From NCBI RefSeq assembly GCF_030028105.1, contig NC_092393.1, forward strand, positions 33,457,248-33,521,247: a DNA stretch of 64,000 nt, in the 5' to 3' direction. The stretch is from Mobula birostris. Taxonomy: Eukaryota. Both the position numbers and the translations under genes were made by a program. Shown here piece by piece: positions 1 through 64,000 of this stretch. Under the pieces are notes generated by a model. That model saw only the letters and a program-made list of their open reading frames with translations. It ran no database searches and was not told the origin of the DNA. Numbering within the stretch: the first letter of the stretch is position 1; every line of letters starts with the position of its first letter.

Positions 1-2255
1 ATCCTTCTATAGAGCGTGAATCTCTCTAATATTAAAGAAGGATAAAGATCCTGCTCAATGTGCATCTTGTAGACCAGTATCTTTATTAAATGTTGATTCT
101 AAAATTTTTTCTAAATTATTAGCAAACAGATTAGAAAAAGTTCTCCCTTTTATTATCTCGGAAGACCAAACGGGTTTTATTAAAGGTCTTTACTCTTTCT
201 ATAACATTCGCACGCTGTTAAATATTGTTTATACCCCCTCACAAAATGTTCCTGAGTATGTTATCTCTTTAGATGCTGAAAAAGCTTTTGATAGAGTAGA
301 ATGGCCTTACTTATTTAAGGTGCTTGAAATGTTTAATTTTAGCTCGAAATTTATATCCTGGATCAAACTGTTATATCATTCTCCTATGGCCTCAGTCTGT
401 ACTAACTCTTTAAGCTCACCTTTTTTCACTCTTTTTCGAGGTACTCGACAAGGTTGTCCTCTTAGTCCTTTATTATTTGATATTGCATTAGAACCTCTTG
501 CAATTGCCATTCGAGAATCTCCAAATATTATTGGGATAACTCGGGGCTAAAGTCCCATAAAATATCACTCTATGCTGATGACTTACTTTTATATATTTCT
601 AATCCTCAAAAATCTATCCCTGCTGCTTTAGATTTATTAGCACAATTTAGTCTTTTTTCAGGTTATAAATTAAATCTTAGTAAGAGTGAACTTTTTCCGA
701 TTAATAAACAACTTCCCTTGTATCATAACTTTCCGTTTAAATTGATTAATAATTATTTCTCATATCTTGGGATTAAAATTACTTATAAACACAAAGATTT
801 ATTTAAGATGAATTTTTTACCCTTAATTGATCATATTACTCAATTTTCATCTAAATGGTTTCCATTATATTTAACTTGGATTGGTCGTATTAATGCAGTT
901 AAGATGTTTATTCTGCCAAAATTTTTATATATATTTCAGGCATTACCGATTTTTGTTCCAAAATCTTTTTTTGATAAAGTTGACTCTAAAATTTCTTCAT
1001 TTATTTGGCAAAATAAAAACCCGAGACTGGGTAAAATACATTTACAGAAAGCTAAGAGAGATGGAGGTTTAGCACTACCTAACTTTAGATTCTATTATTG
1101 GGCAATTAATATTCGACATATGAAATTTTGGTTACTTGACCAAGATACACTATCCATCCCTAAATGGGTAGTATTGGAATTACAATCTGCTCAGGGCTAT
1201 GCACTTGGCTCTATTTTAGATTCCTCTCTTCCTTTCGATTTGAAACGCCTCAAACTGGTCTCTAACCCGATAGTTAAATATACCTTACGTACTTGGTTTC
1301 AATTCAGAAAATTTTTCGATCTTAACCAATTTGGGCTAGCGATCCCTATTTTAGGTAACATATTTTTTCCTCCCTCTTTCACGGATCGTGCGTTTCAAAT
1401 TTGGAAGACTAGGGGTACTTCACGGTTTTTGGATTTATTTTTAGATGGTTCCCTTATGTCTTTTGAACAATTATCTAATAAATATAATTTACCAAGGATA
1501 CATTTTCTTAGATATCTTCAGGTTAGAAATTTCCTAAGTACTATACTTTCTTCCTTTCCAATGCTCCCTCCTACATATATTTTAGATACTATAATCAACC
1601 TTAATCCATGTCAGAAAGGTGCAATGGCTATTATTTATAATATTATTATGAAACTTAGGAAAGCTCCATTTGATAAGATTAGGTCAGATTGGGAACAAGA
1701 ATTGGGTTCTATTATTTCCGTGGATGACTGGGGGCAGATTTTACAATTAGTCAATACTTTCTCTATCTGTGCTAAACATTCCCTAATTCAATTTAAACTT
1801 GCTCATAGAGCACATATGTCCAAAGATAAATTAGCTCGTTTTTATTCTCATGTTAATCCTTTTTGTGATAGTGTCCGGGGCAGATAGCTTCCTTAGCTCA
1901 TATGTTTTGGTCTTGTCCTACTCTGGAAACTTTTTAGAGAGACATTTTTAATATTATCTCAAAGGTATTGAATATAGATACCTCTCCTCATCCTATTACT
2001 GCTATCTTTGGATTACCTAAAATTTCCAGTAATCTTTCCCCTTCAGCCCGTAGAATGATTGCACTTCTTACTTTAATGGCAAAAAGATGTATCTTACAAC
2101 ATTGGAAAGAGCCTAATGCTCCAACTACCTTTTTTTGGTTTTCCCAGACGATATTATGCTTAAATTTGGAGAAAATTAGAAGTAATCTTTATGATTCCTC
2201 ACTTAAATTTGAACAGACCTGGAGATCTTTTATTCAATATTTTCATTTAATGTAA
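1..2255 (+). pseudogene. Disrupted L1 ORF2 (reverse transcriptase)
   Basis: ORFs 320-550, 718-1887 and 1968-2255 join via frameshifts near 545 and 1870 plus an in-frame TAG near 1935. Confidence 0.9.
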
Positions 2256-2451
2256 TTTTTTTTCTCTTTTGTTTCATATTTATATTCCCTTCTTGCTTTT
2301 TTTTAACTGTTTTTAATGGAGGTCGGGTTTGAGGACGTGATTTTAAGTTCTTTAACTCTACCTGTTTCCAAGTTAGCCTATTGCTTTGCTTTGCTTTTAG
2401 TTTGGTTGCACGGTGGGATTTTTTGGGTTTTTTTTTTCCTTTTCTCTATTG

Positions 2452-2470
2452 ATATATATATATATATATA
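2452..2470. repeat. (TA)n microsatellite in the L1 3' UTR
   Basis: atatatatatatatatata. Confidence 0.9.
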
Positions 2471-3193
2471 AAATTAGTATACTATTATTTTACCTTATTA
2501 TTTTATGTTTAAGTTGCACTGTTTGTATCAATTTTTTTCTGTATTAATATCTCCTGTAATTTCTAACAGTGTATTAGTGCTTATATGTTTTACCTTTTGT
2601 ATACTTATTCAATAAAGAGATTTAAAAAGAAAGAAAGAGCTGTATACTGAGGCAAAACTAAGGTAGGGCTAACCAACAAAATATTCTTTTTTTAAGGATT
2701 CAACTTCCAATTGATTTCAATGGAAATGCTACAATGTATAACATACCACATGGTACAGTCAGTTATTAATACCATGCCGACTGTTGTTCACTAGTGGATT
2801 CTAACCTGTGCAGGATAGTTAAAGTACATTGTTACATTTCCTTTTCTATCTGGAGCCAACAAAGTCAATTATGTGGCAATTGATGTTCCTTTGAGAAAGG
2901 TGTCTTTATATTGGCATTTGCTGATGAAAAATAATCTTTTTAAGGTAATGACCAGATAATCAAGGTCTGAAGAGCCAAGCATGAAATAATGTCTTCTCAG
3001 TCTTTAATTTAAATTAATTAGTTCTCATTTATTACAGATTGAACCTCATTATTACCATTTTCCATGTACAAAACTTTCATACCTGACACTCAAGATTGAC
3101 AATGTATGTTGTAATTAATATAATATCAAAATTGACCCACTAACTAAAGGCTGTTGATGAGCAAAACCAGTAGATCATCATTCTGTGCAACCA

Positions 3194-3801
3194 CAGTGGA
3201 TTCCGGTTCATTGGGCCATCGGTTAATCGGTGCAGTCACTTGTTTGTGACAACTCTTAAAAAACAAAAACTAACCAAGGAACTGCCACTTAATTGCTACA
3301 GGAAATTGTTGCCAAAGTTTCTAACTAGCGTCAGTCGCATGCCAGAAATGGCCAGTAGTAAAAATGGAACAATTTCAGTACTTCAAGAAATTAGGAACTA
3401 CAAAGAATTTAAAGGTATCAACAATCATCTTAGATGTTACAAGGAAAATGAGAATTTGGAGGATGGAATCATATGAAGACAGTCCATCATCTGCATAGGT
3501 GTCTGCTCTGATTTTGTTCATTCAAAATCAATCAAAAGAACATAGCAGTGTACACTAGATAAATTCCTCTTTTGATAACAATTAGGAACTAATACAGCTT
3601 TATAGTACTGTAGTAGTATTGTTGATGTTCTAGTTTATTCTGTCTTTCACTTAAATATATAATTTCTTAGTTAGTTAAATGGTAGCTTGTCTTTATTATT
3701 CGTTTTAACTATTTCCATGAAACTTTGGCTAATTAGGGTATCCAATTAATTGGGCCAAAATCTGTTGGTCCCAATCTGTCCCAATTAACCAGAATCCACT
3801 G
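3194..3801 (+). mobile_element. Non-autonomous Tigger/pogo-type (Tc1/mariner) DNA transposon
   Basis: 22-bp TIRs cagtggattccggttcattggg (3194-3215) and cccaattaaccagaatccactg (3780-3801) match 20/22. Internal acidic transposase C-terminal remnant (KEFKGINNHLRCYKENENLEDGII). Confidence 0.85.
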
Positions 3802-4759
3802 CACCTATAAAAGCAATTAGTAATATTTCTATAGATGTTTTGGGTATGCCCTCAAGAAAATAAATTGCAGGTTTGTATACAGTGATATATATACTTCGAT
3901 AATAAATTTATTTTTGAACTTTAATTGTGCTAATTTACTGCATCCGGAAATGAGGGAATATATTTTAATGCTAACTCATAGTTTTGAAAAGATGTTATTG
4001 ATTGTATTCTGAGACAATATCCAAGATATTTTGTATGCTTTATATAACAGAATCAAAATTAAAATTAAATGTTCGGAGAAGACTAGATAAAAATCTAGTT
4101 TCTTTTCAACCTATTGAAATGAAAGGAGAGCTAGTCCTTCCAGAAGCAAATTAAATAGAACATAGTCATGTAATCACTTTATTCTGGTAAGCAAAGAACT
4201 ACTGAAACTGACTAAAGAGAAAATATCACTTTCATTTTCATGAAAAAATTATCGATGTCTGACTTGTGTTTAGTGCAGAATTTGATCATTCCATGTTATT
4301 TGACAAATGCCACACATCATCCCACAAGTATTGATCAGATTAGTTCTTCCATTTCCTTTCTGTAGGCTAACTTCTGAAGCATGGCTTTAATCAGTTCCTT
4401 AATTGTAGATTTAATGTAGCATTTATTGATGCCAAGAGAACTCTAAATTCTTACTAAAACTTTGCAAGATTACCTTTTAATTCATGTTTTTATTAGCAAT
4501 GATTGTGGTTTAAGCTTGATAAATTGAATGTTTAATTAACTCACATTTAATAATTTAATATTGAAGTGCTTTAATCAAGAAAACATGGATGTGTGAATTA
4601 CAGAAATGCTTACTGCCACTTTCAAGAAAGTAGATGGTATCCTTTGCTTGCTTTTGGATGCTGTTAAGTGGAAATAAGTATTAATGTGAAATGATTTACT
4701 CCATATCACTCTCTACATCCTGATGGAAATTATGAAATATGCTTGGTCATATATTTGTC

Positions 4760-5470
4760 ATGATTTTATCAATAATTGGGGGAACTGGATTGAGGCAATT
4801 GTAGTAACAGCTGGCATAGACCCAATGGACTGAATGGTCTCCTATATTAAGGAGACCAATCCCTCCAATTTGTGAAATAACATATATTGTGAAATAGAAT
4901 TTGGCTAGAAATTAATCTCAAGATGTAACGGTTTTCTGGATGTTATCTAAAAGTTCTCAGAGCCCTGGACAGAATATGCCAAAAGTACAATGAACTCTTT
5001 TGAATACTGCACCTTACGGATTGTACATTGACCTTGGAGAGAGAATGGCTCAGATTTGTCAGAGTAGTATTTGGACTCCAAAGATTAAATTATGATGAGT
5101 GATTCCATGATTCCACAAACCAGAGTTGATATTTAGTATATTGTGAAGCGATTTGGTTAGAGTTTTTGAATAAGTAAGGTGGATAGAGAAACTATATTCA
5201 ATGGTTAGTAAGTCAACAATTTGGGAATATTTTCTAAAAATTGGAACTGGCACTTTCTGTAGTGAAATTGCTGGACTCTTCTATGCTTAAAGAGTGGTGA
5301 ACAGATCTTCGTTCTAGGCTGGCTATTTTAAATCTGAAGTGAATAAATTTATTGTGTGCAAAGATATGAAGAGACATGAGACAAATGTGAGTGCAAAAAG
5401 CAAAATAGCTATGCTTCCATTAAATGATGGTACAGGCATGAGGAGCTGTAGGTCCGACAAAGCTCCTACA
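4760..5470 (+). mobile_element. Highly eroded CR1-type LINE 3' fragments
   Basis: 3' UTR-like ggcatagacccaatggactgaatggtctcct (~4813-4843) and taaatgatggtacaggcatgaggagctg (~5421-5448), resembling the other CR1 tails in the window. Confidence 0.5.
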
Positions 5471-7399
5471 AATCACTTGGGACGTTTTCAAGATGAATTT
5501 TAGTGAACTCTTGAATATATGATGCTGCTACTTTATGCAATGCCCATGTTTGTCTCTGAGTGGATTGATATCAAACTTGTCATAATTGGAGGCAGAAATC
5601 CAAGTGCTTTGTGTTATGAATTGACCATGAGGAAGGGCGGATTTTACTGTCAGGTATACATTCATTGTAATGAGAAGAATTTTTCAGTTTTTTTTTAAAG
5701 ATGTTGAGCGCAGTATTGAGAATCTGGTCTCAGTCACCTTATGGATTGTTATTTTAGGATTCATGCTGGAAGTGCATTTAGCATTTCATTGTTTTATTCA
5801 ATAAAACATTGAAGTAGTTGATTTGCATTTTCATCAAGAAAATGTATCTACTTTTGCCTTTTTCTCTTATCAATATTTTAAATGCATTTATTAAATATTT
5901 GTTTTTTCCATTTGCTAGTTTATTTGTATCTCTATAACCTTATTATAAATAACAGGAAATGTTTTCAAATAATAAGTACAACAAAATCTCATTCTTTTGG
6001 CATCAACTCAATCTCATGTAAGCAAATTGATTCATGATCTGAACAACTGTAATGGAAAAACAGGAGAGTATTGAGCAGATTAACCTCCGGATAGACTAGT
6101 ACAGCATCAAAACATACTTATCTGAAAGAGCCTGTGATTCACCCATGGTATCACACATAGTAGGCTACAGGATACAGAGTAATACTACTTTTTTCAAGCT
6201 TCCCTTGCCATGATATCAATATAAGACGTCCTTAAAAATTAAGTGCTTCTATTTCTTATTAACTTTACTTTTTATTTAGACATACTGCACGGTAACAGGC
6301 CCTTTGGCCCAGTGCGCCTCTGACATTTACGAGTCCAGAAGGCCGTACCCCAACACAGAAATCAGAATGCCTCAGGAGCAGATGGCTCTCACTTCAAAAT
6401 CCAAACTCACCTATGAAAACCATTAGTGACATATTCACAATTTTATCACATTTACTTTGGAAGAAAATGCTATACTGGAGACATCAGAGATACTATACTT
6501 ACCGCCTGTTAGCCCAGACTTAGCAACCAAAATTAGAAAGACAATATCAGCAATTACACTTGCACTGATGCACTAACTTTCTTAAGGCTTTTACACTGGC
6601 ACCGGTTGTGAAACTATTTAGGACTACAGTATGCAGCATTAGGAATCTGAGAGCATTATAGGAAGCAACTTCATAATTTTAGAATTATTAGTGAAATGTG
6701 AAGTAAGTGTTTAGAAAGTGTAAATAAGAATAATTAATTCAACCATAACAACATGCAGAAACAAAATAAAAAGTTTGAAAGAAAGATGGGATCAAGGAAA
6801 AGACAAACTGAAAGCATTTTTTTTAGTTTGGATCTCTTTTCTTCAGTAAACTCTGTGCTCCCAAAAATTAATTTACTGGTCCACAGTGATTAAGTGCTAA
6901 CCTTGTGCTCAACATTTGCATGGCCTGAAATGGATATGGCCAGACTCTTCCTGATGAAAGTAAAGATATATTTTAAATGTGCAGTGACAAATCTCTTTTG
7001 ATCAGGTACTTTGTATTCTAGCATCTGGAAGAGCAGGGCAGCAGACAGAAACATTGATTTCTAAGTTCAAAAATGTATTCGCAATCACAAGAAGGTGCTA
7101 TCTAATTTACACTCTGTACTATCTAACACGTAAGTTTGACATCACTTCATAATGTATTTGATCATGTCTATATTTTGTTCATGTGCACAGTCTGAAAATA
7201 ACCTCAAGCAATCCAAGTACATGTTAGACTAGGAACACTGCAGGGAATATACTGGAGACACGTGAGGAGAAAGAGAAAAGAATTGAAGCTGCCTGAACTA
7301 AAGAGCCATCAAACTTACACATGCTAGTAAGGCGAGTCAGAAATTAGTAAAAGGAGATTTCAAGCAATGACTCAAATGGTCAAATTTAAGAAAAAAAGA

Positions 7400-7770
7400 A
7401 ATAATTGAATTGAATTGAATGATCTTTATTGTCATTATACATAGGTACAATGAAACTCTGTTTGGCTTCCTCTCAGGCAATTAAATAAAGCGGTAATAAA
7501 GGGTGGTGCGTATGAACCACCAAATATAATCAGAATCAGAATCTGGTTTAATATCACTAGCATTTGTCATGAAATTTAATAAAAATAACTATAAATTACA
7601 ATAAGTATATATAAAAACAATTAAATCTTAAAGTAGTGCAAAAAGAGAGGGAAAAACACTGAGGTGGTGTTCTTGGGTTCATTGTCCATTCAGAAATCTG
7701 ATGGCAGAGGGGAAGAAATGTGAGTGTGTGCCTCAGATTCTCTACCTTGTTGATGGTAGCAATGAGAAAG
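7400..7770 (-). mobile_element. Rex1/Babar-type LINE 3' end fragments
   Basis: (attga)n and (cagaat)n tails followed by sequence similar to 20961-21083/21771-21880 and 63320-63560. Confidence 0.7.
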
Positions 7771-8499
7771 CAATAAAACTGCTGATGAATGAATTGGGCA
7801 AGATGGCAGCTCAGAAGGTGTCCAGATTTAATGCGGAAAATCGATCTTCATGCAGTCAGTTTTTATGCAGAGCAGATGGAGGTGTTTTTCATGGCAAAGA
7901 GTATTATTGAAATCACTAGAGGGGGAGACTGTCACTGTCCACAATAAAGCAATACAAGAGCATAATGAAAATATCTTTGCTATCAGAGATAGCCTTATAT
8001 AGTATACCATTTGTCAGATCAAGTCTGAGTCACAAGTACTGATGCAAAAAAAAAAGACCAGTGGGAGAATCTCCTCCCAGTGTTAAGGAGATTATTCATT
8101 GCTAGTAAACCTGTTCACAGCAGCAAACTGTTTCAACTGCACAATGAAAGGAAACACAACCTTAGTGTGTGATTCTGGACTTTTCTCAATAGTAGTCAGA
8201 GTTATGTGGATCAAACATCTTAGCTGTTGTTTCGCATGGCATGCCCTAGGAGCGGCAGAACCGCATCAATCCATTCGGGAGCTGGGGTTGGATCACTCTT
8301 CATCTGGCATCTCATCCACAGTTGTTCCAACATGGGTGGCCCTGAGTTGGCATCGCCTGCTGGAGTCCTAGAAGTTGCCTCCATAGGATGCCAACGTGTT
8401 GATCCAGATTGTGGAGTAACATCATAGCAAAGTGGCATTAATAAAAAAAACATGCTGAATGTGAATGCATATTTTGGCTTGACATGGAAGTTCTTAATT

Positions 8500-8678
8500 A
8501 GGACCATAAGATATAGAAGCAGAAATAGGCCATTCGACCAATTACATCTGCTCTGCCATTCCATCATGGCTGATTTATTATCCCTCTCAATCCCATTATC
8601 CTCCCTTCTCCCTTTAACCTTTGACACCTTCACTAATCAAGAACCTATCAACCTCTGCTTTAAATATACTAAATGACT
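8500..8678 (-). mobile_element. CR1-type LINE 3' end
   Basis: gaccataagatatagaagcagaaataggccattcgacc...tcaacctctgctttaaatata, the reverse of a typical CR1 3' UTR. Confidence 0.8.
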
Positions 8679-8894
8679 TTTGTTAATTGGTTGTTATGTT
8701 CAGCTTCTCATAGTAGCTAACCACTGAAAACAAACTAATGCTGTTACAAGTTGATTGTCTTAAAGGATTATAAGTGGATGGAAGAATATATTTGATGTGA
8801 ACTCTCTTCATCCAGATTGAAGTAAGCTTCTAGAGCAATATGGAGATAGGTTCAATGATTCATAGGTTGTCATTAAGGAGTACAATGCTCTCAT

Positions 8895-9268
8895 TGGGTG
8901 GTAGGGTGGAGATATGTCTCTCCCAAAGGAGGTGTAAGGTGCTCTTTCCCTCCATTAGTCTGCAGTCACCCTTGGCCAATATGTAGCACCCACTTAGGCC
9001 CCCTGATCAGGGTCACGTGAAGCCATGAGAGTAGGTAGTGGATGGTCATATGAGCGGCTGGGGCATATCACGTCCCAGTTATGCAACTGATGCCAGGCAG
9101 ATAAGCTCTGGAGAGTACTGAAGATGACTGGGGTTTCCCATCTTGTAAAAACGCTGCCCAGAAACGGCAATGGCAAACCAATTCTGTAGAACAATTTGCC
9201 AAGAACCATCATGGTCTTGGAAAGACCATAAATGCCCACGTCATACAACATGGCACATAATGAATGCA
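8895..9268 (+). mobile_element. Short non-autonomous element/SINE with an RTE-BovB-like 3' part
   Basis: GC-rich ~370-bp block containing ggcaatggcaaacca...tttgccaagaacc (Bov-B-like motif) and ending in a short aatg repeat. Confidence 0.6.
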
Positions 9269-11389
9269 TGAACAATGTTCTCATATTGTGTGCATAGACC
9301 ACTATCATATGCAGGGAATGTAAGAGAAACAACTGGCAAACTTGAATAAACATGTACAGGTCCAAGAAAGGTTTGAGGCCAATGTCAGGGTTATAAAATC
9401 TATGAACTTTGTTCCATTATTGTACTAAGTTTCTGCCAGACTCCTAACACACCTGAGAGAACTGCATTAACTGCTGAACAAGGAACAACTATGACAACTG
9501 GGAAGGGATCCGGACTTCGTAAGAAAAGTTTTGGTAGTGAGCCACTGTTGGGCCATCTTTGCACCACTCACACACGAAAGCTTGTTTATCCTAAGGTGAG
9601 ACATCAATAAGCCACATTGTGGTCAATGGCCAAGCAAAGCCCAAATACCTCGGTGTTACATAAACCACCAAAGTGTAAAAGGAAGAACATTGAAATATGA
9701 AAGAAGAGATAGAAAGTTATATTTGGCATCTCAAGTATACACAGCTTCTGGTTAGACAGGCTACTAACATTAGTCACAAACTATAACTCTTTGTTGGCCA
9801 TTTAAGACTCAGGTCTGTAGTTCCCACAGTGGCAACTTCAAGAATTCAAAGTGGGGGGGGGCATCCTTTTGTCCCAATTATGATATCAAACACTGAAAAG
9901 CTGAAATATCGGAATGTACAGTGAAAGAGACTCTAAAACAAAACATGCAAAGCAGATCAGACCTTATGAAGAGTGAACTCAACAGATTTTCTTGGTAAGC
10001 TATAGATTGATGCTGGATACTTCTGAGGACATAACCCCACATGAATGCTGATGTATGGAAGACTTATTCTTAGTTAGTTGAATCTAGAAGGAAAGATGGC
10101 TGTTAAAGCAAAGCAAACGTCATGGCCCATTTTATAAAGGAGAGGGATATTCAGATTACATAATTATTTTTGTGTTAATGCCACTGAGCAGGTTGCAGAT
10201 GAGAAAATGGGTTATCAAATTGAATAAATGTCTGGTTCTTAGAATTATCTTAAAAGAGTATGCAACACACAGAAAACTCCATAGAGATCACTTGGTCTCA
10301 CTGCAAGATACTGTGAATAGTATCAATATGACCAATAGCAAATACATCGACAATATATAAAACCTCAGTAACAATTCCATTCTCTGCCATTAAAAATGGG
10401 ATATAGTAGGTATAAGCAGTTTAAAATGAAACGATGGTAACTTGAACTGTTTCTTTTCCCTTTTCTCCTTTATACTGGGAACATTTCACAGACATTGCTT
10501 TTTATAACAATAGGAACATTGTGGGAGTTAATCTGCAAAATGTCTCTCAGCTACTAAAGTGAAGCAGAGTGCAACTTAGCATATCCTTTTACAAGTGCAG
10601 ATTGCAACTTTTATGTCTCTCTGAGTTGCTTAGCCTATTCAGCAGATCCACAAAGGGAAAAATGGCCTGACCGGCTTATTTTTCCATTGTCAGCCCAAAG
10701 GTTAATTAAATCATACCTTCTGTTTTGGTGTTGATTTTCCATGTGTTGGAAATGACTCAAGATATTTGATACTTCTGTTGAAGGAAATATTAGACTGAAA
10801 TTGTGCCTTTGATTGGTTCCTGAACAGTTTCTGATACAGTTCAAAACATATAGGTAGAGGCAGCAGGCTAAAGGCATAACCCTATGATCTCCAATTATAA
10901 TAATTAATGTAGTTCTATAGGTGGTACTGATAAGATTCCACTATAGATTTTGAAACACATTGAACGGATAGCACAAATCTTCTCATAAGCACAGCAAAAA
11001 AAAGGTCTGTGCATCCACAAACATATTAACCTTCATTCTCATTTTAAGTTATTTTTTACCTGAAGTAAAAACCCTATCCAACCAACTCCTGCCATGTTTT
11101 AAATCATTTTAGAAAAAAAAGACAATTGAATTGCTTTTAAATTTGACTTACAACCAAAGGAAGCATGAAACTGCACATAGTCATCGCTCCTTTATTATCC
11201 CTTCCAGATTGTATCAATGTAACTTAGGCAAAATTACACCACACGCTAGCTTGCACTTCCACAATTATGGAAAGGTTAACACTCTCTACGCCTTCAGGAA
11301 CTTTAAATTTAGCACCATTATAACCCCAGTTCAGTGTCTAGTATCTAGTATCTTCCATCATAATAGTGCCTCCAGCATTGAACCATCAC

Positions 11390-11610
11390 AAGGGTTTTCT
11401 CCAGGTACTCTGGTTGTCTCCCACATCCCAAGCTTCTGCCATTACATTAAGTGATTACTTTTTGGTGTAAGTTGTCAGAGAAATATTAAAAGTGAGTCAA
11501 TTGGCATACTTGAAAGAAAATCGGTTACAGATGTATGAGGGCTTATGAAAGAAGTAATAGTACTGATGAGGTTGTTCCCATGTGAGGTGGCATGTTCTGA
11601 TGAGCTAAAT
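11390..11610 (+). mobile_element. Eroded V-SINE fragment
   Basis: V-domain-like gggttttctccaggtactctggttgtctcccacatccca at ~11392-11430. Confidence 0.6.
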
Positions 11611-12453
11611 AGCTTCCTTCTCTGTTAGTTGGGTAAAAAAAAAGTCCTAAAAATAGAATGCAGAGGGGATGAATAAAGTTTGCAGTAATAGAGATGAGAG
11701 GAAAAAATCAAAATGACCAAATAAAGCCATAGGTTGTTAAAGATGATTCATTTTCCTTTCCTTGATGAAGTTAAAGCATATATGCAGGAACACAAGCATA
11801 GTTCATCAAAAATTTGGAACAAATCCAGGACCACCCTGTATCAGTTAACTTAATTATGCACTAGGTAATCCATTACATAATTGAGTCATTTGGAAGATTT
11901 AACAACAGACACATTGCAAAACCATTGTTTACCATGACCCCTGTATCTAGAATTACATATTCTTTTCAAAAAGAGTTCTGTCCCAAAATGACTTGATTCA
12001 TAGCGAGTGACTTATCTGAAACTCTTTTGGAACACATTTCCACATTTCCCTCTTAGTAGTTTGTTTTTATTTACTCACTTGTTTTGGGAAAACGGCATCA
12101 CTGACATATAAGCTTACTGCCGAACACGAATTGCCCTTGATAAAATGGTGCTAGGCCACCTTCCTGATCATCTCCTTTCTCTGTGCGAATAGAATTTGTG
12201 TCACAAGATTTAGCAGCTGTATTGCACTTACAGAGATATCAGGAATCTAGGGCTTCAGAAAAAAACAATCATTGTAAATAAAGCTGATCAATAAATTGAA
12301 AATAAGCTTGTTTATTAGCCCATGAATTCCTTTCAATTGCAACATCAGGTATTAAACCAAGGGAGATTTTGTAGACCAAAACATTCTTAGGAAATGTGTT
12401 CCAGTCTGAATAGACTCTTCTCGGGCTTCCAGCCTGGTACTGGTATCAATTTT

Positions 12454-12498
12454 AACCAATGTTTCGATGACGAACTCTGCCATCTTTATCAGGATGAT
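12454..12498 (-). ncRNA. Minimal type-I hammerhead ribozyme motif, decayed
   Basis: Reverse complement reads catc CTGATAA a gatggc-agagttc-gtcatc GAAAC ATT ggtt; G8>A in the core. Confidence 0.6.
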
Positions 12499-13520
12499 AT
12501 ACACTGTCTGATATATGCTGCATTCACAGGGAATCCTGTAAATGCCAACTGTCCTGAGCCCCGGACCATCTTTGGCCCACATAAGCTGCGGTCTGAGCTT
12601 CCTTATGAGATTGTGCATGGTATTAAATCCAGTTTTTCTTCAGGATCCTGGTAATCCTTCCAGAAAACATGGAAATACAGGGAAGACAGACAGTAGCGAC
12701 AGGTTCCTCCTCGTTGTTAGGTTTCCTGGTTTTTCTGCAGCCCTTTTAAGGGCCTGATTGATTTCCTTCACCTTGTAGCCATTCTGTAGGAAAGCGTGCA
12801 TTAATTTTCTTATTTCTTCTTGGAGACTCTCCAAGTCCAAAGTAGTTTTTGCATGGTTAGTCAAAGTAGAAAGAGCCAGTCTATGTTGGGAGGCATGATG
12901 GTGGCTATTATTACTGAGTAGGTCTCTGATAATCGCCTTGCCCAAGGCTACTGATCGGTTTCCATCATATTAGAATGTCCAGGAATGCCGGTCTTCCCTA
13001 TATTTCCATGGTTCCTGGAAGGATCCCAGGATCCTGAAGAAATACCAGAATAATACCATTCACAAACCCTCAAAGCTCAAATCACAGCTTATCTGGGTCA
13101 AAGATGACCTGGGACTCAGAACGTCTGGTGTTTTAGAGGATTTCCTATGAATGCTGAGCAATGTATATTGGCCAGACAGGATGTGTAGTGGAAACCTGCA
13201 TCCAGGAGAACAGGAGGTGGATCCACTTGAGTTACCGGTGAAATCCAAGGTAGCAGAACATCGCATTCACAATAGTGTTAGGATTGAGTTCAAAGGCACA
13301 AAACTACTGAACTGCATGCCATTGGGTTTTGGAACCACATGGTGAAGGAATCCATTAAAATAAAACCAGAGAAAAAGACAAAGGTCTCACTCTAAGTAAG
13401 AACAGGAATTCGATTGTAAATAAGTTGAGACAGCAGAAAGCCGATTGGATGAGGATTAAATAATCAGGAGGGACAGGAAACAGGGATATAGATACCACTG
13501 GGCTAGACCTGCATCGGCAT

Positions 13521-13564
13521 CATCTCTGATGAAGATGGCAGAGTATATCATCGAAACATCAGGT
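13521..13564 (+). ncRNA. Minimal type-I hammerhead ribozyme motif
   Basis: atct CTGATGA a gatgg..tcatc GAAAC ATC aggt. Core boxes intact and stems I/II pair; the stem III palindrome ACGT reads ACAT. Confidence 0.7.
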
Positions 13565-14816
13565 AAAATTGATACCAGTACCCAGCTGGAAGCCCGAGAA
13601 GAGCTTATTCGTCATTTACGCCGGGAAAACACTACATCCTTTTTCATGCTCCAGTCCCCTAAATGTGGACTAGAATGGGTTTCCTAACAACTAGGCATTG
13701 TCAAGTAGAAAATACTGCACAACATATGTTAAAAGAAAATAACTGTTGAGGTTCAAAATAGATTAAAAACATTAAACATGCAAATATCCAAACTTCTCAA
13801 TAAGTGCATTAATGGTGTGTGTCCAGCTATTAAAGTGAAACAGCATGAAGCACAGACTACTGGATATGTATTGTTCCCACCGTTTCAGTATAATGTTCCC
13901 ATTTTCTGATAGAACATCGATTAATTTCTCTACAGAAAGATTGGCCTCTTCATGTGGATAATCCATAAGAACAAAATCACAGCAATAAGTTTATGATTAT
14001 TTTTGCATTAATTGGCAATTACTGGGATTATCTAAAGTATATTAAAATCTGACATCTATAATTACTTCCTGTCTCCTTCTTTGATCATAAAGTTCTATAT
14101 CTACATTTATGATGGGAATCAGCCAAGCTTGAAATTGGGAAATTATCTATTGCTCACGCTGACCAATGTGCATTACACATTGTACTTTCCTTATAATATT
14201 TAGTTCCATTCAATGTAACTAAAAATCAAGAAGGGTCTAAATCAGACAGGAAATCAGCAGTGCCTTACAAACGCAGATTACAAAAATGGGCATTTTGTTC
14301 TGAGTTCTGTGATGACAGGATATTAGCAAGTGGACAGTGAAAATGTTTAAGGATATTCTCAAAGCTTTAAAGAGATATTGTATCCCCACTGACTCTTGGA
14401 ACCTCTGACCCATATCCATTCAAAGTGGAGCAGAGCACTGAGAACCTCAAAGTCACAGAAGGACACAGAAGCCCTGAGGAAATGATAGAAGACATGAACC
14501 AACTTAGAGAATTCCTTATCCATCTCCAGAAGAGTCTGTGGTTCCCAGATTCACCTCATTGGTCACCATAGAGCCCATAAAATGGAAGTGGAAGCAAATC
14601 ATGCTTGATCCCAAGTGATTTTCTAAGAGAGCGGAAAGAGAGAAATATCTTATGCACTAAGAAATAAAGTACCATTTTTCCCTGGCCTATCTCTATAACA
14701 TAATTCTACTAGCACTTGCATTACAAAGGAGAAACTGCAAAAGTAGGTCAGGATAAAAAAGGAAATAGGAGATTATAATCCTCTGACACCTCTGACTCTT
14801 TCAGATTTAAGCAGAG

Positions 14817-15745
14817 TTCAAAGTAAAATTTATTTTCTAAGTACATATATGTCACAACCCTGACATTCATTTTCTTGTGGGCATGCTCAATAAATCCATA
14901 GAATAATAACCATAACAGAATCAATGAAGGACCAGACCAGCTGGGTGTTCAACCAGTGTGCAGAGACAACAAACTATGCAAGTACAAAAAGAAAGAAATA
15001 ACAACGGTAATTGGTTGGCTGGCATCCGTCTGTCTCAAAGAACAATGGGTGATGATGATCATCATCACAAGCCTGTGCAGAAGTTATGGAAGACCTGAGA
15101 TACCCAGTCGGAAAGACCCCTCTCTCGGCCTCACCAGTGTAGTCCAAAGGAAAGTTTATGAAGCAGTACGTTTGGCACCAGCTTGGCTGCAGGAGCTGGT
15201 GGAAGGAGGTTCAATGAGATCCAGCCACCTTAGGGGCTCCACTCCAGATTTGCTGTCTGGGATTACTCCCGTAGCATTTGCCTCTCCCGAGGCTGCCCAC
15301 AAGGTAGCAGGACTATTTACCCATAGCTGGGGATCTGGTTCACTTGCACCAAGCCATGTCCACACACTGATGGGCCTGTGTGCTACATGCACAGGGGCCA
15401 GATCTCCATTCCGTCCTCTATAGTTAAGCCCAAGCCCAAAAGGAGTTCAGTTTCTGTGTGTCACCAGTGAGGAGGTACTACATGAGGCTTGCTGTTGGGG
15501 AGGCTAGGTGCTGGCAGGGAGAGGCTTACACATTCAGCTCTTTTCGCAAGACTGCTAGCCAGTGGTAGAAGCTGAAAGTGAGAGTGACAAACACTACCTC
15601 TACACTACCGTACTAGACGCATCACTACAACCATTTGAACACCAAGAATAATAAATAAATAAATAAACAATAAATATGGAGAGCATGAGATGAAGAGTCC
15701 TTGAAAATGGGTCTACAGATTGTGCGGATATTTCCATGATGGGGC
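14817..15745 (-). mobile_element. Rex1/Babar-type 3' UTR fragment split by the insertion at ~15010-15640
   Basis: ttcaaagtaaaatttattttctaagtacatatatgtcac.. resumes after 15645 with aataaataaacaataaatatggagagcatgagatgaagagtccttgaaa; homologous to 16668-16934. Confidence 0.7.
15010..15640 (-). mobile_element. Probable RTE-derived non-autonomous element (5' UTR-like body + short tail)
   Basis: GC-rich non-coding block inside another repeat, with tttggcaccagcttggctgcaggagc and ttaggggctccactccagattt motifs I recall from RTE 5' UTRs; (ttgg)n tail at the left end. Confidence 0.5.
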
Positions 15746-16667
15746 AAGTTGTGATCCTGGCTAAAGTAATCCAGATGTTTGAGTTAGTAATCCATGGAAC
15801 ATGAAGCAATCGCAATCCCATTTGTCTGAGCTGTTATTAATTTCTTCTTTCACAGAAATAAAAACACTGCTTGAAATATTCAGAAAATCAGGCAGTTTTC
15901 ATGGAGAGAAACAGAGCTAATGTTTTGTTACTTAAATAATTTCCATCAGAAGTGGGAAAAGGTCTTTGTGAATTACAATGAACTTCTTTGGGGAGCAAAC
16001 ATCGAAGAAATAGGACTTTATTTAAGACACCACTGAAAGCAGGAAGCAAGACCACTTAGTATTCAGGTTGTGGTGTTAATATGAAGGAAACATGGATTTT
16101 TTTGGAGAAGTGATAGAACAGAATTTTGAAATATTCTTTTTGTATTTGAAGTCAGTAAACAAACTTTTAATTCAAGGAGTTGTCAAGAGGGGATAAAACC
16201 TAGAAGCAAACTAGGCCTGACATTGATACAATCATCAATTGAGAAGACATGTGAACCCAGCATAGGTATGGGGGAGGTACTAAGCTGAGAATGATAGAAG
16301 AAGATTAAGAATGCCAAAACAGCATCTGTGTCTAAGATCATTGAAAACCATGAAAAGATTGGTCAAAGTTTGAATGGCACTAAGAAGAGGGCTAGTATTT
16401 CAATGTGTGGTTAATCCGTGTGAGTTCAAAATGCCTAAGTCATGCATCATATCCGTGCGCCTCTCTCAGAATCAATATCATCACATCTACTCTGTGACAA
16501 TTGCTCTGCTAATTGCTTGGTTGGATATCCATGGGGCATACTTTTGTCAGTTACTGACACTAATTGAAGCTAGATGAAGTTCAAAGCTGAACTCAGTTTG
16601 CTCACTGTCTGCAACTGTTAGTGATGGGAATTCCAATTGTTTGGGAAGCTACTTGTCAAAGTGAAAG

Positions 16668-18455
16668 TCAAGAGTAAGTTATTGACAAAGCACGATATGT
16701 TACCATGTACTACCTTGAGATTCATCTTCTTGCAGACTTTTACAGAAAAATGAAGAAATACAATATAATTTACCGAAAACTATACATAAACTAAGCCTGA
16801 CATCAAAAGAAGACAAATTGTGCAAATAAAACTGTTGAGAACATGAGATGCAGAGTCCTTGAAAGTGAGTCTGTAGGTTGTGGAATCACTTCAGAGTTGA
16901 GGTGAGTGAAGTTATCTACACCAGTTCAGGAGTCTGTGATAGTATTGGGTTCACTGTCCACAAAAGTCTAAAGTAAAAGAAGATTTTAAGCCCTATCCAA
17001 TATGGACATCTACCTTCTATTTAGGGAGGTTATACTGTATCCACCTACTCTTCAAGATCTAGCTTTCTTCCCTGTCTAGTCCCTGCAGCAAAGTCTATCT
17101 AAGGAATGCTTGAGTGCTGGACCCCCTCCCTACCGAGGGGGAGATACTTCTAGCTGGTGAAGTAGTTTAAAGACAGTTTATTTTATTTTTAATAATACAC
17201 ATTTAAATTTAGACATATAGCTCTTAGTACACATTTAACACTCAGAGAATTTTTAATTTATAAAGTATTTCCAAACACAAGTACAATTCTTACAAACTAA
17301 AAGGACATATCAACAAGTTGCAGATGAACAAGTTGTCCATCACAGAAACCAAAAGTTGTGGAATGAACTCCAACTCTTCTTTCTGTCACCCTGTCTTTCT
17401 GTCACTCATAACAATCTTTTCTATTGTTTTGCTATTAGTTGACATTATTTGCATTATTCTCAGAAACATTTGCTGTGACAAAGTAATTAACGTGGATGGT
17501 CTAAAAGCTTCTGATGACAGAGTTCCCAGACACCTAAAATTAATGGTGACTGAGTACACAGATATCCCAACCATCGATCGTACTTGTAACTATGTTTGAT
17601 GTATTAAATGACATAAACCCATTGTCTTATGCATGGCTAATGAAGGCAAGAGGGTTCATGGTCACTTCACTTCCAAACCTCATTTCTTAGCAGCCAGCCA
17701 CACTACCCCCACCCTGCTGTAGGCCAGCAGCCTGAGCTCTGGCCTACAGCAAAGCTGTGCTTTTAACTTCAAACTGATAATTGCTTGAAGTTACATTAAG
17801 AACAGAAGACTGGTTCTTGTTTACAACAAGAGGCTGAGCAAGGAATAGTTCTCAGAAGTTTAACTTTGTCTCAAACAACTCAGACCCTTTGGAAAGGTCA
17901 AGCCACAGTCTGAGAAAGCTGAGGTTAGCAATAAGCCTCTCAGGCCCTGCAAAAGTGAAAATCCATCACAGTTGTAGGGTAGTAACTGTTCCTGAACCTG
18001 GTAATGTGGGACCTAAGGCTCCTGTACTTCTTGCCAGGTGATAACAACAAGAAGGGAGCATGGCTTGGGTGGGGGGAATCCTTGGTGATGGATTCTACTT
18101 CCCTGTGGCAGTGCTCCATGTATGTGTGCTCAATAGTGGGGAGGGCTTTGCCTGTGATGGACTGGGCTTTAACTACCACTTCCTGTTCCTGGGCCATGAT
18201 GCAATCAGTTAGGATACTCTCCACTGTGGCAGTTTGTGAACGTATTGAACTTTGTCACAGTTTTCGGTGACATGCTGAATCTATGCCAAGTAGAGGTGTT
18301 GCTGTGCCTTCTTTGTGATGGTACTTCTGTGCTGGTCCCACGACAGAGCCTCTGATAGGATAACGACAAAGAATTTGAAGTTACTGATCCTCTAATGAGG
18401 ACTGGCCCTTGGCCCTCTGACTGCTTCCTCCTGTACTCAGTAATCAGCTCTTTGG
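16668..18455 (-). mobile_element. Rex1/Babar-type LINE 3' portion interrupted by a ~1-kb LTR-like insertion
   Basis: ORF 17940-18224 (ESILTDCI..KDSPHPSHAPFLLLSPGKKYRSLRSHITRFRNSYYP) is the Rex1 RT C-terminus; the 3' UTR is at 16668-16934. Confidence 0.8.
16935..17970 (-). mobile_element. Probable solo LTR (~1036 bp)
   Basis: Starts tgtgat and ends atcaca (TG..CA, 6-bp terminal inverted repeat), splits the host LINE, and has AATAAA on the minus strand at ~17177-17187. No clean TSD. Confidence 0.6.
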
Positions 18456-18798
18456 GAGCTGTGGTGAACAGATGAAGAATGGGGGCTCTGCCTTTCTGTC
18501 ATTGTTCTGGATGCTGCAATGGATGAAGCATAAAGGGCAAAAATCCTCTGTGCTCAGAGATACTGGAAGCCAGCTGAGACCATAGTAAAGCACAATGGAA
18601 ATATGTGATGCCGCATTGCAAAGATTGTAATAAACTCACATGCATGGTAAAGGTCACTGAAGACATAACAAATCTATTTGGCAGCAATCATATTTCTGTC
18701 CCTTTCATGCATCCCCATCACTCATCCTATAACAGTCTCTAGTAATCACAGCTTGCCTAATTTCCATATGCTCCATCACACATTTTAAATAACTGCAG

Positions 18799-18850
<52 letters not shown>
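18799..18850. repeat. Compound (TA)n(CA)n microsatellite
   Basis: tatatatatatata followed by a (ca)n run. Confidence 0.95.
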
Positions 18851-18851
<1 letters not shown>

Positions 18852-19739
18852 CTCTTGTCACTTCCCTCCCATATTCTGTTATTCTGTTCATTTGTTGTTG
18901 TTGTTCATTTCTCAGTTCTGGAAGCCAAGAACTCCCACCTGGGTGAACAGTAATAGAGCAAAGAAGGAAGCATCTGCCATTTGATCAGACGGTTGCACCC
19001 ACTGACTCAGATATTGGATCTGCTTGTAGTGAGTAATTGAGTATGAGCAACCTTTAGCTGGGAGGAGGAGTTCAGGAACCTGGAGACTGCACATTTTACA
19101 CCAGAGGACTTGGATGATGACTTCAAAAAAATCCCGCAACCAAAGCTGATGGACATGCAAAGTCAATTTGTTTTGAGCCGAAGGCACGAAAATTTCATGC
19201 CATTGTTATTTTGGTGGTTACTGAAATGGCAGTTCACACCCTCTAGCATATTTGCAGGTGTGGATGCAGTGCTGGCAGATTTCTGTGAAGATCTCTGTGG
19301 AGAAACAAACTCTCATTAAATATTTCTCCCTGGATGTCTTATTATAAGAAAAATTCTTGGAGGATACTCTGGCAGGGCAAGGCCTCCTGACCAAAAGCTT
19401 TTCCTGTTTTCTTTCTGTCTCTCCTGACACATCAGCATGTTGTCTGGGCTCTCTTTTCCCCCTCCCTTTCACACAGAGAGTGATGAGGTACAACCATCAA
19501 AACCTTTGTCCCTTTGAAGTTGTTGTTTTCTCAAGCAGTGTGGGTTTAGGCCTCAATGGTCCCTAACAATGCATTCTCCAGCTAATCATGTCACTTCTAA
19601 TACAGTCACATTAAATCCTTCTGTCATTGAGGATCATTTAATTTGCAGTTTTGCTGCTCGGTTCAGTCTTGTGTGTAAGGTTAATTAATATGTGATGCTA
19701 GCATGTAGATGTTGAGAAAGCAGTTATGAATCAATGGTG

Positions 19740-20950
19740 AATGCAGTTATTAGCGAGAGTGAATTTGTTCCGTCTTTCATGAACTGGACATATCTGGACA
19801 ATGTCCTACATTGTCCAATGGTTATCAAGGTTGGGACAGCTTGGCTAAGACATGGAGATTCTGGACTGAAAAACAACAATACCACAGCCAGGATGTTCTC
19901 TGTTCCCTTAAGCTTTATCCAGTTCACTGAGCTATTTTTGATATCATACAAAGTAAATGAACTGGCTGAAATCTGACACCTGTAATAGTAGGGATTTTAG
20001 GAGGATGCTGGATTATTCACTTGGCATTCCTGGCTGAATATTGCTGTGAATGCCTTAACCTTTTCACCAGCAATTTTGGACTGGCTTCTGTTATCATTTG
20101 GTTATTAGTTTCACCTCCTCTGTTAGCTGTTTATGTGTTTACTGCTGTTCCTGCTGGAGTGTGGCAGAACTGCTGAGTACTCATCTGATTCATCGGTTGT
20201 AGACCCAGCACATCCTTGGGTCTGTTGGTTGTTAATGTAAGTGACACATTTCACTAAATGTTTTGAAGTACATGTGATAAATAAATCTGAATTTGAATCT
20301 GTCTTAGCTTTACCCATTGCAAGCTATTCTTGTGACTTTGATGGAATCGGGATGTTTCCATTGGCTTGATGCAATGGCAAGGTAAGGAAAATGGTAGGTG
20401 TTCCGTTTACAGAGTGTGTCGGTGCATATTTCTGCTGCTATTACTGCTCCTTGGTGTCTCATGCATACTCAGTTTTGAATCGCTGCATGTCTTCCGAATC
20501 TGTGCCATTCACCACAATTATAGTACCATGCAACATGATGGAATATGCTCAATATGAAAGCAAAACTGCGTGTTGATTATTTAGATCACATAGTACTGCT
20601 GAAGACATGGTTGGACAAGCTTATCCTTCATGTTGGTTTTCTCACTCCCTGATGCAGATCCAGTCTGACAGCTATGCTCTTCAGAACTTAACTAGCTTAG
20701 GGAGTGGTGATGCTCGTAAGCCATTCTTAGTGATGTTCTTTAAAGCCCCCCATCTTGACTTCATTCTATGCCTTTGCTGCTTTTGATACTGCTCTCAAAT
20801 GCCCAAGATGGAAAGTACTGACTCATCAAAGAATATAAATTAGTCAAGTCATAAGACTGCTACATCAGGTATATTTGCCTTTATCTACTTCATCAGCTGG
20901 GATTTTGTTAGTCAGTTCCAGACATCATGCCCAGACAACAGCAGGACCAA
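19740..20950 (-). mobile_element. Old CR1/Jockey-group LINE fragment (APE endonuclease to RT N-terminus)
   Basis: Degenerate minus-strand translation YDIKN..KGTENILAVVL (cf. KAMGPDNIPAVVLK) and a DESVL..GGF..HH.EWL APE-like stretch at ~20640-20826. A small Rex1 tail is inserted at ~20210-20300. Confidence 0.55.
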
Positions 20951-21083
20951 TCACTATAATAGAATTAGAATCGAGTAAGAATCAGGTTGAATATCACTGG
21001 CATATGTTGTGAAATTTGTGTTTTGCAGGCAGCAGTAAATTGCAATGCATAATAATAAAAATAACGATAAATTACAATAAGTA

Positions 21084-21770
21084 TGTAAGGGGTTTCTTTT
21101 TTTATGTCACTACGTAGTCTAATTAAAATGGCTTCTTTGTTATGTTATAATTGGAAGGGCTTCTTTGTTATGTTAACTGCTGAGAAAGTCCTTTCCGCTA
21201 GCAGATTGTTTTGGATTATGTATTGATATGAGGATGAATGAACCAAATGTGATAGTTGTTATGCTTTTGGTGTGTCTGAAGATATTGTATGCGTGGGGTT
21301 TTGGGGCAGAAGGCGGGAGAGAGAGACAGAAGATGGACCAGGTGCTGTGAGTCCACTAACGGGGTTAGACCCCGACCGGGGCGTTCGGCAAGGAGAGGAG
21401 ACGGAGACGGACTCATGTGGAGCGTCTGGTCATCCACCATTGTTGGTCCCAGGCAGCCGGTCGAGGTGGTCCGAGGGGTCGCAGGGTGAAGAAGAAGGGT
21501 CCTGAGCTCCAACTGTTTGTGCACGAAGAGATTGAACTTTGATTAGTGTGGTGCCTTTTATTTTCCTTTTATATTTTATTCTCTATTAATTATATAGTTC
21601 CAGTAATATCTATAAACTGTAAAGCATTTAATCGTATCTGATGTATTGTCTGTTATTTGGGCGGGGTGGGGTACATCACACAGCATCCACACAAACTGAT
21701 TACCCAGTTTGGCGGGGACGAGGGCTGTTTCCTTAGACGACAGCAAGCCGAGCGACCCTGAGGCTGGTCA
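21084..21770 (+). mobile_element. Probable solo LTR (Gypsy/ERV-like), possibly 3'-clipped
   Basis: Begins tgtaag and ends ..gtca, with an internal duplicated ggcttctttgttatgtta. CpG-rich and cleanly interrupts the host LINE 3' UTR (compare the uninterrupted copy at 7590-7640). No TSD visible. Confidence 0.65.
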
Positions 21771-22176
21771 AAATTAATTAAATATGCAGTGCCAAATGAG
21801 ATGAAAAGTATACTGAGATCATGGATTCATTGTCAATTTAGAAATCTGATGACGGAGAGGAAGAAGCTTTTCCTGAGTATGTGGCTTCATGCTCTTGTAT
21901 CTTCCCTGTTAATGGTAATAATGAGAAGAGGGGCATGTCTTGCATGATGGGAGTCCATAATGATAGATGCTGCCCTTTTGAAGATACCCTCGATGCTGTG
22001 GAAGCTTGTGCCCAAGTTGGAGATGGCCGAGTTTACAATGTTCTGCAGCTTTATCTAATCCTGTGCAGCGTCCCCTCCATACCAGACACTGATACAACTA
22101 GTTAGAATGTTCTTCACGGTACATCTGTAGAAATTTTCTAACGTCTTTGCCAATGTACCAAATCTCCTATGAAATA

Positions 22177-24680
22177 GGAGTTCACTGACAGCACTTACTG
22201 ACGGCAGTCTACATTCCCCCCCAGGCGGACGTGGAGTGTGCTCTGAACATACTGTATGCCAACATCAGTGAACTTGAGACCAGATATCCAGAGGCTTTGC
22301 TCATTACAGCTGGGGACTTTAACTAGACCAACCTCAGAAAGGCGCTGCCAAAGTTATACCAATATGTCTCTTGCCCCTCTAGAGGCCCGAATATACTTGA
22401 CCACTGCTACACAGCAGTCAAGGATGCCTACCGTTCTGTCCGACGACCTCACTTCGGAAAATCGGACCATCAGGCCGTACTCCTCCTTCCGGCTTACAAA
22501 CAGAAACTGAAGCGGGAGGTCACGGTGTCAAAAGTGGTGTCGCATTGGACAGAGGAAACGGATGAGGTCCTCTGTGACTGCTTTGAATCGGTGGACTGGT
22601 TAGTATTCAAGGACTCGGCAGCTAACCTCGATGAGTATGCCTCAGCTGTCACGGACTTTATCTGGAAATGCACAGAGGACTGTGTGTCTTGCAAGACGAT
22701 CCTGGTATTCCCTAACCTGAAACCTTGGATGAATTATGAGGTTAAGTCCATTTTGAAGGCTAGAGCTGTGGCTTTTAGGTCCAGGGATACCAGTCACTAC
22801 ACGGAATACAGGCATGAACTCCAGAAAGCCATTAAGGGCACCAAGAGGCACTATCAAACCAAGTTGGAAGCCCAGGCTAACCAGAGGGATGCCAGTAGAC
22901 TATGGCAGGGTCTAAATGAGATCACTGGGCACAAAGGAAAGGCTGGGAATATCAATAACAGTGGCGCTTCTCTTCCTGACGAACTTAATGTATTCTATGC
23001 AAGATTCGAACAGAAGAGCAGCGTCCTGCTCCCTCCGGATGAACCGGACCTGGTGACATCGAGATTCATTGTCACCGAGGAAGACGTTAGAGGGGCCTTC
23101 CTGAAGATAAATCCAAGGAGGGTGACGGGCCCAGATGGCGTCCCGAGATGGGTTCTCTGGGCCTGTGCAAGCGAACTAGCTGGAGTGTTTGCTGACATCT
23201 TCAACTGCTCCTTGCTTCAGTCTAATATCCCCTCGTGTTTTAAGAAGACAACGATAATCCCGGTGCCGAAGAAGAGCAAGGTGGCATGCCTGAATGACTA
23301 TCGACCTGTGGCTCTGACATCAATTGCTATGAAGTGCTTCGAGAGATTGGTTATGGCACACATCAACCACAGCCTACCAGTCAACCTCGATGCTTTGCAA
23401 TTCGCCTACTGGAGCAACAGGTCAATGGCAGATGCCATCTCTCTGGCCCTACATTCCTCCTTAGAACACCTGGAGAATAAAGATGCATATGTAAGGCTCC
23501 TTTTCATTGACTACAGCTCTGCAATTAATACCATCATTCCAAATAAACTGATTCCTAAGCTCCTGAACCTGGGCCTTAGCACTCAAATCTGCAGCTGGAT
23601 CTTCAACTTCCTCACAGATAGGACCTAGGCTGTAAAAGTAGGGGACAAGCTCTCCTCTACAATCACTCTGAGTACCGGTGCCCCACAAGGCTGTGTACTC
23701 AGCCTCCTGCTGTACTCACTGTACATCCACGATTGTGTAGCCAAGTTTCCATTGAACCCAATATATAAGTTTGCTGATGACACCATAATTGTAGGCCATA
23801 TCTCGGGTAATGATGAGTTTGAGTACAGAGGGGAAATTAAGAACCTGGTGGCATGGTGTGAAGACAATAACCTATCCCTCAATGTCAGCAAGACGAAGGA
23901 ATTGGTTGTTGACTTCAGAAAGAGTAGCTGACCACATGACCCCATTTACATCGGTGGTGCGCAAGTGGAACAGGTCAAAAGCTTTAAGTTCCTCAGGGTC
24001 AATATCACAAATGAGCTGACTTGGTCCAACCAAGCAGAGTCCATTGCCAAGAAGGCCCACCAGCTCCTTTACTTCCTGAGAAAGCTAAAGAAATTTGGCC
24101 TGTCCCCTAAAACCCTCACTAATTTGTATAGATGTACCATAGAAAGAATTCTTCTAGGGTGCATCACAACCTGGTACGGAAGTTGTCCTGTCCAAGACCG
24201 GAAGAAGCTGCAGGAGATCATGAACACGGTGCAGCACATCACACAAACCAATCTTCCATCTTTGGACTCACTTTACACCACACACTGTCGGAGCAGTGCT
24301 ACCAGGATAATCAAGGACACGACCCACCCAGCCAACACAGTTTTCGTCCCTCTTCCCTCCGGGAGAAGGTTCAGGAGCTTGAAGACTCATACAGCCAGAT
24401 TTGGGAACAGCTCCTTTCCAACTGTGATAAGACTGCTGAACGGATCCTGACCTGGATCTGGGCCGTACCCTCCAAATATCTGGACCTGTCTCTCGGTTTT
24501 TTTTTTTTGCACTGCCTTACTTTCCCTTTTCTGTTTTCTGTTTATGATTTATAATTTAAATTTTTAATATTTACTATCAATTTGTACTCCAGGGAGCGGG
24601 AAGCGCAGAATCAAGTATCACTGTGATGATCGTACATTCTAGTATCAATTGTTTGGCGACAATAAAGTATAAAGTATAAA
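22177..24680 (+). mobile_element. 5'-truncated Rex1/Babar LINE (partial APE + RT + 3' UTR)
   Basis: GPDGVP, LNDYRPVALTS, LLFIDYSSAINT, GAPQGCVLS, KFADD, FKFL, LPSGRRFRS; (aaagtat)n tail at 24664-24680. Confidence 0.95.
22200..24450 (+). pseudogene. Disrupted Rex1-type EN-RT ORF
   Basis: ORFs 22525-23628 and 23965-24450 are in the same frame, separated by premature stops (23626, ~23929). Confidence 0.9.
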
Positions 24681-24988
24681 TATAGCCACTGTTGTGCTTG
24701 CTTCGTAATTGCAACAATATGTTGGGCCCAGGATAGATCCGCAGAGATGTTGACATCCAGGAACTAGAAACTGCTCAGCCTTTCCGCTGCTGATCCCTCA
24801 ATAAGGACTGTTGTGTTTTCCCTCGACTTCCCCTTCCTGAAGTCTACAATCAATTCCTTAGTCTTACTGATGTTGAGTGCAAGGTTGTCATTGTGACACC
24901 ACTCAATCTGCTGATCTATCTCACTCCTGTATACCTCTTTGTCACCACCTGAAATTCAGCCAACAATAGTTGCGTTGTCCGCAAATTT

Positions 24989-25570
24989 CAAAGTTCGAAG
25001 GACATTAATTATCAAGTACGTGTACTATATGCAACCTCGAGATTCGTCTCCTTACAGGCAGCCACAAAACAAACCCAATGGAACCCATTAAAAAAAGATC
25101 ATCAAACACCCAATATACAGAAAAAGAAAAAAAAACACAAATCATGCACATAATAAAAGTAAACAAATGGCATTCAGAACTGAAGTTCACAACACTGAGT
25201 CCACATCTACAAAGCCAGCCACAGCAGATTCAGGAGTCCCTTAGCTGTAGACCAGAGCCTCAGTTCAGCACAGGGACGAGCATACCATATGGAACAGCAA
25301 GTTGAACAGGCCCGTCCTTCACCTCTAGCCCTGACATTCTGACCTTTTTAATCTTGTATGGCTCTTAAATTGTCCAAAGCTTGTGTTGTTCCTTGCTCTC
25401 AGACCAGGCTCTGTCACTTTGATATGTTCTCAGGTGTGGGCCCCGCCACCTCGATTTGACCTGTACACGACCTTTCATACTTGGCTTAATGTTCAAATGG
25501 ACTGAACTTCCGGTCTTTCCTCGTTCTTGGGCCCTGCCTCCACTCACGTCACCTTGGTTCTCGGTACGTT
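24989..25570 (-). mobile_element. Non-coding element with a Rex1-type 3' tail (same family as 30012-30607)
   Basis: Tail caaagttcgaag..attatcaagtac; body cattcagaactgaagttcac..gagtccaca..acaaagccag matches the reverse complement of ~30380-30430. Confidence 0.7.
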
Positions 25571-28500
25571 CGTAGCTGAAATTTGAACTGTGCCTAGCCA
25601 CATAGGCATGGGTGTAGAGAGAGTAGAGCAGTGGGCTAAACATACAGCCTTGAGGTGCACCAATGTTGATTGTCTGTGAGGGGGAGATGATATTCCTGAT
25701 CCACAGAGACTGTGGTCTCCCAGTGAGGAACTCAGGGATCTAGTTCCAGAGGGAAATACAATAACGCAGGTTTTGGAGCTTGTTGATTAGAATTGAGGGT
25801 ATGATTGTTGAATGCTGAGCTATAATCAATAAGCAGTAGCCTGATATTAGTATTACGTTTATCCAGGAGCTTCAAGGCCAAATGGAGAACCAGTGAGATT
25901 GTATCCAGTGTAGACTTATTGTGATGATAATGAACCTGCAGTGGAACCAGCTCCATGCTTAGACAAGAGCTGATTCTAGTCTTGACAACCCCCTCAAAGC
26001 ACTTCATCTAGGTAGATCTGACTGCCACTGGGTGATAGTCATTGAGACAGCTCACCCTGCTCTTCTTGGGCACTGGTATCATCGTCACCCTTTTGAAGCA
26101 GGTGGGAACTTCCAACTGCAGCAGTGAGAGTTTGAAGATGCCCTTGAACAGTCCCACCAACTGGTTAGCAGAGGTTTTCGGAGGGTTTCCAGGCCTTGCA
26201 AGGTTTCAGTCTCTTGAAAGACGTTCTGACGTCGGCCTCTGTGTCAGAGATCACAGAGTCACTCGATGCTGTAGGGATTCACTCGTGTAGTTTTATTCTC
26301 CCTTTCAAAGTGTGCATAAGAGATGTTGATCTCATCTGGGAGTGAAGTATCACAGCTATTTATGATGTTAGGTTTTGCTCTATAGGAAATAACGGCCTGC
26401 AACCCTGCCAGAGCTGACATGTGTCCGATTCCATCTCTAACGTTAACTGGAAATGTGCAGGTAGTACCTGGACTTCTTATATAGTTCTGCTTCATCAGTC
26501 CTGAATGCCACAGACATAGTCCAAACCAGACTATCAATCTCCTGGTTCATCCATGGCTTATGGTTTGAGTATGTCTGGTATGCTCATGAAAGCATGCACT
26601 CATCCACACAGGTCCTGATGAAGCTGGTGACAACTGTGGAGAATTCATTCAGACTCAAAGATGAAATCCTGAATATTGTCCAGTCCAGTGACTCAGCTAG
26701 TCTTGTAAGAGCTCTGTTGCCTCCCCTGACTATACTTCTTAGTCCTCACCTCTAGTGCTGTGGTCTTAGAATCTGTCTGTGTGCTAGGAGTAGAAGTACA
26801 GCCGGGTGATTGGACTTTCCAAAGTGTAGGCGTGGGATGGCGTGGTAAGCTTTCTTGATGGTGGTGTAACAACGACCAAGTGTGTTGGCCCTTCTGGTTC
26901 CACAAGTGATAATGTTGATGGTAGTTGTTCAGAGACTTCTTCAAGCTGACCTGGTTGAAATCTCCCGCAATGATAGGGAAGGCATCACGATACACTGTTT
27001 TGCTGATTACAGTACTCAGCTCCTCCAGTACATGCCTGACGTTGGCCTGAGGCAGAATGTGAACCACTACCAGGATGATGGCAGAAACCTCCCATGGCGG
27101 GTAAAAAGGACGACATTTGATAACTAGATGTTCCAGGTCAGGTGAATAGGACTGAGACAGAACTGCCACAGCTGTGCACCACACTGAGTTAATCAGAAAG
27201 CATACTACACCTCTTCGCCTTTAAGAGGCTGAGCTCTCCTGTCTTTGCAAAGAACGATGAAGCCATTAGGCTGCAGCGCTGCATCCAAAATGGTGAGGGG
27301 CAGCTTTGTTTCTGTGAAGCAAAGTACACAGCAATGACATCCCTTTGGTACAGCAATCTTGCTGTGAGGTCTTTATTTTTATTTTCCGGAGGTTGTACGT
27401 TCGCCAGCAGGAGACTCAGAAGAAGTGGGGATGGGGTTGGTTCTAAGGTTTCAGTATTTCAAATCATACATGTAACCAATGCCCTATCCCCTTCTGTTTT
27501 CTGTAAGCGGAACTGCAGTCCAGGATCCGTCGATTTTGAGTATAAATAGATATTCTAAACATCTTTAAACAATGCCGCTTACTGAACTGCCCACAGCTGT
27601 GACTGGATTTCAGTTGTAGTACTCCTAAACGGGAACATTTGACTCTTTGACGTGAAGGGTCGCCATTTATCAGCACCATCTTAATCGGCTTGTCCAACCG
27701 TTACATGTCTTTCATGTCGCAGCACAATTTCTTACATTTATGTAGATCTCTTGACAAATAGCATTCCGTTTTGTTACATATCTTTAGCAATGCAGTACCA
27801 AAACAGCAAAGTTATAGACATTAATCTTTCCTCCTTCCCTTTCGCATTATTTGCAAAAGGGGTTGTAATGCCTTTGCAATGTGGTGATATATAAGCCAAA
27901 TACTGGACTGATTAATGACTAGGCTATTTCTAACTAAGTAGTCCTCGAGATTGATGATCATGCAGTATACAATTACACCATACTAAATACTACAGTACGG
28001 TCAGTATTGGAAAGAGCAACAGAAGAATCCAATGATTGAGAGGGGTATGAGACAACCCTCCCCCACCCATTACAAGTTTCTTTTATCTCTTTCCCATGTC
28101 TGAGGAAAGGTGTGTTCCTCTTCCCACAGATGCAAACTGACTTGCGAAGTGTCTCAGGCACTTCTTATTTTTTATTTTATGTTTCCTGTGGAAGTTTACT
28201 CTGCTGGCCTTAAAAGTAGGCAGGAAGACAAAATACCCAGTTCTACAGTCTAACAGTCACGACCTCAATGCAATGCCTGGCCAAGGTAAAAGACAACTGC
28301 TATGTGAGAGAGTGGTTTCCCATCCACTTGCCAAAACTATAAATCTACTTCAAGGCTAATTAATAGGTTTGCAGTGAGCTCACAAAAGCATAATAGAGAT
28401 TAATATGTACTATTGAATTCAAGGTCTATCTCTAAATGTCAAAATACAATATTAAGCTCAAATAAAAGTCTAAACTATAATTATGAATTATTATGGACAA

Positions 28501-30011
28501 TCAACTAGTAATATTTGTTATTGTGACTGATTTAACATCAGTCTCGATTGAATTATCATCAAAGTGTTGAAACTATGAAGGATATGACCCAAGTAACTTT
28601 GAGGTGCATTTGCAGACAACTTGGAAATGAAAGACAGATGGAAATTTACAAATGTTATTTTGGCAGCACTTTACTTCCACCGTTTTCTGTTTTTAATTTT
28701 AGAACATCCAGTGGGTCAGCCAGTGGTATTTTACTGAAATTATTTTCTTTGTTGTTGAAAACAGAAGAGTTGGGGTAGACGAGAGAGAAATTTCACGGTA
28801 GGTTCAGGAGAATGAACGCTTCCTCCTCCATTTAGTAGTGCATGGCTTGGTTTAATTCTAATCATGATGACAACTGAAAAAAAAGGATCTTTTCCAGCAA
28901 CAGAAGGAAGAAACCTCCCACTGCCGCAGTGAAGCCATGACTGAAGGTGGCTAAGCGTATCAGGCAGACGGAGTTATATACTCCTGAGTTATCTGTTGGA
29001 ATCACTTTCATAACCCAAACAGATTAGGAAAATGAAGAAAAGCATATATTCCCATGTACATTACTTCTTCCCTTTCTCTATTAAATCTACTCTGTAGCCT
29101 AACCCTTTATATCTAGTTATACTGTAAGAGCTCCCATCATTTCCCTCCTTGTAATTCCTATGTGTTTTTACGCAAGTTAATACCTTCCCACGACCATTGA
29201 AATCTGCATATGGTGGGATAACACCAGCCACTCCAATCACATCTAGATTTCAATGAGGAAAACACAAAACACTTGTGAGAAAACCAGAGGTAGCCTGCTG
29301 CAGATTTCCTTGATGATAGGAGAGGGGTCACTATTAATGGCATTTCAGTGTGCCTCTCCATTACAGGTGGAAAGCCACAGCAGTTAGTGACAGAATTAAA
29401 TGGCAATGACCATGGTTTTATACAGCACTATATTTTATTACTTCATTTGTGTGCAGGTTAGTTGAAATATTCTCACATTGCAAGCACTAATTTATCTCTT
29501 TTCTGTGCCAGTACCTTATGATCACAACAGAAGTCAATGACCTCTGGAATGACGTATCTTATTTCTTTTGTGGGTCACAGGATTTTTTCATATTTTCTAC
29601 TAGTACATATACTTTCTTAGATAAGTAGTTGAATTTTTACTGGTGACCAACAGATTACAAGTGAATAAGCACAGACACTTGTGGTTGTACATGAGCTGGA
29701 GTGGGTCTCTATTTTCATCTCCTTAGCATTCCTTTCTTCTCTACTTCACTCACCTGAAATCTGGGGAAGTTTTTTTTTCCTTCATTTTTTCCCCAGTTCC
29801 AATCCTCTTTACAGTGCAACATTACATTCCACCCTCAGCTTTGCTAGTGAATAGTAAAAAGGTATTTCCAGATCTGTTCAAGTATCTCAATCACATTTTC
29901 AGCCTGATGCTTCTTTACTCAGCAACATATTTGAGGCTGTCAATGTGCCAGTATTGAACTCCTTTGAAAAATTCTTTGCCTTCTTCTGGCACCCAGTATT
30001 TATGTGTGGAA

Positions 30012-30607
30012 GCAAAGATGGTGCAGGTGAAGCTGTTGATGGGCCCAAGAGCAGGGAACGATCAGAGGTATGATCAACTTAAGCACCAGACCAAACTGGA
30101 AAAGTTGGTTTCAGGCTGAATCGAGATGGTAGAGCCCCGACCTGAGAGTGTTTTAAAGTGGCAGGGCCTGGGGTCAGAGTGTATCGAAGCAGCAGGGCCT
30201 GGATTTGAGAGCGGGGTACGACCCAAGGTTTGGACGATTTAAGCACAAGCCTAGATTGGAAAAGTCAGGGTGTTGGGGCCAGAGGCAAGGGATGGGCTGG
30301 TTCATCTCACTGCTCCACGAGGTTTACTGACCTGAGGCTGTGGTCTTCAACTATTGAGCTTCTATATTGGCTGCAGTGATGACTAGCTTTGTGGCTGTGG
30401 ACTCACTTTCGTGAATTTCAGTTCTGAATGATATTTGCTTACTTTTATTGTTTGCACGATTTGCTTTTTTTCTGCACATTGGGTGTTTGATGGTCTTTTT
30501 TAATAGATTCTATTGGGATTCTTTGTTTTGCAGCTGCCAGTGAGGAGCCAAATCTCAAGGTTGTATTTGGTATACATAGGTACTTTGATAACAAATGTAC
30601 TTTTTGA
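30012..30607 (+). mobile_element. Non-coding ~600-bp element with aagatgg 5' end and Rex1-type 3' tail
   Basis: Starts aaagatggtg, GC-rich body, ends gtactttgataacaaatgtactttttgaa; the 3' ~200 bp is shared with the Rex1 3' UTR copies at 14817 and 16668. Confidence 0.7.
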
Positions 30608-31392
30608 AATAAGAGTTTTGAATGCTCTAGGACAAAAAGTTCATTAAGCACTTAGTACAGGCTGGAATTAATCTTTCTTTGTGGTTGTACATCAGTGGAA
30701 CAATGATTAAATCATAGCTATTTCGTTTCACCAATTCACATAACTGATCCAATGTACAAGGGTTGCCACATGTACAATCAATGGAATCTTAAAACAACTA
30801 TCATACGATCTGGGTGTCCACTCATTCTGGCTGATAACATCACAGGCAAAGTTAATATCGTTGTCAGCCATCAACATTGATCTAGCTGCCTTATGCATTT
30901 AAATGAAGCTGGCTGGAATATTCTAGATACCACCCGTGCCCTTGTATCTGTATACAGGACAGTCAAGGTCGGTGTCATTGCCACTGGCATTGTATGGATA
31001 TTGGTTCTTCTAAATGCCTACCACAAACTATCATGGTAATCTGAAATGAGTGTTCTTATAATACATCAACAACTTTGGACCATGCCTGTACCTACTGCCG
31101 CCAATGACCTTGCCTTCCCTCATGGTTTATCATAACTGATTATTCATGGTGATCTTGACCATCATCTGAGATCCTCTAGTCAAGGTACAACCCTTTCTGG
31201 TCTTGAAAGCCCAAAGCACCTCAGTACTTAAGAAAATCCTGCCTATTGGCTGTTAAGAAAATGAGTTTTTGTGCCTGTACTTAATTTGTAATGAACTCCT
31301 GAATCACTGTGCAGTCCTTTTACTTAGTTGCAACACACATCAAAGTTGCTGGTGAACGCAGCAGGCCAGGCAGCATCTATACGAAGAGGTAC

Positions 31393-31428
31393 AGTCGACG
31401 TTTCGGGCCGAGGCCCTTTGTCAGGACT
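31393..31428 (-). ncRNA. Minimal hammerhead ribozyme motif, G8>A mutant
   Basis: Reverse complement: agtc CTGACAA a gggcctcggccc GAAA cgtc gact. Confidence 0.7.
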
Positions 31429-33183
31429 AGCTGAAAGAAGGGCTAATAAGAGATTTGAAAGTGGGAGGGGGAGGGGGAGATCCGAAATGATAGGTGAAGA
31501 CAGGAGGGGGAGGGATGGAGCCAACAGCTGGACAGGTGATTGGCAAAAGGGATATGAGAGGATCATAGGACAGGAGGCCCAGGGAGAAGGAAAAGGGGAA
31601 GGGGGGGAAAAACACAGAGGATGGGCAAGGGGTATAGTGAGAGGGACAGAGGGAGAAAAAGGAGAGAGAGAAAAAGAATGTGTGTATATAGATAAATAAA
31701 TAACGGATGGGGTACGAGGGGGAGATGGGGCATTAGCGGAAGTTTGAGAAGTCAATGTTCATGCCATCAGGTTGTAGGCTACCCAGACGGAATATAAGGT
31801 GTTGTTCCTCCAACCTGAGTGTGGCTTCATCTTTACAGTAGAGTAGGCCGTGGATAGAATGGGAATGGGATGTGGAATTAAAATGTGTGGCCACTGGGAG
31901 ATCCTACTTTCTCTGGCGGACAGAGCGTAGGTGTTCAACGAAACAATCTCCCAGTCTGCGTCGGGTCTCGGCAATATATAGAAGGCCCCATCGGGAGCAC
32001 TGTCTGGGGCCCTGAATGGTAGTGAGGGAGGAAGTAAAAGGGCATGTAGCACTTGTTCCGCTTACAAGGATAAGTGCCAGGAGGGAGATTGGTGGGGAAG
32101 GATGGGGGGGATGAATGGACAAGGGAGTCATGTAGGGAGCGATCCCTGCGGAAAGTGGGGGGGGGGAGGGAAAGATGTGCTTAGTGGTGGGATCCCGTTG
32201 GAGGTGGCGGAAGTTATGGAGAATAATATGTTGGACCCGGAGGCTGGTGGGGTGGTAGGTGAGGACAAACGGAACCCTATTCCTAGTGGGGTGGTGGGAG
32301 GATGGAGTGAGAGCAGATGTGCATGAAATGGGGGAGATGCGTTTGAGAGCAGAGTTGGTGGCGGAGGAAGGGAAGCCCACTTCTTTAAAAAATGAGAACA
32401 TCTCCTTCGTCCTGGAATGAAAAGCCTCATCCTGAGAGCAGATGCGGCGGAGACGGAGGAATTGCGAGAAGGAGATGGCATTTTTGCAAGAGACAGGGTG
32501 AGAAGAGGAATAGTCCAGATAGCTGCGAGAGTCAGTAGGCTTATAGTAGACATCAGTAGGTAAGCTGTCTCCAGAGGTAGAGACAGAAAGATCTAGAAAG
32601 GGGAGGGAGGTGTCGGAAATGGACCAGGTAAACCTGAGGGCAGGGTGAAAGTTGGAGGCAAAGTTAATGAAGCCAACAAGCTCAGCCGTCAGAGAAAGCA
32701 GGATCTCCCAGTGGCCACACATTCTAATTCCACGTCCCATTCCCATTCTGATATGTCTATCCACGGCCTCCTCTTCTGTAAAGATGAATCCACACTCAGG
32801 TTGGAGGAACAACACCTTATATTCCGTCTGGGTAGCCTCTGACCTGATGGCATGAACATTGACTTCTCAAACTTCTGCTAATGCCCCACCTCCGCCTTGT
32901 ACCCCATCCGTTATTTACTTATTTATATACACACATTCTTTTTCTCTCTCTCCTTTTTCTCCCTCTGTCCCCCTCACTGTACCCCTTGCCCATCCTCTGG
33001 TTTTCCCCCCCTCCCCCTTTTCTTTCTCCCTAGGCCTCCTGACCCATGATCCTCTCATATCCCATTTGCCAATCAACTGTCCAGCTCTTGGCTCCATCCC
33101 TCCCCCTCCTGTCTTCTCCTATTATTTCGGATCTCCCCCTCCCCCTCCCACTTTCAAATCTCTTACTAGCTCTTCTTTCAGTT

Positions 33184-33219
33184 AGTCCTGAAGAAGGGTC
33201 TCGATCCGAAACGTCAACT
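33184..33219 (+). ncRNA. Minimal hammerhead ribozyme motif, core intact, stem I mismatch
   Basis: agtc CTGAAGA a gggtctcgatcc GAAA cgtc aact. Confidence 0.75.
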
Positions 33220-34989
33220 GTACCTCTTCCTCGAGATGCTGCCTGGCCTGCTGCGTTCACCAGCAATTTTTATGTGTGTTGCTTGAAATTCCAGCGTCTG
33301 CAGATTTCCTCGTGTTTGCACTTTTACTTAGTTTCTATGGCAAATTTCAAGAGGTCTAGGAAATCCTTGTATATGAAATTAATTCAAAATCTCAAAATGT
33401 AGCTCCTTTAAATAATATCAGTGGTAATTTGCCTTGCTTGATTGGGTTATATATATTCATCAAAATGCCCTTGGATTAAATCTGACATTGAAGCTGGTTT
33501 CCAGCTGAATTTTTTGATGATTTTAACAAACCTTGTGGCCTTTGCTGATGACATTTCTCTGAAAATTTGTCTGTAGAATCAGACTTCTTTGCAAATACCA
33601 GTTCGAGTAAAAACCTAGATCAGGTTACTAAACGCTTCCATGAATCCAACAGAAATTCATACAAGCCCAATTCACATTAAGACCAAAACTGTAACAGATG
33701 CATCAACAATTAACTGGTGGACGCATTTTGTGTTCACATTAATCAGTTCAGTGTAAAATTTAAGGACTGCACATCTGGGAATTTAAGAAGGAGCTGGCTT
33801 GTTCCATCATCTTAATGTCTGTCGCTGTTTTTTTGAAAATATAATTGATCACAGCATTAATGGAGATAAGAGTATTGTAAATCATCAATGCCAGCAGAAG
33901 AGAGCTTCTAGTTTGATATTAAAGGAGTTCATTATCAATATCTCTTCCTATCTTTCACTTATTTAAAATTCATTTTTAAAGAATATGTATGTTTAAACTT
34001 CATACTTCACCTGATCAAGTTTCAAGGATGTGAGCTTGAGATCAGTTTCTTGCAGAATTTTATCCACTCCAAAATTTCCCCATTGAACTGAGAATGATTC
34101 TTTATTTCAAATCCCTCTTGCAGAGAAAGGAACAGTGTTAGATCAGGGCTATAACATATTCAGGAATCTTATATGCTATAAAAATAAGCTTCTACAAGTA
34201 CCAGCAGCGTACTCAATTATACATATATCATTCATGTTATTGATTTCTCCCTTTCCATTATAATTAAGCCTTTGCTTTGTAGCCTCATATAAATGACAGG
34301 ATGATATGAAGAAATTATCTTGGTGAAAAGTAATATCTCCTGTTTATAAGAATAATCAATCTTCTGGAAAATTTATGAGTTCATACCTACATGATAGAAC
34401 TCAAATCAAAATCCCAGAACAACTCATGGTGTCACTTACATCATCTTCCTTCACTTCTGACTTCCTGAGTGTTGTTTTCCTCCCAGCAAAGACAATCCAT
34501 AACACCTAGCAAGCTGTATCAGAGAAATTGTTTTGTCTTATTGGTGCACTTCTGTAACACAGTGGCAGGGTAATCTAGTACTACTAATAACACAAGAATG
34601 CAGGTGGGAAGAATTGGAGGGAAAGAGCTTTCTGTATCAACAGTGTTAGAAGCTACACAAAGGGCCCTGATGCTACCTCACATTGGCACAATACCATCAA
34701 TGGCTTACACAGAAAAATAAAGAATATTTATCAGTTTTGTTTCTGGTCATCTGGCAACTAAAAGTATAGTAAGTTTGCAAAATGATGGAATAACAAAGAT
34801 TAACTACTAATGACAAAAAAATGCACAAAAGTGAAGAAACTGAATATTACTTTCTGAAAGAGAATGATTTTAAGAACTTCAAAACAGAATTGCATTTGGA
34901 TCACTCCAGATTATTTTAATGACAAATGATATTACTTTGCAGAGAAGTGGTTTCAAAGATGGCAATAATGAACCCGTTCTGTTAGTTTG

Positions 34990-35290
34990 GTGGATTAGTG
35001 GTGTGGTATTGAACTCTACAGATCAGAATGACCTCTATTTCAATTACTGTTACTGGTTTGAGTTAAGGTGGCAGACAGAAATGCACAATTGGTCTTGATT
35101 CACACAAAGTGGTAAATGGAAAATCAGCCAGAGTTCCAACTTCTGATTGCTATCCATTGTGAAATTTAGTTGATGACAAGATTAGTCTGTGTATGAAATC
35201 TTCCAACCCCTATCACACTCACACATGACAAATGACCATCTCAGGAATTATTTCTGGACTGCAGGTGCAGATGTTCTTGCAGCTATTTTG
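34990..35290 (+). mobile_element. Possible ancient SINE remnant
   Basis: aaaatcagccagagttccaacttctgattgctatcc resembles a repeat I recall from shark genomes; not confirmed within this window. Confidence 0.3.
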
Positions 35291-35310
35291 CAACACAAGA
35301 CACCCTTTTA

Positions 35311-36150
35311 ATAGTCATAGTCATAGTCATACTTTATTGATCCCGGGGGAAATTGGTTTTCGTTACAGTTGCACCATAAATAATTAAATAGTAATAAAAC
35401 CATAAATAGTTAAATAGTAATATTTAAATTATGCCAGGAAATAAGTCCAGGACCAGCCTATTGGCTCAGGGTGTCTGACCCTCCAAGGGAGGAGTTGTAA
35501 AGTTTGATGGCCACAGGCAGGAATAACTTCCTATGAAGCTCTGTGTTGCATCTTGGTGGAATAAGTCTCTGGCTGAACGTACTCCTATGTCCAACCAGTA
35601 CACCACGCAGTGGATGGGAGACATTGTCCAAGATGGCATGCAACTTGGACAGCATCCTCTTTTCAGACATTGCCGTCAGAGAGTCCAGTTCCATCCCCAC
35701 AACATCACTGGCCTTACGAATGAGTTTGTTGATTCTGTTGGTGTCTGCTACCCTCAGCCTGCTGCCCCAGCACACAACAGCAAACATGATCGCACTGGCC
35801 ACCACAGACTTGTAGAACATCCTCAGCATCATCCGACAGATTTAAAGGACCTCAGTCTCCTCAGGAAATAGAGACGGCTCTGACCCTTCTTGTCGACAGT
35901 CTCAGTGTTCTTTGACCAGTCCAGTTTATTGTCAATTCGTATCCCCAGGTATTTGTAATCCTCCACCATGTCCACACTGAACCCCGGATGGAAACAGGGG
36001 TCACCGGTACCTTAGCTCTCCTCAGGTCTACCACCAGCTCCTTAGTCTTTTTCACATTAAGCTGCAGATAATTCTGCTCACACCATGTGACAAAGTTTCC
36101 TACCATAGCCCTGTACTCAGCCTCATCTCACTTGCTGAAGCATTCAACTA
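35311..36150 (-). mobile_element. 5'-truncated Rex1/Babar LINE
   Basis: WCEQNYLQLNVKKTKELVVDLRR, FYKSVVASAIMFAVVCWG, ILDNVSHPL; (atagtc)n tail at 35311-35331. Confidence 0.9.
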
Positions 36151-36749
36151 AGAATGGGATCTTAAGGTACATCACACAACCTAACTTAAGAACATCCTTC
36201 AAAGCCATTTCTGGTTTTCTTTACTGAAAGACAATAACTTTCTACTAGGCATGTTTTAACCACTGGTGTTGCACTATGTAGGACCACAGGGATAAGGAGC
36301 ACAAAAGGCAGTCAACAGGAGAATGAACAAAGATGATTAGTTGATGCTTGTATTATACTTGGCAAGTTTTCATTAACCAACGAGGTTTTGCGTATTGATT
36401 TTTTTTTTTACTTTGGCATTGTGGTCAGTGATAGAATGAAAGCAAAGCTATCAATTGTTGGTGAATGTGGAATTACATAGGTAGTATTTCTTGGTAGTGC
36501 ACTCAAACAATTTGTTCTATAAAGTACGGCTATGCCTCGGTTGTACCATTGCTTCCTTCCCCAACATCTTCTACTCCCTGGCCACCTCATCCTTATTCTT
36601 TTCACCATAGTGATTAAGGTCATGCCACCATGGGAAACTCAAATAAAGGTGAGGGCAATATAATAGGATGGATAGAGGAGTGAGTAAAGAAAAACAGAAG
36701 TGAAATAAATACATGAATTCAGTAGCTAGTAAGAAGCCATGGTTATCAG

Positions 36750-37340
36750 GGGTGGGTAAATTGGTTTATTATTTTCACGTGTACTGAGGTACAATGAAAA
36801 ACATGCCTTGCAAACCATCTATACAGATCAATTTATTAAAATGGTGCATGAAGGTAGTTCAAGATAAAACAACAACAGAATGAAGAATGAAGTGTTACGG
36901 TGCTTAGAAAGTGCAGTGCAGGTAGACAGTAAGTTGCAAGGTCAAAGGAAGATAAATTGTGAGATTAAAAGTACATTTTACTGTACCAGGAAACAGTTCA
37001 ATAGTCTTATAGCTGCATGGTAGAAGCTCCCCTTGAGTTTGGTAGTATGCGCTTTCATACTTTTATATCTTCTGCCTGATAGGAGAGGAGAGAAGAGAGA
37101 ATGTCTGGGGAGGGTGGGATTTTTGATTATGCTAGCTGCTTTACGGAGACGGTGATTAGTGCAGATAGAGTCATTGAAGAAGGGCTGATTACTGAACTGT
37201 GTCCACAGCTCTGCAGTTTCTTGCAGTTGCGGGCAGAACATTTGCCATACCAAGATGTAATGCATTTGGTTAGGGTGCTTTCCACGGTGCATCGATAAAT
37301 CGGTGAGCATCAAAGCAGATACGACAAATTTCTGAGGAAG
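36750..37340 (-). mobile_element. Rex1/Babar LINE 3' fragment
   Basis: KAASIIKNPTLPRHSLFSPLLSGRRYKSMKAHTTKLKGSFY, plus 3' UTR. Confidence 0.85.
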
Positions 37341-38829
37341 CAGTCTTAAAAATGATTGTCAACTGTTTGATCTTAATAATGGAGAAGGATAGAGGAGGTG
37401 TCAGAGAGATTCCATTGAACTTTTGAAGTTGGAGATAAGTTTATCAAATTGCAAAAGCATTTTCTTTGTCAATGGTTTAATGACAATGTTTGAGGTGGGC
37501 TTTGTGAACTGCAAGTTCTGAATAGTGTATTGTAGTGAAAGGGCATAATAGAAAGATTGGGATAGTTGCTAGTGTACTCTAGTAGTTCACAACTTCCTCA
37601 AAAGGAAATAAATTTAGTATCAGAATGTATTCTTCCTGCTGAAAGAGCAGATATGTAATTGTAATACAAGTGCCTTGTACTCTAGCTTGAAAGATATTTG
37701 TTATATAAAAGATCATGTTCATGTTTGCCTTGACAAACCATTCTCCTCTTCTAGTCAACCTGGTTTTCCAGCTGGAACATGTGGTATGTTTTTGCTCAGT
37801 GTTTCTAATTTAGGCTGATGTCAAAGAATTGGTCACAAAGTACGCTGGGTGACATGGTCACCTGCTTAACCCACATCTTGTTCCTCTGATTGTCAGCTTC
37901 CAGCATATTTTCTGCTCCCCAGGTACTATATTCATCTGCCTTGTTATGATGTATTGCAGGGAGAATGCCTTTGAATGCATCCATTTCTGAGAGGAACTGT
38001 TTATTATCAAAGCCCTGAAGTTAAAATTAGCTTTGCCAGCCTTTGGTTTCCATCTGCTGGAGAATTTAGCAACTTTGAGAATGTCTAGAAGGATCAAACA
38101 TTAGTTGGTGAACTAACTCAGCAGCTAGTTGAAGCCAGCCAACAATTAACCTGCAAATAGTGATTGATCCTTTTAAATAAAGCTGGCAGGTTCTCACTTC
38201 TGCTGCTGAACACTTCTTCAGCTGTTCAAGGCTGACGAACATTGTTGGCTGTGATGTTGGCTTCCAGTTTAGCAGTGCTGGTGTGATTGATATCACAATC
38301 TGCTTATTCTATGCAGTGCCAGACTTATGCCATGTATGTTTGTGCACATATCTGTTGCCTTATTGGAACCAATTCAAAATCCATTGCATTCAAGTAATGG
38401 GCACTAAGCAGCTAATTTTTTCAGCGCTTAGTGCTTATTACTTTGATGTAATGGATGCTGATCTGAAGGTCAGTGAATTCTGTGAGCACTGGACAAGGGG
38501 AACTGAGACAAAGATCCAAGAAGCTACAGGAGCTGAAATCTGAGGCAAGCTATTAAAACAACCTATTGCCAGAAAGCAGTCACTGCAGAATCAGGAACAC
38601 CTGAAGATCTTCCAGTGAGCACAATGAACAGGAAAATAGGGGGCCAATAAGGACTTTAAAGAGTTTAAAAGAGTGGAATGTGGTGAGATAAAGGCTATTC
38701 CACTACATTTGAGAAGAGTGGTTGTCAAAAATACACACAAAAAGAGCAATTTCAGTTAGAAAGCCTGAGCAATGTTTGAAAGTCAGAATGCAAATACAGT
38801 GATCTATAGAAAATGTCTGAATGGAGTAA

Positions 38830-39170
38830 CAGACAGTTATTGCACACAAACAGGCCCTTTGCCTGAAAGGAACATGCTGACTATAAACCACCTATTTACA
38901 CTAATCCTACTCTAATAATGATTGTCTCTGTAGATCTCCCCACGTTCTCATCAACTCCCTCTTGACTCTACCGTGCACCTGCACATTAGAGGCAATTAGT
39001 GGCCAATTAACTAAGGGCTTGATGTGTGAGGAAACTGGAGCACCCAGAGGAAATCTGCATGGTTATTGGGAAAACAAGCAAACCCCACACTGCCAGCACC
39101 CAGAGTCAAAAATGAACACAGGTCTCCGACATTGTGAAGCTGCTCACAGTGACTCCTAACTGCACCTCTT
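38830..39170 (-). mobile_element. Eroded V-SINE
   Basis: aggaaactggagcacccagaggaaatctgcatgg (~39029-39062) is the reverse V-domain. Confidence 0.7.
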
Positions 39171-39400
39171 TGCTAGCCCCACTGAACAGTGTGCATTGTC
39201 CCAACCTTAGTCAAAGCAAACTCACAAGTAACTACAGAGAGGATTGAGGTTTCATAAGAATAGTCCAGATTTGAAGAGCAATGCTCTTCAAGAGAGAACC
39301 AACACTAAAGCACTCAGAGCTAGGTCCCAAATCCAGGAACTTTAATCCTGATGACTGAGTAAAACCACTTGGTTTAGATAAAGGCTCTTCCTTTTTCATG

Positions 39401-40074
39401 AAAGTTGCTGGTGAACGCAGCAGGCCAGGCAGCATCTCTAGGAAGAGGTACAGTCCACGTTTCGGGCCGAGACACATTTTAATTCCACGTCCCATTCCCA
39501 TTCTGATATACCTATCCACGGCCTCCTCTACTGTCAAGATGAAGCCACACTCAGGTTGGAGGAACAGTACCTTATATTCCGTCTGGGTAGCCTCCAACCT
39601 GATGGCATGAACATTGACTTCTCAAACTTCCGCTAATGCCCCACCTCCCCGTCGTACCCCATCTGTTATTTATTTATTTATATACACACATTCTTTTTCT
39701 CTCTCTCTGTTTTCTCTCTCTGTCCCTCTCACTATACCCCTTGCCCATCCTCTGGGCTTTTCCCCCCTCCCCCTTTCTTTCTCCCTAGGCCTCCTGTCCC
39801 ATGATCCTCTCATATCCCTTTTGCCAATCAACTGTCCAGCTCTTGGCTCCATCCCTCCCCCTCCCATCTTCTCCTATCGTTTCGGATCTCCCCCTCCCTC
39901 TCCCACTTTCAAATCTCTTACTAGCTCTTCCTTCAGTTAGTCCTGACGAAGGGTCTCGGCCCGAAACGTCGACTGTACCTCTTCCTAGAGATGCTGCCTG
40001 GCCTGCTGCGTCCACCAGCAACTTTGATGTGTGTTGCTTGAAATTCCAGCATCTGCAGATTCCCTCGTGTTTGC
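39401..40074 (+). mobile_element. Short Neptune-type PLE: ~72-bp inverted 5' segment (39401-39473) + endonuclease end + pseudo-LTR
   Basis: Near-identical to 32714-33319 and 47394-47995; the first ~72 bp are the reverse complement of ~39953-40025. Confidence 0.95.
39939..39974 (+). ncRNA. Intact minimal type-I hammerhead ribozyme motif
   Basis: agtc CTGACGA a gggtc-tc-ggccc GAA ACGT C gact: stem I agtc/gact, stem II, palindromic ACGT stem III, GUC cleavage triplet ending at 39970. Confidence 0.85.
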
Positions 40075-42299
40075 CTCTCCCTTTTTCAGTTGGTGTCTCT
40101 TTCTCTTCCTGCTGATAACATATTTCACCTTGAGTACCACCAAAATATTTTTAAAGTCATATATCAATAAGCTAATAATTCATGGAGTAAATTCTTCCAC
40201 CATAATAAAGTAATTACTCGTTGAGTGGAGCAGGAAACTAAATTGAAAAGACCATTCATGAACTACAACATTATGAACTAATTTGTCGAGTCTGTATGAG
40301 CAATGGCTGAGAGCCCCTGTGCTATAATTGGAATGTTATTGACTCCCATTCAACATGATCCCAAAGTAAGTTGAATTTAAATTTGTAGCTGCAAGTCAAA
40401 TTGCTAATTTAAAAATGCAATAAATTACTGCTTATCACTTATAATGCATCATGAACAGCATAAAGTCATAAATTATGTATCTTGTCTTAAATATTCTCTT
40501 ACATACACTAGTACTGTTTGCACATAAATTGTCTGAATGTCCTATATTTAAAAGTGTTGTGACATTTATGCAAAGGTGATGTAAAATATGACCTTTCAAT
40601 TCTTTTAGATATCTGTTCTTAGACAAAAACTGCCAAAGGACTGACATTTATTTAATGAATTGTGGAAGTTACTTTCCTTCAAATTTTTAACAGCCTAATT
40701 ATTGAAATAGGAAATAATTATGAAGCGTGGTAAATCTGCAAGCAGACACTTCTTGTCAACTTCAGAAACCATCAAAGCACAGAGCAGGCAATTAGTAATC
40801 CCGCCATTACAGTAGTTGAAAGGTCAAAATCGTCTACATACCTAACATTTTGAAATATTACCTTTTAAAATTCTGGATGAATTCCAATTTTTATAACAGA
40901 ATGTGAACAATGCTATCAAAAGAGATGTTTGTTGTCTGCTCTGTTGAAAATTTATCTGCAGGATCATTAGATTTTCTCATAGTTCCAGCTGTTCTATATT
41001 TGATTAGAAGGCTATTTCAGAGAATTCGGCAATGATGGTTTCATAACGGATATAATTAAATCACACAGGAACTCTGATATTCAGGAAACTTATGACCATT
41101 ATATCTGCCTTAAATGCCTCAACTCCAAAGCACCCACATTGCTGAAGTCCTTTGTTTTGCAATTCAGTTTTACTGAATATCTGAAGTGGAACTGCAATGC
41201 ACTTTAATTATATTACAGGATACCTATCTATAAACCGGATAATATCATGTTTGTATTAAATAATGAAATGATGCTTCCAAAGGAAGAATTTATTAAATTA
41301 ATACTATAATACTATATTTAGAATGTTTTTAACCCCTTCATTTACATTCTTATTTGGTGCAATATTTCCTGGTGAGTTATCTATATTGCGCCGAATGAAT
41401 CAACCCCAGTAGTCCACAAAATTATCATCAGATAACTGGCAAAATCTACTAATTTCCCCTCATCTTTCTTGACTCTATTCGTCATGTGAGTTGCCTGATA
41501 ATAGAGGATCAGAATGTTTGGTAAACCTTTTAGTGTTGAAATGGTAGAAATTTTACCAAGCATGCAAAACCGAACATCCATCATTGAATCATAGTTTCCA
41601 AGAGTGGGAATTAGACATGCAATCAAAACTGCAATACACAAATTTTTAAAATACTTTGGATGTACTGACAGCATTAAGCCACTTGACTTGTGCGAATGAA
41701 TTTTTTTTAAATGTTATTTTTGTACAAAGCAGACAACATCAAAATGCCCAAATCTGCTCACAGCTGCAAGTAAAGCTTTATGGTAGAAAGATGAGGGTAG
41801 AAAGGGGCAAGGATGTGGGATGAACTTAAATACACAAATATGAATTTTGAAGTTGAGTGAAGGAATGAGGAGTCTGAAGCCTTACAGCTTACTTTGGGAT
41901 AAAATACAAGCAGCAGAGGTTTGGATGAGTTGATTTTTGTGCAGTGTGGAAGAAGGCATACCAGCCAAATATTAGAATAGTTTCACCTGAAGGTGGCAGA
42001 ATCACAGATGAGATTTCAGCAGCAGATGGGCTATCACTGGAACAAAGACATGACATGGAGTTGCAATTAATGCCTTTAATGAATTTGTAATAAATTTGGA
42101 TCTGCCTTCAATTACATACTACTGAAAATCAATATAAATTTGATGGTGTTCTCTCTGTAATCTAAAAGTCCTCCATGCATGAGTCTCATTAATATTTTAC
42201 ACAGGGGTATTTCCATGTAATGTAATTTACAATGATATTTATAATAATTTTGAACTGAGAACATTACTTTCTTAGCCAATCCCTCAAGAACGATTTTCA

Positions 42300-42872
42300 C
42301 TCCACTCAAGTTTTGTGGACCTTGAGGAGGCTAAGGAGGCCAGTGTGAAAACTAGAAGTGGAGAATCTGTAGCTGGCGATGGTTTGTGAGTTGGTCCACT
42401 CTTTCTAGTTAATGCAGAGCCTTTACGTATCATGTGCATGGTCCTGAGGTGTTCAATATCATTCCCAGTGCTCCCTCTCCACTTTTAATCTTATCAAGTG
42501 ACAGAAGTTCCCAAGAGTCAGTAGTGACGTTGCACTTCTTCAAGATGGCTTTCAGCACATCCTTGAACTTTTTTCCTCTATCCACCTGGTAATACCTTTC
42601 AATAACAGATTTCAGGGAACTTCAGCACAGAGGCGAGTAGAAGTCACTGCTGCATTGAAGGAGGTGGCTCACAAAATCAGGAGATAGTCCCATTTTCCAG
42701 GATCTTACATGAAGCTTAATTGTCAGAGGGTTTTGTGATGCAGGAGGGGCAGGTTGGTCGAGGATCTTGTAGGTATTGAAAGCAAGGCTCACCCTTTCAT
42801 GTGCTTCAGTGTAAGTGTCAATAATGTCAACAAACTTGGCCTCTGAGCACACGTCTATCTAGCAGCATGTTG
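42300..42872 (-). mobile_element. Old RTE-BovB-like LINE, 3' part (continues at 47996-48190)
   Basis: SEAKFVDIIDTYTEAHERVSLAFN..QPAP and GG*RKKFKDVLKAILKKCNVTTDSWE. Confidence 0.75.
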
Positions 42873-42999
42873 ACCCCACCACTTTATTTTCACCATGGAT
42901 GTCCAGTCCCTATATACTTCCATCCCCCATCAGAAAGGTCTCAAAGCTCTCCGCTTCTTTTTGGATTCCAGACCTAACCAGTTCCCCTCTAGCACCACT

Positions 43000-45900
43000 A
43001 CTACTACTACTACATCGACTCAGGCCTAGGGGGCTGGCGTCAGGCATGATGACGGACTCTCCACTTCTCCCTCTCCCTCATCACTGTGTTCAGTTCATCT
43101 ACATTAGCTGCGCCACTGTCTTCTAGGAGCAATTTGACCATAGTCTTGGGAGGGCACCCAGGGTTCATCCTCCCATGCTTGGGCTCCCATATGATGACTA
43201 GCAACACTCAGTGGAGAGCATCGGTAGGTTGTTATAGAGCTCAACATTCGTCATGTACTGTTGCCAACTCACATCAAGAGCCATCCGGAGCATTCGTGTG
43301 TAGCAACCATCTAGAGACTTTCACATCATCTTGGTGACTGTCCACATCTCGCATTCGTACATGAGAATGGACTCTATGACTGCTATGAAAATCCCCTTTT
43401 TAAGCCCTCTGGTCAGGTTCGACTTCCAGATTTCCTTCGTGTCGTTCATAGCCCTCCACACCAGCGCCTTCCATATCTTTATATCCTTCTCTGACCTCAT
43501 CATTCTTGACCCAAGGTACCTGTAGTCAAAGACTTTCTTAATGCTATCATTCTCTACGGTCTTGAGAGTACCTTCATCGCAGTTAAACGCCATGTACTCT
43601 GTCTTTTTAGCATTTAGGTGAAGTCCAACTTTATTGCATTCTATTTCCACTTTTGTCAGTAGCTGCTGTGCTTCCTCCATCTGAGCAGGACTATGTCATC
43701 TGCAAAATCGAGATCTGTGAGTGTAACTGGTCTGACCATTTTGGTTCGCCCTGGTTCTATGGTAAAAACCAAGCTTGTCATGATCTTTGGTAGCTTGACG
43801 TAGAGCGTAATCAAGGACGATTATAAAGGTGTAGGGTGCCAGATTATCTCCTTGCAGCACACCAGCTAGGAGCTCGAACTCTGCTGTTTCTCCGTCCGGT
43901 GATACAACTTTCGCCATGGTTTTGGTATAGCTGGACTCTATTGCTCTCAGTAGATGGTCTGGCACTCTGTAAGCTTTCAGGATCTTCAGCATTTTACCTT
44001 GGTGAATGGAGTCAAAAGCTTTGCGAAAATCAATGTAAGTAAGCACGGCTGGTAGGTTGTTCTTCTTGACTTCCTCGATGATCCTACGGAGAGCAAGTAT
44101 TTGCATTACTGGTGTGCGCTTCTGCCGAAAACCATTCTGATTGAATCTTAGCTTAGGGTCAATGGCAGTGCGAATCCTGTTCAAGATCATCCGATTGTAT
44201 AGCATTGCTAAGATGCAAGTCAAGCTGATACCGCGGTAGTTATCTGTCTTTGTGAGGGATCCAGACTTGGGGACTGGGATAATGTTTGAGAGTGACCACT
44301 GTTCTGGTTTGTCGCCTTTCATCAGTGCCGTATTACATATATAAGATGTCATCTAGGTCGCAGTTCTTCAGGACATCCGGCGGTATCCCATCTGCTCCAG
44401 CACTCCTGCCCTGTTTGAGTGCATATTTGACCTTCTTCAGTTCCTCAATGGTGAATGGGCTGTCATCGATGTCGACTTGCGTTAGTATCATGGGTATGTC
44501 CTCTTCTTCTTCCGTGATCGTTGAAGGGCTTCCCAGCAGGTTCTTAAAGTGGGTAAACCATGTCAGGACACGGTCCTCTGCTGCTTTACCACTTATTTGA
44601 CCTAATGGGGACTTCTTCCATCTACTGATCTCATTGACTTGGTGCCATGCTTCTCCATGCTGCATGTCTTCATTAGCAGCTTCTATCTCTCTAACCCTCT
44701 CAGCTAGTTCCTCTTCCTTCAGTTGGTCGTAGGTGGCAAAGAGATTCTTCTTTGCTGTCCTGAATTTGTCTCTGAGCTCTTCTGTTTCGCTCCTTCTAAG
44801 TTCCGCATGACAAGCATTGACCACACTTCTTGCTGAGACGACGTCAGGATGGTTCGAGATCCGACTCTTCTTGATTTGCTTCACAGTAGGCAAACTCTTT
44901 GTTGCATCTGTGTGTGCGTCTATGAGCCATTGATAGCGGTCGGTGGCAGTCTCTTCCTCCCTGCTTTCCAGTGGGCCGAAGCGATTTCTCACCTCCACTG
45001 TGTACTGAGCTTGAAGAACAGGTTGTGAGGAGAATGCCTTCCTGTCTATCTTCTCCTTGGGACCTGTGGCTTTGGGTTGCCGCAGGCTCGGTCTCACTTG
45101 CATTGACACTACCCTGTGATCAGAACTGACCGAGTTGAAGGTGCTGTAGGCTTCTGTGTTGATCACACAATTACACCATTTTGTTCTTACGAGGATGTAA
45201 TCGAGCTGTTTCCTGTAGATGGAGGCTCTGTTTTCATATATCCACAATTTACCAGCTCGCTTCTTGAATTGTGTGTTGGCGGCAATGAGACTGTGTTCTT
45301 GGATGAAATCAACTAGATATTGTCCATTTCTGTTGGTAAAGTCTTGGTATAAGTATGGAACATCTTCCAGTCTGACCTGGGCATTAAAATCGCCGAGCAC
45401 AGCCAGGAAGTTATGTGCCGGTATTGAAGTGACAGCTTTGTGAAGTTTACTGTAGAAGGCCTCCACCTCCTTCTCCTCGCTGAATTTGTGCGGGGAGTAA
45501 CAGATGATGACAGAGGTCGCCGGGTTTCCGTCAAATTCGGCAGTAAAGATTCTGTCACTGACTGAGACTACACCCCTCAGTGCCTCCTTCGCCTTGCAGT
45601 TCAACATCAGCCCTACTCCACCTTGTGCTGACATCGTCGTCGGCTCTCTCCATGCAGACAAGGTGATGAGGTGCATCCCCTCTACCTCTGTAAACCTTAT
45701 CTCTTTGTCAGGGTGTACATGACGGTGTTCTTGGATCCCCAGGATGGAGATCTAGTAGCTGCTTGCCTGTGATGCCAACTCTGTGCATCGAGGCAAGAGG
45801 CGGATGGTGTTTGTGTTGAAGGTTGAGATGATTGTTTTTACCTTACAACGCAAAAGAGATGCAGTTCGTTCAGCCCCCTTGTCGGACTCAACCCTCCCCA

Positions 45901-46290
45901 TGGGGTTTGAGGTTGCATCTTCATACTGCCTGTCTCGGCCAGGGTCTGGGCGTTCCGTGGAGTTCCTGAGCACTCCCAGCTCTGGAAGTGTAGGGTTTGT
46001 TGGGTTGTCTGGCATCATAATGCCTTACAAGGCGCGAAACGAAAGACTGTGTGACGCGCCATCCCTCACACAGACAGTAGGTGGCCGTTGACTCACAAAG
46101 AGTTCATCTGCCCTTTGACAGGTTTTGTTTTTAGTCCTGCTGGGTGCCTACACACCCTCCTCCCTGGTTAACCGAAGTGCACCGGGGGTGTGCCGGTTGA
46201 GTCGCCGACAACCCGACCTGAGACAGGACTACAGGGAGACAGGGTAGTACTGGGCTACGTGGTACCAGTAGCAAGGCAAGGCCCTGACCT
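43000..46290 (-). mobile_element. Full-length RTE-clade LINE (~3.3 kb) with 14-bp TSD
   Basis: 5' UTR 46019-46290, ATG 46018, APE (GIQEH, GGVGLML, LGDFNA, QLDYIL, SDH) and RT (NYRGISL, DFRKAFDSI, GVLQGD, DFADD, YLGS). (TAG)n tail at 43000-43012. TSD cctctagcaccact 42986-42999 / cctctaccaccact 46291-46304. Confidence 0.95.
43020..46018 (-). pseudogene. Disrupted single RTE EN-RT ORF
   Basis: Track ORFs 45752-46018, 44333-45676, 43696-44352 and 43321-43680 are joined by stops/frameshifts; apparent small deletion near 43205. Confidence 0.9.
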
Positions 46291-46388
46291 CCTCTACCAC
46301 CACTCAGCTCCAACTAGCGGAATTAGTCCTTACTCTTAATAATTTCTCCTTTAGCTCCTCTCACTTCCTCTAAACTAAAGGTGTAGCT

Positions 46389-47559
46389 ATGGGCACCCAT
46401 ATGGGTCCTAGCTATGCCTGCCTTTTTGTTGGGTTTGTGGAACAATCTATGTACCAAACCTATTCTGGTATCTGCCCCCCACTTTTCCTTCGCTACATCG
46501 ATGACTGCATTGGCGCTGCTTCCTGCACGCATGCTGAGCTCATTGACTTCATTAACTTTGCCTCCAACTTTCACCCTGCCCTCAAGTTTACCTTGTCCAT
46601 TTCCGACACCTCCCTCCCCTTTCTAGATCTTTCTGTCTCTATCTCTGAAGACAGCTTATCTACTGATGTCTACTATAAGCCTACTGACTCTCACAGCTAT
46701 CTGGATTATTCCTCCTCTCACCTTGTCTCTTGCAAAAACGCCATCCCCTTCTCGCAATTCCTCCATCTCCGCTGCATCTGCTCTCAGGATGAGGCTTTTC
46801 ATTCAGGACGAAGGAGATGTCCTCCTTTTTTAAAGAAAGGGGCTTCCCTTCCTCCACCATCAACTCTGCTCTCAAAAGCATCTCCCCCATTTCATGCACA
46901 TCTGCTCTCACTCCATCCTCCTGCCACCCCACTAGGAATAGGGTTCCCCTTGCCCTCACCTACCACCCCACCAGCCTCCAGGTCCAACATATTATTCTCC
47001 GTAACTTCCGCCACCTCCAACAGGATCCCACCACTAAGCACATTTTTTCCTCCCCCGCTCTCTGCTTTCCACAGGGATCGCTCCCTACGTGACTCCTTTG
47101 TCCATTCGTCCCCCTCCATCCCTCTCCACCGACCTCCCTCCTGGCAATCATCCTTGTAAGCGGAACAAGTGCTACACATGCCCTTACACTTCCTCCCTTA
47201 CCACCATTCAGGGCCCCAGACAGTCCTTCCAGGTGAGGCGACACTTCACCTGTGAGTCGGCTGGGGTGATATACTGCGTCCGGTGCTCCCGATGTGGCCT
47301 TCTATATATTGGTGAGACCCGACGCAGACTGGGAGATCATTTCGCTGAACACCTATGCTCTGTCCGCCAGAGAAAGCAGGATCTCCCAGTGGCCACACAT
47401 TTTAATTCCACTTCCCATTCCCATTCTGATATATCTATCCACGGCCTCCTCTGCTGTCAAGATGAAGCCACACTCAGGTTGGAGGAACAACACCTTATAT
47501 TCCTTCTGGGTAGCCTCCAACCTGATGGCACGAACATTGACTTCTCAAACTTCCGCTAA
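46389..47559 (+). pseudogene. Disrupted PLE RT/GIY-YIG endonuclease ORF
   Basis: ORFs 46389-47159, 46817-47092 and 47089-47559 are frameshifted pieces of one ORF ending NIDFSNFR*. Confidence 0.9.
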
Positions 47560-47859
47560 TGCCCCACCTCCCCCTCGTACCCCATCCGTTATTTATTTAT
47601 ATACACACATTCTTTTTCTCTCTCTCCTTTTTCTCCCTCTGTCCCTCTCACTATACCCCCTGCCTATCCTCTGGGGTTTATCCCCCCTCCCCCTTTTCTT
47701 TCTCCCTAGGCCTCCTGTCCCATGATCCTCTCATATCCCTTTTGCCAATCAACTGTCCAGCTCTTGGCTGCATCCCTCCCCCTCCTGTCTTCCCCTATCA
47801 TTTCAGATCTCACCCTCCCCCTCCCACTTTCAAATCTCTTACTAGCTCTTCTTTCAGTT

Positions 47860-47895
47860 AGTCCTGACGAAGGGTCTCGGCCCAAAACGTTGACT
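47860..47895 (+). ncRNA. Minimal hammerhead ribozyme motif, G12>A mutant
   Basis: agtc CTGACGA a gggtctcggccc AAAA cgtt gact. Confidence 0.7.
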
Positions 47896-47995
47896 GTACC
47901 TCTTCCTAGGGATGCTGCCTGGCCTGCTGCGTTCACGAGCAACTTTTATTTGTGTTGCTTGAAATTCCAGCATCTGCAGATTTCCTCGTGTTTGC

Positions 47996-48190
47996 ATGAT
48001 GACTGAGGTCTAGTTAAACCAGGATCTGGAGTGTAGTTGCTATAGATTGAGCAATTTCTCAATACTTCCACTGCTGCAGCAAGTTTACTGAAAGTGGGAT
48101 ACAACATTGCAGCAAGGAAAATTAAGGAATGTGTTGGAGCAATGAAGTTGCTTGATCTGTTTGACACTGATCTTCACTGAGAATGGTTCT
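47996..48190 (-). mobile_element. Old RTE-BovB-like LINE, upstream RT part
   Basis: IAPTHSLIFLAAML..SKLAAAVE (cf. GCVIAPTLFSIFLAAML..KLPAGVE), ending TSVI just before the YADD-equivalent found at ~42860. Confidence 0.7.
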
Positions 48191-48289
48191 GTTAAGACCC
48201 CACTGGTTAATCAGGTTCTGATATAGAGCAACTATAAGATGGAGATGAATTTCTATGGGTAACTGAATTTGAGAAGATTCACATAATTA

Positions 48290-49080
48290 AGAAAAGGATG
48301 AGGAGAAATATTGTGTCTCAAAGGGTGAAGAATCTTCATAGTTCTCTTTCCAATCACTGAATATATTCAAACAAAAATAATCAGACGTTTAACTGGAAGT
48401 GAGGCGAGAGTTATGGAGAGAGAGTCATGAAGGACTCTTTATTTTATTTATCTCATTAAGAATCATCACCATCTGGGACATGCCATCTTCTCATTACTAT
48501 GATCAGGGAGAGGTACATCCCCTCCGATATCAGATTTCAGAAGAGTCCATGAACACTACTTCAGTATTCCTCTTTTGCGCTATTTATTTTTGTTGTAACT
48601 TAGTGATTTTATGTATTGCACTGTACTGCTGCCACAGAACTACAAATTTCACAACATACGTCAGTGATAATAAACCTGATTCTGAAGACAAATGAAACTG
48701 CAGGTTCTGTAATCTTGAACAAAACAGAATTCTGAAATAACGCAGCATATCAAGCAACTTCTAAGGAGGCAAAAGATGTTAGCAGAAATTTTGAATCAAG
48801 ACCCTGCATAAGATCTGAGTGGGAAGATGAAGAATTGCCAGAATTTAATAGTACAAGGTAGTGGGGAGGGGGAATGATAGTGGTGTGGGTAGAGAAAGGA
48901 TGATTACTCATAGAGTTACAGAGTACTACAGTACAGAAACAGGCCCTTGCCGCACCTAGTCCATACTGAACTGTTATTCTCCCATATCCCATCAACCCCC
49001 ACCTGGTTCATAGCCTTCAACACCGCTCCCATCCATGTAGTTATCTAAACCTTTCTTAAATCTTACATTCAAACCAATGT
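48290..49080. mobile_element. Cluster of short fragments: CR1 (+, 48290-48430), Rex1 3' end (+, 48430-48685), eroded PLE pseudo-LTR (-, 48700-48830), CR1 3' end (-, 48905-49075)
   Basis: gatgaggagaaata..aagggtgaagaatct; gtgataataaacctgattctga; ttttgaatcaagaccctgcataaga; acagaaacaggcccttgc. Confidence 0.65.
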
Positions 49081-50719
49081 CCCAAAATTAGATGATAGGA
49101 GGAATTTAATGGGGTGGTGATGATGAACAGGTGTAATTAGATGGGGGAGGTAAATGGGAGGGATGAATAAAGAAAGAAGAAAACAAGTTCACATATAAGG
49201 ACTGTATGTGGGAGAGCACTGGGAGTGTGCTTGAAATAAATTCATGATCTTACGAATGTTGCAATAGGCTTGAGGATCTGTTTGTCCTCTTCCTGCTCCT
49301 TATTTACTGTTTACCAGAAAAAAAGGCTACAGATGATTTTGTACTGTAGCACAAATTCTTGAATTAAAAAAAAAGACAATTCTTCTGTTCATGCTTTCTG
49401 TTGAAATCATGAAAAAAAATCTTTTGTATCCACGTTCAAGTTCAGGTTTAACTTTATTGTCATTTTAGCCAAATGAAACTATGTTCCTCCGGACTAAGGT
49501 GCCCAACACACAGAACACATAAAGTAATATTACCACAAATAAATTTACAAATAATAAGGTGCATCTACATCACAGATTAATAAAGTAAATAGTATAACAG
49601 TACAGGTGCTTCCTATGTGGTTAATTTTCATGAATACTTAAAATGTATACTTTATATGAAATTAAATTGACACAACCTTTTGCACTTTGTTTATAGTGGA
49701 ATTTATGTATTAGGAGTTTTACAACTGTCAACTTTAGCTTGCTTGAAACCTCCTTGAGTAATTTTAACATTTTTCAACTACCACTTTTCCTGATATAAGC
49801 ACATGAAAAATAGATTATTTGACAGAATTGAGTCATAAATATAGTCCTGCATACATCCTGCAAGATTTACTGTTGTTGTTAGTTCTGTTGTATGATCTCT
49901 TCTCCTTCATCTCTAGAGATGCCCTTTATTGGTCAGAAGCAGAATAAATGGCAACAGTATAGAAGGAGAATTTTCTTGTCTGTGACTATTCATGTCAGCT
50001 CAAACGTGAAGTTACTGACAGAGCCGATTTGGGAACTCGACTGCCTGCCACTGCGTTTGCAGCAAAGAATGAAGATAGATTTTTTAAAAAATGTCTGTCT
50101 TGATAAGCTCAACCAATTTAATTTACAAGATTCACAAAAGAAATGCTTACACTCCCACTTAAAATAGCCTTTTATATATACAGAGAGAGTGAATGCAAAA
50201 CATCATAAGCAGTGATCCCGAACAGACGACAATGACCATTTTAGGAACATTGCCTCAGTGGTCTCAAAATAACTTCTTTGCTGACAGGACTATTGCTTGC
50301 AATTTCCACAATTTCATTCCCTTCTACAGTTCTTACTTTCCACTTAAGCATTAACTCCTCAGCATCTTAAATAATTGGTTTCAACTGAGCCACACAGAAG
50401 AGGTGTTGGATCTCCTAGTACAAAAAAAAAATGGCTGTCAGTAAGTAAGGATTGTACTTGTGTGTGCAAGTGGACAGTGCAAATCATTTGTCCTTTGACC
50501 ATTTCATACATACTATATGTAATACACATCCTTGGTATTTTTTTTACAAAATCACCAAATGATATTTAAAGATGTTATCATCCCTAGTATTTTTAATAAT
50601 CATGGCTTTAGTGACACTGTAATTGGAGTATTGTTCATAAACCTGATTTCTGCAGTCTTAGTTCACTGGTTTCTGTAGAATCTGGCAGTTCCCTGAGGAG
50701 ATATTAAATTTATTAGACC

Positions 50720-51740
50720 TGAATTTGCTGAAGTTTAGAATAATGAGAGGTGCCTTCATTGAAATTTACAGAATGAGTGGAAACATAATGTATCTTTACC
50801 CTGGATGTGGGTTCTAAAGCCAGGGTCACAGTCTTGAGGAAAACTGAGATAAGGAGATGTTTCTCAGCATCGTGAGCCTGAGAAATTCTCTAATTCAAAG
50901 ATTGTGGATGCCAAATCACCAAATATACTTCAGAAAGAGATTAGATTATGAGGACACGCAGTCCTCTTTTATTGTCATTTAGTAATGCATGCACTAAGAA
51001 ATGATAGTGTTTTTCCAGAATGCTATCACAGAAACACATGACAAACCGGCTTAAAAACTAACAAAAACCACATAATTATAACATATAGTTACAACAGTGC
51101 AAAGCAATACTGTAATTTGATAAGAACAGACCATGGGCACAGTAAAAGTCTCAAAGTCTCTCGAAAGTCCCATCATCTCACGCAGACGGTGAACCTCCAG
51201 TGCCGCAAACTTGCCAATGCAGCATCCCAGAAGCATCCGACCACAGTCCAACTCCGAGTCCACCCGAAAACTTTGAGCCTCCAACCAGCTCTTCGACACT
51301 GAGCACCGAGCACCATCTCTGCCGTGCGCTTTGACCCCAGCCCCAGCAACAGGCAATAGGCAAAGCCGAGGATTTGGGGCTTTCCCCTCCGGAGATTCTC
51401 GATCGCACAGTAGCAGCAGCAGCAAAGTGGGCATTTCAGAAGTTTCTCCAGGTGTTCCTCCGCGCTTCTCAAGGCTGTCTCCATCAAATCCGGATTGTGC
51501 ACGGCCCTCTAGTTAACACATACGATATCAATTCAGAGCGGCCGCACGCACTGCGTCACACCGCCATCTTCTCCTCCCTCCTCATGGATAGATTTCACAA
51601 TATAAAAAGGCATCAAGATCCTTTGAGAGAGTGGGAATATGGTATTGAGATAATGAATTAGCCTTGATGCTGATCATTACCAGAGCATATTTGAAGGGCT
51701 ACAAATGGCCTACTGCTGGCTCTATATTTCTATGTGTCCT
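50720..51740 (+). mobile_element. CR1-type LINE 3' fragment split by the insertion at ~50941-51583
   Basis: agaataatgagaggtgccttcattgaaatttacag..cagaaagagat resumes as atggatagattt..gaagggctacaaatggcctactgctgg. Confidence 0.7.
50941..51583 (-). mobile_element. Young CpG-rich non-coding ~640-bp element with Rex1-like tail
   Basis: Minus-strand 5' end gaggagggaggagaagatggcgg, 3' end ..aaatgacaataaaagaggactgcgtgtcctcataatct; interrupts a CR1. Confidence 0.7.
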
Positions 51741-52164
51741 TGTTGAGTTTACTTAGTGTTTTTAATTATTTATTTTTAATGTATTAAAGTTCATTTTACT
51801 TTAATTTTTTATTATTTTCAGTGTTTCTGGATATCAGGAATGTCTAATTTCTAAAACTGATGAGTAGTGTGGACCGGTCAGCAAATACCTTTGTTGATGT
51901 TCTTCGCATTTTTCATGCCAGGAAAATCTAAGAAGAATTGGATGGAAAATGCTGCCACTTCTGACTTCCTCTGCTGCTAAATGTAGCCTGAAATTGAAAG
52001 CCTGCCATCTGGGTTGACCCATGCTTCTCATTGTTTGAGCCAGACATTTCCTCCAAAATGTTGACCAATCAGACTGCTGGTGAGCCTGTTTCCAGAGGGA
52101 ACTGTAGTTATGCTGCGGTACATCTGTCAATGTTATCTGGATTTTATAACTATGGACACCCCAT

Positions 52165-52625
52165 CACAGTGTGCAGTTTTGGTCACCTACCTACAGGAAA
52201 GATGTAAACAAAGTTGAAAATTTTCAAGGATGTTGCCGGGTCTAGAGGACCTGGGTTATAAGAAAAGATTGAATAGTTGAGGACTGCATTCGTTAGAACA
52301 TAGAAGATTGAGAGGAGATTGGTAGAGGTATGTAACATCAAGAGGGTACAGATAGGGTAAATACAACCAGGCTTTTTCCACTGAGGTTAGTTGAGACTAC
52401 AACCAGAGGTTATGGGTTACAGGTGAAAGTTGAGAAGTTTAAGGGGAACATGAGGGGAATCTTCTTCACTCAGAGGGTCATGAAAGTGTGGAATGAGCTG
52501 CCAGTACAAGTGGTGCATGCGAGCTCAATTTCAACATTTAAGAAAAATTTGGCTATTTACATGAATGGTAGGATTATGGGGAGCTAAGGTCCTGGTGCAG
52601 CTTGATGGAAATTGGCAGTTTAACA
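52165..52625 (+). mobile_element. CR1-type LINE 3' fragment (RT C-terminus)
   Basis: VQFWSPTYRKDVNK, LEHRRLRGD, RGNLFTQRVMKVWNELP. Confidence 0.9.
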
Positions 52626-52629
52626 TCTC

Positions 52630-53330
52630 CCTAAAGTTATATACTTATTATTGAAGGGAATGCCCACAGATGTACCCTGCACTGGCTGTGCATTTCTGCT
52701 TTTTTTCCTTACAGTACCAAGCTACCTGTCTCCTGCAACCTAAGGGTGACTACCTCCCTGTAGCTCCTGTCTATCACCTCCTTATTCTCCCGTATGAGTT
52801 AAAGGTCATCAAGCTCCAGCTCCAGTTCCAGTTCCAGTTCCTGATCCTTAATACGTTCTCTCAGGAGTTGCAGCTTGGTGCACCTGGTACATATGTGTTT
52901 ATCAGAGAGACTAGGGGTCTCCCAGATTCCCCACATCCCAATCACAGTACAAAATGCTGCCCCTGGAGCCATTCTCACTATACTATACACTAATAGATTA
53001 GGAATGAACAAATAAGTACAGAGAGAGAGAAACTTACAAGACAACCTACCTCTGATTGAGCCAAAGACTGGCACACAATGGCCATTCCAAGAATGGCTGT
53101 CCCACTTGCACTTGAATTATTCTTATTGGCCCTTTCGAATGAATCTCTCTTGCTGATTGGTTGCTCCTCAACTGAGAGAAACTGCTGCAAATCTCTGCCT
53201 TCAAAATCTCGATTGCCACCCTGATTTAAAAATAGCTCTTTTTATGCACCCCTGGTGTGGATCACCCAACTCAGAGAAAACTGGATCAGAAGTTCTGCTT
53301 TTTAAATCTTGAACGTGGATCTGACTGAAA
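52630..53330 (-). mobile_element. CR1 5' UTR and ORF1 N-terminus (zinc finger/leucine zipper)
   Basis: MAPGAAFCTVIGMWGIWETPSLSDKHICTRCTKLQLLRERIKDQELELELELDDL*LIRENKEVIDRSYREVVT; ATG at ~52972. Confidence 0.8.
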
Positions 53331-53936
53331 GGTAGCTCATCCCAAAGTTATGGCAGTAGGTTAAGTGGAATCTGTAGCTTGCAGTGTTGGTGAGTGGTAG
53401 GAGAATTAGGGGAGTTGATACTGAAGTAAGCTACAGGGAAGTAAGTGAGGTAATACTACAAATGGGAGTGCTAGCAGAGTCTCAATGGGCTGAAAGGCCT
53501 CCTTCCCTACCATAAGGACATATTAGATATGTGCTGAAATACAGAATATTGGACCTATGCCAGGTTTTCGTAAGGCCACAGGAGAGCAACTTTTTTCAAG
53601 GCACCACATGATAAATAGCATTTACACAACGAGCTGCCAGGAGGAAGATTTCAATGATCTTAAAATCATCATTACACTAAATGGTCTAATGTTAAAAATG
53701 AATATTGACATGGCTTTGGTATGCTCAGTAATGATGCGTAGAAGCAGATACTCAGCAATATAAACTGACTAGTAGGCTTTGGGCAAAATAATTTGCATGG
53801 TTCTGAGTTATGGCAAGAAGATTGTAGACAACACAATGACCAACACGCCTGGGCAAAGATTGGTTATAGGTGCTTCACTTCAACTCGGCAGGAATCGGTT
53901 GTTTAAGTATTGCACAATCAAGGCCGAACAAATTAT

Positions 53937-53986
53937 AAATACGAGAAAGTCTGCAGACGCTGGAGATCAAAAGCAACACACACAAA
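53937..53986 (-). mobile_element. Isolated PLE 3' tail (~50 bp)
   Basis: aaatacgagaaagtctgcagacgctggagatcaaaagcaacacacacaaa matches the reverse complement of the PLE ends at ~33270-33319. Confidence 0.7.
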
Positions 53987-55924
53987 TTATAAGCCTTGTT
54001 TAATAATCCATACAGTGATCTTTTAGGTACAAAGTCCTCATCTAAATCCACTAAGGTGCCAAGGATATCCACTGTCAGCTTAGGTCAAAAGGGGCTATGA
54101 AATCTGGGACATACAGAGTGCTGGTTAAGGTCCCAAATAGTGTGTGGGCAAGCACACTTATTGTAGTCCTATAGTCAGACAAAATGGTGTCAGAAAAAAA
54201 ACTTGGTCATCAACAATATCAAGTGCATACATCATAGAATACATATGAAGCATTGTTTACATTAATGTTCCTCCTGCACTCCAGAGAATAGTACCAGAAG
54301 GACCCAACACACACAGCTTTTTCCACTGAGCAAGGTTTGGGAGTGAACCAATGTGGGAAAAGTGAGAGTATTGGAAGGGTGAGAAGGTAGGTCATTGACG
54401 ATAAAGGGAGGTTGGAAATTATCAGTGAAGTAATTAAATACTTGCACCTGACCGCAACTCAGGTAAGATCAGACCCTTTTCTATTTGCTGCCACTGCCTC
54501 TGCTCAACAGTTGCAATTTGAAACAGGAGTTATATACATGTATGTCCCACATATAAGTTCTTGGTGCATTGCTGATGGCTTTCCCAAATAGAAATTATCA
54601 TGAAGTACGCAGAAATGCTACATTATACAAAATAAATCACACAGCTAGTGATAAAGTGAACTTGCTGTTTAGAAGTATAATGGAATTATTCAATCAGGGT
54701 TTTCTAAAGAAAATTAGATAGAAATCTGAGAACAACTTACAAAGGGGAGGAAGCAAATATACTTTGCTGCAGGGAGTCAGGATGTCCTCTGTGGTTTGAC
54801 TGGCCTACTTCTGCGCTGTAAATATTCTGATTCAATAGGCTAAGTGCTCTCATTAAGTGGTAATGACAACTTTGGTTAAGTTAGATGGGCTGATGCGTTA
54901 GAATATATCGGGTTGAAATTAAGATTTAGAGATAGATCCTGCTGTACATCGAAACTTGATTCAACTAATTCCTAACCTGGTGGATGATTCCTATAACTGA
55001 AAACAATACATGCTCAAAAAACTTACAAAGTTCAGAAGTGTATGAATTTGAATTTTTGTATTAACTCAACTGCTTTATTCAGTCAAAATATTATAGATGG
55101 GAGGGGAGCCTAACTTGAGATGATGATAATTATATCAAGGCTCCTGGAGCAACACCAAAAATAGAAATTTAGATTACCTTCAGAATGCTTCCTATGGACA
55201 CTAACATTGGAATCAACTTGGACAAAGAAAGGAAGTGATCGGTGGACACTCAAAAGCTGCACCAGGATACAGCGTTAAATTATTTACTGTCATTCTGTGG
55301 GTTGTCAAGGTCCGCAGGGCAATTATTTTCCCTTATGATGACAGGAAGAAGATGACACCAAGATGTGGCAGAAGGTTGGCATAGTAACCAGCAGCTGGAA
55401 AGTGGAATCAGTGTCATTATTTAATTATCTCATCAAATCAAGTAAGGTGAGTGCTGTGACACATCCATCTGCATCCTAATGTTTGAATTACTCTTATCCT
55501 GTCAGTCTTCACTTGGTATCTCACCCATCCTTCCTTACACATACATCTGACCAGCCACTGCAGCATTCACAATATCTTAATGCACCGCCATATCTCTTCC
55601 TCATTGTAACTATTAAACATTAACTTTGTGCATCCATTTGACAGGTCACTCCTCCCACTCATTGGCCTTTTTTCTCAATTGTAAGAGGATAGCAGTGAAA
55701 ACTTAATTTTACTCAGAGCAGTGAAAACTTAGCTGCACTAAGAATTAGTACATAGTTTACAAGCGATATACAGTATATCGCTTTGTCACAAACCCTCAAC
55801 AGGAAGAATTTTCAGCAAGAGCAACAAAAGAGGTTAAAGATCGCATTAGATCAAAAGCAAAGGCTTACAATGCTGCAGTTGGAGTAAGTCTGAGGACTGA
55901 GAAAAAAAAGAATTTCTGCAAGGG

Positions 55925-57010
55925 AATTGCCACTTCACCCGTGAGATGCCTTTCTGGAGATTGTAGCTGGGCTTCTCGTAAGTTCCTTGGTCACCAGATT
56001 TGAATGCCTCCGATCTGGTTCTCTGCAGATTGAAGATATCACGGTTCATCCAAGGCTTCTGAGAGGGAAGACTCTGAATGATTTTGTGGGAATTCACTCA
56101 TCTACAACTGTTTTAATAATGTCTATGACAACCATGGTGCATTAAATTAGATCCACAAATGAGTCCTTGTACACGGTCCAGCCCACTGACTCAAAGCAAT
56201 CCCACAGCTGCTCCTCTGCCTCCCGCTACTACCTTTTTGTTGTCCTCATCTCTGGAGCTTTGCTCTTTAGCCTCTGCCTGTATGCAGGTAGAAGGAGGAC
56301 AGTCAAGTGAACTGATTTACCAAAATACAGTCTCGGTATGGAATGGTCGGCATTCCTTATCTTAATATAAGAGTGGTCTAGTGTGTTTGGACCTCTAGTG
56401 CTACAGGTTATGTGCTGATGGAAATCGGGCAGGGTTTTCTTCAAACAATCCTGTTGAAGTCCCTGACTATGATTTGAAATGCATTGGGATAGACTGTTTC
56501 TTGTCTGATGATGGCATCATGCAGTATATCAAACACTTGATTATCATCAGCTACTGGTGGTATGTAAACTGCAGTCAGGATTATGGAGGAGAACTTTCTA
56601 GGTAAATAGAATGGATGGCTTGTCCATTAGGTGTTCAAGATCGGGGGAACACAAGTTCGAAAAAACCACCACATTGGAGCAGAACCAAATTTTATCATGA
56701 AACACATACCTCCACCTTTTGTCTTTTCTGGGTCAGCAGTTAAGTCCATTTGGTAAATTGAGAAGTCTTCCTGTTTGACCACTGTATCTGGCATGCTGGG
56801 AGACAGCCAAGCTTCATTCGGACATAGAGTACAGCAGTTCCTCATTTCCTTCCTATACAGCAATCTTGCTTTGAGGTATTCAGTTTTGTTCTCCAGCGAC
56901 TACAAACTTGCTGACAAGAATCTGGGTAGACGGCCTCATCCCTCTGCATTTCGACCTGGCTTGGAATACCCCCCCTCCACCTGCCTTGCTTCTGGCCATG
57001 GCAACCAATA
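55925..57010 (-). mobile_element. Rex1/Babar LINE 5' part (APE endonuclease)
   Basis: KTKGGGMCFMI, HQHITCSTRGPNTLDH, FGKSVHLTVLLLPAYRQRLK, QKPWMN. Confidence 0.85.
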
Positions 57011-57014
57011 TTCA

Positions 57015-57620
57015 AGAGGATATCTGAAGACGCTGGAAATCCAAGCAACACACACAAAATGCTGGAGGAACTCAGCAGGCAAGGCAGCATCTATGGAAAA
57101 GAGTACAATCAACGTTTTGGGCCAGGACCCTTTGGCAAGACTGGAGAAAAAAAGCTGAGGAGTAGACTTAAAAGGTGGGGGGAGGGGAGAGAGAAACACA
57201 AGGTGAAAGGTGAAACCTGAAAGGGGAAAGATGAAGTAAAGAGCTGGAGAAGGCAGAGTCTGACAGAGGAGGAAAGAAGGCCATGGAAGAAAGAAAAGAG
57301 GAGAGGAGCACTAGAGGGAGGTGATGGGCGATCAAGGAGATAAGTTGAGAAGGGAAAAAGGGGATGGAGAATGGTGGCGGGGGGGAGAATTTCGAGAAAT
57401 CGATGTTCATGCCATTAGGTTGGAGGCTACCCAGACAGAAATAAGGTGTTGTTCCTCCAACCTAAGTGTGGCCTCATCACAACAATGGAGGGGGCCATGT
57501 ATAGACATATCAGAATGGGAATGGGAAGTGGAATTAAAATGAGTGGCCACAGCGAGATCCGGCCTTTTCTGGCAGACGGAACGTAGGTGCTTGGCGAAGC
57601 GGTCTCCCAATCTACGTCGG
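57015..57620 (-). mobile_element. Neptune-type PLE 3' fragment (diverged subfamily) with decayed hammerhead at 57107-57142
   Basis: GDRFAKHLRSVCQK..RLEEQHLI; reverse complement agtc TTGCCAA agggtcctggccc AAAA cgtt gatt. Confidence 0.9.
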
Positions 57621-57970
57621 CAAATTAATTAAAATGGAATTGGACACTGGTTCAGCTGTTTCAGTCATTCCACAAAATGAGTTTGAGTGGTATTTAAAAC
57701 ATACTGAACTGAAGCTTACAAATATCCAACTAGGAACTTATACTGAAGAAAAGTTAAATCCTGTAGGAATGACATTTGTAACAGTGAAATACAACCAGCA
57801 AACTTTGTATGTGGCAAAAACAGGAGGGCCAGCATTACTGGGATGTGAGTGTCTGAAACAACTACAACTTGATTGGAGATCCATCCACCATTTGCGTGCC
57901 ACATCCGCTGCAATAGAGTCAACTGAAAGTGAATTAGGATAGGGACTGGATGATGCCACAACTGTCTTCA
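57620..57970 (+). mobile_element. Gypsy-type aspartic protease fragment
   Basis: MELDTGSAVSVIP (DTG catalytic motif) ... GGPALLGCECLKQLQLDW. Confidence 0.85.
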
Positions 57971-60900
57971 TGCGGTACACCATGAACTGTTGCCCAACAG
58001 AGGGCAAACAGGTGTTGGTGCCAACCTCCGTGCCTCTGGTTGGAAAGCATATTTGACCAAGGAGGGACCATGCTACTCAGAGGAATCGTAATAGTGACCA
58101 AAGCAGTGGTCCATTAGCTTTTGTAGGCAACATATCTGAGAAGGCTTCTAATATGCTAATCAATCAGTTACTTGAGAAATATGGCTTGGTTTTAAACTGG
58201 AAGAGAGTTCAAGGAGCTTCAGGAAAAAGGATGTAATATTTTCCCGGCATATATGACGTATAAACTCTTTTCAGGCTTTCAGCCAAGTCCAGGTATCATT
58301 TTAACTGACATTTATAATTTATAGGCCTCACGTCTAGTAAAATAGAAAGTTAGACTTGCTTTGCAGACTGTCTTGTTTTTAGTTTCTTAGTTTTATGATT
58401 CAAACTTACAAAACATAACATGAAACATATAAAATCTTGATCAGGTTTGAGAGAGAGGATGCAGAGTTGATGTTGCCCTTGGCAAGGATGTCTGGAACTA
58501 GAAGCCATACTATCAGAATAAAAAGTTGCCATTAAGGACAGAGATGCAATGAAATTTCTCCACACAGAAAACAGTGAATTTAAAATGGTCTGTGGAGGAC
58601 AATTTCTAGATATTAAACAGATCAAGGGTTAGTGCAAGAAAGTCATATGAGATAGTCTATGTTCTTAGTTGATGGCAGAGCAGGCACTGAGGCAAAATGA
58701 CTTCTATTTATATTTTTACAACTTCGAATTACGTTTGTAACATTAGAGCTGGGAGGTAACAAGAGATAACTTCCCATGATATCACTGTGGAAGTGACAAC
58801 CCTGGAGATCATTGGCATGATGCATTATCCGAGGTCTGGAATTCTCACAGCTACCCAAAAGCAGAATTTTACTACTCTGTGTCCATTTATCCTGTGCTTC
58901 ATGACGGTCTTTAAAAATTACCTTGATAGTTCTATTCATGTTTTAAATCTGCTGCAGGGCTTTCACCTAATATAACACACAGCAGGGAGAAACTATATTC
59001 TCCTAAGTGTAGTTCCCCCTCTCTGAAAAGGCTCACAAAAATTTCCACCACACCAACTCTGATACTCATTTCAGTTGGATTAGTAACGTGAACAGTGAAG
59101 ACAAGGACAGAATCGAGAAATCTTCAGTGAAGAGCAAAGCACAATCTGCTTTGCACATACTAAGCTTGGCTCTGCTGAACATCTACCATGCCCCAGGGAC
59201 AGCCTAGAAACAAGATACTTCTGGATGAGCAGCAGAAAAAACTGTGTTTAGGTGGTCGCAGACTTTTCAGCTAAACAATGCATGCTATTGCTTAGCTGAA
59301 AATCTAGAGGAATTAAGGAGCCTGATATCGGAGAGCTGTGATTACATGATTCTCCTTGGAATGTGAGGCCACCTACAAAGAGCTTCAAACATAGTAATCA
59401 AATGAGAGTCACCTGGAGCTTTTGCACTATAAGTGTTACCACTGTACTTTGCATCAGGTGAAGGCTCTATAGCAGGCTAAAGCCATGAATTAGAGCTGTC
59501 AGTAAGCACAGTAGAATTGGTTGTAGACAAGTGAGGTTCTGTACATACTGTATGTAGTGTAGTTGGAAGATGAATACTGGATATTCAAGCTTTGACTGTT
59601 CAATACCAGGCTGACACAAATTGTTCAGTAGCAAATTGCAAATAGGGAAGAGAAAAGGGACGTAAAGGTGGATAATCAGGGATTTAATTAAAGTTCTTTT
59701 CCCCCAATGCATTCTCCCATTCACCTTCATTCAATACCCCACAAGCAGCTGAGAGATCTGATTCTGCCTCTTCATAGGTGTAGGTATAATAGAGTACAAT
59801 TATGGAAGGGCTTGTATGCCTACAAACAATGTCAAACAAGAGCATCTCAGTCATTAGACCAAAAACTATGAGCAACTTGCCTTTTCTCTGAGGAAGTTAC
59901 AAAAGTTCACCCTGGAGGAACTGTAGGAAGAGGAAGAGGCAACATTTGTCATAAAAATAGCAAATGTTGGGAATATCCAATGAATCAGGGAGTGTCAATA
60001 GAAAAAACCCAAGTTAGCATTTCAGGAGACAGGCTTTCATTGAGATTTTCCCTTGCTCCCTGCCTAGAGTGTCAGCTATCTTGGATTGCAGAGATTTTTC
60101 CATTGTCATACTGAGTACAGTCTTTCACCCAGAGGTCCCAGTTCAATGGTCTGTGGTGTAATATATTAGAGTGGCCACAATATGAAAGTGTCAGTCATTG
60201 GCCACAATATGAAAAGCCTTAATTAGAGGTTAGACCCCAGCACTGGGTGCACCAGCTGTCAAAGTTGCCCTTTATATGACAAACGTTCATAGCACCTGCC
60301 AAATACTTTTTTTAAAAAGCAATATTTAAAAAATAAACCTTTTTGTACATCAAGGATGGAAAACCTCAGACACAGAACAGTTAAAGAAACTGACTTAAAT
60401 CAAAGGTCTACATTGTTTTCCTAACAACCACATGTTCCCTTTGATTTTGATGAGAGTGCTGTAACTGGGCAAACTCCAAACTTCTAAATTCCAAACTTCC
60501 CAAGAGCTAGAAGGTTTGCCGAAGTTTGTACTTCCCTCTTGTGCACCTGCAGCACTGCTGAAGTTGCTGATCTCGGGCTTAACCCAACACCAGGATGTCC
60601 ACAGAGGAACATGGGTAAGTCTGGCTGGCTCCTGTTTAGTTCCTTTGGGACTGAAATTAACGGTGTTTATTCACATGATCCTCTATTTTAGGGTATTAGT
60701 GTATTTTAGGTTGTGCAAAATAAGGAGATTATGGACTAATGGTGGGATAGTCAGGAGCAGAGAAGTTATAGATGGATGACAAGATATTACTGGCTATTTG
60801 CAGGGTTGATTTTTTGAAGGGTGCAAAGGGAAAAGTCTAAGCAACAGATTGTGGAAAAGACAAAGGCTAAATTAATTCTGATGTAATGAGGACATTCTGA

Positions 60901-62889
60901 GCATTCCCAACAGCAATATCCTTTGACACTACCTGCTACATCTTCCTCCTCCTCTGCTTTTCCTTCCTCCCCTTTCCTCTGTTACCTTCGGCAGTGTCAT
61001 TGTCTTCTGTATGTCATGGTGTTGTAGAGAGCACTGGATGACCAACACTATTATTGTTCTACCTGGAACATTGAGAAAGGTACCTCTAGTGTGGTCACGT
61101 TACCCAAAGTGTACTTTCATTATGTTTGAGGCTTGTCTTAATGGCAATTTGTGACCCAGTGTCTTTTTATATCGCACTTCTGGGCTTTCTCAGTTTTACT
61201 TCATTGGGGTCATCAGCCATGTTTTCAGCGGTGCCTTTGAGATTTGACAACATGATGGAAGAATAAGTAAGTCACAGCACTGAAACTTATGTACATTTGG
61301 AGGAAGATGCTCTAGTTACATATAGTGTGAATTTTAAATGATCTGAATTCTCTCCAGCTAATGAACACAACTGAGAATACTTTGAACATCACTTGCAGTC
61401 AGCCAACTAAGGTATTTGCAATGGAAATAAACCTCCAGTATTGGATCTAATGGGCAGTCAAATGAATGCCACCCACTCAGTAGTACTGCAGGGGGTGAAT
61501 TTCTACCCCTGTATGTATAATTTGTGTGTAAGAATAATTAATATATATGTTAAATTATGCTCTGTTGGTATAAACCAATTTCTTTTGTTTCATACTTTCT
61601 TTGTATTTCCATCTTTTTTTCATTATTAGTGATCTCTGACTGAGAAAGGCATTGAACTGGATGAATTACAAAATAATGGCATCTTGCACTAATAATTGGC
61701 ATTGCCTGCATTGTATTTTACATCAATCAAATGCATTGTGGTTAATGGTATTTGAAACTATGAGAAGATTACACACAGAAATTGCATATCCAGGAAAAGG
61801 TGCTGTTGCTAGAAGTAGTTGGGACTATACTAATGTTTGATCTATATAGCAAATGCTTTTTGCATTTTGTTAATAATTCAGATATTGAAAGTAGTTTCCC
61901 TTTCATCTCCCCGTACTACATCCACTGATGCTGAAATTATTGCCATTGATCAATAGCTGTAATGTACCTGTTTTGATGTTTTCCTTGATTCTCAGGGTTA
62001 TATTCTCCACTGCTCAAACAGTGCTGTTCATTCTGTATTTGCCATTACAAGTCAGACTAAGCTGATCTCCCAGTCCCAGATGGATCTTTCTTTTTCAAAT
62101 ACTTGAAAATATATTCTAACTCAAGATTTCTTAAAAGATTTGACTAAAATTTCAGCAGACAAAGACATAAACTTGCATTGAATCATTCACAAGGAGCCAC
62201 TAATTTTTGGCTGAAGAACATATTTTATCCCCGTATTTGAAAACAAACATCGAACTGTTTACGTCATGGACTTCGCATCCAACTAACGTTCTTGTAGTTC
62301 TTTTGATTATGATAGCTCTACATATCCAAAATCAGTAGAAATAAAGTTAAGTTGTCCAAGAGTTAATCAGAAATGCTCTACCTTAAGTGACTCCAACTTT
62401 CAAATGTGGGATTAATATGCACCTATTTCATCCGAATCTTCATTCTGACAATCCATTTTCTAAACAGCATTTTAGCTATGCTGTCTGAATTTTTATCTGT
62501 CTTGGCAGTCATTAGGCTGATGTTTGCCTGTAGGCATTTCTCTATCAATGTAAGCTGCCTTTCGTTACTTCTAAAGTCAGTGTTTAGGACTGCCTCATCA
62601 ACACTCGTCCTAATGCTCCCTGTTGTTAATCTCCTTCCTTTAACTTAATGATACACATAACTGAGTGAGCCGACCAACTGAGTAATGAATTCCCTTACAG
62701 AATTATCATATGTTTTGAATTCTTATACCATATATTGTATAAACGTACTTGTAGGTTTGTTGAACAAATCTTCTGGATCTTACAGGGAAATTCTCAAATT
62801 CTACATACTAAATCCTCATTATATCTTATAAAACAAATAGGTTCAGGTAATCTTTTTCAAAAAATGATTTTATAATGCCATTGTACAGC

Positions 62890-63285
62890 ATGCCACAGAG
62901 GTGTAGTGGTTACTGTGACAATATTGCAGCTTAAGGCGTTCCAGAGTTTGAAATTCAATTCTGCCAATACCTGTAAAGAGTTTATACTTTCTCTATGTGA
63001 ACTGCATGGGTTTCCTCCGGGTGCTCTGGTTTCCTCCCAAAGCCCAAAGACGTTCCAGTTAGTGACAACCGTAAGGAGTTTATACTTTCTCCATTTTCTC
63101 CATATGAACTGCATGGGTTTCCTGCGGATGCTCTGAGTTATCCCACAGCCCAAAGGCGTACCAGTCAGTAGATTAATTGATCATTGTAAATTGTCCTGTG
63201 ATTAAGCTGGTATTAAATAGGTAGGTTTCCAGGCTGGAAGAGCCTATTCTGTGCTGTGCCTCAAAACAAAAATAAATAAATAAAT
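62890..63285 (+). mobile_element. tRNA-derived V-SINE (HE1-like) with tandemly duplicated V-domain
   Basis: A-box-like gtgtagtggt (62901), degenerate B-box (~62950), V-domain at 63008-63039 and again at 63115-63145, (aaat)n tail. Confidence 0.85.
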
Positions 63286-63309
63286 ACACTGGACTTTATG
63301 GTGATCATT

Positions 63310-63625
63310 AAACCAAAATGATCAGAATCAAATTTATTATCATAGACATACTATAAATCATGAAATTTGCTGTATGTGGCAGCATCATAGTACAATAAAA
63401 AATATTATAATTACAATAAGAATCTATTTTAAAAAGTACAAAAAGAGAGAAAAACAGTGGTTTCATGTACCATTCAGATATATGATTGTGGAGAGGAAGA
63501 AACTGTTCCTGGAATATTGAGTGTGCATCTTCAAGCTCCTGTTCCTCCACATTGATGGTAGTGATAAAAAAAACAGCTGGTTCTGAATGGTGAGGAGCTC
63601 TTCATGATGGATGCTGCCCTTTTCA
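63310..63625 (-). mobile_element. Rex1/Babar LINE 3' end
   Basis: atcagaatcaaatttattatc..gaagaaactgttcctggaatattgagtgtgcatcttcaagctcctg. Confidence 0.8.
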
Positions 63626-63639
63626 GTTATTCCCTTTTA

Positions 63640-64000
63640 GAGTCAGAGAAGAACATCACAGAAACAGGCCCTTCGGCCCATCTAGTCCATGCCAAAAAAA
63701 TTTAAACTGCCTACTCCCATCGACCTAAAGCAGGATATCAGCCCTCCATACCCCTATAATCCATGTATCTTTCCAAACTTCTCTTAAACATTGAAATCGC
63801 ACTCACATGCACCACTTGCACTGGCAGCTCATTCCACACTCTGACAGCCCTCTGAGTGAAGAAACTAGCTGTCATATGCCCCCTAAACTGTTCACCTTTT
63901 ACCCTTAACCCATGACCTCTGATTGTAGTCCACCCATCCTCAGTGGAAAAAGCCTGCCTTTATTTACCCGATCTATAGCCGTCATAGTTTTGTACATCTC
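63640..64000 (-). mobile_element. CR1-type LINE 3' end, runs off the right edge
   Basis: acagaaacaggcccttcggcccatctagtccatgcc..ggcagctcattccacactctgacagccctctgagtgaagaa. Confidence 0.85.

What the first reader, a model, noticed from the sequence alone, without database searches (positions are those of the whole stretch)
39939..39974. Fully intact minimal hammerhead ribozyme in a short Penelope copy
Seen: agtc-CTGACGA-a-gggtc.tc.ggccc-GAA-ACGT-C-gact, with both catalytic boxes, paired stems I and II, an extra A after CUGANGA and a GUC triplet. Known: PLE pseudo-LTRs carry minimal type-I hammerheads whose palindromic stem III (ACGU) favours a dimeric fold. Inference: this copy may be catalytically competent, cleaving after C39970, probably only when paired with a second motif.
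Basis: partly seen in the sequence, partly recalled or inferred. Interest (0 to 1): 0.7.

Follow-up and report, generated by a model that had tools for sequence, protein, structure and literature searches.

The report
Penelope hammerhead with fossil cleavage scars
This is one ordinary, undecayed copy of a known tiny self-cutting RNA motif carried by a very abundant Penelope-type jumping gene, but rare sister insertions are joined exactly at the predicted cut, which likely records the motif cutting the front end off the element's RNA in living cells.

Summary
The motif is real: a minimal type-I hammerhead (C17 = 39970) in the pseudo-LTR of a 5'-truncated, head-to-head Penelope-like insertion (39399-40074, 14-bp target duplication). 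This class is published (PMC4209133). The copy is not special: 4,596 identical 36-mers occur in the genome, and sister copies decay by CpG transitions. Alone it is predicted to fold into a closed, inactive hairpin. The family holds more. (1) Copies start at the motif's first bases: 2,181 against 282 and 133 at control sites; a capped RNA start is likely. (2) Of 52 head-to-tail joints mapped, 22 end exactly at C17; in the 20 loci traced the added piece is only the short leader; other positions reach about 6. This is best read as reverse transcriptase jumping onto cleaved leaders, that is, cleavage in vivo. Against: no clear excess of copies starting at the cut; all 20 loci carry the G10.1-U11.1 variant, not this copy's G-C form; no RNA ends could be examined. 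The scan reported both signals before on other DNA of this genome. Verdict: new member of a known kind, with indirect evidence on an open question.

The parts
39385..39398 (.). Left target-site duplication
   Evidence: 13 of 14 bases match 40075-40088
39399..39473 (-). Inverted, 5'-truncated second arm: from stem II of the hammerhead to the short 3' end
   Evidence: 96% match to 39953-40029
39472..39636 (+). Last codons of the GIY-YIG endonuclease domain, stop TAA 39634-36
   Evidence: matches 3' end of long ORFs in L084, L085
39637..39938 (+). Pyrimidine-rich pseudo-LTR part; likely promoter for the downstream RNA (inferred)
   Evidence: same stretch precedes the ORF in full element L083
39937..39943 (+). 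Initiator-like TTAGTCC; predicted RNA start A39939 (+1), minor start A39935 (-4)
   Evidence: 5' boundary peak; extra G before these A's in 7 of 7 one-base joints; YYANWYY consensus is recalled
39939..39974 (+). Minimal type-I hammerhead: stem I 39939-42/39971-74, core 39943-49, A9a 39950, stem II 39951-54/39959-62, GAA 39963-65, ACGU 39966-69
39970..39971 (+). Predicted scissile bond (+32/+33)
   Evidence: hammerhead numbering; 22 of 52 mapped joints end at +32
39975..40074 (+). Leader after the motif; family 3' ends cluster near 40035-44 (short) and 40070-75 (with tail); this copy has the tail
40075..40088 (.). Right target-site duplication
47860..47895 (+). Sister copy, G12A and C17U
33184..33219 (+). 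Sister copy, stem II and stem I broken
31393..31428 (-). Sister copy, G8A

Best explanation
This is a passive, undecayed copy of the minimal hammerhead in a Penelope-like element's pseudo-LTR; in the family the motif likely forms the first 36 bases of a capped RNA and likely cuts itself after base 32 now and then, probably as a protein-assisted dimer, while most insertions are copied from uncut RNA. Steps. SHOWN: motif, host element, head-to-head structure with target duplication, copy numbers, peak of copy starts at +1/+2, peak of joints at +32. INFERRED: transcription starts at A39939 (minor A39935); the RT starts internally near +100 or +135 and runs off at +1, giving 100/135-bp stubs and fold-backs; now and then it jumps end to end onto the 3' end of a cleaved leader, writing +1..+32 in front of +1. 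FROM LITERATURE: dimer need, low rate, protein assistance. This particular copy has no ORF downstream and no intact partner nearby; I put its own cleavage in vivo at about 0.1, though the 36-mer would probably cleave slowly as a dimer in vitro.
For: Class features met (-11 paper). Full element L083: motif, ATG at +171, long frame, second motif 3,723 nt on. Start peak: 2,181 of 27,926 intact 32-mers have a foreign flank at +1/+2, against 282 at 39931 and 133 at 39985 with the same filter, 530 at +3 with a stricter one; 11 of 30 such loci are free-standing stubs with no shared upstream exon, 8 with a visible target duplication (by eye); 8 of 15 ORF-bearing copies start at +6..+40. Joints: 21 of 57 genome matches end at +32 by eye (P 4e-11 against 15 equal positions, 2e-5 against 7); by script 22 of 52 joints in 50 fetched loci, 12 of them blunt +32 to +1 with no microhomology; in 20 of 20 loci traced the added piece begins between -7 and +16; repeated leaders in L337, L380. 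Positions +41..+87 reach at most about 6 events each (154 matches, by eye after collapsing arrays). Untemplated G before A+1 or A-4 in 7 of 7 one-base joints. End-to-end jumping is documented for the R2 RT (PMC4117753 passages). Second family has a TATA box 39 nt before CUGA and 2 of 18 copies starting at the motif edge.
Against: No clear excess of copies beginning at the cut: 194 matches, of 30 loci 13 are stem-I fold-backs, 8 GAC microhomologies, 2 clean; GAC control 23 at +33 against 38-40 at +7 of 63; of 99 junctions at +30..+36, clean ones are flat (3,0,0,2,2,2,2), though inverted ones show a local high at +33 (21 of 67, 5 of them decayed +30). All 20 loci of the +32 class carry U11.1, none this copy's C11.1 (P 0.003-0.06). 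A broad shoulder of joints at +62..+70 (about 36 events, by eye) shows that other 3' ends are also jumped on; +88..+140 was not scanned. The +32 test was prompted by 2-3 such rows. Predicted energies disfavour the active dimer (-14.7 against -32.1 kcal/mol for another dimer). PMC11167929 found no RNA-seq reads ending at the cut in Anolis and no need for cleavage in vitro. Template jumping is not shown for a PLE RT in anything I read.
Confidence: 0.65

Rival explanations
1. The motif is a hammerhead by descent but the joints at +32 come from something other than self-cleavage: a structure-guided host nuclease, a polymerase pause, or a preferred re-priming site at the junction of two helices in the closed hairpin.
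Against: One-base sharpness at the bond named beforehand by hammerhead chemistry (22 at +32; 1, 8, 3, 1 at +30, +31, +33, +34); 12 joints have no microhomology; no second single-base peak between +24 and +87.
Confidence: 0.2
2. This very copy is a working ribozyme at its locus, transcribed from its own pseudo-LTR and cleaving in trans with sister RNAs, perhaps kept for that.
For: All core bases and the G10.1-C11.1 pair intact; about 460 nt of pseudo-LTR upstream retained; an RNA starting at 39939 keeps stems I and II (pair probability 0.46-0.73) and excludes the antisense arm.
Against: 4,596 identical copies, so intactness needs no selection; decay in sisters is CpG-neutral; in read-through RNAs from 39472 or 39380 stem I probability is 0.0 and the inverted arm forms a long duplex; no +32 joint carries this copy's C11.1 form; no RNA evidence for the unique flanks could be obtained.
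Confidence: 0.08
3. The +1 edge is not a transcription start but a splice acceptor or an RT stop at stem I; the rest stands.
For: A long pyrimidine tract ends in CAG (39934-36) and TAG (39938-40); in D. virilis the intron's 3' end maps to helix I; cDNA fold-back through stem I is seen (13 of 30).
Against: No shared upstream exon in 11 free-standing stubs; copies include A39939 and G39940, which a TAG acceptor would remove (2,181 against 530); extra G before A+1/A-4 fits a cap; D. virilis start lies 46 nt before its intron, so a start at the motif is a different layout.
Confidence: 0.07

Closest known systems
Minimal hammerheads (min-HHR) of metazoan PLE pseudo-LTRs (Cervera and De la Pena 2014, PMC4209133; read parts 1-2 of 4 and searched 2 of 3 supplements)
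   Same: Type I, 4-5 bp helix I, base between 9 and 10.1, G10.1-C11.1, palindromic 15.1-16.1 with no loop 3, thousands of dispersed single copies, opposite-strand pairs, tandem pairs about 3 kb apart; fish Neptune and Poseidon named.
   Different: Helix II here is 4 bp (7-8 bp in S. mansoni). The paper states there is no in vivo evidence; no shark, skate or Callorhinchus row in the supplements searched. The dominant subfamily here has G10.1-U11.1.
PAc hammerhead of Anolis Poseidon (Frangieh et al. 2024, PMC11167929; read parts 1-2 of 4)
   Same: Motif in the pseudo-LTR just ahead of two internal RT start sites that bound the tail; uncut RNA is the main template.
   Different: In PAc the ORF begins in stem II; here the ATG is at +171. 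They saw no RNA-seq ends at the cut; here genomic joints mark it. Their cleavage needed the protein; untested here.
Neptune/Nematis-type EN+ Penelope-like elements (Craig et al. 2021, PMC8557442, passages; Arkhipova et al. 2013, PMC3846280, passages)
   Same: RT plus C-terminal GIY-YIG, CX4CX2C linker, 5' truncation, inverted 5' arm, tail of 30-40 bp on one arm, target duplication.
   Different: No tree was built, so Neptune and Nematis are not told apart.
HDV-like ribozyme at the 5' end of R2 (Eickbush et al. 2013, PMC3774820; abstract only)
   Same: 5' ribozyme whose cut site can be read from genomic junctions.
   Different: R2 cleavage makes the template's 5' end; here copies start 32 nt before the cut and the scar is on the upstream fragment's 3' end.
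Animal non-LTR retrozymes (Li et al. 2026, 10.64898/2026.07.22.740005; read part 1 of 5 and passages)
   Same: PLE-derived, type-I hammerhead; short tandem arrays of the motif exist in this family (L093).
   Different: This copy is a single truncated piece of a coding element, not a tandem non-coding unit.

Membership tests
min-HHR (type I) | CUGANGA and GAAA boxes, UH at the cut | tested here: met
min-HHR (type I) | Helix I 4-5 bp and helix II closed by G10.1-C11.1 | tested here: met
   met by this copy, not by the U11.1 majority
min-HHR (type I) | One base between 9 and 10.1; palindromic 15/16 with no loop 3 | tested here: met
   A39950; ACGU 39966-69
min-HHR (type I) | Located in the pseudo-LTR of a PLE | tested here: met
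   two motifs flank the long frame in L083
min-HHR (type I) | Stem covariation | tested here: inconclusive
   none in 58 family copies; 4 compensatory pair changes and one U-U against one other family, by eye
min-HHR (type I) | Self-cleavage as a dimer | not testable with these tools
   only indirect: joints at +32; fold energies unfavourable
Rfam hammerhead families | Match to a covariance model | tested here: not met
   no hammerhead hit at E<=1 or E<=10
EN+ PLE, Neptune/Nematis type | RT and C-terminal GIY-YIG in one frame | tested here: met
   RVT_1 E 1e-5 to 4e-5, GIY-YIG E 7e-4 to 5e-3, both under Pfam cut-off
EN+ PLE, Neptune/Nematis type | CX2-5CxxC linker between RT and EN | tested here: met
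   C-x4-C-x2-C in L084, L085; definition
EN+ PLE, Neptune/Nematis type | Inverted 5' arm and 30-40-bp tail on one end | tested here: met
EN+ PLE, Neptune/Nematis type | Placement in the RT tree | not tested
   no tree built
Non-LTR retrozyme | At least two consecutive units, each with a whole motif | tested here: not met
   single motif plus a partial antisense arm

The most novel reading that the evidence does not exclude
The hammerhead is a self-decapping switch: it is the first 36 bases of the capped element mRNA, stays shut as a monomer, and cuts off the capped 32-nt leader only when two element RNAs are brought together, for instance on the dimeric RT-endonuclease. That would make cleavage a dose-sensing control of translation or turnover rather than a step that makes the template, and the G-U variant that swept the family would be the more cleavable form.
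Probability: 0.25. Interest if true: 0.75.

Novelty: new member of a known kind. Interest (0 to 1): 0.5.

Why it matters
What PLE hammerheads do, and whether they cut in cells, is stated as open in PMC4209133, PMC8557442 and PMC11167929. Joints that end on the scissile bond and carry only the short leader are a DNA record that points to cleavage in the germ line, and they place the motif at the RNA's very start, which argues against the proposed role of cutting unit-length templates out of tandem transcripts. It names exact ends (+1, -4, +32) to look for. I found no paper reporting this in four searches, but Lunse et al. 2017 was not available and may bear on it. The copy at 39939 itself matters little.

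Tried and rejected
Rfam scans: no hammerhead match. Fold z-scores: uninformative, -0.09 to -1.16. Tandem-looking pair in L031 was two separate truncated copies, not a full element. A peak of copies starting at the cut (+33): looked for three ways and not established. Plain copies ending at the cut: 249 matches, nearly all small indels in the first 100 listed. Shared 5' exon upstream of +1: not seen. RNA ends and expression: all 24 runs were contigs only; two layings cannot show ends, and lack of cover on the unique flanks proves nothing; loose ends before the base matching 39939 appeared in 4 of 4 runs, but partly come from older subfamilies, so I give them no weight. No formal covariation count or covariance model was built, because family copies differ only by decay. 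No bench data on G10.1-U11.1 turned up in the search listing (no paper opened). Lunse et al. 2017 could not be read; I rely on the passage in PMC6765202. Supplement file 1 of PMC4209133 and the supplements of the 2026 preprint, which covers one cartilaginous fish, were not seen and may list this motif.

Full report
Numbering: +1 = A39939; the predicted cut lies between +32 (C39970) and +33. The window is G000:C28:33457248-33521247 of a 4.01-Gb genome; that it is a ray or other cartilaginous fish is my recollection of the repeat and is not shown by a call.

1. Observation. The motif is present as described. Stem II is 4 bp with a CUCG loop rather than 5 bp with a 2-nt loop. A descriptor needing both boxes and both stems finds 2 sites in the window (39943 and 13526) and none in 20 shuffles; the bare box pattern is only marginal. 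Rfam has no matching hammerhead.

2. The insertion. 39472-40074 matches three other window copies at 92-94%; 39397-39473 is an inverted copy of 39953-40029. A 14-bp duplication (13 of 14) flanks the unit. The direct arm starts in the last codons of an endonuclease. Long copies elsewhere have open frames of up to 1,005 codons from stop to stop; the two scanned (958 and 859 aa) give weak RVT_1 and GIY-YIG hits and hold a C-x4-C-x2-C linker, the mark of Neptune/Nematis PLEs (PMC8557442 passages). L083 shows pseudo-LTR, ATG at +171, frame, pseudo-LTR, with motifs 3,723 nt apart. Family 3' ends fall in two classes about 35 nt apart, the published tail.

3. The copy is ordinary. The exact 36-mer occurs 4,596 times, control 0; 14,136 copies keep the scaffold and their core changes are mostly CpG transitions (first 100 listed); 58 copies not chosen on the motif show the same. 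With C or T at 11.1 there are 27,926 intact 32-mers, 76 of the first 100 with T. The T group is less diverged than the C group (2.5%, n=52; 4.3%, n=6; sample enriched for intact frames), so the window copy belongs to the likely older, canonical subfamily.

4. Folding (predicted). The monomer closes into a rod in which G5-G8 pair with 15.2-17 (-11.9 kcal/mol). The double-hammerhead fold scores -14.7, an alternative dimer -32.1. RNAs starting at +1 keep stems I and II; read-through RNAs from 39472 or 39380 lose them. This fits the published picture: monomer silent, dimers slow (PMC4209133, parts 1-2), cleavage protein-assisted and dispensable in vitro (PMC11167929, parts 1-2).

5. Where copies begin. 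With a foreign-flank filter, 2,181 copies begin at +1/+2, 282 at 39931 and 133 at 39985; a stricter filter gives 530 at +3. Of 30 loci, 18 are head-to-head junctions, 11 free-standing stubs of about 100 or 135 bp and 1 an older subfamily (by eye); the stubs share no upstream exon. Of 30 leader-bearing copies 15 run into the frame; 8 start at +6..+40, 2 at +89/+109, 5 upstream, none at +33. A second family has a TATA box 39 nt before CUGA in 4 loci checked and 2 of 18 copies starting at the motif edge. An RNA start at the motif is inferred.

6. The cut, 5' side. 194 copies pass a filter for starts at +33; of 30, 13 are stem-I fold-backs, 8 GAC microhomologies, 7 other composites, 2 clean. The GAC control gives 23 at +33 and 38-40 at +7 of 63. 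Of 99 junctions from the first 100 of 767 matches, 21 were internal indels or direct joins, 11 clean and flat, 67 inverted with 16, 2, 1, 21, 6, 10, 11 at +30..+36; five of the 21 are decayed +30 starts and many share G or GA with a purine-rich partner. A small step at the cut is possible but not established.

7. The cut, 3' side. In 50 fetched loci (52 of the 57 joints) the script finds 22 at +32: 12 blunt to +1, 3 blunt to -5, 2 with one extra base, 5 with 2-3 shared bases; 8 at +31, at most 5 elsewhere. Leaving out the array L371, 20 loci with different flanks remain; the added piece starts between -7 and +16 in all 20, so it is the leader, never the long upstream pseudo-LTR. L337 and L380 carry it twice. 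Seven of 7 one-base insertions before A+1 or A-4 are G, as expected if the RT copies a cap (recalled from LINE-1); 4 of these sit on pieces ending at +31 and may also be cut leaders. Control windows: 39, 76 and 39 matches for +41..55, +57..71, +73..87; by eye, after collapsing arrays and dropping inverted arms, no position exceeds about 6, with a broad shoulder of about 36 events over +62..+70. Poisson P for 20 against a mean of 6 is 5e-6. +88..+140 was not scanned. All 20 loci carry U11.1.

8. Mechanism. The simplest account is that a capped RNA starts at +1 (or -4); the RT primes internally, runs off at +1 and, rarely, jumps end to end (as R2 RT does; PMC4117753 passages) onto a 3' end that is far more often +32 than any other single base. 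Self-cleavage makes exactly that end. Rough odds: motif identity 0.97, start at +1 0.75, cleavage in vivo in the family 0.7, activity of this copy in vivo 0.1. The events are rare (about 20 among more than 27,000 copies), so they do not give a rate.

9. Novelty. The class, its fish occurrence and the dimer idea are published. Four searches found no report of a start at the motif or of joints at the cut; Lunse et al. 2017 was known only through a review passage and some supplements were unseen. The scan's own notes already report both signals on other pieces of this genome; they are not independent support. I reproduced the start peak before reading them and the +32 joints after; I did not find the equally hit second site of e1-9827944 within +24..+87. 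Interest 0.5: an ordinary copy, with family-level indirect evidence on an open question that is directly testable.

Noticed in passing
window 13526-13560 (+), inverted arm 12408-12492: Second Penelope-like family with its own minimal hammerhead (longer stem II, decayed here), CCAAT and TATA boxes upstream in sister copies; 18 exact matches of a hand-made pattern in the genome.
   Followed up: partly
L093 7669-8105 (G000:C5): Four tandem 67-bp units, each holding the whole motif, behind an inverted arm; similar short arrays appear. They would put two motifs side by side in one RNA, like a tiny retrozyme.
   Followed up: partly
genome-wide, position matching window 39962: About three quarters of intact copies have G10.1-U11.1 instead of the conserved G-C pair; this subfamily looks younger and holds all 20 cut-site joints.
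   Followed up: partly
joints: An untemplated G recurs just before A+1 and A-4, a possible cap signature.
   Followed up: partly
joints ending +62..+70: Broad shoulder of about 36 head-to-tail joints with no single peak; could be paused or prematurely ended transcripts.
   Followed up: no
window 31330-33320: Larger head-to-head insertion of the same family (minus arm 31330-32686, plus arm 32686-33320); another copy at 46374-47996 and an older subfamily copy at 57013-57620.
   Followed up: partly
window 20-2255, 22327-24450, 43321-45751: Broken reverse-transcriptase frames of other LINE-like elements; family names not tested.
   Followed up: no
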